Positions 1 to 64,000 of a stretch of DNA of 64,000 nucleotides are shown piece by piece. Position 1 is the stretch's first letter; every line of letters starts with the position of its first letter. The DNA is from an uncultured Gemmatimonadales bacterium (GTDB lineage Bacteria; Gemmatimonadota; Gemmatimonadetes; Gemmatimonadales; GWC2-71-9), in contig CAVXIN010000009.1 in NCBI GenBank assembly GCA_963761885.1, positions 38,740-102,739 of the forward strand, given 5' to 3'. The notes beneath the pieces are model-generated. The model saw nothing but the letters and a program-made list of their open reading frames with translations. It had not been told where the DNA came from and made no database searches. Made by a program: the position numbers and the translations under genes.

Positions 1-582
1 CCCTGGTGCGGCGAAGACGCCACCGGCCGCGACTTCATCCCTCGTGCGCTGACCCGCGTGCGCCGGCTGCTGCTGGTGAGCCGCATCCGGGATTGGGGAT
101 ACCGGGTCCTGCTCCGGCCCGGCATCTCCGGCGTGGATCCCCGCTACCCCAAGATCGTGGAGATCGAGCAGCGCTACGTCGTGGGCAAGACTCGGCAGGA
201 CGAGATCCCGTGGACCATGCTGGTCGGCCTGCTCACCCACGAGCTGGGCCACAGCTTCCTGTACCACCACTGGGACTGGACCAAGAGCCGGCGCTTCCGG
301 CGGGCCTTCGGGGAAGTGGACAAGGCTTACCGCGGGATGGACAACACCTGGGTGTACTTCCAGCGCCGGCGCATCGCGATCGCCCCGCGCGACCACGTGA
401 GCGCGTACGCGGCGAAGCACCCGCAGGAGGATTTCGCGGAGACTTTCCGATTCTACGTCACGCGCCGCGGGCGGCTGCGCGACCTGTTCGCGGAGTTCGG
501 TCAGAAGCGGAAGGGCGTCATTCTCTACGAGAAGTTCCTGGTGCTCCACGACTTCGTCCGAGCGCTCCGCGGCTGGGGGTAG
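1..582 (+). CDS. Putative zinc-binding metallopeptidase (Peptidase_Mx-like), probably 5'-truncated by the window edge
   Basis: HExxH motif THELGHS plus YAAKHPQEDFAETF; the frame is open from position 1; stop at 580-582. Confidence 0.75.
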   Translation, partial: PWCGEDATGRDFIPRALTRVRRLLLVSRIRDWGYRVLLRPGISGVDPRYPKIVEIEQRYVVGKTRQDEIPWTMLVGLLTHELGHSFLYHHWDWTKSRRFRRAFGEVDKAYRGMDNTWVYFQRRRIAIAPRDHVSAYAAKHPQEDFAETFRFYVTRRGRLRDLFAEFGQKRKGVILYEKFLVLHDFVRALRGWG

Positions 583-2174
583 GCGCCCGCAGAACCTCCA
601 TCGCCGCGTTGCGACCGTTCACGGCGATGACGCTCCCGCCCGGATGGGTGCCCGCCCCGCAGAGCAGCACCCCGGGCATCGGCGTGCGCGCCCGGAGCCG
701 ACGCTCCCACATGTACTGCGGCAGGATCTCGCCCTGGAAGATGTGACCGCCCGTGAGTCCGACCCGTTGCTCGATGTCGGGTGGGCCCAGCACTTCCATC
801 CCGGTGACCGCCGACGGGATGTTGCTGCAGAAGCGTCCGATCGAATCCACCACGACCCGCCCCACTTCGTCCCGCCGCGTATCCCACGTCCCGTCACGGA
901 AGCGGGTCGGCACGTATTGAGCGAAGACGCTCAGCGTGTGGACGCCATCCGGCACGACGCTCCGGTCGAACACGGTGTGCAGGTAGAGCTCGTTCCAGGT
1001 GCGCGGCGGCAGCACGCCCGCGTTGGCCATGGCGTGATATGACCGCCATTCGTCCTTGGAGAGCGGGGTATTGGTCTGGCCGGTGTGGTGCGGCATGTCG
1101 AGGCCGGGACGCGCGGTGAAGTTGGGCAGCTCCGACAGGCGCAGGTTCACCTTCACCGTGATGCCGTCGGTCGGCACGCTCCGAACCTGAGCGGCCCAGT
1201 CCGGGTCGGCCGCGTCGCCGAGCAGGCGAAGGGTGGTCTTGGGGTCGGCATTCGATACCACGTTGGCCGCGCGGATCCGTTCCCCCGAGGCGAGCTCCAC
1301 GCCCTCTCCCGGCAGGATGCGTTCGACCGGCACGCCCGTCGCCACCGCGACGCCGAGTGAGCGGGCGATGTCGCAGAGGATGAACGACACCATCCCCATG
1401 CCGCCCTTCGACGTAACCCCAGGTGCCCGGCTGGCCCATCATCCGGCCGGAGGCGTGGTGGAACCAGACCGAGCCGGTGCCCGCGTCGTGCGGACTGGCG
1501 TTGGTGCCGACCACGCCTTGCCCCAGATAGGCGAGCTGCAGCCGCTCATCCTGGAGATAGCGCTCGACCACCTCGACCATGGACCACTCGAAGAGCAGCG
1601 CCCGCGCCTCGCGATCGCCGCGCAGTCGCCGCTCGATCTCGTCGCGGTGCGGCGCGGGATCGAGCCACAGGTCGCCGGCGTTGGGAGGCCGCAGCGCGTC
1701 GCGCAACCGCCGCTTCACCGCCTGCATCGTCCGCCACCCGGCGAGGTCCTTCGGCGCGAACCGCTGGATCTCGGCCTCGCAGCGCTCGTCGTCGTTCCAG
1801 AGCTGGATGCTGCTGCCATCCTCGAACGGAACGAAGAGGCCGCCGACCGCGGGCATCCACCGGAACCCGTGAGCCGGCAGGTCCAGCTCGTCGATGACGG
1901 TCTGGTGGAGCAGCCCGGCCACATAGGCGCAGGGCGACATCCGAACCCCGGGCCACGGCTCGTCCATGGTGCAGGCACCGCCCACGCGATCCCGCGCCTC
2001 CAGCACCAGCACCTTCTGACCCGCCCGGGCCAGATACGCGGCGCAGGCGAGGCCGTTGTGGCCGGCCCCGACGACGATCGCGTCCCACCGGCGATTCGCC
2101 AGGTCGGCGACCGGCTCCGGCAGGCCGATGCGTCCCAGTACCGAGGCGGTGCGGCTCGAGGAAATCTTGGTCAT
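518..2174 (-). CDS. Phytoene dehydrogenase-like FAD-dependent oxidoreductase (COG1233); one frameshift near 1400-1410
   Basis: Rossmann motif IVVGAGHNGLACAAYLARAG; C-terminal GLTGGHIFQGE and LCGAGTHPGGSV; split between ORFs 894..2483 and 518..1399. Confidence 0.85.
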
Positions 2175-2266
2175 AGGAGGGCCTGAAGTTCGCGGTCCGC
2201 CGCGGGAAACGGAAGGCCGGCCGCGGCACTGTTCCGGACCCGTGCGGGAGCGTCTATTCTGCAGCC

Positions 2267-3436
2267 ATGACCCTTCGCCTCTACTACACCGACGCGTACC
2301 TGCGCGCCTTCGAAGCCGATGTGATGGACCGCGCCGAGGAGGGAAGACGGGTCTACCTCGACCGGAGTGCGTTCTATCCCACGTCGGGCGGTCAGCCGTT
2401 CGATATGGGCAGCCTGTCCGGCGTCGCGGTGGTGGACGTCGTGGACGAGGGAGATCGGGTCGCGCACCTGCTCGCCGCTCCACTCCCCGCCGGCCGCGTA
2501 CGCGGCGAAGTCGACTGGGAGCGCCGGTTCGACCACATGCAGCAGCACACCGGCCAGCACCTGCTCTCCGCCGTCATCCACGAGCAACTCGGACTCGCCA
2601 CCGTGAGCGTGCACTTCGGGAAGGAGAGCTCGACGCTCGACCTCGACACGGGGACCCTCGATCACGCGAGCCTGGTCGAGGCGGAGCGGCGGGCGAATCG
2701 GATCGTGACCGAGAACCGACCGGTCAGGGTGAGCTTCGAGGAGGCGGGGGCGGTGGAGGGGCTCCGGAAGGCGTCGTCCCGCGAGGGGACGCTCCGCATC
2801 GTCACCATCGACGCGCTCGACCGGAGCGCGTGCGGCGGCACCCACGTGCGGGCTACCGGCGAGATCGGAGCGATCGCCATCCGCCGGGTCGAGCGGGTGA
2901 AGCAGCACGCCCGCGTCGAGTTCCTCTGCGGGAACCGCGCGGTGCACCGCGCCCGAGCCGACCAGGAGATTCTGAGCCGGCTGGCGGGAACCTTCTCGGC
3001 CTCCGCCGAGGAGCTGCCCGCGCTGGTCGAGACGCAGCGCGGGGAGCTCAGGGAGGCGGCCGCTGCGCGGCGCGAGCTGGAGGCCAGCCTCTCGGAGCTG
3101 CGGGCGCGAGCGCTCCACGCGGCGGCGGTGCCCGACGCGGGTGGCGTGCGATCGATCGTGTTGCGGGAGGATGGGCCGATCGAGAGGCTGCGGCCGCTGG
3201 CGCTCGCCATCAGCGCGTTGCCCCGTGCGGTCTTCGTCGGATGGACGACGGCGCCACCCGCGACCCTGGTGGCGAGCTCCGCCGATTCCGGCGTGGACGC
3301 GGGTCCCTTGCTCCGCGCCGCCCTGGCGCAGGTGGGCGGCCGCGGCGGTGGCAACGCGCGGCTCGCACAAGGAACCGCCCCCTCCGCGGAGGCCCTGGAG
3401 GAGGCGGTCTCGGCGATGGTACCCCGGCGGACCTAG
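2267..3436 (+). CDS. alaX: Alanyl-tRNA editing protein, AlaX-L type (tRNA_SAD + DHHA1)
   Basis: LYYTDAY, FYPTSGGQPFD, HMQQHTGQHLLS, ACGGTHV (Zn site), C-terminal GGRGGG DHHA1 motif. Confidence 0.9.
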   Translation: MTLRLYYTDAYLRAFEADVMDRAEEGRRVYLDRSAFYPTSGGQPFDMGSLSGVAVVDVVDEGDRVAHLLAAPLPAGRVRGEVDWERRFDHMQQHTGQHLLSAVIHEQLGLATVSVHFGKESSTLDLDTGTLDHASLVEAERRANRIVTENRPVRVSFEEAGAVEGLRKASSREGTLRIVTIDALDRSACGGTHVRATGEIGAIAIRRVERVKQHARVEFLCGNRAVHRARADQEILSRLAGTFSASAEELPALVETQRGELREAAAARRELEASLSELRARALHAAAVPDAGGVRSIVLREDGPIERLRPLALAISALPRAVFVGWTTAPPATLVASSADSGVDAGPLLRAALAQVGGRGGGNARLAQGTAPSAEALEEAVSAMVPRRT

Positions 3437-4795
3437 CCCAGCTCGGACGCGAGCGCCTCGACCGATGTGGGGCACAGTCGCGGTGCCGGACTGGCCCCGG
3501 AGAATCGCGAGCGCCTCGTTGCGCGGCAGGCCGCGGCGATAGGGCCGGTCGGCGGTGAGCGCCTCGTACACATCCGCCACGGCGAGTGCCCGGCTCATCG
3601 GGCTGAGCCGATCCCCGGGCAGTCCCAGGTGATATCCCTTCCCGTCGAGCCGCTCATGGTGCGCGCTGGCGATCCCGACGATCCCGGCGAACGCGGTGAC
3701 CCGCTCCAGAATCCGCTGGGTGTACGCCGGATGCACCCGCACCTCGGCGCGCTCCCGCTCGGTGAGCCGGTCGGGCTTGTCCAGGATCAGGGTCGAGACG
3801 CCGAGCTTGCCGATGTCGTGCAGCAGACCGGCGCGGCGAAGGTCTCTGAGCTCCACGGCGCTGAAGTGCAGGCGCCGCCCGATCGTCACGGCCAGTTCGG
3901 CGACCCGCTCGGAGTGGAGATAGGTGTAGGGGGACTTCGCGTCGATGACCCGGGCGAAGGCATGCGCGATATCGTCCAGCCGGTCGTCGTCCCCGTAGAG
4001 GATCTGGTCCTCGGGCTCCAGCGCGCCAAGATGCCGCTCCGGAGCGCGCCCCAGCACCTGGCCCCAGAAAGCGTCGTCGTGGGCGAGGCTCCTGAGCGCG
4101 TCTACCAGCGTCGGGTCGAACCAGCGCCCCCGCCGCTCCATCGCCACCGACAGAGCCGCGTCCACGCCGAAGGTGCTGGCGAACACTTCCACCGATTGCG
4201 CCAGCCCCACGATGCGGCCCAGCAGCGGGATCGCGGCGCCGGCCAGGCCCTCGGGCATCCCGCGGCCGTCCCAGTGCTCGTCGAGACTGCGGATCGCCTC
4301 GCGGGTCGCCTCCGTGAATCCCAGCATGGATGCGATGTCGGCCCCACGGTCGCAGCGAGTCTGCACCATCTCCCGGCCACTGCCCCGCTCCGTGAATGCC
4401 ATGGAGGCGACGCGGAGCACGCGGCCCATCGTCGAGCCGCCGGGCACCGCGTGGCGGAGCGCGTACCCGAGGGTCGAGCTGGACCGCGACCAGTCGGTGA
4501 GCTTGTGCTCGCGCTTGAGCGCCCGGTCGTCCGCGCCGAACAGGGAGCAGAGCCGCGCCGCATTACTGGAACAGCCGAGATCCTTGAGCAGCAGAGCGTA
4601 GAAGAGCGCCGCGCGGTCTTCAGTCGGCACGCCAACCAGCTCGGCGATCCGCATGCCGATGAGGCAGGTTCGCACGGCGTGACCCGGCGGCTGTCCTTCG
4701 GTGATATCGAGCGCGCAGGAGAGCGCGGACAGAATCTCGGAGGTGCGGTAGGCGGAATCGCGGACCGGCGCGGAGAGGGCGAGGCTAGCGGTCAT
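3433..4795 (-). CDS. Tandem-HD HD-GYP phosphodiesterase; frameshift near 3478 close to the C-terminus
   Basis: N-terminal degenerate HD (ALLLKDLGC, EHWDGRG); C-terminal DAKSPYTYLHSERVA, LLHDIGK, HHERLDGKGYH, VADVYEALTADRPYR; shifted frame ends CPTSVEALASELG* at 3433. Confidence 0.88.
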
Positions 4796-6275
4796 TGGCC
4801 GGGCTGGTTCCACCCATGTGCGTGTCGAGGATCCCGCTCAGGTCCACACCCTCGGCCCCCAGCAGGCGAAACACTTCCCACTCGGCGGCGCGGGCGGCGC
4901 CGATCCGACGGCCGTTGTACATCAGCGACATCACCAGCAGGCCATCCGGGCGGGCGAGATAGCCGGCGAGGGTCGCGACCTGATCCAGGGTGCCGGTCTT
5001 GGCGTGCACCACACCGCGCACCATCCCTCCGCCCCGGAGCCGGCGCAGCGTGCCGGTGCCGTTCGCGGGCAGGAGCAGGGGAAAGCGGCCATTCCCGGGC
5101 AGCTGCGGATAGCGGGCGAGATAGAGCATCTGGGTGCGCGAGCTCATGCGGTTGAACTCGCTGAGCCCGCTGCCGTCGACCAGGTGGACCCGGGCCTCGG
5201 GTCCCACCACATCGCGCACGTGCCGGGTGAGCAGGCCGGGACCGGTGAGCTGGTTGCCGGCGGCCCACTGCAGCATGAGCTCGGCGCCGATGTTGATGCT
5301 GCGCCGGTTCACCTCGGTGGCGACGCTGTCCAGCGAGGCGGAAGCGACCTGCGCCAGGGTCGAGGCGGGCCTCGGAGCCCGCAACACCGGTCCGCCCGCC
5401 TGGGTCCAGCGGATCCCGGCGCGATCGAGTGCCGCGGCCCAGGTCGCGACCAGGAGCTGTGAGGGGTCGTGGGCCACGGCACTGATGCCGGCCACCCGGC
5501 GCTCGATGCCGAGGCGGCCGCGCAGGGTCCAACCGCCATCGGGATCGGCGCTGAGCGAGAGGCGCCGCGAGCGTCCGGCAGTGGTCGTCGCCAGGACCCG
5601 CACCATCCGGCCAACACCGTCGGGATACGCGCTCACCAGCTGGGGCGCCGCACCCACCTCTCGGCCGGGGCGGAAAGTCAGGGAGACGGTGTTCTCATGC
5701 AGCGCGACGGGCCCGACCGGCGGTGCGTAGAGCTGCCCCTGGAAATCGGGGCTCCAGACCGTCGGGAACCGGGAGGCCGCGGGACCGGTCCTGCTGGTCA
5801 GCGTCAGGGGCCCTTCCAGCCGGCGGACGCCACGATCGTAGAGCTGCCGCGCGAGCTCGCGCAGGGTCGGGCCGGCACGCCCGGCGCGATCGAGGGTCGG
5901 ATCGCCGCCCAGCTCGAGCGCCCAGGTGCCGACCCAGGCGCCGGTCGCCACATCCAGACGGCCGTCGCCGACGACGCGGGTGGTGAAGCGCGCACCGCCG
6001 CCCATCCGGCTGCGGGAAAACCCGGTGGTGAAGAGCTTGGTGGTCGAGGCGGGGATCAATTCGAGCTCCGGCAACACACTCCAGAGGACCCGGCCGTCCA
6101 TGGTGCCGATGCTGATGCCCCACTGGCCGCCCGGGGTGCGCTGCACCGTCCGCTGATACCACGACTCCAGATCGGCCAGCTCGCGCGAAGACAGCTGCTG
6201 CGCCACGGCCGAAGCGGCCGGGGTGCCCAGAAGGCAAAGCGCGACCATCAGCGTCCGGGTCGGGCGTCGACGCAT
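4785..6275 (-). CDS. dacB: D-alanyl-D-alanine carboxypeptidase/endopeptidase (peptidase S13, PBP4)
   Basis: Signal peptide; PASTTK (SxxK), GGDPTL, SIN (SxN), DGSGLS, AKTGTL. Confidence 0.9.
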   Translation of the reverse strand: MRRRPTRTLMVALCLLGTPAASAVAQQLSSRELADLESWYQRTVQRTPGGQWGISIGTMDGRVLWSVLPELELIPASTTKLFTTGFSRSRMGGGARFTTRVVGDGRLDVATGAWVGTWALELGGDPTLDRAGRAGPTLRELARQLYDRGVRRLEGPLTLTSRTGPAASRFPTVWSPDFQGQLYAPPVGPVALHENTVSLTFRPGREVGAAPQLVSAYPDGVGRMVRVLATTTAGRSRRLSLSADPDGGWTLRGRLGIERRVAGISAVAHDPSQLLVATWAAALDRAGIRWTQAGGPVLRAPRPASTLAQVASASLDSVATEVNRRSINIGAELMLQWAAGNQLTGPGLLTRHVRDVVGPEARVHLVDGSGLSEFNRMSSRTQMLYLARYPQLPGNGRFPLLLPANGTGTLRRLRGGGMVRGVVHAKTGTLDQVATLAGYLARPDGLLVMSLMYNGRRIGAARAAEWEVFRLLGAEGVDLSGILDTHMGGTSPANDR

Positions 6276-6425
6276 GGTGGTTCCGAGTGGAGGAGCGGAC
6301 AGGATCAGGGATGTGCCGGCCAGGGAGGCAAGCGGTAGGCCACCGGTAAGGTCGTGAAGAGAGAGGGAGTTACACGAGATCAGGTGGGGCCGGATCGGGC
6401 GTTCTGCGAGCCGTCGGGGATGGGG

Positions 6426-8441
6426 CTAGACCTGCTCCAGTGCGTGCAAGAATTGTCCGGCCGTCGGCCACCTGTTCTCGGGCTTGCGTTCGAGCGCCCG
6501 GAGAATCACTCGGGCCAGCGAGTCCGGTACATCGGCGTTCAAAGTCCTAGGGTCGGGCGCGGTGTCCTCGAGGTGGCGGGCCAGCAATGCCACGAGGCTG
6601 GGCGCCTCGAACACCGGCCTTCCGGTCACGCACTCGAAGAGCACGGCCCCCGTGGCGTACAGATCCGCGCGGCCGTCCACCGACTCCGCGAACAGCTGCT
6701 CGGGCGCCATGTACTGCGGCGTGCCGACCACCACACCGGCTGCCGTCAGCGCCTGTCGCGGATCCGACCGATGCTCCGCGAGCCGCGCGATCCCGAAGTC
6801 CATCACCTTGAGGAAGCCCGACGGGTCCACCAGGAGATTCTGCGGCTTCACGTCGCGGTGAACCACGCCCTCCTCGTGGGCCACCTCGAGCGCCCGGCAC
6901 ACCTGCTTGCCGATGGTGAGCGTGGCGGGCACGTCGAGCCGGCCGGCGTCACGGATGAGCGCGGCCACAGTGGTTCCCCGGACCAGCTCCATCGTGATGT
7001 AGTAGACCCCGTCCACCTCGCCGAGATCGTAGGTGCGGACCACGTTCCGGTGGGTGATCCGCCGCGCCAGCCGAAGCTCCTGCTTGAACCGCTCCAGCAG
7101 TGTGGGATCGATGTCGCCCAGGTCCGGCCGGAGCGCCTTGATGGCGACCGCCTCGCCGACCTCACGGTCGAACGCCCGATACACCACCCCCATGCCGCCC
7201 GAGCCGAGCAGCTCCTGGATGTCGTAGCGTCCCGCGAAGCGCTCACCCACCGCCAGCGACCCGGGTGCATCCCCACGGGCCGGTACGGCCGTGGTCTGAC
7301 CCTGGGCTCCGCCCAGCGCGCGCTGTCCGCCGGTCTTCAGGTACTCCACGAGCCGGTCCTTCTCCCGCAGCTCCTCCACCATCTGCCCGAACGCACCAGC
7401 CAGCTCCCCGATCTCGTCGCCGCTGCTGGCTTCGATCCGACCGGTGTATTGGCCCGCGCTGACCTTGCGCGCGGCACCCACCAGCTGCCGGACCGGTCGG
7501 GTAATCCCCCTCGCCATGACCACCGAGAATGCCAGCGCCAGCAGCATGCCGACCACGAAGGACCATCCGATGGTGCGGCTCAGCTGCCGATAGGCGGCCA
7601 GCTCGCGATCGCGAGAATGCAGACCGATGAAGCCGCCGAGCGGCACGCCATCGGCGGAACGGAGGAATCCGGAGGCGGCGAGATAGCTCTCGTCACCCGC
7701 GCGGATGGGGAACTGGGCGAACACGGTGTCCTCCCCTTTCCCCAGCGGAGCGCGCCGCACCTGCTCGGCGACGGCCGAGGCCGGCAGGGTGGACACCGCC
7801 ACCTGCGGCAGACCGAGGGTATCCAGCGAGAAGAAGACGATCTCCGAATCGGTGGTCCGGTGGAGCTGCGCGACGAACCCGCTGTCCACCTTGAGCGCGG
7901 CCACCACCACCCCGAAGGGACTGGTGCTGCCGGGACTCGCCACCGGCACGCCGACGGCCTGGTACAGCTCGTCGCCATGCTCGCCGGGCTCGAGCCAGAG
8001 ACCCTGGGTGATCTGCCCCTCCATCGCCCGGCCGATCAGGGCGCCGCGCGAGAAGTCCTCATCCGAGCTGCCGCGATTGGCGGTCCAGGCCTGGAGCACT
8101 CCTCCGCCATCGGTGATCAGCACCCAGTCGGCGCCCGTCTGCAGCCGCAGCTCATCGGCCTGGTCCAGCAGGTTGGAGCGGTCGCCGCCGCGCAGCGATT
8201 CGCCGATGCGGGAGACGTACGCCGGCACCTGGACCAGCGCCTGGTTGAGCCGGAGCAGAGTCGTGCTGCGGTTGGTGAGCGCTTCGTCGATGGCCGCGGC
8301 GGTCGCGCCGAGCGCACGGGCCGAGGCGGCGTCCGCAGCGGCGTCCGCTCGCCGCTTGGTGACGAGCAGCGCCGAGCCGAGCACCGCCGCAACCACCAGC
8401 GCAGTGCCGAGAAAGATCCGGGTGCCGAGGGGAAGGCTCAT
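6426..8441 (-). CDS. Membrane Ser/Thr protein kinase with periplasmic Cache-like sensor and HAMP domain
   Basis: Two TM segments; HAMP (ITRPVRQL...DEIGELAGAF); Hanks kinase motifs LGSGGMGVVY, VAIK, HRDVKPQN, DFGIAR, GTPQYMAPE. Confidence 0.9.
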   Translation of the reverse strand: MSLPLGTRIFLGTALVVAAVLGSALLVTKRRADAAADAASARALGATAAAIDEALTNRSTTLLRLNQALVQVPAYVSRIGESLRGGDRSNLLDQADELRLQTGADWVLITDGGGVLQAWTANRGSSDEDFSRGALIGRAMEGQITQGLWLEPGEHGDELYQAVGVPVASPGSTSPFGVVVAALKVDSGFVAQLHRTTDSEIVFFSLDTLGLPQVAVSTLPASAVAEQVRRAPLGKGEDTVFAQFPIRAGDESYLAASGFLRSADGVPLGGFIGLHSRDRELAAYRQLSRTIGWSFVVGMLLALAFSVVMARGITRPVRQLVGAARKVSAGQYTGRIEASSGDEIGELAGAFGQMVEELREKDRLVEYLKTGGQRALGGAQGQTTAVPARGDAPGSLAVGERFAGRYDIQELLGSGGMGVVYRAFDREVGEAVAIKALRPDLGDIDPTLLERFKQELRLARRITHRNVVRTYDLGEVDGVYYITMELVRGTTVAALIRDAGRLDVPATLTIGKQVCRALEVAHEEGVVHRDVKPQNLLVDPSGFLKVMDFGIARLAEHRSDPRQALTAAGVVVGTPQYMAPEQLFAESVDGRADLYATGAVLFECVTGRPVFEAPSLVALLARHLEDTAPDPRTLNADVPDSLARVILRALERKPENRWPTAGQFLHALEQV

Positions 8442-8463
8442 CACCGGCGTCCCGGGCCGGCGA

Positions 8464-9159
8464 TCAGTAGCGCCGACCCTGCTGGGGATACGGCTGGCCG
8501 TGCTTGTTGAGGTGGGGCGTGAACTGAAACCCGCGCGCATCGAGCTCGAGGGCTACCTGATCCAGCCCGCTCGCCGGCACGGTGAGGGGCTGGGCCACCT
8601 CCGGCGCACGCTCGTGCCAGGCGTGCAGCGTGTACTCGCCGGGTGGAACTCCGCTCAGGGTAAAGGAGCCGTCGCTCGACGGCTGGGTGTACCAGGGGCT
8701 GTCGCGCACCACGATCAGCGCGCTCATCTGAGAGTGGATATTGCAATACACCCGGGCCAGGCCGGGCTTCGCGAATCGGACCGAGCGCACCTCGCCCCGC
8801 CCGTACAGCCCGAGGTCGAACGGATTCTCCTCCGACAGCGAGAAGACGTTGTGGTTGAAGGCGTCGTAGTTGGAGAAGGTGACCGTGGAGCCCACGGGCA
8901 CGACGAGCACATGCGGTGAGAACTCTTTCTGAGAGGTGCCGACGTCCGTTTGTACCGCCGGCCGCGCCGAGGCGGGAACTCCGGTCAGCCAGAGCACCGC
9001 CTGCCCTACGTCGGCGGCGGACTGGTTCTCCTTTTCGAGCATGGTCACTCGCCCGCTCACTGTCGGCGGAGGGGCTCCCGCGGCCAGGACGGCCAGGGCC
9101 AAGCACGCCGCCGCCAGGGAGCGGCGGACGCCTGAGCCGGATGGTACTTTACAGGGCAT
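8464..9159 (-). CDS. Secreted cupredoxin / carboxypeptidase-regulatory-like domain protein (MauL-like); start uncertain
   Basis: Signal peptide; FSPHVLVVPVGSTVTFSNYDAFNHNVFS and YCNIHSQM (His...Cys-x-x-His-x-x-Met copper-ligand pattern); GEYTLHAWHE. Confidence 0.8.
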   Translation of the reverse strand: MPCKVPSGSGVRRSLAAACLALAVLAAGAPPPTVSGRVTMLEKENQSAADVGQAVLWLTGVPASARPAVQTDVGTSQKEFSPHVLVVPVGSTVTFSNYDAFNHNVFSLSEENPFDLGLYGRGEVRSVRFAKPGLARVYCNIHSQMSALIVVRDSPWYTQPSSDGSFTLSGVPPGEYTLHAWHERAPEVAQPLTVPASGLDQVALELDARGFQFTPHLNKHGQPYPQQGRRY

Positions 9160-10360
9160 GTCAAAACGTTACCGACCGCTTCCGGGCGCGTCAACGCGCA
9201 ATGCGTCGGCGCGGATAGCGTTCTTGGGTGTCTTCGCGATTGCGGGGCCCGCCGCCGTTGCCGCCCAAGGGCCCGACATCGAGGCCGGCGTACACGGCCT
9301 CATCCTGATGAACGCCTTCCATACGACGGACAACGTCAACAACAGCGACGTGCCGCAGTTCGCCGTCCCGGTGGCGCCACCGGGAACGACCGTCAGCACC
9401 TCGAGCGCCACCGTGCGCCAGTCGCGGGTTACCGTGTTCGCGCTGGTGCCGGAGTTCGCGAGCGGAGCGGCGCGCGGGGAGCTGGACGTGGATTTCTTCG
9501 GGGGACAACAGCCGTCCTCCGGGGGGCGCACGTTTCCGCTGCTTCGAATCCGGCGCGCGGTGGCGGAGGTGACCTGGAATCGGGTGGCGCTTCTGGTGGG
9601 CCAGGAGTCTCCGCCGATCGCGGCCGTCAGTCCGTCCTCGCTCGCGAGCATCGGCTTTCCCGAATTCGCCGGCGCGGGCAATCTCTGGCTCTGGATCCCC
9701 CAGATCCGGCTGAGCGCCGATCTCGCCTCAAACACTGCGCTTCGGTTCGGGGCGGAAATCGCCGCCCTCGCCCCCACCTCGGGAGAGGCCCAGGGCAGCT
9801 TCCTCACCCAACCGGACATCGCCGAGCGCAGCGGTCGGCCCTTTCTCCAGGGTCGAGTCCGGGGGCGATGGGGCGCCGGGGATCAGGCCGGTGAGCTGAG
9901 CGCGGGTGGGCACTACGGCTGGATCGTGGACGCGGCGGGTGAGCGGGTGCCTTCCAAGGCAGTGGCGATCAGCCTCTGGGCGCCGATCGGGCGGGTCCTC
10001 GAGCTTCGAGCCGAGGGGTTCGCCGGGCAGGCCCTGGCGGGCCTGGGCGGAGGCGGGATCGGTCAGAACATGGTGAGAGACGCCGTACCGGTGCGGACCA
10101 AGGGCGGGTGGGTCCAGCTGAACCTGCGGCCGTCGCAGCACTGGGAGTTGGGCGGTGGTGGGGGGATCGACGATCCGGACGACGAGGATCTGGGCGAGTC
10201 GTCGCGGCTGCGAAACGTGGCGGTCGAGGGCCACCTGACCTGGCGGATGCTCCCGGCGGTGGTCGGGGTGGAGGTTCGCCATCTCCGGACCCGATATCAG
10301 GCCCCGGTCAACGACCTCACGGCGACACAGTTCAATCTGGGTATGGGCTTCGAGTTCTGA
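9158..10360 (+). CDS. Outer-membrane beta-barrel porin (DcaP-like); start uncertain
   Basis: VRQSRV, GELDVDFFGG, LRIRRA, LLVGQ, PQIR motifs; C-terminal beta-signal LGMGFEF. Confidence 0.72.
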   Translation: MSKRYRPLPGASTRNASARIAFLGVFAIAGPAAVAAQGPDIEAGVHGLILMNAFHTTDNVNNSDVPQFAVPVAPPGTTVSTSSATVRQSRVTVFALVPEFASGAARGELDVDFFGGQQPSSGGRTFPLLRIRRAVAEVTWNRVALLVGQESPPIAAVSPSSLASIGFPEFAGAGNLWLWIPQIRLSADLASNTALRFGAEIAALAPTSGEAQGSFLTQPDIAERSGRPFLQGRVRGRWGAGDQAGELSAGGHYGWIVDAAGERVPSKAVAISLWAPIGRVLELRAEGFAGQALAGLGGGGIGQNMVRDAVPVRTKGGWVQLNLRPSQHWELGGGGGIDDPDDEDLGESSRLRNVAVEGHLTWRMLPAVVGVEVRHLRTRYQAPVNDLTATQFNLGMGFEF

Positions 10361-11099
10361 CCGCCGTCTCCTCGTCCATCTCCTCGCCGGATTCGACGTA
10401 GTCCACTGCGGGCGCCGCCGATTCGTACTCCACCTCCACCGGTGCTTCCTGGACTTCGGCCGCCGGAGCCTCGGCCTCGGGCTCTTCAGACTCCAGCATG
10501 GGCGGCGGCGGATCCGAGTACTGCGCCGTCAGCTCCTCTCCCGCCACGCGCGCCTGAACCCGCTGCCAGACCATCCCCGCGGCGCTGGACGACAGGCTGA
10601 ATTCCCGCAGATAGTGCTCGGTCGCCTGTTCCACGGCGAGTACGCCACGCAGCAGGGCGGAGAACCCGATGGCGTTCTCGACATGGGTGGCGACCACCGC
10701 CTCCGCCGCACGGGCGCCCACCATGCGAGCGAGCTGCAGCGTCTTCTCGTGGTAGCGCCGGCGGTACTGCTGCTGTTCGAGGAAGCGGTCCACCCGCAGT
10801 AGCTGCCATCCACGCATCGTGGGCATGGGTGTCAGCGGCGGAAGCGACTCGAGCTCCAGCGACGTCAGGGTGCGAGTGCGCACCACCTCCTGCATGGCCT
10901 CAGGAACGGCGACGACTTCGAAGTACAGATCGAGGGCGCTCAGGACCGGAGTACGGGAGGCAAATTCACAGACGAATTGGAGGGCCTGGGAGACGTGCGT
11001 GCCGATCAGCGCCTCCCACGCGTTCGCATACGCGACACGCACGTTGAGATGCAGGACTGCCGGAATTCTGCGGAGGGACATCTGGCTGGGTGCGCTCAT
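10332..11099 (-). CDS. Hypothetical protein with an internally duplicated THV domain and acidic tail
   Basis: Coding-like ORF; two copies of the pattern A.EA...THV..A..F. Confidence 0.65.
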   Translation of the reverse strand: MSAPSQMSLRRIPAVLHLNVRVAYANAWEALIGTHVSQALQFVCEFASRTPVLSALDLYFEVVAVPEAMQEVVRTRTLTSLELESLPPLTPMPTMRGWQLLRVDRFLEQQQYRRRYHEKTLQLARMVGARAAEAVVATHVENAIGFSALLRGVLAVEQATEHYLREFSLSSSAAGMVWQRVQARVAGEELTAQYSDPPPPMLESEEPEAEAPAAEVQEAPVEVEYESAAPAVDYVESGEEMDEETAVRTRSPYPD

Positions 11100-11316
11100 C
11101 GCGAGGAGCGCAGAGCAATATCCAGTCCGCACGGGCGCGAGCGGACGCGCACGGGCGGGTCTAGGAAGCGGTCCCGGGTGGTTTGGTTAAGTGATTTTTT
11201 GGAAAGAAGTTACAATGCAGCAGTTGAGTCGGTATCCGCACCGCGCTAGAGGGCGGCAAGACCCCCAGCGGCTGGTCCGCACCGCAATTTGCCCGGCGCG
11301 CCGCAGAGGCCGCCCA

Positions 11317-11766
11317 TCAATGCCAAGAGCCCCGCAGGAAGTACCGGTAGCGGCGTTCCCAGGAGCTCAGCGACTCCATGGACAGCGTCTCCAGCTCGTG
11401 GGCGACGGTGCGCGCGGCGGCGGTGGCGGTCTCCATGTCCTGCCGCTCCGTGGCCGTCATTTCCCGGTGCCGGATCTCCGACACGCCGAGCATGACGGTC
11501 AGTTGGTTGTTGACGCGATCCTGGAGCATGAGGCGCATCTTGTCCACCAGGGCCCGCCGACGAAACCACGCGTGCCGATGAACCGCCCAGATCAGGAACC
11601 CCTGCAGCCAGATCAGGAACACCTGGGCCAGTCCGCGCTCGTCCCGCGACATATCCGCGAAGGTGAGGACGATCGCCAGGATTACCCCGATCGCGGTCAG
11701 GAACAGCTCGAAGTGGGCCGCGAGCGTCGTGCGGACCCGAGTCAGCGCGGAGGAGTGTGGCTTCAC
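11317..11766 (-). CDS. Small membrane protein with a degenerate HisKA-like helix
   Basis: GAGG RBS upstream of GTG; two hydrophobic segments; LQDRVNNQLTVMLG. Confidence 0.7.
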   Translation of the reverse strand: MKPHSSALTRVRTTLAAHFELFLTAIGVILAIVLTFADMSRDERGLAQVFLIWLQGFLIWAVHRHAWFRRRALVDKMRLMLQDRVNNQLTVMLGVSEIRHREMTATERQDMETATAAARTVAHELETLSMESLSSWERRYRYFLRGSWH

Positions 11767-11900
11767 GGCTACCTCATACGGCCGGGTGGTCAGCTACGGC
11801 ACCGACCCTATCGCAAGATTTTGATACAGGGGTGCCTCTAGTATCCGATATTGGGACTGTTTAGTCCAGTCCCCTGTGACTGCAATTCTTGGCAGCACAC

Positions 11901-11930
11901 GAAACCCCGACCAGCGGGAGCCGATCGGGG
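11901..11930 (-). terminator. Rho-independent terminator of the sigma factor gene
   Basis: Minus-strand stem CCCCGATCGGC-TCCC-GCTGGTCGGGG followed by TTTCG, 25 bp past the stop codon. Confidence 0.6.
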
Positions 11931-11955
11931 CCTGATTTCGTGCGAAATTGAGGGG

Positions 11956-12912
11956 TCAGGCCGCAAGCTCGCGGAGCTTGTCCCCGTGCTGCTCCCGGAG
12001 CTGGCGGAGGGCCCGATCACGGAGCTGGCGAATCCGCTCCCGCGTCACCCCCATCATGCGGCCGATCTCCTCCAAGGTCCGGCTCTTTCCGTCGTCGATC
12101 CCGAAATAGAGCCGGAGCACCTTCGCATCCCGTGGAGGCAAGGTGGCCAGGGCGGCCTCCAGGTCGGTCGTCCGACTGTTGGCCATCGTGGTGGAGTCGG
12201 TGCCCTCCTGGGTGAGAGGGACGAACCGCTCCATCCGTCCGCGGTCGTCCGCCTCGCGCACCGGATGGTCGAGCCGGAGGGCCTCGATGTGCAGAGCCCC
12301 GAGGGCGCGCACCGCGTCCCGGGTCAGACCGGTGGCTTCGACCAGCTCCGCCGTCGTGGGTGCCCGCCCCAGCCGCTCGGTGAGCAGAACGGTCGCCCTG
12401 CCCAAGCGGTTGAGATCGGCCGTCCGATTCAGCGGCACGCGGACCGGGCGCCCATGCCGCGCGATGGCTGCCTGGATCGCCTGGCGGATCCACCACACGG
12501 CGTAGGAAATGAACTTCACGCCCCGATCGGGGTCGAACTTCCGCGCCGCCGTCATGAGGCCGACGTTGCCCTCGCCGATGAGATCCATCAGGGGGACGCC
12601 GCGATTCTGGAACTTCTTCGCCACCGAGACCACGAAACGGACGTTGTGCCGGGCCAGCTTTTCCTGCGCCTCGACGTCGCCCTTGAACGCACGCCGGGCC
12701 AGCGCGGTCTCCTCCTCGATCTTGAGCAAGGGGATCCGGCTGATCTCCTGGAGGTAGAAGTCCAGGCTCTCCCGGCCCTCGTCCACCGCGCGCGCCAGCT
12801 GTGTCTTGCTGGGTGCCCGCCGTCCACCCTTCCGCTTGGTTACCGCCACGGTCCCGCTCCTGTTCTCACCGCCGTCGCCCTCGAAGCCGCCCGGCAAGTA
12901 GTTACCTGACAA
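11956..12912 (-). CDS. RNA polymerase sigma-70 factor, RpoD/SigA family (short form without region 1.1)
   Basis: YLQEISRIPLL (region 1.2), NVRFVVSVAKK, DLIGEGNVGL, KFISYAVWWIRQAI, TLEEIG...VTRERIRQ. Confidence 0.93.
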   Translation of the reverse strand: MSGNYLPGGFEGDGGENRSGTVAVTKRKGGRRAPSKTQLARAVDEGRESLDFYLQEISRIPLLKIEEETALARRAFKGDVEAQEKLARHNVRFVVSVAKKFQNRGVPLMDLIGEGNVGLMTAARKFDPDRGVKFISYAVWWIRQAIQAAIARHGRPVRVPLNRTADLNRLGRATVLLTERLGRAPTTAELVEATGLTRDAVRALGALHIEALRLDHPVREADDRGRMERFVPLTQEGTDSTTMANSRTTDLEAALATLPPRDAKVLRLYFGIDDGKSRTLEEIGRMMGVTRERIRQLRDRALRQLREQHGDKLRELAA

Positions 12913-13039
12913 CGTCTTATGTAGATGGCGCCAGCCGGCGCCACAGATGACTCGTCCTGCGGGGTAGATGCCCCAAACTCCCTGATCGTTGCGTACTCGC
13001 GCTCTGATCGAACAACCGGTTCCACCGGCGTGTTCCCCG

Positions 13040-15514
13040 TCAGGGCCGGCGGCGGGCTCGGCTTGTCGGCTCCGCCGCCAGAGGATCCTCCGGCCAATGG
13101 TGCTTGGGATACCGGCCCTTCAGATCCTTCCTCACTTGGAAGTACGTGGTTCGCCAGAAGCCCGCGAGGTCGCGCGTCACCTGCACCGGGCGCCCGGCGG
13201 GCGAGAGCAGGTGCAGTGTCACCGCAACCTCACCGTCGGCCAGGGTAGGCGTCCGCACCTCCCCGAACATCTCCTGCAGCCGGACCGCCAGCACCGGGCT
13301 CGCCGGGTCGCCGTAGTCCACCTGGATCCTGGAGCCGCTGGGGACCTGGATGTGCGTGGGCGCCAGACGGTCCAGCGCCGATCGCTGCTCCCAGGACAAC
13401 TGGCCCAGGAGGGCCTCCGACAGGTCCACGCGGTCCACCTGGTCCAGCCGAGTCACGCCGGCCAGCCGCGGACCCAGCCAGACTTCGAGTGTGCCAACCA
13501 GGGCCTCGTCCGACAGATCGGGCCACTCCGTCTTGCGGCTCCGGAGGAAGGTGATGCGCTCGCGGGTCCGGCGTGCACTTTCACTCCACGGAAGGACGCC
13601 GATGCCCTCTTGACGCACACCCTCAAGCAGGGCCGCCAGGACGCGCTCCGGGTCGGGATTGGAGAGTGCTGCTTCGCGCAGCACGATGGCCCCCAACCGC
13701 TCCCGCCGCCGCGCCAGGACGGCCCGGGGGGCGGGGTCCCACTCGATGCTTTCCTCCACCGCGATCGCGTCTCCGAACCACATTCGCAGGTCGTCGAGCG
13801 CGAGCGGCGCGGCGAGGTAGATCCGGCTCTCGGGCACCTCGCCATCGAGCTCGGGGACGACCAGATAGTCCTGGTTCGAGAGACCCTGTGGATCCAGATG
13901 CGCACCCAGTCCGTTACGAAGGACAAAGCGACCGACGCCTGCCCCGCGGCGCTGCGCGATGCGATCGGGGTAGGCCATGGCGAGCAACACCCCTACGCTC
14001 GGCTCACCGGTGGCCGCACCCGGCGCGGCCCGGCGCCCGCACGATGCGGCTTCGGCCCGGACCCGCCGCAGCGCCTCGCGATCCACGTCACCACGTACCA
14101 CCGATCCTCGCAGAAGATCCAGTCGAGTCCGAATGTCCGCGTCGGGGGGGCCATCCGACCGCCGCAGCAGATCGCGCTCGGACAGGAGCGCGGCCAGCTC
14201 GCACGCCGTCCTCCGACCACCGACCTCACCCGCGCGCATGACCATGTGGGCGAGTCGGGGGTGGAGCGCGAGGCGGGTCATGGCCCTGCCGTGTCGAGTG
14301 ATCCCGCCAGCCGTATCGAGGGCGCCGAGCTGACGGAGCAGCGAGCGAGCCTCGGCGTACGCCGCCGGGGGCGGCGGATCGAGCCAGGCCAGCTCTGCCG
14401 GATCACGCACCCCCGCGGCCGCGAGCTCCAGCGCGAGCGGCGCGAGGTCGGCGGCCAGGATCTCGGGCGTCGACCGCGCCGGGAGCGCGGCCTCCTCCGC
14501 TGGAGACCAGAGCCGATAGCAGGTGCCCGGACCCTGCCGCCCCGCCCGACCGGTGCGCTGGTCCGCGGACGCCCGGGAAACGCGAACGGTTCCGAGCCGC
14601 GTCATGCCGGTGCGGGGCGAATATCTGGGTACCCGCGACAGCCCCGCGTCGATCACGATGCGCACGCCCTCGATCGTCAGACTGGTCTCGGCGATGGAGG
14701 TGGCGAGTACCACCTTGCGCGTGCCCCGCGGGCTGGGACGAAGTGCCAGATCCTGACGCTCGGCGGGCAGGTCGCCGTAGAGCGGAACGACGCTGGCGGA
14801 CAGGTCCGCCAACAGGGACGCGACACGGCGAATCTCGCGCGCGCCGGGAAGAAAGACGAGCACGTCGCCGTCCTCCGCATCGAGCGCCTCGCGAACCGTG
14901 GACGCCACGGCGCCCTCGAGCCGTTCGGGCCGGCGGGTGGCATAGCGCACCTCCACCGGGTAGGTGCGGCCCTGAGACGTCACGATCGGGGCTCCGTCCA
15001 TCAGCGCGGCGATCGGTCCGCCCTCGAGTGTCGCCGACATGATGAGCACCCGAAGCTCGTCGCGCAGGATGGACCTGCTGTGCAGTGTCAGGGCGAGGCC
15101 CAGATCCGCGTGGATGCTGCGCTCGTGAAACTCGTCGAAGATCACCAGGCCGACGCCGTCCAGGCCGGGATCACTCTGGAGCATCCGGGTGAGGATGCCC
15201 TCCGTCACGACGATGATCCTGCTCCGGGGACCGACGGTGGAGTCGTGGCGAATGCGGTACCCGACCGTCTCGCCCAGCGATTCCCCCAACGACGACGCCA
15301 TGTAGCGCGCTGCCGCGCGAGCGGCCAGACGGCGGGGCTCGAGCATGACGATCCGCTGCCCGCCGAGCCAACTCTCCTCCAGCAGCGCGATGGGCACGCG
15401 GGTCGTCTTCCCCGCCCCGGGAGGCGCCTGTAACACCGCACTCCGCCCTTCGTTCAGGGCCGTCCGCAGCTGGGGAATGACGTGCTCGATCGGGAGCGAG
15501 CGGGTGTGATGCAT
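13040..15514 (-). CDS. hrpB: ATP-dependent helicase HrpB
   Basis: APPGAGKTT, DEFHERS, MSAT, ATSIAETSLTIEG, QRTGRAGR; HrpB C-terminus LLSPAGRPVQVT...GRYPKHHWPEDP. Confidence 0.96.
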   Translation of the reverse strand: MHHTRSLPIEHVIPQLRTALNEGRSAVLQAPPGAGKTTRVPIALLEESWLGGQRIVMLEPRRLAARAAARYMASSLGESLGETVGYRIRHDSTVGPRSRIIVVTEGILTRMLQSDPGLDGVGLVIFDEFHERSIHADLGLALTLHSRSILRDELRVLIMSATLEGGPIAALMDGAPIVTSQGRTYPVEVRYATRRPERLEGAVASTVREALDAEDGDVLVFLPGAREIRRVASLLADLSASVVPLYGDLPAERQDLALRPSPRGTRKVVLATSIAETSLTIEGVRIVIDAGLSRVPRYSPRTGMTRLGTVRVSRASADQRTGRAGRQGPGTCYRLWSPAEEAALPARSTPEILAADLAPLALELAAAGVRDPAELAWLDPPPPAAYAEARSLLRQLGALDTAGGITRHGRAMTRLALHPRLAHMVMRAGEVGGRRTACELAALLSERDLLRRSDGPPDADIRTRLDLLRGSVVRGDVDREALRRVRAEAASCGRRAAPGAATGEPSVGVLLAMAYPDRIAQRRGAGVGRFVLRNGLGAHLDPQGLSNQDYLVVPELDGEVPESRIYLAAPLALDDLRMWFGDAIAVEESIEWDPAPRAVLARRRERLGAIVLREAALSNPDPERVLAALLEGVRQEGIGVLPWSESARRTRERITFLRSRKTEWPDLSDEALVGTLEVWLGPRLAGVTRLDQVDRVDLSEALLGQLSWEQRSALDRLAPTHIQVPSGSRIQVDYGDPASPVLAVRLQEMFGEVRTPTLADGEVAVTLHLLSPAGRPVQVTRDLAGFWRTTYFQVRKDLKGRYPKHHWPEDPLAAEPTSRARRRP

Positions 15515-15570
15515 GACCCGAAACTAGCGTGGAACCTCGCGCACACCGGGGTCGTTAGCCTGGAGAGGGG

Positions 15571-15586
15571 TGGCACGACGCATGCT
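15571..15586 (+). promoter_or_regulatory. Candidate sigma-54 (-24/-12) promoter
   Basis: TGGCACG-ACGC-ATGCT versus consensus TGGCACG-N4-TTGCW, 60 bp upstream of a small ORF. Confidence 0.5.
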
Positions 15587-15646
15587 AGATGGGGATGCCG
15601 ATCCGCTCCAATACGAGCGGTGCATGCGATACGGAAGGCGGACTTA

Positions 15647-15817
15647 ATGTTGACCTGTGACTACAACGGCTGGAACGACGCGCCCGAAGAGGAGCGCGAA
15701 TGGTTTGATACCCACCCGGAAATCTGGAAGGCCTCCGTCCTCGCCGATGGTGTGCGTCCTCTCAGAACGACACCCCACCGGCCTGCAACCAGAATACGGG
15801 GTGGTCTCGCGGCCTGA
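15647..15817 (+). CDS. Small hypothetical protein (56 aa)
   Basis: ATG after purine-rich GGAAGG; MLTCDYNGWNDAPEEEREWFDTHPEIWKAS... has a protein-like composition unlike GC shadow ORFs. Confidence 0.5.
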   Translation: MLTCDYNGWNDAPEEEREWFDTHPEIWKASVLADGVRPLRTTPHRPATRIRGGLAA

Positions 15818-15895
15818 GCATCTTCCGAGGCCAGAACCCTTCCGATCCCACTGGCCGATGGCTGGCCGCTCGCCGGGAGCTGACTCCGACCCGGG

Positions 15896-17858
<1,963 letters not shown>

Positions 17859-17896
17859 CTAAGCCGGTGGCAGGCCGCCTGGAAGAGGGGACGGCC

Positions 17897-18411
17897 TTAG
17901 TAGACCCGGTCGAGCAGCCGCAACGTGCCGTCGGTGACGGTGCCGAAGGTGAGATGCCCGACCAGGCCGCGCGCGTGGGTCTGCCAGGGGAACGCGGCGG
18001 CCCGGGGGTCGAGACCCAGAGCCGGCACCAGTCCTTCGTCGATGAAGGCCCAGAAGGCCGTGCCGAAGGCGGTGCCGGCGGTCGAGCGCCAGGAAGCCCT
18101 GCATCGGCGGCGGAACCACGGCATAGGCCGCGCCGGCGCCGATGCCGAGCGCCCAGTGGATGGCGCTTCCCGGCTTGTTCGCGCTCGGTGCGGTCGAGCC
18201 GGTCGCCCCGCGAGCTCGGCCCGCCTTCTCCGCCGCCGTGCCGTAGGAGGTGCTCGCCGCCACGGGCCTCGTCCTCCTGCTCTCGGGCCGCCGGATCCTC
18301 CCGGTCGTACATGAAGCTGGTGATCTTGCCCATCACGAAGGTCGCGACCGCGCCGGCGATGGCACCCTTGACCAGATCCTCGCCGATGCGCGTTGCCCCC
18401 CGTCTCGCCAT
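17897..18411 (-). CDS. DUF1440-like membrane protein (frameshifted)
   Basis: KGAIAGAVATFVM, IHWALGIGAGAAY, IDEGLVPALGL, PWQTHARGLVGHLTFG. Confidence 0.65.
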
Positions 18412-18521
18412 GTTGCCTCCTTGGTGTCGTTTCATAGGCGTCGTCTCACGCGAAGCAGGCCCTCGCTTCGCTGGGATGTCAATATGCCCGTGCCGGCAGC
18501 GGTCCGATGTGATCCGCGCCG

Positions 18522-19556
<1,035 letters not shown>

Positions 19557-19559
19557 GGA

Positions 19560-20382
19560 TCAGCCTTTCACCGCGCCGGCGGTGAGTCCCTGCACGATGC
19601 GGCGCTGGAACGCGAGCACCAACGACCGCCACCGGGCGCGGTCGCCACGATCGCCGCGGCGAGCACCTGACCCCAGGGAACCTGGTACTGGCCGCGGAAG
19701 AGCGCGATCGCGACCGGCACGGTCTGCCGCTCGGGCCCGAGGGTGAACGACAGCGCGAAGAGAAACTCGTTCCAGCTATACACGAAGGTCAGGATCGCGG
19801 TCGCCGCGAGACCGGGCACGGCCAGCGGCACGATCACCTCGCGAAACGCGCGCAGCCGGCCGGCGCCATCCACCATCGCCGCCTCCTCCAGCTCCGGCCG
19901 GGAGCTGCCGGAAGAAGCCCACCAGCAGCCAGACGGTGAGCGGCAGCGCGAAGGTGAGATAGGGCAGGATCAGTCCGGGATAGGTGTCGATGAGCCGCAG
20001 GCTCCGAAGGAGCAGGAAGAGGGGTGAGACGACCGAGATCTGCGGGAACATGCTCACCGCGAGCACCAGGCCGAGCAGCGGGACCTTGCCCCGAAAGCGC
20101 AGTCGGGCGAGCGCGTACGCGCAGAGCGAGCCGACGATCACGCTGAACACCGTGGTACGCCGGCGACGACCAGCGAGTTGCGGATGGGCACCCAGAAGGC
20201 CCGCTCCACGAACAGGGCGCGATAGTGATCGAGGACCAGGTGGGTCGGCAGGAGCGAGGGCGCCTGGAACAGCCGGGCCTCGGGCGTGAGCGACGCGACG
20301 ACCGTCCAGTAGAACGGGAACGCGGTGGCGAGCACCAGCAGCCGCCACCGCGAACGGCGGCCCAGCGCGCGCCCCGGCTCAC
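19560..20382 (-). CDS. Carbohydrate ABC transporter permease (MalG/SugB-like; frameshifted)
   Basis: [21 protein letters not shown] loop, [26 protein letters not shown] end. Confidence 0.88.
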
Positions 20383-21290
20383 CGCCGCTCTCCGGTGAGA
20401 TCGGCGCCCACCACCCGGATGTAGCCAAGCGCGAGCAGGAAGGCGACCAGGAACACCAGCACCGAGAGCGCCGAGCCGTAGCCGAAGCGAAGGTTCTGCA
20501 GCAGCGAGGTGAAGGTGTAGAGGGCGATCGGCTCGGTGGCGGTGCCCGGGCCGCCGCCGGTCATGACATAGACCAGGTCGAAGACCCGGAAGGCGTCGCG
20601 GGTGCGGAAGATCAGCGCCACCAGCAGCGCCGGCTTGAGCAGCGGCAGGGTGATGTGGCGGAACTGCCGCCAGGCCGAGGCGCCGTCGATCCGCGCCGCC
20701 TCGTAGAGCGAGGCGTCGATCCCCTGCAGGCCGGCGAGCAGCAGCAGCGCCACGAAGGGCGTCTTCTTCCACACGTCAGCCAGCACGACCGGAACCCAGG
20801 CGGCCAGGCGGTCCACGAACCACACCGGCGGGTCCACACCGAGGGAGGCGAGCGCGGCGTTCACGATCCCGAGTCGCCGTCGAACATGAAGCGCCAGATC
20901 AGCGCGGCGACGACGGTCGGGATCGCCCAGGGCACCAGGATGGCCGCCCGCACCAGCCCGCGGCCGCGGAACGTGCGGTTCATCGCCAGGGCGAGCACGC
21001 AGCCGAGCGTCAGCTCGAGGGTCACGCTGGCGACGGTGAAGACCAGCGTGTGGCCCAGCGCCTCGCGGAATCGCTGGTCCCCCAGGGCCTCGAGGTAGTT
21101 GTCGAGCCCGATGAACGGCCGGCCCAGCCAGGGCATTCGGAGGTCGTGCAGGTGCAGCGACTCCCAGACCGTCCAGGCCAGCGGAAAGAGCGCGACGAGG
21201 AGGATCGTGCCGACGGCCGGCGAGCACCAGGGCCCAGCCCAGGCGCGCCTCGTGCTGCTCGGCGCCCCGCGGCTCAGCGCGACGGCACGC
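20379..21290 (-). CDS. Carbohydrate ABC transporter permease (MalF/SugA-like; frameshifted, start approximate)
   Basis: FIGLDNY, PWAIPTVV, LADVWKxTPF, LYEAARIDGA, MTGGGPG. Confidence 0.88.
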   Translation of the reverse strand, partial: ACRRAEPRGAEQHEARLGWALVLAGRRHDPPRRALSAGLDGLGVAAPARPPNALAGPAVHRARQLPRGPGGPAIPRGAGPHAGLHRRQRDPRADARLRARPGDEPHVPRPRAGAGGHPGALGDPDRRRRADLALHVRRRLGIVNAALASLGVDPPVWFVDRLAAWVPVVLADVWKKTPFVALLLLAGLQGIDASLYEAARIDGASAWRQFRHITLPLLKPALLVALIFRTRDAFRVFDLVYVMTGGGPGTATEPIALYTFTSLLQNLRFGYGSALSVLVFLVAFLLALGYIRVVGADLTGERR

Positions 21291-22551
21291 GCGCCTCCGG
21301 CGCCGAGCCCGACGCGGTCGAGCAGCGCCTGCATCTCGCTCCTGCGGCCTGGCGCAGCGCCGTCGCCGGCTCGAGCTGGCGGGTCAGTGCCCGGTGCAGC
21401 TGGATCTGGAGGATGTCGGAGAGCTGAGTGTACACCGGGGTCACGGGCCGGGGCACCGCGCGCTCGACGACGGCGCGGATCTGGGCGGGCGGGATCGACA
21501 GGGCTCGGGTGAGGTCGGCTTCGGAGATCGCCGGTGCGCGCGCCGGGAACTGGCCCACCACCCGGGCGCGCTCCAGCATCTGCTCCGGCTGGGTCAGAAA
21601 GTCGATCACGCGCCCAGGCCGCCTCCGGGTGCTCGGAGTTGGCGTTGATCGCGAGCTGGGCCCCGCCCAGCGCCGCCGTGGGCGTGCCGCCCGGGCCCGC
21701 GGGCATCGGCGCCACGGCGAAGCGGCCCGCGACCATCGAGACCGAGCGTGTCCTGCAGCAGCGCGTACAGCGTACGGCCAGTTGCGCATGAACGCGGCCT
21801 GGCCGTTCTGGAACGCGAAGCGCGCCTCCTCCTCGTGCCAGGTCAGGACCGAGCGCGGCACGACGCCGCGACTGGAGCTGGTCGCGCATCAGCGGTGAGG
21901 GCGCGGATGGCCGGCAGGATCGGCCACGCGGACGCGGCCGCCGTCGAGAATCGGCCGCCGAACCGCCGAGATACTCCAGGAAGACGGTCACCAGGCCCTC
22001 GTACCGGGCGCCCTGCTACACCAGACCCGTACCGCACGGCGCCCGCTGCGCGGGCCGCGGCGCTGCGTCGCGCTCGAGCTCGTCGAAGGTGGCCGGCGGA
22101 GCCTTGGCAGAGGTCGGTCCGCCAGTAGAGCATCCCCACGTCCACGAACCAGGGCATCGCGTAGAGGCGGCCGTCCCATCGATTGGCCGCGATGGTCGCG
22201 GGAAAGAACGCGGCGGTGTCGGGGTCGAAAGCGGTCGAGCGGCAGAATCCAGCCGGCGGCGGCGAACTCGGGAGTCCAGATCGCGTCGAGCTGGAGGATG
22301 TCGGGATCGCTCGCACGGGCGTTGAGCCACTGCACGTAGAGCTGATGGCGCTGGTCGGCGGCGTCGGGGGTGCGGCGCTGCTCGACCCGGATGTCGGGAT
22401 GCTCGCGCATGAACCGCGCGAGCTGGCGCCGCAGCACTTGCCCCTCGGCGCCGAGCACGCTGCCGGACACGGTGACCGTGGTCGGTCCAGCCGGTGGGGC
22501 GGGCCGACATCCAAGCGCACTCAGCAGGAGGATGGCGCGCGCCATCCGCAT
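21274..22551 (-). CDS. Carbohydrate ABC transporter solute-binding lipoprotein (LpqY/trehalose-maltose-like; frameshifted)
   Basis: Lipobox SALGC; DILQLDAIWTPEFAAAGW, LYAMPWFVDVGMLYWRTDL, AFMRNWPYA, PRPVTPVY. Confidence 0.85.
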
Positions 22552-22678
22552 TGACCCACGATCCACTCTCCACCTCCCTCCGTGCCACGCTAACCAACCC
22601 CGCGGCGACACGCCAGCACCGCCGGCAAGACGTGATGCGAGGCACGGTACCGCCGGCACCTACGTCGACAGGATATGC

Positions 22679-23315
22679 GATGCCGGCCGACCACGACGCA
22701 GCAGCGAGAATATTCCTCCTTTCGCCAGCGCATCCCGGTGGCAAGCGCGCCGCGATGCTGATCCGGGAGCAAGCGACCTTCCCGATTGCGGTTCGCCTGC
22801 GCGAGCCGGGCGGCATTCCGCTCGGCGAGGCGTTCAGTTTCGTGAGCGGCCTCTACTTCCGCGGGAAGCTGGCCTACGCGTCGCGGTTCGGGCGTCCCGC
22901 CGGCGACCGGTCCTCGGTGCAGGTCATCACCGCGAACCGGGGCCTCCTCGCTGCCGACACCCTGGTGACGGCACCCGAGCTGCAGGCGTTCGGCGCGCTG
23001 GACATTCGCGCCGATGACCACCGGTACCGTGATCCGCTGGTCCGCGATCTCACGCGTCTGGCAGCGAACCCATCCACGGAGTTCGTCCTGCTCGGCAGCC
23101 TCGCGACCGGGAAGTACGTGGACGTGCTGCTCGACGTCATGGGAGGCCGGCTGCTGTACCCGACCGAATTCGAGGGCCGGGGAGACATGAGCCGAGGCGC
23201 GCTCTTGTTGCGCGCCGCGCGGGCAGGAGAGGAACTCGCCTACGCCTCGGTTGAGAGTGCGCTCACTCGCCTTCGCTCGAGCACCGCGCGGCATCGTGCG
23301 ACTCCGAAGGCGTGA
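22679..23315 (+). CDS. Conserved hypothetical protein, weakly YaaA/DUF6884-like
   Basis: IFLLSPAH, FSFVSGLYFRGKLAYA, VITANRGLL, VLLGSLATGKYVD, GRGDMSRGALLL. Confidence 0.7.
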
Positions 23316-23414
23316 CCGGGATCACGAACATCTCCGATTCCAGGGGTTATGCATGTCGCTGCAGCAAGCAGTACGAGATGCACAGGCTTTTGCATACCCG
23401 TCTTGGAGGTGTCA

Positions 23415-23756
23415 ATGGCGTTCGACAATAGCTGGGATCAAGAGGATGCTTGGTGGCGAGAAAACTACGGCGGCCGCTCCTACGCCACCGGCCGCAACTA
23501 TGAGGATTTCCGGCCCGCGTACAAGTACGGATACGAATCGGGCCGCCACCACCTCGGTCGCACCTGGAACGATGTGGAGTCCGACCTGCGGACAGGGTGG
23601 GATCGCTACGAGGGACGTGGGGTGGAATCGACCTGGGAGCGGGTGAAGGACGCGGTGAGCGATGCTTGGCACCGGGTGACCGGCCAGAAGAGCCTCGACG
23701 CCGACCGGATGAGCGAGCGCGAGGTGGACGGGCTTTCGGGGTCGCGCCGGAAGTAA
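23415..23756 (+). CDS. Conserved hypothetical protein (aromatic-rich; PAYKYGY and WERVKDAVSDAW motifs)
   Basis: Strong GGAGGT RBS before ATG 23415; non-shadow composition. Confidence 0.8.
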   Translation: MAFDNSWDQEDAWWRENYGGRSYATGRNYEDFRPAYKYGYESGRHHLGRTWNDVESDLRTGWDRYEGRGVESTWERVKDAVSDAWHRVTGQKSLDADRMSEREVDGLSGSRRK

Positions 23757-23843
23757 ACTGCACGACAGCGCCGCCCAGTACATCGGACGGCAGTGGCCCG
23801 CACCGGGAGCGTCGCTCGCGGTGCGGGCTTCGTGCGCGACGGG

Positions 23844-25664
23844 CTATCGGTGATCGAGATACATCAGGCCGCCCGAGGCACTCCCGAGCACGAGGTCGAG
23901 ATCGCCATCGCCGTCGAAATCGCCGGTGGAAGGTGCGGCCAACACCGGGGACGGGACCGAGAAGGCCGCGTCCCGCACGAACCGGGTCACGGAGCGGGTG
24001 CCTTCGTTCCGAAACAGCGCCACGCCGTTGCTCTCGGTGCCCAGCAGGAGATCGAGGTCGCCATCCCGATCCAGATCGGCCAGGTGCGGCGCGCTTCGCC
24101 GCCCGAGCTGAATGCTGTCGAGCTGGTCACTCACCAGGGCGAAGGTCGGATGGGCGGGGTCGCCGTCATTGCGGTAGTAGTTGAGCCAGCCTGACGACTC
24201 ACCGATCAGCAGATCGAGATCGCCATCGCCGTCCAGGTCGCCCAGGGTAGGAACCGTGTTGCTTCCGCGGGTGATGGTTACGACCGCGGTGTCCACCGGG
24301 ACGTAGCCGCGTTCGGTGCCCCGGTACCACGCGAGTCTCGGTCCCCACTGCCCCATGATCAGGTCGAGCCGGCCATCTGCGTCGAGGTCCCCGAACGTCG
24401 GCGCGGCGTGGAAGCGCCGGCCGAGGTCGAGGGGCGGCCGGAGGCGGAGGGAGGCATGCGACGCCGTTCCGACGTTCTCCAGCAGGTACGTGAAGGAGCT
24501 CTGCAGGTCCGATGGGTCGAGCTTGTTGGCCACCAGCATGTCGAGGTCGCCGTCACCATCCACGTCGGCCACCGCAGGGACGGATTCGGCTCCGATGTCG
24601 AGCACCGGCAGAAGGCGCCGGGTCCTGATCTCCCAGTCGTCGCCCGGACCGCGCGTCATGTAGTAGAGATTGTCCGAGGCCGTCCGCAGGGGATTGTACG
24701 CACCCCCCAGGACGCCGACGATCAGGTCTGCGCGCCCGTCACCGCTCACGTCACCGAAGCTCGGAGCGTTGTACCCAGACGTCAGCAATGGCCGGCCGAC
24801 CGGGAACTGCACCGGCGTGCCCCGGAAGCTGGGCGAGGGACAGGTCCCCAGGTTCGGAATCAGCAGCAGCCCCGGCTCGAAGAAGTCCCCCCAGAAGAGA
24901 TCGAGATCGCCATCGCCGTCGTGGTCGGCGAAGGCCATGGTGTTCGCCCCGTGCATGCTCGGGCCCGGCCCGAACGGCGAGGGCGGTCCGGCCTGCTGGC
25001 CGATGATCCGGATGCCCTCGAACTCGTTCGCGACGAGCCGGAACGATGGGGCATGGCCCGCCTGGGGCGGCACCGCCTCGTACCGCGCCACGGTGCCGTC
25101 GAGCCGTCCGATGAGCAGGTCGGACCGGCGGTTGCAGTCGAGGTCGCCGAGCTGCGGGATGTTCTGCCGGTCCGAGAAGATCGGCACTCCGTCGGTGTCC
25201 TTCAGCGTGTCGGCGGCGAGCACGAAGCGGTGGGCGCCCTCGGCTCCGTCGTTGCGGTAGTACTTGATGTAGCTGAAGGGCTGCTCGGCGAGAAGATCGA
25301 GATCGCCGTCGGCATCCACGTCGGCGAAGCGGTACCACTCGCCCACGTCGAGGTCTCCGTACCGGGCGGTCCGGAAGAGGAACCGGGGAAGGCCGCCGGC
25401 CTCACCGTCGCGCTCGTAGAAGCCCACGCTCCCGGTCACTTCCTGGACGAAGAGATCCAGGTCACCATCTCCGTCCGCGTCCACCAGCTGGGGGCGAGGT
25501 GCGTTGAAGCCCCCGACGAACGGCAGCGCGACCGGGCGGCCGTCGATGTCAGCCACGGGGAAAGGGGCTACGAGCGCTCGGAAGGAATCGGCTCGCGCGG
25601 AAGGGGAGATGGGTCCTGGTGCGGAGCCGCCACACGCCAGCGCCGCGGCGGCGATGGCCGCCAC
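23844..25664 (-). CDS. FG-GAP/VCBS repeat lipoprotein (Ca-binding beta-propeller); start approximate
   Basis: About ten DxDGDGDLDL-type repeats; lipobox AALAC. Confidence 0.85.
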   Translation of the reverse strand: MAAIAAAALACGGSAPGPISPSARADSFRALVAPFPVADIDGRPVALPFVGGFNAPRPQLVDADGDGDLDLFVQEVTGSVGFYERDGEAGGLPRFLFRTARYGDLDVGEWYRFADVDADGDLDLLAEQPFSYIKYYRNDGAEGAHRFVLAADTLKDTDGVPIFSDRQNIPQLGDLDCNRRSDLLIGRLDGTVARYEAVPPQAGHAPSFRLVANEFEGIRIIGQQAGPPSPFGPGPSMHGANTMAFADHDGDGDLDLFWGDFFEPGLLLIPNLGTCPSPSFRGTPVQFPVGRPLLTSGYNAPSFGDVSGDGRADLIVGVLGGAYNPLRTASDNLYYMTRGPGDDWEIRTRRLLPVLDIGAESVPAVADVDGDGDLDMLVANKLDPSDLQSSFTYLLENVGTASHASLRLRPPLDLGRRFHAAPTFGDLDADGRLDLIMGQWGPRLAWYRGTERGYVPVDTAVVTITRGSNTVPTLGDLDGDGDLDLLIGESSGWLNYYRNDGDPAHPTFALVSDQLDSIQLGRRSAPHLADLDRDGDLDLLLGTESNGVALFRNEGTRSVTRFVRDAAFSVPSPVLAAPSTGDFDGDGDLDLVLGSASGGLMYLDHR

Positions 25665-25678
25665 CCCGCGGGGACAGG

Positions 25679-26758
25679 TCAGCGGCAGGGTGCGATCGCC
25701 GTGGCGGGAGGCACGGGTGTCATGCCCAGTCCGGCCGCATAGTTGCCGACGGTGAGGACGGTATCCACCGTCCGACTCTCGGCGCAGATCGCGACCACCG
25801 TGCCCGGGCTGGTGGGTTTCCCGCCGGCGTGGTCGTGGACGCCTCCCTGTTGGTGGCGATTGCCGACGAAGATGCGCGAGCCATCGGGAGACAGCGCGAT
25901 GCCGTGCGGCTGACCGTAGCCGGGGTGCTCGGGCAGCACCGCTACCGACCAGTCGCGGGTATCGACTGCCGCGACGCGATTGGCGTTGAGCGCGGTCACG
26001 AAGATGAACCGGCTGTCGGGTGTGAAGATCGGCTCGAAAGGGCCGTCCGGCATGGCGAGTCCGCGCACCAGTCGAGGGGACGCCGGCACCGAGAGATCGA
26101 ACAGGAGCAGCGAATCGGTGAGCTCGGCCGTGACGGCGAGCAACCGGCCGTCGGGCGCCGCCGCCGCCTGGACGAAGCCGTGCGCCATGCCGGGCACGTT
26201 GACGAGGCGCACCTCGCCCTGGTCCACCCCCACGCTCGCGATCTGGTTGGTACCGAGGCTCGCCACGTAGACCACGTCGCCGCGGGGGTGCACCACGATC
26301 CCGTGCGGCCGCGGAAAGAGGAGGTCCACCTCGTCGAGCAGCTTCATGTCCGAGCGACGGATCACCGCCATCCGCGGCGGCGGGTTTACCGCGCTCATGC
26401 TGCGCCCGACGAACATCAGGTCCTTCGTGGGATGCAGGGCGATCAGGCCCGGCACCTCCATCTCGACGCTCCCGAGCACGCGGCCGCTCGGGTCCAGCTT
26501 CAGCACCTTCCCCGCACCGATCAGGGTGACGTACCACGCGCTGCCGTTCGACTCCACCTGGATGTGGTGGGGTTTCGCATTGTCACCCACGCCGTAGCGG
26601 CGGAGGTCGATGGTCCGCAGCACCCGGCGGGTCGCGGGGTCGATCACCGACACCGTGGCATCGTCCTGATTCGGCACGTAGAGCTGCGCCCGCAGTGGCA
26701 GCGGACCCAGCACAAGCACCGCCGCCGCGGCCGCCACCGCCCGGCGGAGTCCGATCAC
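25679..26758 (-). CDS. YncE/YVTN-family beta-propeller secreted protein
   Basis: Signal peptide; LYVPNQDDATVSVID; repeated PHGI/PHHI, SPDGSRIFV; GTGA overlap with the upstream gene. Confidence 0.85.
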   Translation of the reverse strand: MIGLRRAVAAAAAVLVLGPLPLRAQLYVPNQDDATVSVIDPATRRVLRTIDLRRYGVGDNAKPHHIQVESNGSAWYVTLIGAGKVLKLDPSGRVLGSVEMEVPGLIALHPTKDLMFVGRSMSAVNPPPRMAVIRRSDMKLLDEVDLLFPRPHGIVVHPRGDVVYVASLGTNQIASVGVDQGEVRLVNVPGMAHGFVQAAAAPDGRLLAVTAELTDSLLLFDLSVPASPRLVRGLAMPDGPFEPIFTPDSRFIFVTALNANRVAAVDTRDWSVAVLPEHPGYGQPHGIALSPDGSRIFVGNRHQQGGVHDHAGGKPTSPGTVVAICAESRTVDTVLTVGNYAAGLGMTPVPPATAIAPCR

Positions 26759-29194
26759 GGCAGGACCGTCCGGGGCTGATAACGAATCAGGAAGAGGCCT
26801 TCCCGCATACTGGTCGCCGCCACGACGCCGCTGGTGAAGTAGGGGTAGTTGCTCCAGGAGCCGGCGAAGCCGGGGAGATTGTCACCAAAGGGCACGGTGT
26901 CGAAATAGCCGACCTCCACCGGATTGACCGGGTCGTTCACGTCCACCACGCGGAGCCCGGCCACGTAGTTCGACTGGTACATGTACCGGCCCTTCACGTA
27001 CAGGTTGTGATCCGACGCCGCGGTGGTTCCATAGAACTCCTTGGCGACGACCGGATCCTCGAGGTCGGCGAGGTCGAAGACGACGGTGCGGGTCTTGGGG
27101 GCCGTGCCCGCGATCTCGTCGCCCTCGTCGTCGAGGAAGAAGTAGCGCTGGTCCTCGGTGAGCCACCCCTGGTGGGCGTAGGCGACGTTGGGATAGGCCG
27201 CGATGCTCAGGGTCTTCGGCTTGCTCTTGTCGGTCACGTCGGCGATGCCGAGCGCGGTCTCGCTGGAGTTGAAGCAGATCTCGCGGCCGTGGTAGCGCCC
27301 GTCGGGCCCATGGTAGGTGACGCACTGCGCGTCGTGGGTCTGGCCGGTGCGCTGCAGCCCCAGGGCGGGATCGGCGTAGCAGCCGGCGAACTTGGGGTTG
27401 ACCGGGTCGCGGATGTCGATCATGTGGAGCGCACCGCCACAGGTCTCGCCGCCCATGCTGTTGCCGACGGTGTAGGCGAAGCCGGTGCTTCGAGTTGATG
27501 ACGATGTTGTGCGCGCTGTTGATCCGGGTGTAGTGCGCCGTCTCCTGAAAGGTCTGCGGCGGTGCGTGACGTTCCGGAGCTGGGTCAGGTCGAAGACCTG
27601 CATGCCGTGCGGGCCCGAGCCGTCGGCCACGATGAACGCGTGATTCTTGTAGACCTTGATGTCGCGCCAGATGTTCGCGCGCGCGCCCCGGTGCATCGGC
27701 AGGTCACCGAGGTACTTCGGATTCGCCGGATCGGTCACCTCGACGAACGAGGTCCCGTCGGTCCGTCCCACCAGCGCGAACTCCCGCCCGGTGGTCGAAT
27801 CGGTCCAGCCCCACAGGTCGTTCAGCAGCGTGCCGCGCTTCGCGCCGATGCTGCTCTTGGGCAGGAACGCCACCAGGTCCGCGTCCTTGCAGTCGAAGGC
27901 CTTGGCCTTCCCCGCCTGGCACTTGACCTCACCGCCGGCCACGGTCGGCAGCACGGTGGACACCGTGTCGTTCACCGCTGCGATTTCCCGCCATGCGCCG
28001 GCGGCGCCGTCCCGCTGGTACACCAGGCCAACGCCCTCGAAGAAGTAGGCCAGCGGCGCACCGGCGACACTCACGCCCCTTCTGGGCCGCGATGGCGGCG
28101 CCGAGCCGGGTGGAGAACCCGGCGGGCGGCGTCACCAGCTTCTGCACACTCTTCCAATCGGCACCGCCGGTCCGTCGGAAGATGTGGACCGCGCCCGCGC
28201 TCTTGTCGCTGGTAGGCGCTCCGACGAGCAGGTCGCCACCGTCCCTGGCGAGGGCGGCGCCGAACGCACCCGGTCGGACGACACTGTCGGGAACCACGCT
28301 ACCCGCCGGCACCCACGCGGCGCCCTCGCGACGCCAGCGGATGACGGCACCGGCAAGGCTGTCCGAAAGCGGTGCACCAACCACGGCCTCCTCCCCATCC
28401 AGCAGCACCGACACGCCGAGCGCGCGGATGCCCTGGTCCGGAGCACCGGCCAGCCGGCCGTCCTCGGCCCAGGCGCCGCGGGAAGCCGCCCGATACACGA
28501 AAGCCTGGCCCGGCTTCCACCGGGTGGAATCGAAGGTCCACGGACCGGGGGCTCCGACCAGCGCCCGGCGTCCGTCGAACGCCAGCGCCGCGCCGAACCA
28601 GTCGCCGGCCGCGGTGCCGCCGCCCTGGATGACCGAGCCTTCGACCCACTCGCGGGTGTTCTTACCGCGGACGAAGGAGAGGACAGCCCCTCGCTCGCTC
28701 TCCCGGCCCGGCGCGCCCACCAGGAGTACGGAGCCCTTGAGCGCCAGTGACGCGCCGAGGCGATCCCCGTCGGCACCCCCGGCTCCCTCCAGCCGCGCAC
28801 GCTCGGCCCAGCTGTTCCCGGTCCGCTCGTAGACGTAGACGGCCCCGCCACCCGGAGCGCCGGGCGCCCCGATCGCCAGGATATTGCCGTCCACGGCCAG
28901 GGCCGTCCCGAACCCGTCACCCAGGCGCCCGTCCTTCGGGCTGACCATACCCTCCTCGCGCCAGACGGCTCCGGATCTCCGAAACACGTGGACGGCGCCG
29001 GCGTGGCTGGCCGGAATGGGGAATCCGATCAGCGTGCCCGGACGCCCGACCAGAATCTGGTCTCCAGCGATCGCAGCGGCACCGCCGAAGCCAATGGCTT
29101 CAGGGGATACGTCTCGAAACGTCTGGGCGGCGACGGGGGAGGAAACAATTACCAGAGAGGCGACGAGCGAGGGTACCGCGAGTGCCAAACGCAT
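26755..29194 (-). CDS. Choice-of-anchor B family protein with N-terminal FG-GAP (integrin-like) repeats; frameshifts near 28070 and 27490-27570
   Basis: FGxALA...LVGAP repeats; NDLWGWTD, WRDIKVYKNHAFIVAD, HGMQVFDL, HDAQCV, YAHQGWLTED, DHNLYV, GSWSNYPYF. Confidence 0.88.
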
Positions 29195-29324
29195 TGGGTC
29201 AGTCCTGAGGCTAGGGCGTCGGGAGAGTCTACACCCGACGTGCAGGCTTGGGAACATGAGAGCGTTAACACCGGCCGCGGCGCGGCCGTCCTCTACCCGA
29301 ACAATCAATCGAGAGGCAGTTCAC

Positions 29325-29805
29325 ATGCAGCGACGTACCCTGGCCCTCGCCCTCGCCGCGGCGGGCCTCCTGATGTCCACCGGCCCGGCGCACGCCCAGG
29401 CGGGCGGCGCCACTCCCCCGGCACCGGCGGATTCGGCCCACCGAATGAGGTACGACCCGGTCGGGAAGCTCCTGTCCCAGCGGGCCGAGCTCAAGCTCAC
29501 CGACGACCAGGCCAAGCGGTTGGAGGCGATTCGAGCCAGGTACCAGGCCCGCAATCAGGAACGGGCGGAGGAAGTGCACCACAACCGCGAAGCGCGGTCG
29601 AAGTTCCGGGCCAGCATGGACAGCACCCGGACCGAGGTGATGGCCGTACTCACGCCCGAGCAGCAGACGAAGGTGGCAGCCATGCGCAAGCAGGCCCGCG
29701 ACGAGTGGCGCGAAAAGCATGGCGGCAAGCATGGCCATCGCCACGAGCACGGCGGCGATGACGATCACCACGTCCGACACCAGGCGGGACTCGGTCTCGC
29801 AGTAG
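29325..29805 (+). CDS. Spy/CpxP (LTXXQ) periplasmic chaperone-like protein with His-rich tail; 3' end inferred through a probable indel
   Basis: GAGG RBS; signal peptide AHAQ; LKLTDDQ and VLTPEQQ motifs; HGGKHGHRHEHGGDDDHH; TAG at 29803-29805 just before a terminator. Confidence 0.75.
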
Positions 29806-29820
29806 CCCGATGGCCGGCAA

Positions 29821-29862
29821 ACGACAGGGGGGCCATCCCATGGACGGCCCCCCTGTCGCGTT
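29821..29862. terminator. Hairpin terminator between convergent genes
   Basis: CGACAGGGGGGCC...GGCCCCCCTGTCG inverted repeat. Confidence 0.7.
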
Positions 29863-29882
29863 GCCCGGATCAGCGCGGCGAA

Positions 29883-32492
29883 CTACTCGGCCGCTTCGCG
29901 CGCACCTTCCTCGACGTCCTCCAGCGCGGCGACCGCCGCCTTGAGGTCCGCCGCCAGCGACCGCTCCCGCCGCAGCGATACGATCAGCGCCTCCGCCTGC
30001 TTCATCTGCAACCCCAGCGCGCCGGCGGATTCCATCGCATGATCCACCACGGTCTTCTGGGCCTGCAGCGTCTCGACGGTGGTCTTGATGCCGAGCGCCA
30101 GTGCCTCGGCCCGCGCGAGCCGCTGCTCCGCCCGCTCCAGTGCCCGCTTCCGCGCCTCGAAGTCCAGCAGCGCCTGCTCCGCGACCTGGAACCGGCTCTG
30201 GGTGTCCTCGAGCAGCGCCCGGGTCTCGTCGATCTGCCGCCGGGATGAGCCGATGGTCTGCACGTTGTCCACCGCCCGCTGGGCGAGCTCGAAGACGTTC
30301 TTGACTTCGGATTCCAGCGCCTCGACCGCACCCTGCCGGGCGAGGGTCTGCTCCAGCCCGGTCGCCGCCTCGGCCTGAGCCGACTCCCACCGGCCCAGCA
30401 GGTCCTCGAACTGTGCCAGCTGGCGCTCGATCGGCTTGAGCGCGGCCGCGCGGCTCTCGAGATCGGCCGAGATCTTCTTCAGCCCGCCCGAACGCTCCTC
30501 GGCGTTGGTGAGGGTCGTGCCGACGGTGCGGGAGATCTCCTCGAGCCGCTGAGCCGTCTCGGCCGCTTCCTGCCGGAGCGCCGAGGCGCGAGTGAGGTGC
30601 TCGGTGGCCTTGTCGAGCGCGCCCTGCCGCTGGTCGAGCTCCTGGCCGAGCAGCCGGATGCGATCCTGCAGCTCGTCGAGCTGCTGGGTCCGGCTCTCCA
30701 GCGACCGAACCGACTCGTCCACCGTCGACATCCGCTTCTCGGCGTCGGAGACCGATTCGGTCACCTCGGCCATGGTGTCGGCCACCAGCTGGGCCTCGTC
30801 CGCCTGCTTCGCCAGCTGCCCGAAGCGGGTCTCGGCGGTCTCCATCCGGCCGCGCAGCGATTCGGTGCGCTCCTTGAGCTCGGCCCCGACCGCGCCGAGA
30901 TCGCCCAGGCGGCGCTGCACGTCGGTCAGCGCGTCGCGACGGGCTTCGATCTCGCTCATGGCGGACTTGACCTGCTCCACCTCCTCGCGGATCCGCTCGA
31001 CCGCCGGCTCCATGCCGCTCAGCTCCTTGACCTGCCCCTGCACCTTCTTGGTCCAGACGTCGGTGCTGGAGAGCCAGGTCTCCACCTCGCCGTGGGTCTC
31101 GCGCAGACGGGTCATCTCCTCGTACGCCACCCGCATCTGCTCCAGCCCGTCGGCCATCATCTCCCGAGTGCCCTTGAGCGAGCCGAGGTCCTTGACCGCC
31201 GACTCGATGCCGGGGCGAAGCTCCTCGATCCGCTGCATCCGGGTCGCCACGTCGGTCGCGACCCCGTCGAGCCGCCCGACTTCCTGGCGGAGCGACGCGA
31301 TCCGCTTCTCCTCCTCCAGCAGCCGGGCCAGCTCGGCCGACAGCGTGGCGGCCTCTTCGCCCGCGCTGCGGACCTGGGCGGTGACGGCGGCGGTGCCCTG
31401 GCTCGCCGCGTCCAGCACGGCGAAGCGGGTCTCGCACTCCTTGACCCCGTTGCGCAGGTCGGCCACGCGCTCGCTCACCGCGTGCAGGCCCCGGTTCTCC
31501 AGCTCGAAGCTCTCGCTGCTCTTCCGCATCTGCTCGCGGAGGTCGTGAAGGGACTGCCGCGCGGCCTGCTGGGCCTCCTCGGTCTGTTGCGCCATGGCCT
31601 GCAGCTCGTCCGAGCGCGCGAGCACCTTGCCCTGCACCGCCGACACCTCGGCGATCTTGGCCTCGATCGCACCGAAGCGGCGGATCTGCTCCTCCTGCCG
31701 GCGGAGCCACGCGTCGAGCTCGCGATCCAGACGGGTGAGCTGGGAGATCTGGGTCGCGGCGCGATCCACGGCCTCACGCTGCTGCTCCAGCGCGGCCGAC
31801 TTCTGCGACACCTGGTCGGCCAGCGCCTTGAGCACGGCGAGACGATGCTGCACGTCGGGCACCGCGGCCACCGCCTGGCCCACCGGCTCGAGCGCCCGCT
31901 CGACCGCCTGCACCCGGCGCGACACCTCGTCGAGCCGGCTGGTGGAGGCCTGGTACTCCTGGTCGAATGCTTCCAGCCGCGAGGTGCTGTGACGGTGGGC
32001 GCGCAGCGCGTCATCGGCCTGGGTCCGCATCCGGGTCACGTCCTCGCCCATCTCCTCGAGCTGCTTCCGGAGGCCGTCGGCATCGCCCCGCACGGCCGCG
32101 ATCGGACTCTCCAGGCTGAGGAACCCCTCGATCTGCTCGCGCAGCTTGAGGGCCGCATCGATCTTGTCCCCGAACTCGCCCATCCGCGCCTGGAGCTGGT
32201 CGATCTCCGCCCCGGCCCCCGCCACCCGCGCGACCTGCGCCTCGGCGGCGGTGAGGCGGGCGGAGGTGCCCTCCATCTCGGCGACCTGCCGCTCGACACT
32301 CTCACAGCGCTCGCGCAGCGTGTTGAGGTCCTCAGACCGCTCCAGCACCGGCGCCAGCGCGCGGAGCTGCTCGAGCGCCTGCTCGGCACGGGCGACGAGC
32401 GCCTCGAGGGCGATGGTGATGTGCGTACCGCTCGAATCGACGGCAACGACGGCGTCGTCGGTGCGGCGGCGGCCTTTGAGGAAGGAAACCAT
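29883..32492 (-). CDS. Large coiled-coil protein (~870 aa), no recognisable catalytic domain
   Basis: Continuous E/Q/R/A/L heptad-rich sequence with few prolines; GGAG RBS before ATG 32492; no Walker A motif. Confidence 0.85.
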   Translation of the reverse strand: MVSFLKGRRRTDDAVVAVDSSGTHITIALEALVARAEQALEQLRALAPVLERSEDLNTLRERCESVERQVAEMEGTSARLTAAEAQVARVAGAGAEIDQLQARMGEFGDKIDAALKLREQIEGFLSLESPIAAVRGDADGLRKQLEEMGEDVTRMRTQADDALRAHRHSTSRLEAFDQEYQASTSRLDEVSRRVQAVERALEPVGQAVAAVPDVQHRLAVLKALADQVSQKSAALEQQREAVDRAATQISQLTRLDRELDAWLRRQEEQIRRFGAIEAKIAEVSAVQGKVLARSDELQAMAQQTEEAQQAARQSLHDLREQMRKSSESFELENRGLHAVSERVADLRNGVKECETRFAVLDAASQGTAAVTAQVRSAGEEAATLSAELARLLEEEKRIASLRQEVGRLDGVATDVATRMQRIEELRPGIESAVKDLGSLKGTREMMADGLEQMRVAYEEMTRLRETHGEVETWLSSTDVWTKKVQGQVKELSGMEPAVERIREEVEQVKSAMSEIEARRDALTDVQRRLGDLGAVGAELKERTESLRGRMETAETRFGQLAKQADEAQLVADTMAEVTESVSDAEKRMSTVDESVRSLESRTQQLDELQDRIRLLGQELDQRQGALDKATEHLTRASALRQEAAETAQRLEEISRTVGTTLTNAEERSGGLKKISADLESRAAALKPIERQLAQFEDLLGRWESAQAEAATGLEQTLARQGAVEALESEVKNVFELAQRAVDNVQTIGSSRRQIDETRALLEDTQSRFQVAEQALLDFEARKRALERAEQRLARAEALALGIKTTVETLQAQKTVVDHAMESAGALGLQMKQAEALIVSLRRERSLAADLKAAVAALEDVEEGAREAAE

Positions 32493-32811
32493 GGCAATGC
32501 TCCGGGGAGTGGCGATTTTGGCGATGGACGCGGAACGCGAGGGGAACCGTGCAGATATCAGCAACGGGTATGCCCGGACGCGTGATGCGCGCGGACGGCT
32601 CGCGCGACGGATCACCCGCATCCACTCAAGGTGCTGCCGGTGCGCGACATCCGACGTGAGAGCGAACCCGGATCATCGGGACGCCGCGGCAGCTCATAAG
32701 CAGAAGCGACCGCGACCTGCCACTGAGTTTGGCAGCACGCGAGATGATCGAAGGAATTGCCGAGACGGGCGATGGCGTGTGGGTTGGTTTCGGTTTATGT
32801 TCGGGTGAGAG

Positions 32812-32911
32812 GAGCTATGAGCTATGGAGCTATGAGCTTCCGGCACGGCGGGAGGAGGCATAGCAGGTCGGTTGCCTTTAGCTCATAGCTCATAGCTCAT
32901 AGCTCATAGCT
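32812..32911. repeat. Inverted heptamer tandem-repeat array (GAGCTAT)n ... (ATAGCTC)n
   Basis: Left arm 32812-32838 has ~4 copies of GAGCTAT; right arm 32880-32911 has 4.5 copies of AGCTCAT (reverse complement); 41-bp spacer. Confidence 0.95.
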
Positions 32912-32937
32912 ACCTAACAATCCCACCGGACTTAGAA

Positions 32938-34173
32938 GTGGATACCACAACGAAGCTCTCCATCCTGGCGGACGCGGCCAAGTACGATGCCTCGTGTGCC
33001 AGCAGCGGTTCGAAGGGCCGGCGGGCGGGCCCCCGCGGGATCGGCAGCACCGAGGGGATGGGCATCTGCCACAGCTACACTCCCGACGGCCGCTGCGTCT
33101 CGCTGCTCAAGCTCCTGCTCACCAACTACTGCATCTACGACTGCGGCTACTGCATCAACCGCCGCTCCAGCGGGGTGCGTCGGGCGCGATTCACGCCAGA
33201 GGAAGTCGTCGGGCTGACCCTCGAGTTCTACCGCCGGAACTACATCGAAGGGCTCTTCCTCAGCTCCGGCATCATCCGGGGGCCGGACTATACGATGGAG
33301 CAGCTGGTGGCGGTGGCCCGGCAGCTCCGGCGCGATCACGGATTCGGCGGGTACATCCATCTCAAGACCATCCCCAACGCCTCACCCGATCTGATCCGGG
33401 AGGCGGGACGCTACGCCGACCGGCTGAGCATCAATCTGGAGCTCCCGCGCCAGAGCGATCTCGACGCGCTCGCGCCGGACAAGGAGCTGGTGCAGATCAC
33501 GCGAGCCATGGGCGTGATCCGGGACGGCATCGCCGAGGCGGGCGAGCCGAGAGCGCCGGCCTTCTCGCCCGCGGGCCAGGCCACGCAGATGATCGTGGGG
33601 GCGACCGATGCATCCGACGCCGCGATCCTGGAGGCCTCGGCCTCCCTGTACGCTCGGGAGCGGCTCCGCCGCGTCTACTTCTCCGCGTTCAGCCCGATTC
33701 CGGATGCGGATCCGGGTCTCCCGCCGATGGCGCCGCCGCTCCTGCGGGAGCACCGCCTGTATCAAGCGGACTGGCTGGTTCGCTTCTACGGCTTCGGGGT
33801 GCGTGAGCTGACCACTCCCGAAGCGCCCAACCTCTCCCTGGAGCTGGATCCAAAGCTGGAGTGGGCGCTTCGAAACCGGGCCCGGTTTCCGGTGGACATC
33901 AACCGCGCCGATCGGACCGAGCTGCTCCGGATTCCCGGCATCGGCATCCGCAACGTGGGGCGCATCGTCGCGATGCGACGCTGGCGGCGGCTTCGGGTGG
34001 ACGATCTCGCACGCCTGCGCGTGACGCTGGGCCGCGCGCTGCCGTTCGTCGTCCTGGCCGATCACTCGCCGGGTACGCTCCCGGATCGCGAAGATCTGCC
34101 CCGCCGCGTCGCGCGTCGTGACCAGCTCGACCTCTTCGCGGTCGAGCGATCGGCCATCAGCGGCGAGATCTGA
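32938..34173 (+). CDS. Putative DNA modification/repair radical SAM protein (TIGR03916 family) with C-terminal HhH
   Basis: KLSILADAAKYDASCASSG, GICHSYTPDGRCVSLLK, CIYDCGYC (CxxxCxxC), YIEGLFLSSG, REHRLYQADWL, LLRIPGIG. Confidence 0.95.
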   Translation: MDTTTKLSILADAAKYDASCASSGSKGRRAGPRGIGSTEGMGICHSYTPDGRCVSLLKLLLTNYCIYDCGYCINRRSSGVRRARFTPEEVVGLTLEFYRRNYIEGLFLSSGIIRGPDYTMEQLVAVARQLRRDHGFGGYIHLKTIPNASPDLIREAGRYADRLSINLELPRQSDLDALAPDKELVQITRAMGVIRDGIAEAGEPRAPAFSPAGQATQMIVGATDASDAAILEASASLYARERLRRVYFSAFSPIPDADPGLPPMAPPLLREHRLYQADWLVRFYGFGVRELTTPEAPNLSLELDPKLEWALRNRARFPVDINRADRTELLRIPGIGIRNVGRIVAMRRWRRLRVDDLARLRVTLGRALPFVVLADHSPGTLPDREDLPRRVARRDQLDLFAVERSAISGEI

Positions 34174-34179
34174 GCGGCG

Positions 34180-36057
34180 GTGCGGGTCGTTCGCTTCGAG
34201 GCCGACTTCGACAGCTGGCGCCGGCACGCGCGCCAGCTGCTCACCCGCGGGACGCTACCCGAATCGGTGCACTGGGAGCCATCGGATGCTCCCCAGGGTG
34301 TGCTCGACGGGCTGACCGCCGACGGGGCGGCCGCGCCGCCGACGATCGCGCCCAGGGTCTCGACGCGGTTCCTGCAGGTGGCCCGCCTGGTCGCGTGCCA
34401 CCGGGATCCCGGGCGCTGGAGCCTTCTCTACCGCGCGCTCTGGCGGCAGACCGGCGCCGAGCCGCACCTTCTGGCGCTGGCGACCGATCCCGACGTCGCC
34501 GCGCTGTACGACATGGCGCGCGCCGTCAAGCGCGCGGCGCACAAGATGAAGGCGTTCGTCCGGTTTCGCGCGGTCGCCTCCGAGGCCGCCGGCGGCCCGG
34601 TGTACGTGGCCTGGTTCGAGCCGGCGCACCTGGTGGTGAAGGCCACCGCGCCCTTCTTCGCGCGTCGCTTCGCCTCCATGCGCTGGTCCATCCTCACGCC
34701 GGACCGCTGCGCGCATTGGGACGGCGCCTCGCTCCGCTTCTCACCCGGCGCCTCCCGCACCGACGCTCCAACCGACGACGCGCTGGAAGAGCTGTGGCGG
34801 GCGTATTACGCCAACGCCTTCAACCCCGCGAGGCTGAACCCGTCCGCCATGCGGTCGGAGATGCCCAAGCGGTACTGGCGCAATCTTCCCGAGTCGCGCC
34901 TCATCGCCGGGCTCGCGCGCGACGCGCCGCGGCGGATGGCGAACATGCTGTCGCAGACGCTCCAGCCGGCGGAGCCGCTTCCGGAAGACCTCGTCGCCAC
35001 CGAGCCTCCACCGGCATCGCCGACCGGCCGAGACCCGACCCACGATCCCGGCGTCCGCGCCGCGCGACAGAGACTGCAATCGGTGGCTGCCGGTGCGCCG
35101 ACCGGTCTCAGGGTACCGAGTGGCGCGACGCTGTATGTGGGGGTGGCGGGGTGGACCGACGCGACACTCACAGCGGGCGGCGTGTTCTATCCCCGCGGCG
35201 CCGAGAACGCCGAGGACCGGCTCCGGTACTACGCCGGGCGGTACCCGATCGTCGAGGTGGACGCCACCTACTACGCCATGCCCACCCGCGGCATGGCGGT
35301 CGAATGGGCGCGGCGCACGCCGGACGGGTTCCTGTTCGACGTCAAGGCGCACGGCCTGATGACGGGCCACGGGGCCGACATCCGTCGGCTGCCGGACTGG
35401 CTTCGCCGCGAGCTGCCGCGCTCTTCCGGCGAGCGACTCTACGCGCGCGACCTCCCGGCTGCACTGCTCGACGAAGTCTGGCGCCGGTTCCTGGCCGCAC
35501 TCGAGCCGCTCCGCGAGGCGGGGAAACTGGGCGCCATCCTGCTCCAGTTCCCCCGATGGTTCATGCCTTCACGAGAGAGCGCGGCCGCGCTGGCGGCGTG
35601 CCGTGCGCGCCTGGGCGATTGGCTCGGGGCGATCGAATTCCGCCACCACGCCTGGATGACAGGCCGGCTGGCGGAACGGACCCCGGCGCTGCTCTCCGAT
35701 CTCGACCTGGCGTACGTGGTGGTGGATGGACCGCAGGGGATGGCGAGCAGCATGCCGCCGACAGCCGCGGTCACCTCGCGGCGACTGGCGGTCATGCGGC
35801 TTCACGGGCGGCGGACCGAGACCTGGGAGACGCGGAACGATCCCGCCACCGAGCGCTACCGCTACCTGTACGACGAAGCCGAGCTGGCGGAGCACCTGCG
35901 GCGGATCCTGGAGCTGTCTCACGACAAGGCCAGCGCGCTCCACATCATCTACAACAACTGCCACGGCAACTACGCCGTCACCAATGCCGCGGAGCTGACC
36001 AGCCTCCTGCTAGAAGGTCGCGCCGATCGAGAAGTGGAGCTGCAGGCGGCGACGTGA
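34180..36057 (+). CDS. Fusion: TIGR03915/DUF4130 putative DNA repair domain + C-terminal DUF72 (YecE) domain
   Basis: N-terminus: HKMKAFVRFR, WFEPAH, FFARRFASMRWSILTP, FNPARL, EMPKRYWRNLPE. C-terminus: VGVAGWTD, YPIVEVDATYYAMP, TPDGFLFDVKA, KLGAILLQFP, IEFRH, RLHGR. Confidence 0.9.
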   Translation: MRVVRFEADFDSWRRHARQLLTRGTLPESVHWEPSDAPQGVLDGLTADGAAAPPTIAPRVSTRFLQVARLVACHRDPGRWSLLYRALWRQTGAEPHLLALATDPDVAALYDMARAVKRAAHKMKAFVRFRAVASEAAGGPVYVAWFEPAHLVVKATAPFFARRFASMRWSILTPDRCAHWDGASLRFSPGASRTDAPTDDALEELWRAYYANAFNPARLNPSAMRSEMPKRYWRNLPESRLIAGLARDAPRRMANMLSQTLQPAEPLPEDLVATEPPPASPTGRDPTHDPGVRAARQRLQSVAAGAPTGLRVPSGATLYVGVAGWTDATLTAGGVFYPRGAENAEDRLRYYAGRYPIVEVDATYYAMPTRGMAVEWARRTPDGFLFDVKAHGLMTGHGADIRRLPDWLRRELPRSSGERLYARDLPAALLDEVWRRFLAALEPLREAGKLGAILLQFPRWFMPSRESAAALAACRARLGDWLGAIEFRHHAWMTGRLAERTPALLSDLDLAYVVVDGPQGMASSMPPTAAVTSRRLAVMRLHGRRTETWETRNDPATERYRYLYDEAELAEHLRRILELSHDKASALHIIYNNCHGNYAVTNAAELTSLLLEGRADREVELQAAT

Positions 36058-38167
36058 GTCGGTGGGAACGCTGCTGAGCGGACGGCCTTCCTGCAGGGCC
36101 TGCAGCACCTCATCGGGATCGCGTACGTCGAGAGCGGATGGGTTGAGCTTGTAGCCGAGCGACACCTGCACGGCGCCGACGACGGTCTCGTAGCCGATGC
36201 CCGCGCCGGTGCCGAAGAAGAAGCGATCCTGCTCCAGGTCGTCACCGGCGTCGAGGGCGAAGCGGTCGTCGGGGGTCCACACCCGGGCGCCATCGAGGAA
36301 GACGAAGGTCTGCCACTTGGCGTCGAAGCCCGGCAACGGGAGCTGCAGCTCCGCGCTCCCCTGCACCCGGGCGAGTCCGCCGACCGGCGAGTATCGCTCG
36401 GCGAACGCGGTGCGCACGCCGTCCTCTTCCCTGAACTGCACCTCCGGCAGCTTGGGCCCGACCAGCTGGCTTCCCCACCCGCGCACGTCGCGGGTGCCAC
36501 CGGAGCTGAACGTCACATCGCGGAGCCGCAGCAGCGACACGAAAGGCGACTCGGCGCCCACCGGCTCGAGGCTCTTGCCGAACGGGAAGATGCGCCCCGC
36601 ACTGCCCCGCAGCGTGAAGCCGATCCGGTCGGTGAACGGCACGAACGCGCTGCCCCCCAGGTCGAGCAGCAGATACTGGCTGGTGTTGAACCCGGGCAAG
36701 GTCACCGAGACGCGAGGCCGGAGCACGTAGCCCTGACGCGGATTGGCGAACTCGTCGAGCACGCCCCAGCTCCCATCGAGGGTCACCGCGCTCCGGTTGA
36801 TGGTCGTGCCCAGCGATCCTACCGTCGCCGAATCGGCGAGCCCCAGCAGCGGCAGGTAGTCGATGGGCTCGAGGTCGTCGCCGAATCCGTAGTCGAGGAT
36901 CCGGCGGTGGGAGATGTTGTACCCCAGCGAGAGCGAACGGAGCGGGCTGGTGGCGTAGACCAGCGTCCCCTCGAACCCCACCGCCTGGGAGCGGTCGCGC
37001 AGGTCGTCGCGGTACTCGACGAACGGCCCGCCGGCCGCCGACAGGAAGCGCGAACCGACATACGGCTGGAACACCGTCACCGCCAGCCGGTAGCGCCGCT
37101 CGGCGGGCGTCTCCAGCGCGATGAGTCCGGTCTGCGCGGTCACGCCCACCGTCAGCGTGCGCAGCGCCGTGAAGAAAGCTGCGGTGGGTCCACTCCACCT
37201 GGCTGGTGAGCCCGCCGCTGGAGACGAGGCCGGCCTCGCCGCGGATCAGGCGGGGCTGATTCTCGGTGACTCCGACCTGGACCACCACGCTCGAGTCCTG
37301 CGCCTCGGCCCGGGGCACGTTGACCAGGGCGAGCCGCACGATGGGGAGCTGGGTCAGCTGGGCCGGCCCTGCTCCAGCTTCGCGGCGTTGTACCAGTCGC
37401 CCGGCGCGAGCGGGAGCTGGCGGGTGAAATGACGGGCGGGCACCGTCTCGGTTGCCGCTCACCGCGAACTCCCGGATCCGGGCCCGCATCCCGGGACTCA
37501 CCGCGGACGACCACATCCGCCCGGTTGGCCGCGGTATCCACCAGCACGTCGGCCTCGGCCGCCGCGAAGGGATAGCCCCGGTTCCGCAGCCACCGGGTGG
37601 TGCGGTCCGCGATGCCCCGCCGCTCGCCCTCGCCCAGCCGGCCCTGCTCCTGCCTGCTCCAGGCTCACGAAGCCCGACCAATCCTGACCCAGCTCGGGTG
37701 CGACCGCCGGCGGTCGCGCTGTCCGGCCCGACGAAGCGCACGGCGCGGAGCAGGACCGGCGGCCCTTCCTCGACCTGGAAGGTGACGGACGCGAGATCTT
37801 CCTCGGCGTCGTAGCGGACGTCGTAGTCCACCTTCGGCGTCGAGGTAGCCCGTAGCGGGTGTAGATGTTGCGGAGGCGGGCGACGTCGCGCTGCAGCTCG
37901 AGCGGACGGAACGGATGCTCGCCGACCGGCTTGACGAGGGGCACAAAGCTGAGGGCCCGGCGCAGCCCGACGATCCGCCCCGCGCCGTGAGCGCGATGTG
38001 GGGCCGGAGATCCTTCTCCTGGCAGCTCGTGCTCGCCGCGGAACTCGAACTCGATCTTCCTCACCTGGGTGGCCGGGCCGACGCCGCTCAGCGCGTCCTG
38101 CGCGGCCAGGCGGCGCGACGCTCGCCAGAGACAGGGCCACTACGACCGCCGCGAGCCTAGAACGCAT
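36010..38167 (-). CDS. tamA: BamA/TamA (Omp85) family outer-membrane protein (frameshifts at 37.1-38.1 kb)
   Basis: Signal peptide MRSRLAAVVVALSL; POTRA-like segments; SSGGTRDVRGW loop-6 motif; ends LHFSIGATF. Confidence 0.85.
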
Positions 38168-41100
38168 AGCGGCCCCGCATGAGCAGGCCGGCAGGCAGGC
38201 TGCCGCCGCGGAGTGTGCGTGCGCAGCCAGCGGCTCAAGGTGTACTCCAGCTCGAAGCCCGGACCGGTCGCGTTGCCCACCTGCTGTTCGGCGGTAGCGC
38301 CGATCCGCAGCGGCTGCTGCAGACTGACGAAAACCCGGGACGACGAGATACCGCCCTGCGGTGAGAGTGAGCCCCCGCGACGGCTCCTGCCGGATCTGGA
38401 AGACGTCGAACCCGAGCCCCTCCCCCGCGGCACCCCCGAGGTTCTCCGCGAGCTGGTTGACCGCCAGCTGCGACGCGCTGATTCCACCGCCGCCCTGCTG
38501 ATCCACCAGCGGGTTGTCGGAGGCGGGCCGGCCGGTGACGATGTAGGAGATGATGTCCTCCTGGCCCATGGACGGCTCGGAGGTGAAGTCGAGCGCGAGG
38601 CTGTCGGGCCGGCCCTTGGCGGCCACGTTGATCAGCACCTCCTCGTCGTCCGGATCGCCCTGGGTGGGGACCAGGTACTGGGCGGTCACGTCCAGGGTGG
38701 TCGCCTCCGCGGGTCCCTGCAGGGCGATGGTCCCCTCCTCGAGCGTGAAGGTCCTTCCATAGAGGTTCATCTCGCCGCGGCCCGGGATCGGCTCCACCTC
38801 TCCGAAGAACTGCATCGGTTGACCCGGCTGCTGCCGGACGTTGATCCGGCCGGCGAGCTCGATGTCGATGCTGGGACTCGCCGTCTTGCGGAACCAGACC
38901 CGCCGGGCGAATCGGATATCGAGGTCCATCCGGAAGCGGTCCACGAAGCTGGGCCCTTCCGCCTCTCCGGTGACGGCGGCCGGTCCGAAGCGCTGGGCCA
39001 GCGTGGTGAGGTCGGCCGGTGTCAGCTGGACTTCCTCTACCGCCGCCGCGGCTTCGGCGCCGACGAAGATCTCGGTACGCCCGAGCTCCAGCTTGCCGGT
39101 GAGCACCGGCTCCGACGCCGTTCCCTTGAGCGCGAGATCCCCGGTCGCCATCGCGCGCAGCGCGTCGGAATGAGAGACCCGGAAGTCGGTGAGGCGCGCC
39201 GTGATGTCGAGCGTCGGGTCGGCGAGAGGCGTCAGCAACACGCTGCCGCGTGCAACGAGCTCTTCCTTCTTGCCGGTGATAAGGCGCAGGGTGTCGATCT
39301 CGAACCGCTCCCCCGCGAGCCGCCCCGCCAGCCGTCCCTCCGAGTAGGTGATGCCGAGTGAGGGCAGCTCGACGCCGAGGTCGCGAAGGTCCACGGTGCC
39401 GCTCGCCCGGGCGTGGTCGGGCGAGCCGCCGATCCGGCCATCCACCGCGAGCAGCCCCTTGAGGTCCTTCGCCGCCTCCTCGGGCAGGAACGGCTCGAAG
39501 AACGCCAGGTCGAAACTGTCCGCGCGCACGGTGAGCGCCATCGTGTCCGCCGCTTCGCGCGCGAAGCCGACGGCGTCGGCGCTGTCGGGCGGAACCAGCG
39601 TCAGCCGCCAGGGCAGCGTTCCCTGGATGCGGAGCCCTCCGCCCACGGTCGGGGCGGCCTGCGCGTCGATACGAAGTCCCGTCCGTGTCCAGTCGACCTC
39701 GGATGCGAGACGCCCCACGTCGTCGCCACCGCCGCGGCGAACCGCGAGCGTGACCTTGCCCTCGACTGCGGGCTCGGTGGCGGGACCGGAGAGCCGCAGG
39801 GTACCATCGAGCCGCCCCGCAACGGGCACCAGTCTCGCCTCCGCCAACGCGTCGAGGTCGAACCCGTCGAAGCGCAGGGTCATGTCGCTGGAATCGCGAC
39901 GGTCGAAGATGCCGTTCACGGCGATGCGACGGTCCCGAGCCTCCAACTGAAAGGCGTCGACCCGGACCACTCCCGGCCGCAGGTCAATCGTCGCGGGGCG
40001 CTCCAGCCGCCAGGTGCGCCCGCCCTCCGTCAGGTCGAGCTGGCGGAGCACCGCATGGGTCGTGTCTCCGGCGGTGCTGCCGTTCAATCCCAACGCGAGA
40101 CGAATGTCCTCGGTGACCGTGACGGTTCCGCGAAGCGCGATCACGGAGTCGTACCGCCCTGCGAGGTCGATCCGACGCACCGCCACCTTGCCCGCCGCTG
40201 CGCCGTCGATCCGAAGGTTGCCGGCCACCGAGCCGAGCCCGGTGCTGTCGAGCGTCCCCGAACCGCGCGCCTGGACCCGCTCGGCCAGGTTGCCGGCATA
40301 GAGCACGCGGTACACGTCGGCAGCGCCGGAGACTCGCCTGCGGTCGGCTGGACCCGTCACCTTGATGTCGAGCAGGGTGGAATCCACGGCGACCGAGTCG
40401 GCGCCGGCGAGCAGGGCCAACGGGGTGAGATCGCCACTCCGGCCCGCGATGCGGAGAGTGTCAGATCCACCGCCTCTGAGCGCGAGTCGCCCACCTCCAT
40501 CGAGCGTCGCGACGTTGGAGCGGAAGACCAGCGTGTCCACATCGATAGCGCCGGTGACGGGTCGAAGCGCGAGGTACACCTGCTGGAGCCGCACGTCACC
40601 GATCCCGCCGGCCCCGGTCACGGTCCCACCCAAGGAGACGAGACCGCTGCTGTCGGCGACGGCATCCAGTCCGAACCGGCCCTCGAGGCGCCCCTCGGCG
40701 CGGGGATTCCCGGTCCAGCGGGCGAGGTGCTCCAGGCGAATGTCCCCATCGCTCCTGATCCGCGACCCGGCGGCGGCGACGGTACCGGTCACCTTGGCAC
40801 GAACGGTCGCGTCTTCGCCTTGCAGCCGCGCCTCGCCCTCGAGCGCCCCACGGTCCAGCCCCAGTGTCACCCGCCCGCCCGACAACTCGGCCTGGTTGAT
40901 CCGCGACGGCAGCAGCTCCAGATCCAGTTTCGCTCGCAGGCTGTCCATGCCGCTGCCGGCCAGAGAGCCGGTGAAGCTGGAGGTGATGGAGGTGCGCAGG
41001 CTGTCGCGCCCGAGCAGAACGCCCAGATCGAGCGAGTCGGCGCGGCCGGTCCTGACCAGATAGCTGGGCGTGGGGTCGAGTGGCCGGCCCTCACCGGCGA

Positions 41101-43222
41101 GCGCGAGCGCGCCGCCATCGGTGCGGATCGCCGCGTCATAGGTCAGGCGATCTCCCGCCAGGCTCGCCACGATGTCGCCACCGGTGACGCCGACCGTCCC
41201 GAGCCGGGAGGGAGCCAACCTGAGGCGCGTGTGGACCGTCTTCGTAGACTCGCCCCAACGCCCGCGGCCGGTCGCCACGAGCGTGACCGGGCCAGCGTAG
41301 GCGGGTTGGCCCATCAGAGTGCCCACGTCGACGCTGTCCAGCGCCGCGCGACGGATGACGAAGGTGGTGACCGAGTCGAAGGGTCGGGCGGTGGCATCGA
41401 CTGCGAGCCGTCCTCCCTGTAGCGCGCCTCGCACCTCGAGCTCGGCGCGTCCACCGTTCAGCCGTGCCTGGGCTACGACCTGCTGGACGCGACGCGCGGC
41501 GTAGCGCAGCTCATCCAACTCCAGCCTCGCGGTCACCGAGGCCTCGTCAGGCGCCGTGCCGGTTCCGCGGAGGGTGAACCGGCCGTTCAGCGGTGCGGCG
41601 ACCGTGTCACCCATGAGACGGCCGAGATCCACACCGTCTATCGTGCCCCGGCGCACGTCGTAGGTGACCGTGTCGCCCAGCCGCGCGGTCGCCAGCCCAC
41701 GGATCCGGCCTCCCGCGACGAGGAGCTCGGGCCGCAGCTCGATACGCCCGCTGTCCATCGCGATCGTGGCGTGGCCGAGGCTGACCCGCTCGCGGTTGGA
41801 CCGGACCGCGGCCAGCTCGACCCGGCCGTCCAGCGCGGCGGCGCTCGGCGTGACGCCATCTCCCTCGATCCGGAACCCGATGTCGAGCGTCGGGGCGCCC
41901 GCTTCGCCGGCCAGCGCTGCCGCGGCCGGCCGGGTGCCGTCGAGACCGGCAGCCGCGCCCGCGAGGCGGTACGACGGGACCGAATCGAATGGACGGGCCC
42001 AGCCATCGGCGCGCACCGTGCCGCCGTACAGCTCGCCCCGCAGCTTGAGGTCGGCCTTGCCCTGCTTGACCTCGGACTCGAGGGTGAGCCCGCGCATCTC
42101 GGTCCCGGCGAGCTTCGATCCTCGCAGCCGCAGCGACGCGGTCCCGTCGGCGAGGGGAAGTGTCTCACCGCGGAGATCGGCATCGATCTCACCGTTCACC
42201 ACTCCAATCGGCGCCGCCCGGTGCAGCCGGGACGGGTCGAGATCGCGCACCTTCCCGTGGAGGCGGTACACGGCGGGCGCGCCCTCACCCACGACGGTCG
42301 ATCCTGCCAGGTCGATCAACCCCTTGTCGATGCGTCCCGCCAGACGGGCGGTCACCAGCCGACCGGCCGCGCTCGCGGTGGCCTGGATGCGGAGATCGCC
42401 TTCGGGAGGAACGCCGGGATAGACGCTCGCGAGGTCGGCCAGGGCGAGCGGAAGCGCCTGCAGCTCCAGATCGAGGCGCTCGGCGATCCGGGGATCGTCG
42501 AAGGATCGCGGCAGGGTCAGCCGGCCCGCGATGGCGCTCCTGTGGCTCGTGAGGCGCAGTGTGTCGAGGCGAATCTCTTCGGCCGTGGCGGCACCTGCGG
42601 CGGCCAGATCGAACCAGAGGGGCGGGCCGCCGGGCGGAGCCAGCGCCGCACGAAGCGAGTCCATGGTGAGCAGGATCGGGTCGCCCACCACCAGCTCGTG
42701 CCCTTCCAGGGCCAGCCCCCGGATCAGCGCGGTGGAGTCAGGAGCGAGCTGGGCGGCGAGGTCCAGGCGCCGCACGGTGAGTCGGTCAATCCTGAAGTCT
42801 CCGCCGGCCGAGCCGGTGTCGCCCGACGTCCGGAGCGCGTTGGCCAGGTCCCACCCATCGCGTTCCCGCCGGGTGGTGACCCGCGCGCCGTCCACCACCA
42901 GCAGACGCAAGCGGCGATCGGGTCCCCGGAGCTGGCGGGGGTCGTAACGGACGGCCAGGGACTCGATCAGCGCCAGCTCCCGGCTGCCCCGGCGCAGCCG
43001 CACGTCCTCCAACCTCAGATGGGTGAGCCAATTACCGGTCACACCACCGACCTCGAGCGCGTACCCGTGGTTGAGGGGGACGAGCCCGAGCGCCCGGCGC
43101 GCGACCCAGGTGGCCACGGCGGGCACCTGGAGTAGGGCTACGAGGGTGACCACGAGAACGAGGACCGAAATCCCGGTGATGACGAGTGCCCGGGTAATGC
43201 GGCGTTTGAGGAGGGACGTCAT
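38157..43222 (-). CDS. tamB: Translocation and assembly module TamB (DUF490); frameshifts near the C-terminus
   Basis: N-terminal TM anchor; long beta-taco repeats; C-terminal LDFTSEPSMGQEDIISYIVTG, LGFDVFQI, GRYL; inferred stop in RGRYAF* at 38157 overlapping the tamA start. Confidence 0.88.
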
Positions 43223-43326
43223 CCGGAAGAATCGACTGTAACGGGCGGGGCGGCCATGACTTGCGTCACGGCCGCAGGGTGCGGTCGATCCTGGCTGGTT
43301 CCCTTTCTGCTAGGGGAGCCGGCCGG

Positions 43327-43524
43327 TCATCTCCATTCGGCGCCGCAGGGACACTGGTGGCGTCCGGCGTGGCCGGTGTCGCGGTAGCAGATGCAGGAGT
43401 GGGTCTCGTCGCCGGTGCCGTAGAGGCAGACCCGGTCGTGCACGTTCCCACTTTCGATCCGCTCGATGTTGCGGGCGATTTCACGCAACACTGTGCTGCC
43501 CCGCGAGACCTCGGTCGCGTTCAC
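43327..43524 (-). CDS. Small Cys/His-rich protein (65 aa), possible zinc-binding
   Basis: GGAG 7 nt before GTG; C-terminus HSCICYRDTGHAGRHQCPCGAEW. Confidence 0.55.
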   Translation of the reverse strand: MNATEVSRGSTVLREIARNIERIESGNVHDRVCLYGTGDETHSCICYRDTGHAGRHQCPCGAEWR

Positions 43525-43673
43525 TCACGTTCTCCGAAACAGGTGTCGGCGATGAAGGGGACCAAACTAGAATTTTCGATTCCACATCGCCAGACGTCTT
43601 TTTCAACGTGGAAAGGCGTTGATTTGTAGATAAGACGCGGAAGGTGGGACGCAGAGGCGGGTTGAGACCGGTG

Positions 43674-44804
43674 TCACCAGGTCAGCGCGTACTGTGCTCC
43701 GAGCGTAAAGAGGACCTCGGAAGCGCGCAGATCGCCCGCGGGCTGGTCTCCGGGCCACGCGATGTGGTGACTGCTGACGCCCAGATTCACCGCAAAGTCG
43801 TCGAGAACGTGCACCGAGGCGGCCAGTCGTTCGAGCGCGTCGCGCCGTCGGCTCACGATGGCGCCGCCACCGAAGGCGAGCGATTTCTCCGCCGTGATGC
43901 TGACGGGAATACGGACCGAGGTCAGCCGCCCGTTGGCCGAGACTCGCGTCCCGATGATCTGCAGCACTTCCCGCCCGCTGGCATAGATCCCGAACTGCGA
44001 GCTGGCGGTCACCCCGCGCATCATGACGCTCGGCCCCAGGCTCGCGCTGTACGCGGTGCGATCCGCCAGCGCCGGCCTGGTACCGTCCGGCAGCCATTCG
44101 GTTCGTGTGGCGCCGAGGTGCATGGCGATCCCGTAGCTGACCTCGTCACCCCGCTTGAGCACGCGGCTCAGATCCAATCCCCCGCCGCCACCGTCCGCCC
44201 CAAGGAAACCCTGGACCCTGGCGCTCCAGTCCTTGGCGGCGAGCTCTCCTTCGAGGCTGAAGACGCCGCTCCGCAGCGCTTCGTGGAAGAGCGCGGCCCG
44301 GTTCCGCCCGGTCACCGTTCGCCGGGCGAACATGGTGCTCCAGCCGCCCGTGAGGGCGACGGTGCGCCGGTTGCGCTCCGGCAGGCGGACTTCGAGCTCG
44401 TGCCGGAACTCCCGGCAGAGGCCTCGCTTACAGACGGAGACCTGGACCGGCTTCTTGAGTCGGTCGAGCAGGAGGTGGTCGCGTCGCTCGGCGTACCTCC
44501 GACCGGGCACCGCATCGCCAAAATCGTCTCCCAGGACGGCCCGGAGCGGAGCGCCGGTGCTCCAATACCGATCCACTCCATTCTCGGAAGACAGCGCAAT
44601 GCTGTCCGCGAAGGGGCTCCGGACCACGACCAGGGCGCCCTGTCCGGGGCGGATCACGGCGGGCTCCACGATGAGGTCGACCGGTTCGGGGCCACCGGCC
44701 AAGCGAGTGGACTGGGAAGGGACGGCGCACGCCGCGAGAACGGAACAGCCGGCGAGTAAGGCCGCGCGCAAGAACGAGAGAGCGAGCAGGTGCGGACGGT
44801 GCAC
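43674..44804 (-). CDS. Hypothetical lipoprotein with probable C-terminal beta-barrel
   Basis: Lipobox-like LAGC/LAAC; alternating beta-strands; ends TLGAQYALTW. Confidence 0.6.
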   Translation of the reverse strand: MHRPHLLALSFLRAALLAGCSVLAACAVPSQSTRLAGGPEPVDLIVEPAVIRPGQGALVVVRSPFADSIALSSENGVDRYWSTGAPLRAVLGDDFGDAVPGRRYAERRDHLLLDRLKKPVQVSVCKRGLCREFRHELEVRLPERNRRTVALTGGWSTMFARRTVTGRNRAALFHEALRSGVFSLEGELAAKDWSARVQGFLGADGGGGGLDLSRVLKRGDEVSYGIAMHLGATRTEWLPDGTRPALADRTAYSASLGPSVMMRGVTASSQFGIYASGREVLQIIGTRVSANGRLTSVRIPVSITAEKSLAFGGGAIVSRRRDALERLAASVHVLDDFAVNLGVSSHHIAWPGDQPAGDLRASEVLFTLGAQYALTW

Positions 44805-44941
44805 GGCAGGTCTCGGCGTGAAGCGGTCGGGTCAGGCGAGCCGGCTCGGAGGGGTATTCCCGTTCCATCATATCGCACGGCGAGCGCGGAGGCCAGTGTC
44901 GTGGCCCGCTTGCCACCGCCCCGAGCCGCGGCGCACATTGG

Positions 44942-46405
44942 TTGGTGGCCGACGAACCCGCTTCCACCGAGCCGTCCCCCGCCGAAGCCTCCGGCCTTCG
45001 CGGCGCGCGCCTGGCCGCCCGGGTCCGCCAGGCGCTCTACCATCTCTCCGCGGCCGAGCTGGCCGACGCACACGATCGGATGCAGCAAGGCAGCCGGGAG
45101 CGACACCTCGACTACTTCCACGACGGCCAGGTCGAGACCATTCGGGTGCTTCCCTGCCCGATCACGCTGCTTCCGGAGCAGCTGGTCTACCTGCATTCGG
45201 TCACCCGCACCCTGCACCACGCGCTGCTTCGCATGCCCGAGCTCTACCTGTCCGATCCCGCGGTCCGCGCGATCCTCCCGCTCGATCCGGTCGAGGACGA
45301 GTGGCTTCGCGCCTGCTGGACGCCGGCGGTTCAGGCGCGCAACCCGGTGTTCGACCGGCTCGATTGCATGGTGGATTACGCCAGCTCGATCTGGAAGGAA
45401 ACGCTGCGTTTCGTGGAGCCGAACCTCACGGGCATCGGCGGCCTCTATCTCGTCCCGGCGGTGGAGGAGATCGTGGACGGCGTCGTCGTGCCGCTCCTGA
45501 CTTCGCAGGACCCCGGCCTCAGGCTCACCCGGCTGCTCGACGCGCGCATCCTGCTTCTGCGCGAGCTGGTCGAGCACCTGGAGATCGTCGGGCGGCCAGG
45601 TGGAACGATCTGCCTGGTGGAGCCGAAGTACGAGCTCGAGGGGATCGACGAGCAGCGGCGGCTGGTCGAGTACTACGCCGACCGCCACGGTGTCCGGATG
45701 CTGCACGCCGATCCCAGCGAGCTTCGCATGCGGGGTGCGGAGATTTACTGCGGCGATACCCAGGTCGATCTGGTCTACCGCGATTACGCCGTGCTCGACC
45801 TGGCCGAGCTGGCGGCGGAGGGGATGGATCCCGAGCCGATGCGGCGGCTGTTCCGGGAGAACCGGGTGGTGTCCTCGATCTCCGCCGAGCTGGACTGCAA
45901 GAGCTGCTTCGAGGTGCTCACCGATCCGGTGCTGAGCGAACAATACTTCAGCGAGGAGGAGCGGCGGGTCTTTCAGCACCATGTGCTGTGGACCCGGGTG
46001 GTGCGACCCCGGACTACCACGCTGCCATCGGGTGAGAGCGGTGACCTGCTGGAGTTCGCGCGCCGCGAGCGGGAGTGGCTGGTCCTCAAACCCTCACGCG
46101 GCTACGGCGGCGACGGGGTGCTCCTGGGACAGACGGTGGCCGACGGGGAGTGGACCAGGGCCCTGGATGCCGCCCTGGCGGATGAGGAGCTCTGGGTGCT
46201 GCAACGACTGGCCCAGATCCCGGTGGTGGAAGTTCCGACGCTCAGGTCGGACGGTACGCTCCATCCGGAGGCGTTCTATCACGTGATGGGGTTCGCGTCG
46301 AGCGACGAAGGGATCGCCGTCCTGGCACGGGCGTCACAGCGTCAGGTCGTCAACGTCGCGCAACGGGGGGGCATGGCGGCAGTGATGGTGATCGAGGAGG
46401 TCTGA
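44942..46405 (+). CDS. Circularly permuted ATP-grasp (glutathionylspermidine-synthase-like) amide ligase
   Basis: FDRLDCM, FVEPNLTGIGG, VDLVYRD, DCKSCFEVL, WTRVV, LVLKPSRGYGGDGVLLG, WVLQR, VVNVAQRGG. Confidence 0.82.
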   Translation: MVADEPASTEPSPAEASGLRGARLAARVRQALYHLSAAELADAHDRMQQGSRERHLDYFHDGQVETIRVLPCPITLLPEQLVYLHSVTRTLHHALLRMPELYLSDPAVRAILPLDPVEDEWLRACWTPAVQARNPVFDRLDCMVDYASSIWKETLRFVEPNLTGIGGLYLVPAVEEIVDGVVVPLLTSQDPGLRLTRLLDARILLLRELVEHLEIVGRPGGTICLVEPKYELEGIDEQRRLVEYYADRHGVRMLHADPSELRMRGAEIYCGDTQVDLVYRDYAVLDLAELAAEGMDPEPMRRLFRENRVVSSISAELDCKSCFEVLTDPVLSEQYFSEEERRVFQHHVLWTRVVRPRTTTLPSGESGDLLEFARREREWLVLKPSRGYGGDGVLLGQTVADGEWTRALDAALADEELWVLQRLAQIPVVEVPTLRSDGTLHPEAFYHVMGFASSDEGIAVLARASQRQVVNVAQRGGMAAVMVIEEV

Positions 46406-46422
46406 GGGGACCAGAACCAGTA

Positions 46423-46447
46423 GCCCGCCGAAACGATTTCGGCGGGC
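46423..46447. terminator. Hairpin terminator between convergent genes
   Basis: GCCCGCCGAAA-CGA-TTTCGGCGGGC, perfect 11-bp stem. Confidence 0.65.
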
Positions 46448-46468
46448 CGTGTGCGGTCCGGATCCGGT

Positions 46469-47671
46469 CTACCCGCCCAATCCACGCTTCAATGCCAGTC
46501 TCCCCGCTCTCCGCCCCAGCCTCAGTCCCGCGTCCCCATCGAACCGATAGTGCAGTCCGCCGATGACGCGCGACAGGTTCGCCTCTCGAGCCATCGCGTT
46601 CACGGACTTGACGTCTGAAGGAAACGCATCGGACAGCACAGCCTGCCACGCCCCCGTCTCGCAGGAATGGGCAGATGGATAGGACGGGTGGTTCGGCAGG
46701 CCCGTGGCTACGGTGATACCCGGATCCGCCTGCGGCGGCCGGATGAACCAGTAGGTGAACTTGGTGTCGAAGCACCCGATGATTGCGTCGAAAGCCGCCA
46801 GGTTTCCATACGCGAGGATCCGCGCGGCACGGACTTCGCCAAGATGGTGCTGCTCGATCAGGTCTGCCGCCAGGCCGTTGAACAGCACACCGGAGAAGGG
46901 TACCCACTTCAGCGTGATGGCCACCTGATCCGGCGTCCGGGCATCCGAGAAGGCGCGCACTTCGGCTAGGGCCGCCAGGAATTCAGCCGAACCGAAGGCC
47001 GGCGGGGGTGGCGCGTTGATCTCGCTCCCCGACCTGAGGAAGAATGGCCGAGCGCCGAAGTTGCCTTTGACCGTCGGCGCTCCACTACTCACCCAGTAAC
47101 CCGGTCCGGTGGGCTGCGTCGGCAGCGGCGCCAGCCCGACATTGTCCGTCGCCGCCTGGGCGAGCACCTCGGCACCGACCGCTCGGCCGATCGCCTCACC
47201 GGCCTCGAACGCCGTCCCTGGACCGCCTGTATATTCGGCGCGCTGCGCCGACAGTTCGGCATCGATGACTCCCGCGTCCAGCGGATAGAACGGGGTCAGG
47301 ATGGTGACGGATGCGCCAGCCGCGGCTCCAGCAAGCCGCGCAGCCCGATGCGACACATCGTCACTCCGGGCTGCCAGCAGCACCGCCCTGTACTGCGCCA
47401 GGGCCATATACGGGTGAATCCGACCGGCGGGCGGCGGCGGACTGCCGGGCACGAGTCGGCTTTGGAAGAGCCCGACAGCCGTGCGCATCCAGCGGACGCT
47501 GGCGACGGGTTGCCGCTCCGAGCGGCCGGTGAGGCCGGCTTCGTCGGAGGATTCCGCCGTTGCGCCCGGGTTGGGGGCCGATCGCTCCTCCGCGCACCCG
47601 GCCAGGACTGCCGCTGCGACAAGAAGGGTGGCCAAGCGATTCGGGAAAGGGCCTGCCTTGAATGGCTGCAT
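46469..47671 (-). CDS. Vanadium-dependent haloperoxidase / PAP2 superfamily lipoprotein
   Basis: Lipobox LAGC; KFTYWFIRP, PNHPSYPSAHS, SRVIGGLHYRFD. Confidence 0.87.
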   Translation of the reverse strand: MQPFKAGPFPNRLATLLVAAAVLAGCAEERSAPNPGATAESSDEAGLTGRSERQPVASVRWMRTAVGLFQSRLVPGSPPPPAGRIHPYMALAQYRAVLLAARSDDVSHRAARLAGAAAGASVTILTPFYPLDAGVIDAELSAQRAEYTGGPGTAFEAGEAIGRAVGAEVLAQAATDNVGLAPLPTQPTGPGYWVSSGAPTVKGNFGARPFFLRSGSEINAPPPPAFGSAEFLAALAEVRAFSDARTPDQVAITLKWVPFSGVLFNGLAADLIEQHHLGEVRAARILAYGNLAAFDAIIGCFDTKFTYWFIRPPQADPGITVATGLPNHPSYPSAHSCETGAWQAVLSDAFPSDVKSVNAMAREANLSRVIGGLHYRFDGDAGLRLGRRAGRLALKRGLGG

Positions 47672-47947
47672 GCGACCTCCGGCGAGATGAGCGCTGCGAG
47701 CCGGATCGGGGACAGCATCGCAGCGGTGTCCATACCTACCCCGATCCTGCGCCGGACTGTACGCCTGGGCCCTCATGCCGCCCTCACATCCCCCTCACAT
47801 TCTCCTCACCCGCGCAACACGCTGGGTGGTTGCTTTGCCGGACCCCTTGGTCGTTAAAGAGGGGCCACACTGGCGGAGCTGAAGCGGCAGCGCTCCCCTG
47901 CTACCGAATCAAGTGGGGCGCGAAGAGGAGCATGCTGTAGAGGTGAG

Positions 47948-49823
47948 TTACCGACTCGGCGGGACATCCACCACGTAGGCTTCCATCGCGAAGTACTCGG
48001 CCAGCCCCAGCCGGTCCAGCTCCGCCGCCGTGCCCTTGTTCCGCGCCTCGACCCGCTGCCAGAACTCGCGCTCGTCCGGGCCGGGGAAGGGCGCCGTGTC
48101 CTTCTGCGACTGGTGCTTGAAGATCGCCTGGATCTTGAGCCGGAGCTCCTCCTGGGAGAGCGGCACCAGCCACGTGGCCTCGGTCACCGGCCACTCCTGC
48201 CAGGCGCCGCGGTAGAGCCACACCTCGGGCCGGCGGCCGGCCGGTCGCCTGCGATCTCGGCCAGCGCCCGGTCGATCGCCTCCTTGCACATCCGGTGGGT
48301 GCCGTGCGGGTCGGAGAGGTCGCCGGCGACGAAGATCAGGTCGGGCGCGAGCTCCTCCAGCAGCGCGCGCACGATCGCGACGTCCGCCGGGCCGATCGGC
48401 TCCTTCCGCACCTTGCCGGTCTGGTAGAACGGCAGGTCGAGGAACCGCGCCGCGCCCTCCTCGAGTCCCAGGGTGCGGAGCCCCGCCACCGCCTCGGACT
48501 CGCGGATGATCGCGCTTGATGTCCTGCACCTCCGCGATGTCCACGTCGCCCGGGTGCTTCCGCGCGAGGAACGTCTCCACCCGGCGCACCAGATCGGTCA
48601 CGGCCGGCTCGGCGATGCCCCGCTCCGCCGCGACGCCGGCAGGAAGTCGAGGTGGCGGCGCACGTCGTGGTCGAACACGGCGATGTTGCCGCTGGTCATG
48701 TAGGCGACGGTGATCTCGTTCTCGTTCTCGACCAGCTTCCGCAGGATCCCGCCCATCGAGATCACGTCGTCGTCGGGATGGGGCGAGAAGCAGATCACCG
48801 TGCTGGCCGCGCGGCAGCTTCGAGCGGCCCCGGATCTTGGCGCCGAGCGCGTTGAAGACGAGGCCGTTGAGCGCGCCGGGCGTGCCGTGCGGCGGCGACC
48901 AGCGACGAGAGCCGGTGCTCGGCGTAGTCGCGCTGGGTGAGCTTGAGGATCGCCCTTCTGCGTCTGGCGCGAGAGCCAGATGACCGCGCGCGACCGCGAG
49001 CGGCGTGGTCCACTCGACGCGCCCCGAGCAGCCAGGGCGTGGCCACGCGGGTGAGGTCGGCGCCGGCGGCGCTGTCGAGGTAGAACGTCGTGGCGGGTGG
49101 CGCTGGAGAAACGTCGCGGCGACCTCGTGGTCCACCTCGCCCTCGACCGCGCGGCGCACGATGTGCGCCTTGTGCTCGCCGGTGGCGAGGATCAGGATCT
49201 CGCGCGCCTCGAGGATCGTGGCCACGCCCATCGTGATCGCCTCGCGCGGCACGTTCTCCTCGCCGAAGAAGTCCGCCGCGGCGTCCTTCCGGGTGACCAG
49301 GTCGAGCGTGATGAGCCGGGTCCGGCTCTCGGCGCCCGAGCCGGGCTCGTTGAAGCCGATGTGGCCGGTCCGCCCGATGCCGAGGAGCTGCAGGTCGATG
49401 CCGCCGGCCTCGCGGATCGCCGCCTCGTAGCGGGTGCACGCCTCGTCCACCTGGTCGCGGGGAGCGTCGCCCCGCGGGATGTGGATGTTCTCCGGCCGGA
49501 TGTCGAGCTGGGCGAAGAGGTTCTCCCGCATGAACCGATGGTAGGAGTGGAGGCTCTCCGGCTCCATCGGGTAGTACTCGTCGAGGTTGAACGTGACGAC
49601 GTGGGCGAAGCTCAGCCCCTCCTCGCGGTGCAGGCGGACCAGCTCCCGATAGACGCCGATCGGGCGTGGAGCCGGTGGCGAGGCCGAGCACCGCGCGCCG
49701 GCCCGCGGCGGCCTTCGCGCGGACCACCTCGGCGATGCGGCGCGCGACCCGGCGGCCGAGCTCGTCGTGGTCGTCGACGATGACGGTGCGGATGCGCTCG
49801 AGGCCGCTCGGAGGGTGAGACAT
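47948..49823 (-). CDS. nagB: Glucosamine-6-phosphate deaminase, long NagB-II form with C-terminal PIG-L-like domain (multiple frameshifts)
   Basis: VLGLATGSTP, TFNLDEYYP, LGIGRTGHIGFNEPGS, AITMGVATIL; FSPHPDDDVISMGG, DLSDPHGTH, WLYRGAWQEW, IFKHQSQKD. Confidence 0.93.
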
Positions 49824-49903
49824 CGCCCTGCGAAACTAGGAGACCCCGGGCGACCTGACAACGTCCGGGCGAGCGACCCCTCGCCACGCGCCCGGACGGC
49901 CGC

Positions 49904-52307
49904 CTACTGCGGCTCGACCTGGATCGTGGTCGAGGTCCGTCCGCTCCGAGTAACCATCTTGAGGTGGAGCTGCCCGGTTCCGGTGTCGTACCAGTACCGG
50001 TCCCCCGTGCTCGCCTCCAGCTCGGCGAGATCCAAGGCGGCCTGCAGCGGACTGTTGCCGTTGAAATCGCGGACCACCCGAAGCGCCGCCTGCGGGTAGG
50101 GCATGGTGAGACGAATCCACTCCCCCTCCACCGTGCGGCCCAGCGAGATCCGGGGCCGGAGCGGCACCGCGCCCGCGAACTGGACCGTGTAGCTCCGCCC
50201 GGGCAGCATCGAGGCGAAGGCGGAGTTGGGGTTGTCCGGCACTCCGACGAGGGTGAGTGCCGCCGCGTCATCCCGGGTCACCGTGAGCGGCGCCACGTTC
50301 TCCGCGTCGCTCCGGAGGCTGAAGCCGACGTACCGCTGGGCGCAGACGTAGGCGTTCCACGCCGGCCGCGCCGTACAGGCGGGCGTCACCAGGAACGGGT
50401 GGTTGCCCACGACGAAGGCACCCGCTACGCCGGTCACGTCGCCGTCGCGGTCGAGGAACACGGCGGCCTTGTCGCCATCCTTGTCGTCGTGCGGAGCTTC
50501 CAGGTAGTACTGGTTTGCGTTGATGAAGGCGACGTCGCCCGCGAAGTTGCCCGTGCTCACCGCAAAGCCGTTGTTTCGGTTGAACCCGAGCGCGCTCGAC
50601 GGAATGGAAGCCATCGAGGTAAAGTTGGCGAAGGTGACGCGGTCGGCACCCACCCGGCCGTCGTAGAACTCGTAGCCCCGGCGAGGAGCGTCGTTGAACA
50701 CCTCGCCGGCATCGTTGGCCGATTCGCCCACGAACAGCGCGTCCTCGACGAAGGTCTCGTTCGAGGCGAAGGTGGCGCCGATGGCGTTGTCCGCCAGCAC
50801 GACGCTGCTCAGACGGTGGTCCCGGCCCCGGAGCCACACCGCGCGACCGGGATGCTTGTAGGCGGTGAACCGGGTGAAGTCCGCCACGACCGCGGTGTTC
50901 GCGTCGGCGGGATCGGTGCGGGGCGCGTAGAAGGTGGTCTCGGTGGTCCCGTCGGCCTTCGGCCCGTCGTCCACGTGCAGACCGCCGCGCCGGTTGGTAT
51001 GCGCGACGTTGTCCCTGAACTCGCGGAGCGGTGTGTTCCGAGGAAGCTCCGGCTGGCCGGTGGAGAGGCCGGTCGGCGCGGCGGGCAGCGCGTACCAGAA
51101 GCCGAAGCCGGTCGAGCCGGCCGCGACGTTCCCGCGGATGGTGTTGTCGGGGTTGGTGATCCAGAAGGTCGCGGCCCGGTCATCGGTGGGCAGCACTCCC
51201 TCGCTGGTACTCTTGGTGCCGAGGCCCAGGTTGCCGGCCACGAGATTGCCGGTCTCCGCCCCGTCCTCGAGGAAGTAGCCGTGCCCCAGATGGTCGTAGC
51301 AGACGTTGTTCTCGACCCGCGCGTTGTCGGAGCCATGTACGGTGACGCAGCGGTTGAAGCTGCCCCACACGCTGTTGCCGGCGAAATACTGCCCGTCCAC
51401 CGCCCCCATCACGTGCCAGTGCATCGGGTAGCGGGCGACGAGCCCCTTCTGCCCCATGAACCGTAGCATGACTCCGGACACCCGGAGCGTGCCGCCGGTG
51501 CCCATGATGTGCCCGCCGTAGCCGGCCTCCTGGCTGCTGGCGCTGTCGCCGCGCACCTGCACGTTGCGGGTGAGCAGGCCCACCTCGGCGCGCTCGTCCA
51601 CGCTACGTCCGGCGATGGTCTGGACATCACCGTAGTGGGTGAAGCCGAGCGGTGCCTCCAGGCTCACCGATTGTCCGCTCACGCCCGACACCGTCGCCAC
51701 CTCGGCGTGAGTCGGGTCGAAGTCCGTCGAGGCCACCACGATCCGGTCTCCGGCGCGCCACGCCGGCGAGCCCTCGAGCAGGAGCTGGCTCGATCCGGCC
51801 GACGCGGTCGCCGCGAGCCGGGTCCAACCCATTCGCGATTCGCCGTGCAGGTCGAGCGTGCCGCCCCCGACGCCGAGGACGCGGTTGCCCATCCCCTCCA
51901 CGTTGCCGTCGGACGCGCTGCCCGTGAGGGTGATGGTCGCCCGGTGCTGGAACGGCTGCGCACTCGTCCCCACGCGCATCGTGCCCCGCACCAGGATGTG
52001 CCCCGCGGTCAGATCGAGGTCCTGTTCGTCGAACACCAGCGCGCCTTCGATGGTGAGGCTGGCGAGCGGCGGGCGGGCTCACGTCCAGCAGAATCGCGCG
52101 GCCGGTGGGAATCACCACTGCGGCGCCCGCCGCCGGCGCCTGGCCACCGGGCCAGCTCGCCCCGTCGGACCAGCGGAGCGTGGCCGGGATCTCCGGGACG
52201 TCAGGATCATCGGGGTCCCCGGGCGAGGTCGGCTCGCCGGTGGAGCAGGCGAAGAGTGCAAGACTGAGCACACTCGCGCGGATGCAGAACGCCAGTCGGC
52301 CTTGCAT
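49904..52307 (-). CDS. G8-domain, TMEM2/CEMIP-like beta-helix lipoprotein; one frameshift near 52075
   Basis: Lipobox LFAC; RWSDGASW G8 start; DERAEVGLLTRN, GGHIM, MGQ...RYPMHWH, NRCVTVHG, GHGYFLEDG, FWITNPDN, GFGFWY. Confidence 0.88.
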
Positions 52308-52488
52308 ACCGGCCTCGTGCGGAGATGGTGAGCGGGGCTAAGTCGCGGTGGACTCGCAGAGCGACGAATCTTCTGGCAAGACCCGGGCGCGATCGAGGTG
52401 CAATCGTGCGCAGTCGTGACGCGGCTCACCACGGCGAATGCAAGTGCACGCGCATCTTCGCTCACCCTCACCTCGATCGGCGGAGCTC

Positions 52489-53424
52489 GTGGCGCGCATA
52501 CCTGCATTCGTGAACTCCCGCGGCGGCAGCGCGGAGGCCGCGCTGGAGTCGCTCGAACGCCACGACGCATTCGAGATTCGTCTCACCCCACCGGACCAGT
52601 TGAGCGAGGCACTGGGCAAGGCGGTGAAAGCAGGAGCTCCGCGCGTCCTGGTGGCGGGCGGCGACGGCACGCTGGCTTCCGCTGCCGGTGTGCTGGCGGG
52701 CACCGAAACCGCGCTCGCGGTGCTCCCCGGCGGCACGCTCAACCATTTCGCGCGGGATCAGGGCATCCCCACCGATCTCGACGACGCACTCGAGCTGGCC
52801 ACGGCCGGCCGTGTGGCCTCGGTGGATGTCGGCTACGTCAACGATCAGCTGTTCCTGAATACCAGCTCGGTGGGAGCCTACGTCCGGTTCGTCGAGCTTC
52901 GGGACCGGCTGGAGCGGCATCTCGGATACCGGACGGCGAGCCTGCTCGCCGGGCTCCGGATCCTGCGGGGAGCGCGGCAGACTCGGGTGACCCTGGAGAC
53001 GGAGGGCACCGAGCGAGTCTACCGCACGCGCTTCGCGTTCGTGGCCGTGGGCGAGAGGGTACTGACGCCGCCGAAACTGGGACGCCTGGCGGGAGAGCCG
53101 GGTGGCGGGCTGCACGTGGTGATCCCGCGAGGCCGGCGGCAGGCGCGCCGCCTCGCGCGCGCCTTCGCCCGCACCGACCGGGGCCACACGGTCGAGGCCA
53201 AGCCACTGGGGCTGGATACGGCCCTGGTGCAGCATCTCCGGCTCGACCTCCTCGCGCCGATCGTGAAAGTCGCGACCGACGGCGAGATCACCCGGATGAA
53301 GACACCGCTGGAGTATCGGTTGGAGCGGGGAGCGCTGAAGGTGGTGCTGCCGGTGCCCGAACCTGAGACCGAGCGGGATCAGGAGGAAACGGTCGGCATT
53401 CGTGAACGCATCCAGAGCCAGTGA
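52489..53424 (+). CDS. Diacylglycerol kinase family lipid kinase (YegS/DAGK-like)
   Basis: FVNSRGG, VAGGDGTL, LPGGTLNHFARD, FLNTSSVG, ATDGE. Confidence 0.9.
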   Translation: MARIPAFVNSRGGSAEAALESLERHDAFEIRLTPPDQLSEALGKAVKAGAPRVLVAGGDGTLASAAGVLAGTETALAVLPGGTLNHFARDQGIPTDLDDALELATAGRVASVDVGYVNDQLFLNTSSVGAYVRFVELRDRLERHLGYRTASLLAGLRILRGARQTRVTLETEGTERVYRTRFAFVAVGERVLTPPKLGRLAGEPGGGLHVVIPRGRRQARRLARAFARTDRGHTVEAKPLGLDTALVQHLRLDLLAPIVKVATDGEITRMKTPLEYRLERGALKVVLPVPEPETERDQEETVGIRERIQSQ

Positions 53425-54696
53425 AGAAATCCGGCCGTCAGCGTTGCCGCGAGCACGGCCAGCTCGCTGCGGCTCATCCGGAGCGCCAGCACGGCCGAGA
53501 ACAGCGAGGCCCAGCCCGGCGATGACGACACCGGCGGGAATTCGGAACCAGGCCGCCTCGACTGCTCCGGATCGCTCTCGCCGCCGGAACACGACCAGGG
53601 CCACACAGACCGCGCCGTAGGTGAGCAGCCGGGAGACCGCCGACAGCGACAGATTCTGGAGGAAGCTGCCGGATGCGGCGAAGGCCCACACCGCGGCGGC
53701 GAAGAGCATGACCGAGACGTGCGGGGTGAGATATCTGGGATGCACCGCGCCCAGCTTCGGGGGCAGGTCGCCTTCCGCCGCCATGGCGTAGGTGAGGCGG
53801 GGGACGTTGAGCATGGCGGCGGCGAGGTAGCCGTACACCGACACCAGCGCCCCCGCCGCCATGAGACCAGCGCCCAGCGGGCCGAGAAACACCTGGGCCG
53901 CCGCGGCCAGCGGCCGGTCACTCGCCGAGGGATCGGCCAGCGCCGCGATCACCACGATCTGGGTCAGTCGTGTACAGCAGTGCGCAGATCCCCAACGCGG
54001 TGAAGAGTGCCACGGGCGCGTCACGCCGCGGGTTCTTCGCCTCGCCCAGCGGCAGCAACGCCGACTCGAACCCGCCATAGGCGAAGACCAGCAGCAGGAT
54101 CGCCTGCAGCCAGGTGCCGCCGTCCGGGGGTGCCGCCACCACCGGCGCCACCGATCCCGCACCGGCCCACATCCACCAGAGCCCAGCCGCGACGAAGACG
54201 CCCAGCGGGATCAGCTTCGCGGCCGCGAAGGTGGTGCTGGTCGTGACGCCCCCACGCACGCCCCGGTAGTTCGCCGCGGCGAGCGGCACCAGCACCAGCG
54301 CCAGCAGGACACGGGACTCGACCGGCCCCTTCGCTCGAGGCCAGGAACTCGGCGAGATAGATGATGAAGAGGTTGGCGTTGGTGGCGGCAGCGGTGAGGC
54401 GGACCAGATAGGTGAGCCAGGCCATCTCGATGCCGGCGAACCGCCCGAATGCCGACCCGGGCATACAGGTAGGTGCCGCCCGCGCGACTGAACCGGCTCG
54501 CCACCTCGGCAAAGCAGGCGACGAGCAGCGTCATGCCCACCGCGGCGATGACCCACGCCCAGGGGCTGGCCGGGCCGAGCTGGCCGCCGATGACGGAGGG
54601 CAGCCCGAAGACGCTGCTGCCGATGACGGAGTTCAGCACGAGCCCCGTGAGGGCGACCCGTCCGATGGCCTTGGGCAGCGCCGCGCCGGACGTGGG
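53379..54696 (-). CDS. APC-family amino acid permease (multiple frameshifts; ends approximate)
   Basis: LNSVIGSSVFGLP, CFAEVASRFSRAGGTYLY, FAYGGFES, GEAKNPRRDAP, PRLTYAMA. Confidence 0.85.
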
Positions 54697-55504
54697 TCAG
54701 CGGCTCAGCAACCCGGCATCGAGAATGAGCGGTGCGCCGGTCATGTACCGGGCTCGGTCGGAGGCGAGGTAGAGCACGGCGGCGGCCACGTCCTCCGGCT
54801 CGATCCAGGGCACCGGCAGGAGGTTGCCCGCCGAGCGCTCGGCGATCTCCTGCGGCGTGAGTCCCTCGAGCGCGGCGAGCCCGTCGTTCATCGGCGTGTT
54901 GACGCCGGTGGGATGGATCGAGTTCACCCGGATACCGTGCTGGCGCCAGCTCGATCGCCCACGACTTGGTGAGGCCGGTCAGCCCCCACTTGCTCGCGGC
55001 GTAGTGGCTCAGGCGGCCCATGCCGCGGAGCCCGGCCACCGAGGAGTTGTTGATGATGACGCCGGAGCGCTGGCCGATCATGATCGGGATCACCCGACGC
55101 GCCACCAGCCACGCGCCCTTGAGGTTGATGTCCACCATCGCGTCCCATGCCTCTTCGGTCAGCTCGTGCGCCAGTCCGTAGGCGCAGATGCCGGCGTTGT
55201 TGAAGAGGATGTCGATCCGCCCGAACCGCTCGAACGTGGCGTCCACCGCACTCGTGACCGCGGCGTCATGGCGGACGTCGCCGGCGAAGGTGAGGCACTC
55301 GGTGCCGGCCTCGCGGCACGCGGCCGCGAGCGACTCGAGATCGTCGCGCGAGCCCATGCCGTAGCCCGGATAGCTGAGCGGGCGGGCGACGTCGAAGGCG
55401 GCGACGTTCGCGCCCTCCCGCGCCAGCGCGATCGCGGTGGCCCGGCCCTGCCCGTGCGCGGCGCCGGTGATGAAGGCGACCTTCCCCGCGAACTCAGCCG
55501 TCAT
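54697..55504 (-). CDS. SDR oxidoreductase of the mycofactocin-coupled type (TIGR03971-like); frameshift near 54940
   Basis: ITGAAHGQGRA, the insertion FDVARPLSYPGYGMGSRDDL, NNAGI, YAASK, NSIHPTGVNTPM, PVPWIEPEDV. Confidence 0.85.
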
Positions 55505-56042
55505 GGTGGCTTGCCGCCGGCTGGCGCCGGTAGGGATGGAGATACTCGTCCAGCTCCACCTCGAGCGCGTTGTTGAACACGTTGGTCGCCACCATGATCG
55601 CTCCGAACGCGGTGAGCGCGGTCATCTGGGCCGGCGTCGAAGTGCGCGGCGACGCGGTCGTAGACCGCGGCCGGCACCTGAAACGGCGACACGGCGAGAC
55701 GACGGCCGAACTCGACCACGGCGGCTCGCGGTCGTCGAGCACCAGCCGGTCGGGGTCCTCGCCGGCGTCGATCAGAATCCGCCGGAAGAAGGTCGAGCAG
55801 ATGAGGCAGTCGGTCTCGGCGGAGATGGCGTGGGCGAAGAGCACGGTGAGCCGCTCGCCGAGGAAGGGCTGGACCGTGTCGCGCAGCGGATACCACTCCA
55901 TGAGCGCCTGGAACGCGGGCAGGGAGTTGAGCAGCGTCCGCTTCATGTTGGTGATCCGGGCGTGGTCGCGGACGTGGTCGTCGTGCGCAGCGCGGACCTC
56001 CGGCGAGGCGTCGCTGTACTCGATCGGGGCGATGCGTGGCAT
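55501..56042 (-). CDS. Carboxymuconolactone decarboxylase / AhpD-like protein (compensating frameshifts)
   Basis: ITNMKRTLLNS, AHAISAETDCLICS (CxxC), TNVFNNALEVELD; ATGA overlap with the SDR gene. Confidence 0.78.
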
Positions 56043-56122
56043 ACGGGCTCCGGCGGGTGGTCCTCGAGCCAAATGTAGTCCTGAAGCCGGGTTGCGACGA
56101 AGGCGACGGGGAGCGCCTCCGC

Positions 56123-56151
56123 TTGACAGCCGGCTCCGGGCATCGTAATAA
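56123..56151 (+). promoter_or_regulatory. Candidate sigma-70 promoter of the DUF1097 gene
   Basis: TTGACA - 17 bp - TAATAA, about 50 bp upstream of ATG 56202. Confidence 0.55.
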
Positions 56152-56201
56152 CAGCGCGGTCGGTCATGGTGCTCCGTTCCCCTACCTCTCGGAGGTGGCA
56201 C

Positions 56202-56672
56202 ATGGATGCGCTCGTCGCACTGGCTCTCAGCATCGGACTATTGATCGCCGGCTGGACCTATGTCGCGCTGGGTGTCGCGGCGCTCCCCGTGTGGGCCGGG
56301 ATCGTGGCCTGGGGATGCTTCTTCGCGGCGGGCGGAAAGACGGCGGGGCTGACCAAGACCATCGCCTCGAACCTCTCGGGCGTACTGTGGGCGTTCCTCG
56401 CGCTCTACGTCGCGAACCGTATCGGGGGCGGGGTGCCTATCCTCTCACTCCTGGTCGGGATCGCGGCGTTCATCATGGTCATCCAGGCCAAGATTCCCGC
56501 CCTGAGCTTCATCCCCGGCGCGTTCCTCGGGGCGGCGACCGCCGTCAGCGTCGTGGTCGGGGCGAACGGTACCTGGGCCAACACGGTGATCGCACTGGTC
56601 GCGGGGGCCCTGCTCGGCTACCTGTCGGAGATGCTGGCCGGCGCGATCGGGCCTCGCAGCACGACCGCCTGA
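56202..56672 (+). CDS. DUF1097 (YcdZ-like) inner-membrane protein
   Basis: GGAGGT RBS; VWAGIVAWGCFFAAGG, SNLSGVLWA, LSFIPGAFLGAA, GALLGYLSE. Confidence 0.85.
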   Translation: MDALVALALSIGLLIAGWTYVALGVAALPVWAGIVAWGCFFAAGGKTAGLTKTIASNLSGVLWAFLALYVANRIGGGVPILSLLVGIAAFIMVIQAKIPALSFIPGAFLGAATAVSVVVGANGTWANTVIALVAGALLGYLSEMLAGAIGPRSTTA

Positions 56673-56693
56673 ACACTCTCACACCACATCAGT

Positions 56694-56729
56694 AAACGCA
56701 CCGGGGCCCGCGAGGGCCCCGGCTCGTTT
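56694..56729. terminator. Bidirectional terminator
   Basis: AAACG..CCGGGGCCC-GCGA-GGGCCCCGG..CGTTT between convergent genes. Confidence 0.7.
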
Positions 56730-56732
56730 GCT

Positions 56733-57781
56733 TCAGCGCAGTCCCGCCAGGATGCCGGCGATCCGCCGCTGCTGCGCGGGATCGGTCGTCATCTCACGCG
56801 CCTTGCTGTAGTACTGAACGGCTTTCCGCTTGTCGCCCTTCGTCGCGTACGCCTCGGCCAGGCTGTCGTAGGCGTTCCAGCTCTTGGGATAGTCCTTCAC
56901 GTTCTTCTGGAAGACCACGATCGCCGAGTCCATCTTGCCCCGCCCATGAGCTGATACCCATAGGCATTCATGTCGGGCTCCGTCGCCAGCGCGAGCGACC
57001 GTTGGCGGAGCTGCGCCGCGTTCGCCGTGTCACCCATCTTCTCAAGCAGGGTCGCCTTGAGCCGCAGGTTGGTGAAGTTCTCGTTGATCGCGATGGAGCT
57101 CTGCGCCCAGTCCGCCGCCTCCTTGAGGTTCACGTCGTTGGCGGCGCAATACGCGGCCGCCTGCACCCAGGGCTGCCAGAAGAACCGGCCGAGGCCGCGC
57201 AGCTGCTGCCGCAGACTGTCCACCACGACCTGCTTGTAGTCGACGTCCACCGTAAACGGCAACGCCAGCTTCTCCCAGTGCATCGTGACCACCGCCGAGC
57301 CGGTGCCGGGGTCGTCGAGCGTGTAGCCGAGCGCCTCCTGGAACGGGGCGGCCATCGGCGCGGCCGTGACGCGCAGCGCGTCCTCCTTCTGATCGTAGCT
57401 GAAGCTGCCCCACGCGTCCGCCTGGCGGCTCAGGATCACCGTCCAGTCGTTCGCCGTGGGGATCATGTGCACACCGTAGCGCCCGGCCGGCAGCTCGGTT
57501 CCCCCGAGCCGCACCGGAGAGCTGAACGCGATCACGGTGTTCTCGTTGGCGCCCGCCCGCCAGACGGAGTCGTAGGGCACCAGCTTGCCCCAGATCTCCC
57601 GCTTGTTCACCAGGGGGCGGTCGTAGGTCACGCTGATCTCCGTCAATCCGATGGTCTGGCTGACGGTGGCGCGCTGGCTGGCCTTCGGGAGGACGAGCGT
57701 GGGTACCTGACCCGGCAGGGGTGCCGGGGTCGTGAATACGACGAGCGCGACGGCGACCATGCCGGCGGCAATACGGCCCAT
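56733..57781 (-). CDS. DUF2911 domain protein with C-terminal TPR; frameshift near 56935
   Basis: SQRATVSQTIGLTEISVTYDRP, IWGKLVPY, WRAGANENT, LPAGRY, HWEK; TPR NAYGYQL...NAYDSLAEAY. Confidence 0.9.
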
Positions 57782-57812
57782 GGAGATCTCCAGGTGTACG
57801 AGGTTGCCCCCC

Positions 57813-59050
57813 CTACGGGAGCAGCGGCCGGGAGGTTGCGTCGGTAGGCTCGCGAAGGCGCTGGTCGACGGTGGTCACCGGGTCGAGCTCGTCGGCGGTC
57901 ACTCCCAGATCCTTGAAGCGCCGCGTAGTGGCGAGGACGCGGGTCTCGAGGGAGCCCATGGCCTTGTTATAGCTCTCGACCGCCCGGTCGAGGCCGCGCC
58001 GCAGGTCCTCGAAGTGCCCGGCCATGGTCCCGATCCGCTCGTGAAGCTGGCGGCCGAGCTCGCTGATCTCCTGGGCGTTCCGGGCGATGCGCTCCTGCCG
58101 CCAGCCGAGGCCACCGCGCGGAGAAGGGCGATGAGTGTCGTCGGGCTGGCCGGGATCACCTGCTGACCGACGCCGAACTCGATCAGCGAGGGATCGTTCT
58201 GGCAGGCGGCGCTGAAGAAGGTCTCGCCGGGCAGGAACATCACGACGAAATCGGGCGCAGGCTGGAACTGGGCCCAGTAAGCCTTCTGCCCAGCGCGGTC
58301 ATGTGCTCGCGCACCTGGCGGGCGTGGTCGCGGAGCAGACGGCATGCTCGGGCGTCGTCCGGCGCGCCGATCCATCGCGTCGAGGTAGGCCGCCATCGGC
58401 GTCTTGGCGTCGACCACGACCGTCTTTCCGCCGGGCAGCCGCACCACCAGGTCGGGGCGGAGCCGGCGCCATCCGACGTCACGCTGGCCTGCTCCTCGAA
58501 GTCGCAGTAGTCGAGCATCCCGGCCAGCTCCACCACGCGGCGGAGCTGGATCTCGCCCCAGCGCCCTCGCACCTGCGGCGCGCGAAGCGCCTTGGCCAGG
58601 TTGCCGGTCTCGGCCTGCAGCGCCTGCTGGGATCGCGCCATCGCCCCGACCTGCTCCATCAGCCCGGCGTACGAAGCCACCCGCTCCTTGCTCGACCTCG
58701 TGCAGCTTCCCATCCACTCGCGCCAGCGTGTCCTGGATCGGGCGCACGAGGTCGTCCACGGCCTTCCGCCGCCGTTCCAGCTCCATGGCCCCCGACTGCT
58801 GCAGCGCGCCGAGCTTGGTCTGGGCCAGCTCGAGGAACGACTGGTTGTTCTTGCGCAGCGCGTCCGCCGAGAGCGCGGCGAAAGCATCGCGCAGCTTGGC
58901 CTCGGCGTCGCTCATCACCGCCAGCTTGCCGGCCGACCCCTGCCGTTCGGCCTCCAGCTGGGCGAGAATGCGGGCCGTGGTGGCCCGGCCGGCGAGCCAC
59001 GCGATGACAGCGCCGATACCCAGGCCGAAGAGAAAGGATGCGATGTCCAT
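57813..59050 (-). CDS. rmuC: DNA recombination protein RmuC (multiple frameshifts)
   Basis: N-terminal TM; LRAPQVRGRWGEIQL, RPDLVVRLPGG, VVDAK, PDFVVMFLPGE, ASPTTLIALLR. Confidence 0.92.
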
Positions 59051-59192
59051 GCGAGCCTCGCGCTGGAATGCGGTATGCCGGGTGCCGAACCACGGCGGGC
59101 GAGATGCCGCCGGACTATAGCATCATCACCGGACGGTATCCCACCCCGCACGGCATGGTGGGCGACCGATCTTCCGCTCCCTCGAAGTCTGC

Positions 59193-60371
59193 ATGACTGC
59201 CGAAGGCACGACATCACCGCGAGAGGGTCGGATCCCATGGGCCGCGATGGCGGGCATCATCGCGACCGTCACGGTGTTCGCCGTGGCACAGGGGCTGACC
59301 TATCCGCTGCTCAGCTTCATCCTGGAGCGGCAGGGGACGACGCCCGGCCTGATCGGCTTGTCGGCGGCGATGACGCCGCTGGGTTTCATCGTATCCGCGC
59401 CCTTCATTCCGGCGCTGGCGCGGCGCGTGGGCGGGGCGCGGCTTGCGATCCTGTGTTCGATCCTGGCCGCGCTCACCCTGGTCGCGATTGCCTGGACGCA
59501 GGAAGTCTGGGCCTGGATGCCGCTGCGCTTCCTGCTCGGCTTCTTCGCCAATCCGCTTTACGTGATCAGCGAAACCTGGCTGATCGCGATCACGCCCGCG
59601 CCACGCCGGGGCCGCATCATGGGCCTCTATTCATCGATCGTTTCGGGTGGCTTCGCCATCGGCCCGCTGTCGCTCGGCCTGGTCGGCACGCAGGGTTGGC
59701 CGCCCTTCATGATCGGCATCGTGGCCTTCCTTCTCTGCGGCCTGATCGTGCTTGCGGTCGTGCCGCGCCTGCCGAAGATGCCGCATGAAGGCGAGGCAAC
59801 ATCGGTCGGCGGCTTCTTCGCACTGGCGCCGCTCCTGTTGTTCGCGGTTTTCGCCGCCGCCGCCTTCGAGCAGATCCTGCTTTCCCTGTTCGCGGTCTAT
59901 GGCGCCGCGCTCGGCAGCGCCGAAGAGCGCATCGCTTCGCTCATCGCCTGTTTCATCGCGGGCAATGCCGTGCTGCAGATCTTGCTCGGGCGCGTGGCCG
60001 AACGGTTCGGCTCGACGCGGACCATGTTGTTCTGTGCCCTGGCTTCGCTGGCCGGCTGCCTGCTGCTGCCGTCGATCTTCAACTCGTGGCTCATCTGGCC
60101 GCTCGTTTTCGTCTGGGGCGGGGTCTCGTTCGGGATCTACACCATGTCGCTGATCCAACTCGGCGAGCGTTTCACCGGTCAAGCCTTGATCGCCGGTAAC
60201 GCGGCCTTCGCGTTCGTATGGGGCATCGGCGGCATCGTAGGCTCGCCCGCGACAGGACTGGCGATGCAACTGATCGGACATCAGGGGCTGCCATCGTCCC
60301 TTGGCCTGCTGTGCTGTGTACTGGCGGTGTTTCTGATGGCGGAGAGACGGCGGGAGGGGTTCCATCAATAG
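59193..60371 (+). CDS. MFS transporter (YcaD-like)
   Basis: About 12 TM segments; LRFLLG, SETWL, RRGRIMGLY, GRVAERFG. Confidence 0.9.
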   Translation: MTAEGTTSPREGRIPWAAMAGIIATVTVFAVAQGLTYPLLSFILERQGTTPGLIGLSAAMTPLGFIVSAPFIPALARRVGGARLAILCSILAALTLVAIAWTQEVWAWMPLRFLLGFFANPLYVISETWLIAITPAPRRGRIMGLYSSIVSGGFAIGPLSLGLVGTQGWPPFMIGIVAFLLCGLIVLAVVPRLPKMPHEGEATSVGGFFALAPLLLFAVFAAAAFEQILLSLFAVYGAALGSAEERIASLIACFIAGNAVLQILLGRVAERFGSTRTMLFCALASLAGCLLLPSIFNSWLIWPLVFVWGGVSFGIYTMSLIQLGERFTGQALIAGNAAFAFVWGIGGIVGSPATGLAMQLIGHQGLPSSLGLLCCVLAVFLMAERRREGFHQ

Positions 60372-60440
60372 GGCCATGGCGGGCAGGGTTGGCTCGACTC
60401 GCGCCGGAATCCGCGCAAGTGCGGAACGCACACGACCTCC

Positions 60441-60477
60441 CGAAAACAAGGCCGCCTCGCCCGGAGGGCGAGGCGGC
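60441..60477 (-). terminator. Rho-independent terminator of the OMP gene
   Basis: GCCGCCTCGCCC-GGA-GGGCGAGGCGGC stem followed on the minus strand by CTTGTTTTCG. Confidence 0.7.
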
Positions 60478-60502
60478 GCATGTGTCCGGTGTCGCGCAGC
60501 GA

Positions 60503-61073
60503 CTAGCGCAGCGACCAGCGCAGGCCGACCGTGATCGGAATCATGTACGCGGTCGTCTCATCCAGCGTCTCGGTGTTCACCGCGCCCTTGAAGATCGCGT
60601 GGAAGCGGCCTTCGGCGTACAGCGCGGCCGAGCCGAGCTTGAGGTCGAACCCGGCGCCGGCGTTGGCGCCGAACTTGGTCTGCGACTCGGTCGAGCCGAA
60701 GCCCTCGAGGCTGGTCTTTCCATTGTACAGCCCGAGGCCGCCGATCAGGTACGGGCGGGCGGCGGCCGCGCTGGGGAACGCGAACACCGCGTTCGCCGTG
60801 CCACCGATCATCCGGCTGTGCCCGTCGAGGTCGTTCTCCAGACCCGAGGCGAGTGTAGAAGGCGTCCACCTGGAACCCGAGCGGGCTCACGGCGGGCTTC
60901 ACGCGGAGCGCGGCCTGTCCGGTCCAGCCGGTCGAATTGACGTCGGCCATGCTGCCGGTCGGGACGACCGCACCGGCACCGAAGCCGAGGCTCAGGCCGG
61001 CCTGGGCGTGCGCGGTCTGCGCGCCGAGCGCCAGGGCAAGACCGACCGCAGCACCACGCATGAGCGTCTTCAT
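60503..61073 (-). CDS. Small outer-membrane beta-barrel protein (OmpA/OmpW-like); frameshift near 60850
   Basis: GGGAG RBS; signal peptide AHAQ; RPYLIGGLGLY, FGANAGAGF, YAEGRFH, IPITVGLRW. Confidence 0.85.
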
Positions 61074-61145
61074 CGTATCTCCCTCGAAGGATGACTGGTG
61101 AAGTAGGTCTGCGAAGGACGGAACGCGTCCGGGCCCACGCTGCCC

Positions 61146-61160
61146 GCAAACCGCCTGCCA
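61146..61160 (-). promoter_or_regulatory. Candidate sigma-54 promoter of the OMP gene
   Basis: Minus strand TGGCAGG-CGGT-TTGC with exact -24/-12 spacing, about 70 bp upstream of ATG 61073. Confidence 0.55.
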
Positions 61161-61365
61161 CCGGACGTTTCAGCCACGCAACATCGCGGCGTAGCCCTCG
61201 GACACTTCTTGGAGTTAACCGGTTCGCCGAAGACCGGACCCGACCCCGGCCCCAAGCCCTCAGGGACCCGGCTGACAGCTCTTGCAGGGCGTGATGCGAG
61301 TGGGAGACGGGAAGCGCAACGGGCTATTCTTCCGTCCATGGCCCACGACCCTGGAGCCCGGCGCA

Positions 61366-62923
61366 ATGAAATTCGCGCTGGTGGCGGAAACATCCCGCCG
61401 GGTCGCGGAGACCCGAGGGCGCCGCGACAAGATCGCGCTGCTCGCGAGCTCTGCTGGCGGACGTCCCCGCCGACGAGATCGAGATCGCCGCCGCGCTACC
61501 TGTCCGGGCACGGTCCGGCAGGACAAGCTCGGGCTCGGCTGGGCCACGATGCAGAGCGCGCGATCCGAGGCCGTCGGCCGAATCGGCCAGCGGTGGAGCT
61601 GGCCGAGGTGGACGCGACGCTCGGCCGAGATCGCGCGCACCAGCGGCAAGGGGTCCGCGGAGGCCGCAGGCGTCGCGCACTGGAGGCGCTGCTCGCCAGA
61701 CTGACGGCGGACGAGCAGCAGTTTCTTCGCCGGGCTGGTCGTGGGCGAGCTTCGGCAGGGCGCGCTCGAGGGCCTGCTGGTCGAGGCGATCGCCCGCGCA
61801 GCCGGGTCGCCCGGCCGCGGAGGTGCGGCGCGCCTTCATGATGGCGGGCGATCTGCGGGCGGTGGCGCGGGCGGCGCTCGGCGGGGGTGAGGGCGGACTC
61901 TCCGCGGTTCGCGGTGCGGCTCTTTCAGCCGGTGCTGCCGATGCTCGCGGGAAGCGCGGACGACGTGGGCGAGGCGCTGGCCGAGCTGGGCGAGGCGGCG
62001 GTCGAATACAAGCTCGACGGCGCGCGCGTCCAGATCCACCGGCGGGACGACGAGGTGCGGGTCTATTCCCGCCGGCTCAACGAAGTGACCGCCGCGGTGC
62101 CCGAGCTGGTCGAGGCGGCGCGGACGTTCTCCGCGCGCGAGGTGATCGTGGAGGGCGAGGCGATCGCGCTTCGGCCCGACGGCACCCCGCTGCCGTTCCA
62201 GACGACGATGCGCCGGTTCGGACGCCGGCTCGAGGTCGAGCGGATGCGCGCCGAGCTGCCGGTGACCCTGTTCCTGTTCGACATGCTCTACCTGGACGGC
62301 GCCTCGCTGCTCGACGAGCCGTTCCAACGCCGCGTGGAGCTGCTGGTCCGAATCGGTTCCCGGCGTGCCTGCTCGTGCCCCGGGTGGTGACCGCTCAGCG
62401 CCGACGCCGCCGGGCGACTTCCATCGCGCCGCGATGGCGCGAGGGCACGAAGGGGTGATGGTGAAGGCGCTCGACGCGCCCTACGAGGCGGGCCGGCGCG
62501 GGCGCCGCTGGCTCAAGGTCAAGACGGTGCGCACCCTGGACCTCGTCGTGCTCGCCGCCGAATGGGGCCACGGCCGCCGGCGCGGCTGGCTCAGCAACCT
62601 CCACCTCGGCGCCCGCGATCCCGGCGGCGGCGGGTTCGTGATGCTCGGCAAGACATTCAAGGGGATGACCGACGAGATCCTGCGGTGGCAGACCGAGCGG
62701 CTGGCCGAGCTGGAGGTGAGCCGCGACGAGTACACGGTTTACGTGCGGCCCGAGCTGGTGGTCGAGGTGGCGTTCAACGACCTCCAGGCCAGCCCGCACT
62801 ACCCCGGGCGGCCTGGCGCTCCGGTTCGCGCGGATCAAGGGATATCGGCCGGACAAGTCGGCGGCGGACGCGGACACCATGGAGACACTGCGGGAGATCT
62901 ATCGGCGGCAGGGCGGCGAGTGA
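61366..62923 (+). CDS. ligB: ATP-dependent DNA ligase, LigB (archaeal/actinobacterial type); multiple frameshifts
   Basis: [19 protein letters not shown] (KxDG), [47 protein letters not shown]. Confidence 0.9.
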
Positions 62924-64000
62924 GCCGGACTTCGTCGGGCCGCGGCTCGATGTCGCGCGGCGGGCGTCGAGGATCTGGCGCACCTTGATCGCCAGCTGGT
63001 CCGGTTCCAGCGGCTTCTGCATGAACTCCCGTCCCTCCTCCATGAGTCCGCGCCGGACGGTATCGACACCGGTGTAGCCCGAGATGAAGAGCACCGGGAA
63101 TACCGGGCCACCGCTCCTCCAGCGCCGCCGCCAGCTGCTTGCCGCCCATGCCCGGCATCACCACATCCGCGATCACCAGGTCGGGCGGCGCCGGCGCCGT
63201 TTGCGGCGATCTCCAGCGCTTCGGCGCCGTCGGCGGCCTCGAGGACGGTATAGCCGTAACTGCGCAGCGAGCGGGCAATGATACCGCGCACGGCGGGCTC
63301 GTCCTCCGCGACCAGAATGAATTCGGTCCCCCCACCGGAGACGGGTCGGGGGCGTGAAGGTGATCGCGCGGTGCATCGGCGCCGACCAGGGGCAGGTAGA
63401 TCTGGAAGGCGCTCCCCCGCCCGAGCTGGCTGGTGACCGAGAGGTATCCCCCACTCTGCCGCACGATACCGTAGACGGTTGCCAGTCCAAGCCCGGTGCC
63501 CTCCCCCACGGCCTTGGTGGTGAAGAAGGGCTCGAAGATGTGGTCGAGCGTCTCGCGGTCCATCCCGGTGCCGGTATCGGACACGGCCAGTGCGGCGTAT
63601 CGGCCGGGGGCGACGGGATCCACCCCTCGGGCCGTCGCGGCGTGCTCGTCCACCCCGACGTTCATCGTCTCGATGGTGACGGTGCCGCCGTCCGGCATCG
63701 CGTCGCGCGCGTTGAGGGCGAGATTCAGCAGCACCTGGTCGAGCTGCCCCGGGTCGGCGCGCACCTGACCGATGTCCGGGGCGAGGCGGAGCTCGAGACG
63801 GGACAGCTCGCCCAAGGCCCGCTGCAGGATCGGCTCGATGGCGCTGATGACACTGTTCAGGTTGACCAGCTGGGGCTGAAGTACCTGGCGGCGGCTGAAG
63901 GCGAGAAGCTGCTGGGTGATGACCGCCGTCCGGTGCGCGGCGCGACGGATGTGCTCCAGGTCCATGCGGACCAGCTCGTCGCGCACCGCCCGGTCAAGGA
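62774..64000 (-). CDS. Hybrid sensor histidine kinase/response regulator (CckA-like); 5'-truncated by the window, frameshifted, 3' end uncertain
   Basis: [46 protein letters not shown]; receiver [25 protein letters not shown]. Confidence 0.9.

Follow-up and report, generated by a model that had tools for sequence, protein, structure and literature searches.

What does a DUF72 domain do when it is fused to DUF4130 directly behind a radical-SAM gene? The question is raised by a two-gene locus in the window analysed here, a 64,000-nt stretch of DNA from an uncultured Gemmatimonadales bacterium, and it is sharpened by our literature search, in which we found no experiment on DUF72, DUF4130 or TIGR03916. 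The assembly comprises 3.2 Mb in 10 contigs, with a completeness estimate of 56.7%, and shows signs of frameshifts: a UDG-like gene is split across two frames, and a DUF72 paralogue contains an in-frame TGA. The features of the locus are as follows, with positions counted from the first nucleotide of the window.

32789..32804, + strand: direct repeat TTCGG-N6-TTCGG, TTCGGTTTATGTTCGG, a candidate LexA (SOS) box 149 nt upstream of the radical-SAM start
32812..32911, no strand assigned: heptamer AGCTCAT/ATGAGCT in inverted arrays that separate the box from the start codon
32938..34173, + strand: TIGR03916 radical-SAM/HhH gene, 411 aa, GTG start, identified by profile matches and invariant Cys
34180..36057, + strand: DUF4130-DUF72 fusion protein, 625 aa in one frame, GTG start, 6 nt past the radical-SAM stop
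34195..34893, + strand: TIGR03915/DUF4130 domain, residues 6-238
34960..35034, + strand: Pro-rich linker, residues about 261-285, differing between 20 fusions in both length and sequence
35041..35052, + strand: HDPG motif, residues 288-291, N-terminal signature of the DUF72 subfamily found here
35188..36003, + strand: DUF72 TIM-barrel domain, residues 337-608

The product of the first gene matches the TIGR03916 profile with 543.5 bits (cut-off 343.5; model positions 3-380 of 415) and also has a Radical_SAM match of 31.3 bits. Its CX3CX2C motif, C65-x3-C69-x2-C72, is invariant among 16 orthologues, as are C20, C44 and C53. Residues 318-347 match HHH_3 weakly, with 20.8 bits where Pfam requires 27, and P333, G334 and G336 are conserved within this region. 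The TGA stop of the gene is followed by GCGGCG and then by the GTG of the fusion gene. The same order, radical SAM and then TIGR03915, is found in 77/78 DUF4130 loci.

The second gene encodes two complete families in a single polypeptide. TIGR03915 matches residues 6-238 with 215.2 bits (cut-off 112.25), DUF4130 (PF13566) matches residues 78-238 with 141.1 bits (cut-off 27), and DUF72 (PF01904) matches residues 337-608 with 181.7 bits over profile positions 1-216 of 217 (cut-off 25.3). There is no stop codon between DUF4130 and DUF72, and profile searches with Pfam and NCBIfam detect no UDG domain in the ORF. The linker reads LQPAEPLPEDLVATEPPPASPTG, and the model has a pLDDT below 50 at residues 275-290. 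Alignment with 19 full-length relatives shows the frame to be colinear, junction included, and every family motif is intact. Both PF01904 and PF13566 are present in 120/120 relatives among the matches listed (51-100% identity, 501-716 aa), and the 5 of these that name an organism are all Gemmatimonadota. A radical-SAM gene with the fusion downstream recurs in five other genomes of the phylum (L013, L014, L015, G121 and G183); across its species genomes the fusion is rare (3/201 sampled).

These results bear out the anatomy given in the initial annotation, which had described an intact TIGR03916 gene 6 bp ahead of its partner ORF, TIGR03916 and TIGR03915 as a conserved pair, and a single ORF holding complete TIGR03915/DUF4130 and DUF72 domains. 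The fusion also stands as a genuine architecture, being neither interrupted by a stop in relatives nor unique to this assembly. Only the linker, which had been placed at about 34960-35120, has to be redrawn: the Pro-rich stretch is present, but the second half of this interval consists of the HDPG motif and a helix of the DUF72 module.

The known form of the cassette combines TIGR03916 with TIGR03915/DUF4130 and a UDG-like domain (TIGR03914, 'UdgX family'), and occurs in Proteobacteria, Planctomycetota, Myxococcota and Acidobacteriota. Sorting 80 loci gave 52 with DUF4130 and UDG in one ORF, 20 with DUF4130 alone, 3 with DUF4130-DUF72, 3 that are cut off and 2 with DUF72 only. The DUF4130 ORF runs on into a UDG-like domain in 52/78 of the DUF4130 loci examined, in agreement with the earlier statement that TIGR03915 is often fused to a UDG-family domain. 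DUF72 had been said to occupy the slot of that domain, and as regards position this is correct: it lies in the C-terminal slot that holds the UDG-like domain in cassette loci from other phyla (52/80). The two forms are alike in the first gene (57-77% identical across the compared loci), in the DUF4130 directly downstream and in the C-terminal enzyme domain added after a linker. They differ in that the C-terminal domain here is a DUF72 TIM barrel with no UDG fold, and in the upstream box, which is specific to the phylum. The DUF72 form is seen only in Gemmatimonadota. The locus is not the undescribed system for which it had been named the best candidate; it is a previously undescribed, lineage-restricted variant of a known cassette. 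Whether udgX is absent where the fusion is present is an uninformative comparison, because none of the Gemmatimonadota genomes examined, whether or not it has the fusion, has a TIGR03914 match above the cut-off; the UDG-like genes of this genome lie on other contigs and score below the same cut-off.

The origin of the DUF72 module can be followed through its relatives. HDPG is invariant in 17/17 fused and stand-alone members of the subfamily, and the stand-alone proteins begin a few residues ahead of it. Close stand-alone orthologues (45-54% identity) were found in 13/201 sampled Gemmatimonadota genomes, all of one sister family. In the search by which they were identified, these genomes gave no DUF4130 match, and there is no cassette at the ten loci that were fetched. 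The box is found within 400 nt upstream of 0/12 of these orthologues, and they have no conserved neighbour gene in common. Since close orthologues occur without cassette or box, DUF72 does not depend on a radical-SAM partner; to judge from these neighbourhoods, the module has an existence of its own and is not visibly damage-regulated.

DUF4130 is also fused to canonical DUF72 domains that lack HDPG (P0130, P0132, P0133 and the Longimicrobiaceae locus L126), which are only 32% identical to the domain studied here. A tree built from 101 DUF72 domains places the two fused groups in separate clades, both supported by 100% SH-aLRT, and the fused state requires at least 2 changes on it. A single origin, with all fused domains in one clade, is rejected by the AU test (p = 3.3e-5, delta lnL 180). 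On this phylogeny, DUF72 has been joined to DUF4130 twice, separately and from two subfamilies. The Rosetta-stone argument, by which the fusion had been taken to link DUF72 to radical-based base repair or modification, is strengthened by this, and also by the box that the operon shares with the recA and lexA promoters.

The domain itself is readily recognized. A phmmer search with it gives E-values of 2.3e-25 for 1vpy and 5.3e-25 for 1vpq, and its model (pLDDT 81.7) matches 1ztv_A with Z 31.2 (rmsd 2.5, 268 aligned), 1vpy with Z 29.7 and 1vpq with Z 28.2, so that the three comparisons span Z 28-31, rmsd 2.2-2.5 and 251-268 aligned residues. By sequence and fold it belongs to the same family as the solved DUF72/UPF0759 proteins TM1631 (1vpq) and EF0366 (1vpy, 1ztv). 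It differs from them as a member of a divergent subfamily (25-33% identity) that has longer loops and carries an HDPG extension at its N-terminus, and in being fused to DUF4130 whereas the solved proteins are stand-alone. JGI labels some relatives YecE, the E. coli name. Across 101 DUF72 domains, 36 columns reach a conservation of at least 93%, and the domain here has the consensus residue in 36/36 of them, including E359, K389, Q456, E486, R488, D516, R540, H542, R544, Y562, Y564, N592 and N593. Judged by these columns, DUF72 here is intact as an enzyme.

Which kind of enzyme is less easily read from the fold, which in the model is a xylose-isomerase-like TIM barrel. The best matches outside DUF72 include SacUVDE (3tc3_B, Z 13.2, rmsd 3.9, 228 aligned; 4gle_A, Z 13.1) and the ASFV AP endonuclease (Z 11.7-12.2), but MbnB (Z 14.2), the isomerases of xylose and rhamnose (Z 12.5-13.2) and also sugar epimerases come within 1-2 Z units of UVDE/EndoIV. 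Because these scores are level, the fold match does not single out a nuclease. DUF72 resembles the UVDE and EndoIV barrels in general fold class, and its context suggests a role on damaged DNA, but it has no detectable profile similarity to EndoIV: aligning 17 DUF72 with 12 EndoIV sequences in hhalign gave a probability of 0.17% (E 0.35), and the fusion ORF has no Pfam or NCBIfam match to the UVDE or EndoIV/AP_endonuc_2 families. A canonical EndoIV gene is located elsewhere in this genome, so there is no gap that needs filling. For TM1631, one study presents a prediction of a DNA-binding endonuclease that acts on two-nucleotide lesions (PMC3828134).

The region upstream of the operon provides a second line of evidence. 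The heptamer arrays, whose arms at 32812-32838 and 32879-32911 are complementary, are a copy of a dispersed genome-wide repeat and are not specific to the operon (the array 14-mer has 291 genome occurrences with at most 1 mismatch, versus 0 for a reversed control). The direct repeat behaves differently. In 10/10 Gemmatimonadota cassettes, versus 0/62 of other phyla, the radical-SAM gene has the exact box no more than 150 nt ahead of it, at a distance of 149 nt here and of 18-114 nt in the other nine. In this genome it also stands 79 nt upstream of recA, and precedes genes for an AlkA-like glycosylase, a further radical-SAM protein and a second TIGR03916-like paralogue. Among relatives, recA is preceded by the box in exact or looser form (TTCG-N7-TTCG) in 5/5, and lexA by two tandem looser matches in 3/3. 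Per 300-nt window, the exact box has a background frequency of 0.001. Genome-wide its 23 copies are no more than those of repeats with spacings 4 and 10, and the case for the box is based on its conservation before orthologous genes and not on enrichment. The lexA gene was not found in this assembly, whose completeness estimate is given above, and is present in 5/5 relatives.

The alphaproteobacterial LexA box, GTTC-N7-GTTC, is likewise a direct repeat with an 11-bp period and TTC inside, and likewise stands before recA, lexA and repair genes, whereas the unit of the candidate box here is TTCGG. Our literature search did not bring up a paper on a LexA motif in Gemmatimonadota. TTCGG-N6-TTCGG is probably the SOS box of this phylum, to which LexA would bind, and the operon is probably repressed by LexA. 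The cassette gene pair has been tied to the damage response in other lineages (PMC12392091, PMC3765255); specifically, the radical-SAM and TIGR03915 genes are described as DNA-damage-response genes in Moraxellaceae (PMC12392091).

Our preferred answer to the question, which we hold with somewhat better than even confidence, is that the locus is a two-gene DNA-damage-response operon, a variant of the cassette in which a complete DUF72 replaces the UDG-like domain and processes the lesion or its product. DNA damage would free the box, and both genes would be made from one transcript, the second start lying just past the preceding stop. Radical chemistry on a DNA lesion would fall to the radical-SAM subunit, which has the CX3CX2C cluster and a putative HhH part for binding DNA. 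DUF4130 would be its non-catalytic nucleic-acid-binding partner; the contact is suggested by a preprint on another species, which reports an AlphaFold 3 prediction that DUF4130 binds the radical-SAM protein and judges it non-catalytic (bioRxiv 10.64898/2026.08.19.745780). By means of the flexible Pro-rich linker, DUF4130 would keep the DUF72 enzyme where the radical chemistry takes place, and DUF72 would process the lesion or product there in the manner of the UVDE and EndoIV barrels to which it is structurally related. Its most likely modes of action would be incision of the phosphodiester backbone or work on a damaged sugar or an abasic site. Among radical-SAM enzymes of DNA repair, the spore photoproduct lyase SplB is the one whose chemistry is known; it too acts on DNA, and PMC3765255 terms the cassette enzyme 'SplB-like'. 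TIGR03916 is nevertheless a separate family, which unlike SplB has an HhH part at the C-terminus and DUF4130 as its obligatory partner.

The cassette could instead modify DNA or another nucleic acid, by mutagenesis or by base or RNA modification, with DUF72 serving this modification and not repair. [quoted passage not shown] The box common to recA and lexA speaks for a damage response, although mutagenesis induced through SOS would fit it as well, and we consider the proposal unlikely.

A different possibility is that DUF72 reads lesions without turnover, recognizing or capping the lesion and recruiting the radical-SAM enzyme with no cutting of DNA, much as UdgX locks onto uracil-DNA. The domain that it replaces does belong to the NCBI 'UdgX family uracil-DNA binding protein' (TIGR03914), and no metal is seen in DUF72 crystal structures according to PMC3828134. 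The 36 conserved columns, kept in fused and free domains alike, include many charged and polar residues of the type found in barrel active sites and fit an enzyme better, which makes a pure reader quite improbable.

If DUF72 is an enzyme, it might still be tethered to the complex and act on a small molecule, either a sugar by-product, such as a product of the 5'-deoxyadenosine that is released at every radical-SAM turnover, or another sugar phosphate. This would suit the fold matches, where sugar isomerases, epimerases and lyases together with the iron enzyme MbnB (Z 12-14) make up most of the list and equal UVDE, as well as the missing profile link to EndoIV and the stand-alone orthologues with neither damage box nor repair neighbour. 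It does not explain why a DNA-linked partner acquired DUF72 from two separate subfamilies, and in the slot of a glycosylase-like domain; to reach a by-product by joining DUF4130 and not the radical-SAM subunit would also be odd. Furthermore, other radical-SAM paralogues in the same genome have the box but no DUF72, and DUF72 is enriched beside polB2 damage-tolerance operons according to PMC11791011. On balance, a small-molecule substrate is decidedly improbable. Finally, that a lost stop or indel joined neighbouring genes has next to no probability and is refuted for the family, despite the frameshift signs and low completeness of this assembly, since the alignment is colinear across the junction, and the five other genomes and the many independent assemblies behind the 120 listed relatives have the same two-domain architecture.

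The preferred reading, a damage-response operon with DUF72 as its lesion-processing domain, joins three widespread families without a known reaction, TIGR03916, DUF4130 and DUF72, the last of which extends from E. coli (YecE) to archaea. The fusion offers a testable clue that DUF72 proteins act on damaged DNA, and it makes the structural guess of an EndoIV/UVDE-like nuclease concrete, as one polypeptide and one partner to be set against a few DNA lesions. It is also a natural handle on a radical-SAM cassette whose substrate has been sought since its first description, and the candidate SOS box gives a first view into the damage regulon of a poorly studied phylum. It is possible, though we put this forward only tentatively, that DUF72 represents a new class of DNA-lesion-processing enzymes. 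In Gemmatimonadota it may then serve as the second-step module, open to exchange, of a radical repair machine under LexA control, in which the radical-SAM/HhH subunit would abstract a hydrogen at the lesion and the tethered module, UDG-like in most phyla and here the twice-recruited DUF72, would finish the reaction, with HDPG adding active-site or DNA-contact residues.

The window carries a two-gene operon in which a radical-SAM gene is followed, after a spacer of six bases (TGA GCGGCG GTG), by a single gene joining DUF4130 to DUF72. ORF calls and profile scores bear out the coordinates and descriptions that the initial annotation gave for both genes:

32938–34173, forward strand: radical-SAM ORF, 411 aa, full-length TIGR03916
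34180–36057, forward strand: DUF4130–DUF72 fusion ORF, 625 aa
fusion-protein residues 6–238: TIGR03915/DUF4130, 215.2 bits
fusion-protein residues 337–608: DUF72, complete (profile 1–216 of 217), 181.7 bits

The TIGR03916 match of the first ORF scores 543.5 bits (cut-off 343.5), and is accompanied by an additional Radical_SAM match and a weak HhH match. In an alignment of 16 radical-SAM orthologues the cluster motif C65-x3-C69-x2-C72 is invariant, as are C20, C44 and C53, which may hold a second iron–sulphur cluster. Scanning 32500–36400 found no sigma-70 promoters and no terminators. A 379-aa ORF (36010–37149, reverse strand) is convergent with the fusion gene and overlaps its 3′ end by 48 nt. 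Also downstream, a 2326-aa ORF (36242–43222, reverse strand) resembles several genes run together, with a plausible membrane-protein start followed by long, low-complexity stretches rich in Arg, Ala and Pro. This ORF, and the marker completeness of only 56.7% for an assembly of 3.2 Mb in 10 contigs, suggest frameshift errors in the assembly.

Two further defects are evident in this genome: a UDG-like gene is broken into two reading frames, and another, distant DUF72 paralogue on contig C2 (208010–208531, L006; 70.8 bits) has an in-frame TGA, its ORF as called giving no NCBIfam match. The concern that indels might affect the fusion was therefore justified. The existence of the fusion is nevertheless independent of this assembly. 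Both Pfam domains are present in 120 of 120 relatives among the matches listed (51–100% identity, 501–716 aa), out of 4032 proteins at E ≤ 0.001 among 8000 scored, and all five of the listed relatives that name an organism are Gemmatimonadota. The radical-SAM gene and the fusion recur together in three Gemmatimonadaceae/Gemmatimonadales MAGs from one-genome-per-species collections (L013–L015), in a genome of the same genus (G121) and, across two contig ends, in one of the same family (G183), and 20 full-length fusions align colinearly across the junction. The fusion is thus almost certainly real. It is also rare among species genomes: of 201 sampled from the phylum it occurs in three (this genome, G121 and G183), while two more (G106 and G089) have DUF4130 without DUF72. 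The coiled-coil and outer-membrane genes that flank the operon were not found in the ∼4 kb fetched on either side of the G121 cassette, so the context differs even within the genus.

The stretch that the initial annotation assigned to a Pro-rich linker (∼34960–35120) is composite. Residues ∼261–285 are indeed Pro-rich, variable and modelled with low confidence, but at residue 288 an invariant HDPG motif begins, followed by a helix. Stand-alone proteins of 329–354 aa, whose start is unambiguous, have the same motif at their N-terminus and share 45–54% identity with the module in the window; because HDPG marks their N-terminus, a whole gene of this DUF72 subfamily was joined to DUF4130. Such orthologues occur in 13 of the 201 sampled genomes, all from one sister family (including the unpublished G157). 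They have no conserved neighbours beyond genus-level synteny, and the 400 nt upstream contain the putative damage box (see below) in none of 12. In one genome the gene directly upstream of HDPG-DUF72 encodes a full-length Ada protein (Ada_Zn_binding, AraC HTH and MGMT), and in two others the Ada gene lies 1.3–2.7 kb upstream with a Na+/H+ exchanger gene between in both (L098, L100 and L102, in G051, G076 and G016). All three belong to one genus, and we therefore discount Ada as a conserved neighbour; its vicinity hints, on a narrow basis, at a connection with alkylation repair. The MGMT-like stretch that precedes L098 belongs to the separate Ada gene and is no DUF72 fusion. For canonical DUF72, lacking HDPG, a UvrD-type helicase gene directly follows in 7 of about 75 loci (L143, L149, L156, L158, L164, L182 and L198), in most of them on the same strand and ∼150–200 nt downstream. 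The seven loci are close kin within one Polyangia clade (80–86% identity); the cases are not independent, and UvrD is rejected as a conserved neighbour.

What DUF72 replaces can be seen from 80 loci retrieved using the alignment of fusions as query. DUF4130 is found in 78, in 77 of which the radical-SAM gene lies directly upstream. Within one ORF, DUF4130 continues into a UDG-like domain in 52 loci (Proteobacteria, Planctomycetota, Myxococcota and Acidobacteriota) and into DUF72 in three. The ORF stops after DUF4130 in 20, mostly Verrucomicrobiota but also Longimicrobium and one Gemmatimonadales MAG; a contig end interrupts three, and the remaining two have DUF72 alone. DUF72 thus sits in the C-terminal position otherwise taken by the UDG-like domain, as had been proposed from the sequence. 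The related expectation that udgX would be absent where the fusion is present is uninformative. No TIGR03914 match above cut-off was found in this genome, G121, G183, G089, G051 or G106, but the contrast is empty because the genomes without the fusion lack such a match equally. The split UDG-like gene mentioned above (family 4/UdgX-like, C2:386696–387275; L003, L007, L009) adjoins an aminotransferase gene; its pieces score 125.6 and 88.2 bits for TIGR03914, both below the cut-off of 189.95. The split reflects either pseudogenisation or a fault in the assembly.

That DUF72 was recruited to this position twice gives a functional link its strongest new support. Among 1.84 billion cluster representatives searched, further two-domain proteins (P0130, P0132 and P0133) turned up at only 40–43% identity, whose DUF72 part lacks HDPG and carries the ordinary DUF72 motifs. 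A Longimicrobiaceae MAG (L126) has the same non-HDPG type of fusion directly after a radical-SAM gene, its DUF72 part being 32% identical to that in the window. In a tree of 101 DUF72 domains built by maximum likelihood, the HDPG clade (23 rows, 12 free and 11 fused) and the ordinary clade (78 rows, 75 free and three fused) each receive 100% SH-aLRT support, and each fused set forms one group within the clade to which it belongs (support 86 and 99). At least two changes between the free and fused states are needed. A tree uniting all 14 fused rows is rejected by the AU test (ΔlnL 180, p = 3.3e-5), where the group was defined by architecture but named after the tree had been seen. Two separate fusions may have produced this pattern, or a single one after which the DUF72 part was exchanged; the base of the DUF4130 tree does not separate the two. 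Under either history, DUF72 was recruited twice.

The fold and the conserved residues bear on what DUF72 might do there. The predicted structure of the module (pLDDT 81.7, pTM 0.84) matches three solved DUF72 structures with Z 28–31, beyond which there is a plateau of TIM barrels of the xylose-isomerase type:

MbnB: Z 13.8–14.2
UV damage endonuclease (UVDE): Z 13.2 (3tc3_B) and 13.1 (4gle_A, with 6-4 photoproduct DNA)
xylose isomerases: Z about 13
many sugar epimerases: Z about 12
ASFV AP endonuclease (EndoIV family): Z 11.7–12.2

UVDE is not among the 50 matches listed from a wide structure search and reaches its Z of 13 in a second search. Counting matches within one Z unit as ties, the fold is compatible with a nuclease like UVDE or EndoIV without pointing to one specifically. 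Comparing the profile of DUF72 with that of 12 EndoIV sequences from the phylum gave no match (probability 0.17%), and a true EndoIV gene exists elsewhere in this genome. The module keeps the consensus residue in 36 of 36 columns conserved in ≥93% of 101 DUF72 domains, including E359, K389, Q456, E486, R488, D516, R540, H542, R544, Y562, Y564, N592 and N593, and therefore looks like a working enzyme. A three-chain complex prediction, asking whether DUF72 (residues 285–612) docks on the pair of radical-SAM protein (1–385) and DUF4130 (1–262), scored 0.00 in two runs without controls and counts neither way. A modelling study of the DUF72 protein TM1631 proposed a DNA-binding endonuclease whose targets are lesions containing two unpaired nucleotides (PMC3828134), and a 2025 study describes DUF72 genes next to operons for polB2 damage tolerance and regards the fold as close to that of UVDE (PMC11791011). 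On balance we lean towards a DUF72 that acts on DNA; that it cuts phosphodiester bonds is somewhat less likely than not.

Upstream of the radical-SAM gene, the cassettes compared share a direct repeat, TTCGG-N6-TTCGG. All 10 Gemmatimonadota cassettes have the exact box, at a distance of 18–149 nt and regardless of the C-terminal module; it occurs in none of 62 cassettes from other phyla. In the window it occupies 32789–32804, 149 nt before the radical-SAM start, the longest distance of the ten because a dispersed heptamer repeat (32812–32911) sits between. This AGCTCAT heptamer forms inverted arrays, often facing each other 60–180 nt apart, in intergenic regions throughout the genome; the 14-mer AGCTCATAGCTCAT has 291 matches (≤1 mismatch) on many contigs, against none for the reversed control. 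The repeat may be a REP- or MITE-like element. Its abundance and its absence from the other cassettes reject it as an operator.

The exact box also occurs 79 nt before recA in this genome (RecA 452 bits). Boxes outside the window, which define a candidate SOS regulon, are at C3:52333, C2:179730/179755, C2:198788, C2:202946, C2:219561, C3:433725 and C4:153247, five of them clustered within C2:179–220 kb, and besides recA they precede:

an AlkA-like glycosylase gene (AlkA_N/HhH-GPD)
another radical-SAM gene, where two boxes stand in inverted order
a second TIGR03916-like radical-SAM/HhH paralogue (305.6 bits, below cut-off), without DUF4130
a gene for a YidB-like protein
an ABC ATPase gene
a 140-aa ORF of unknown function

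Among five relatives, the recA box is exact in two and has the looser form TTCG-N7-TTCG in three. lexA was not found in the incomplete assembly and is present in all five relatives; three lexA promoters (L123, L124 and L125, from G121, G183 and G016) each contain two tandem TTCG-N7-TTCG matches, or four TTCG(G) units, as expected for autoregulation. By chance 0.001 exact boxes are expected per 300-nt window; the genome-wide count of 23 is not above those for spacings of 4 and 10. We read the box as a candidate LexA operator of the phylum, alike in design to the alphaproteobacterial LexA box, GTTC-N7-GTTC. Short forms of the classical LexA consensus motifs (E. coli, Gram-positive, alphaproteobacterial and others) gave one chance-like GAAC-N4-GTTC (L096) in the upstream regions of nine cassettes, and we found no literature on a motif of the TTCGG-N6-TTCGG type. 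Radical-SAM and DUF4130 genes belong to the damage response of Moraxellaceae, according to one study (PMC12392091). Judged from these promoter motifs, the operon is probably damage-regulated.

DUF4130 was linked in 2013 to SplB-like radical-SAM enzymes and UDGs (PMC3765255), and a 2026 preprint predicts the DUF4130/radical-SAM complex confidently and judges DUF4130 non-catalytic (10.64898/2026.08.19.745780). These are two of four papers found to name DUF4130, TIGR03915 or TIGR03916, and the term DUF72 does not occur in the text of either. The main-text literature searched gave no mention of the DUF4130–DUF72 fusion, and no paper naming both 'UdgX' and 'radical SAM' was found. We propose that damage would switch on the operon and that a DNA lesion would be the target of the radical-SAM/HhH subunit. 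DUF4130 would be its binding partner and the anchor for a second enzyme, DUF72, which would process the lesion or its product; the backbone, the sugar or an abasic site is the most likely point of attack. The initial annotation was confirmed in what it observed and supported only in part in how it interpreted it: where it saw a candidate for an undescribed system, what is present is a previously undescribed variant of a cassette that is known but biochemically unsolved, rather than a system of a new kind. The fusion makes the function of DUF72 directly testable, and through DUF72 that of the cassette.
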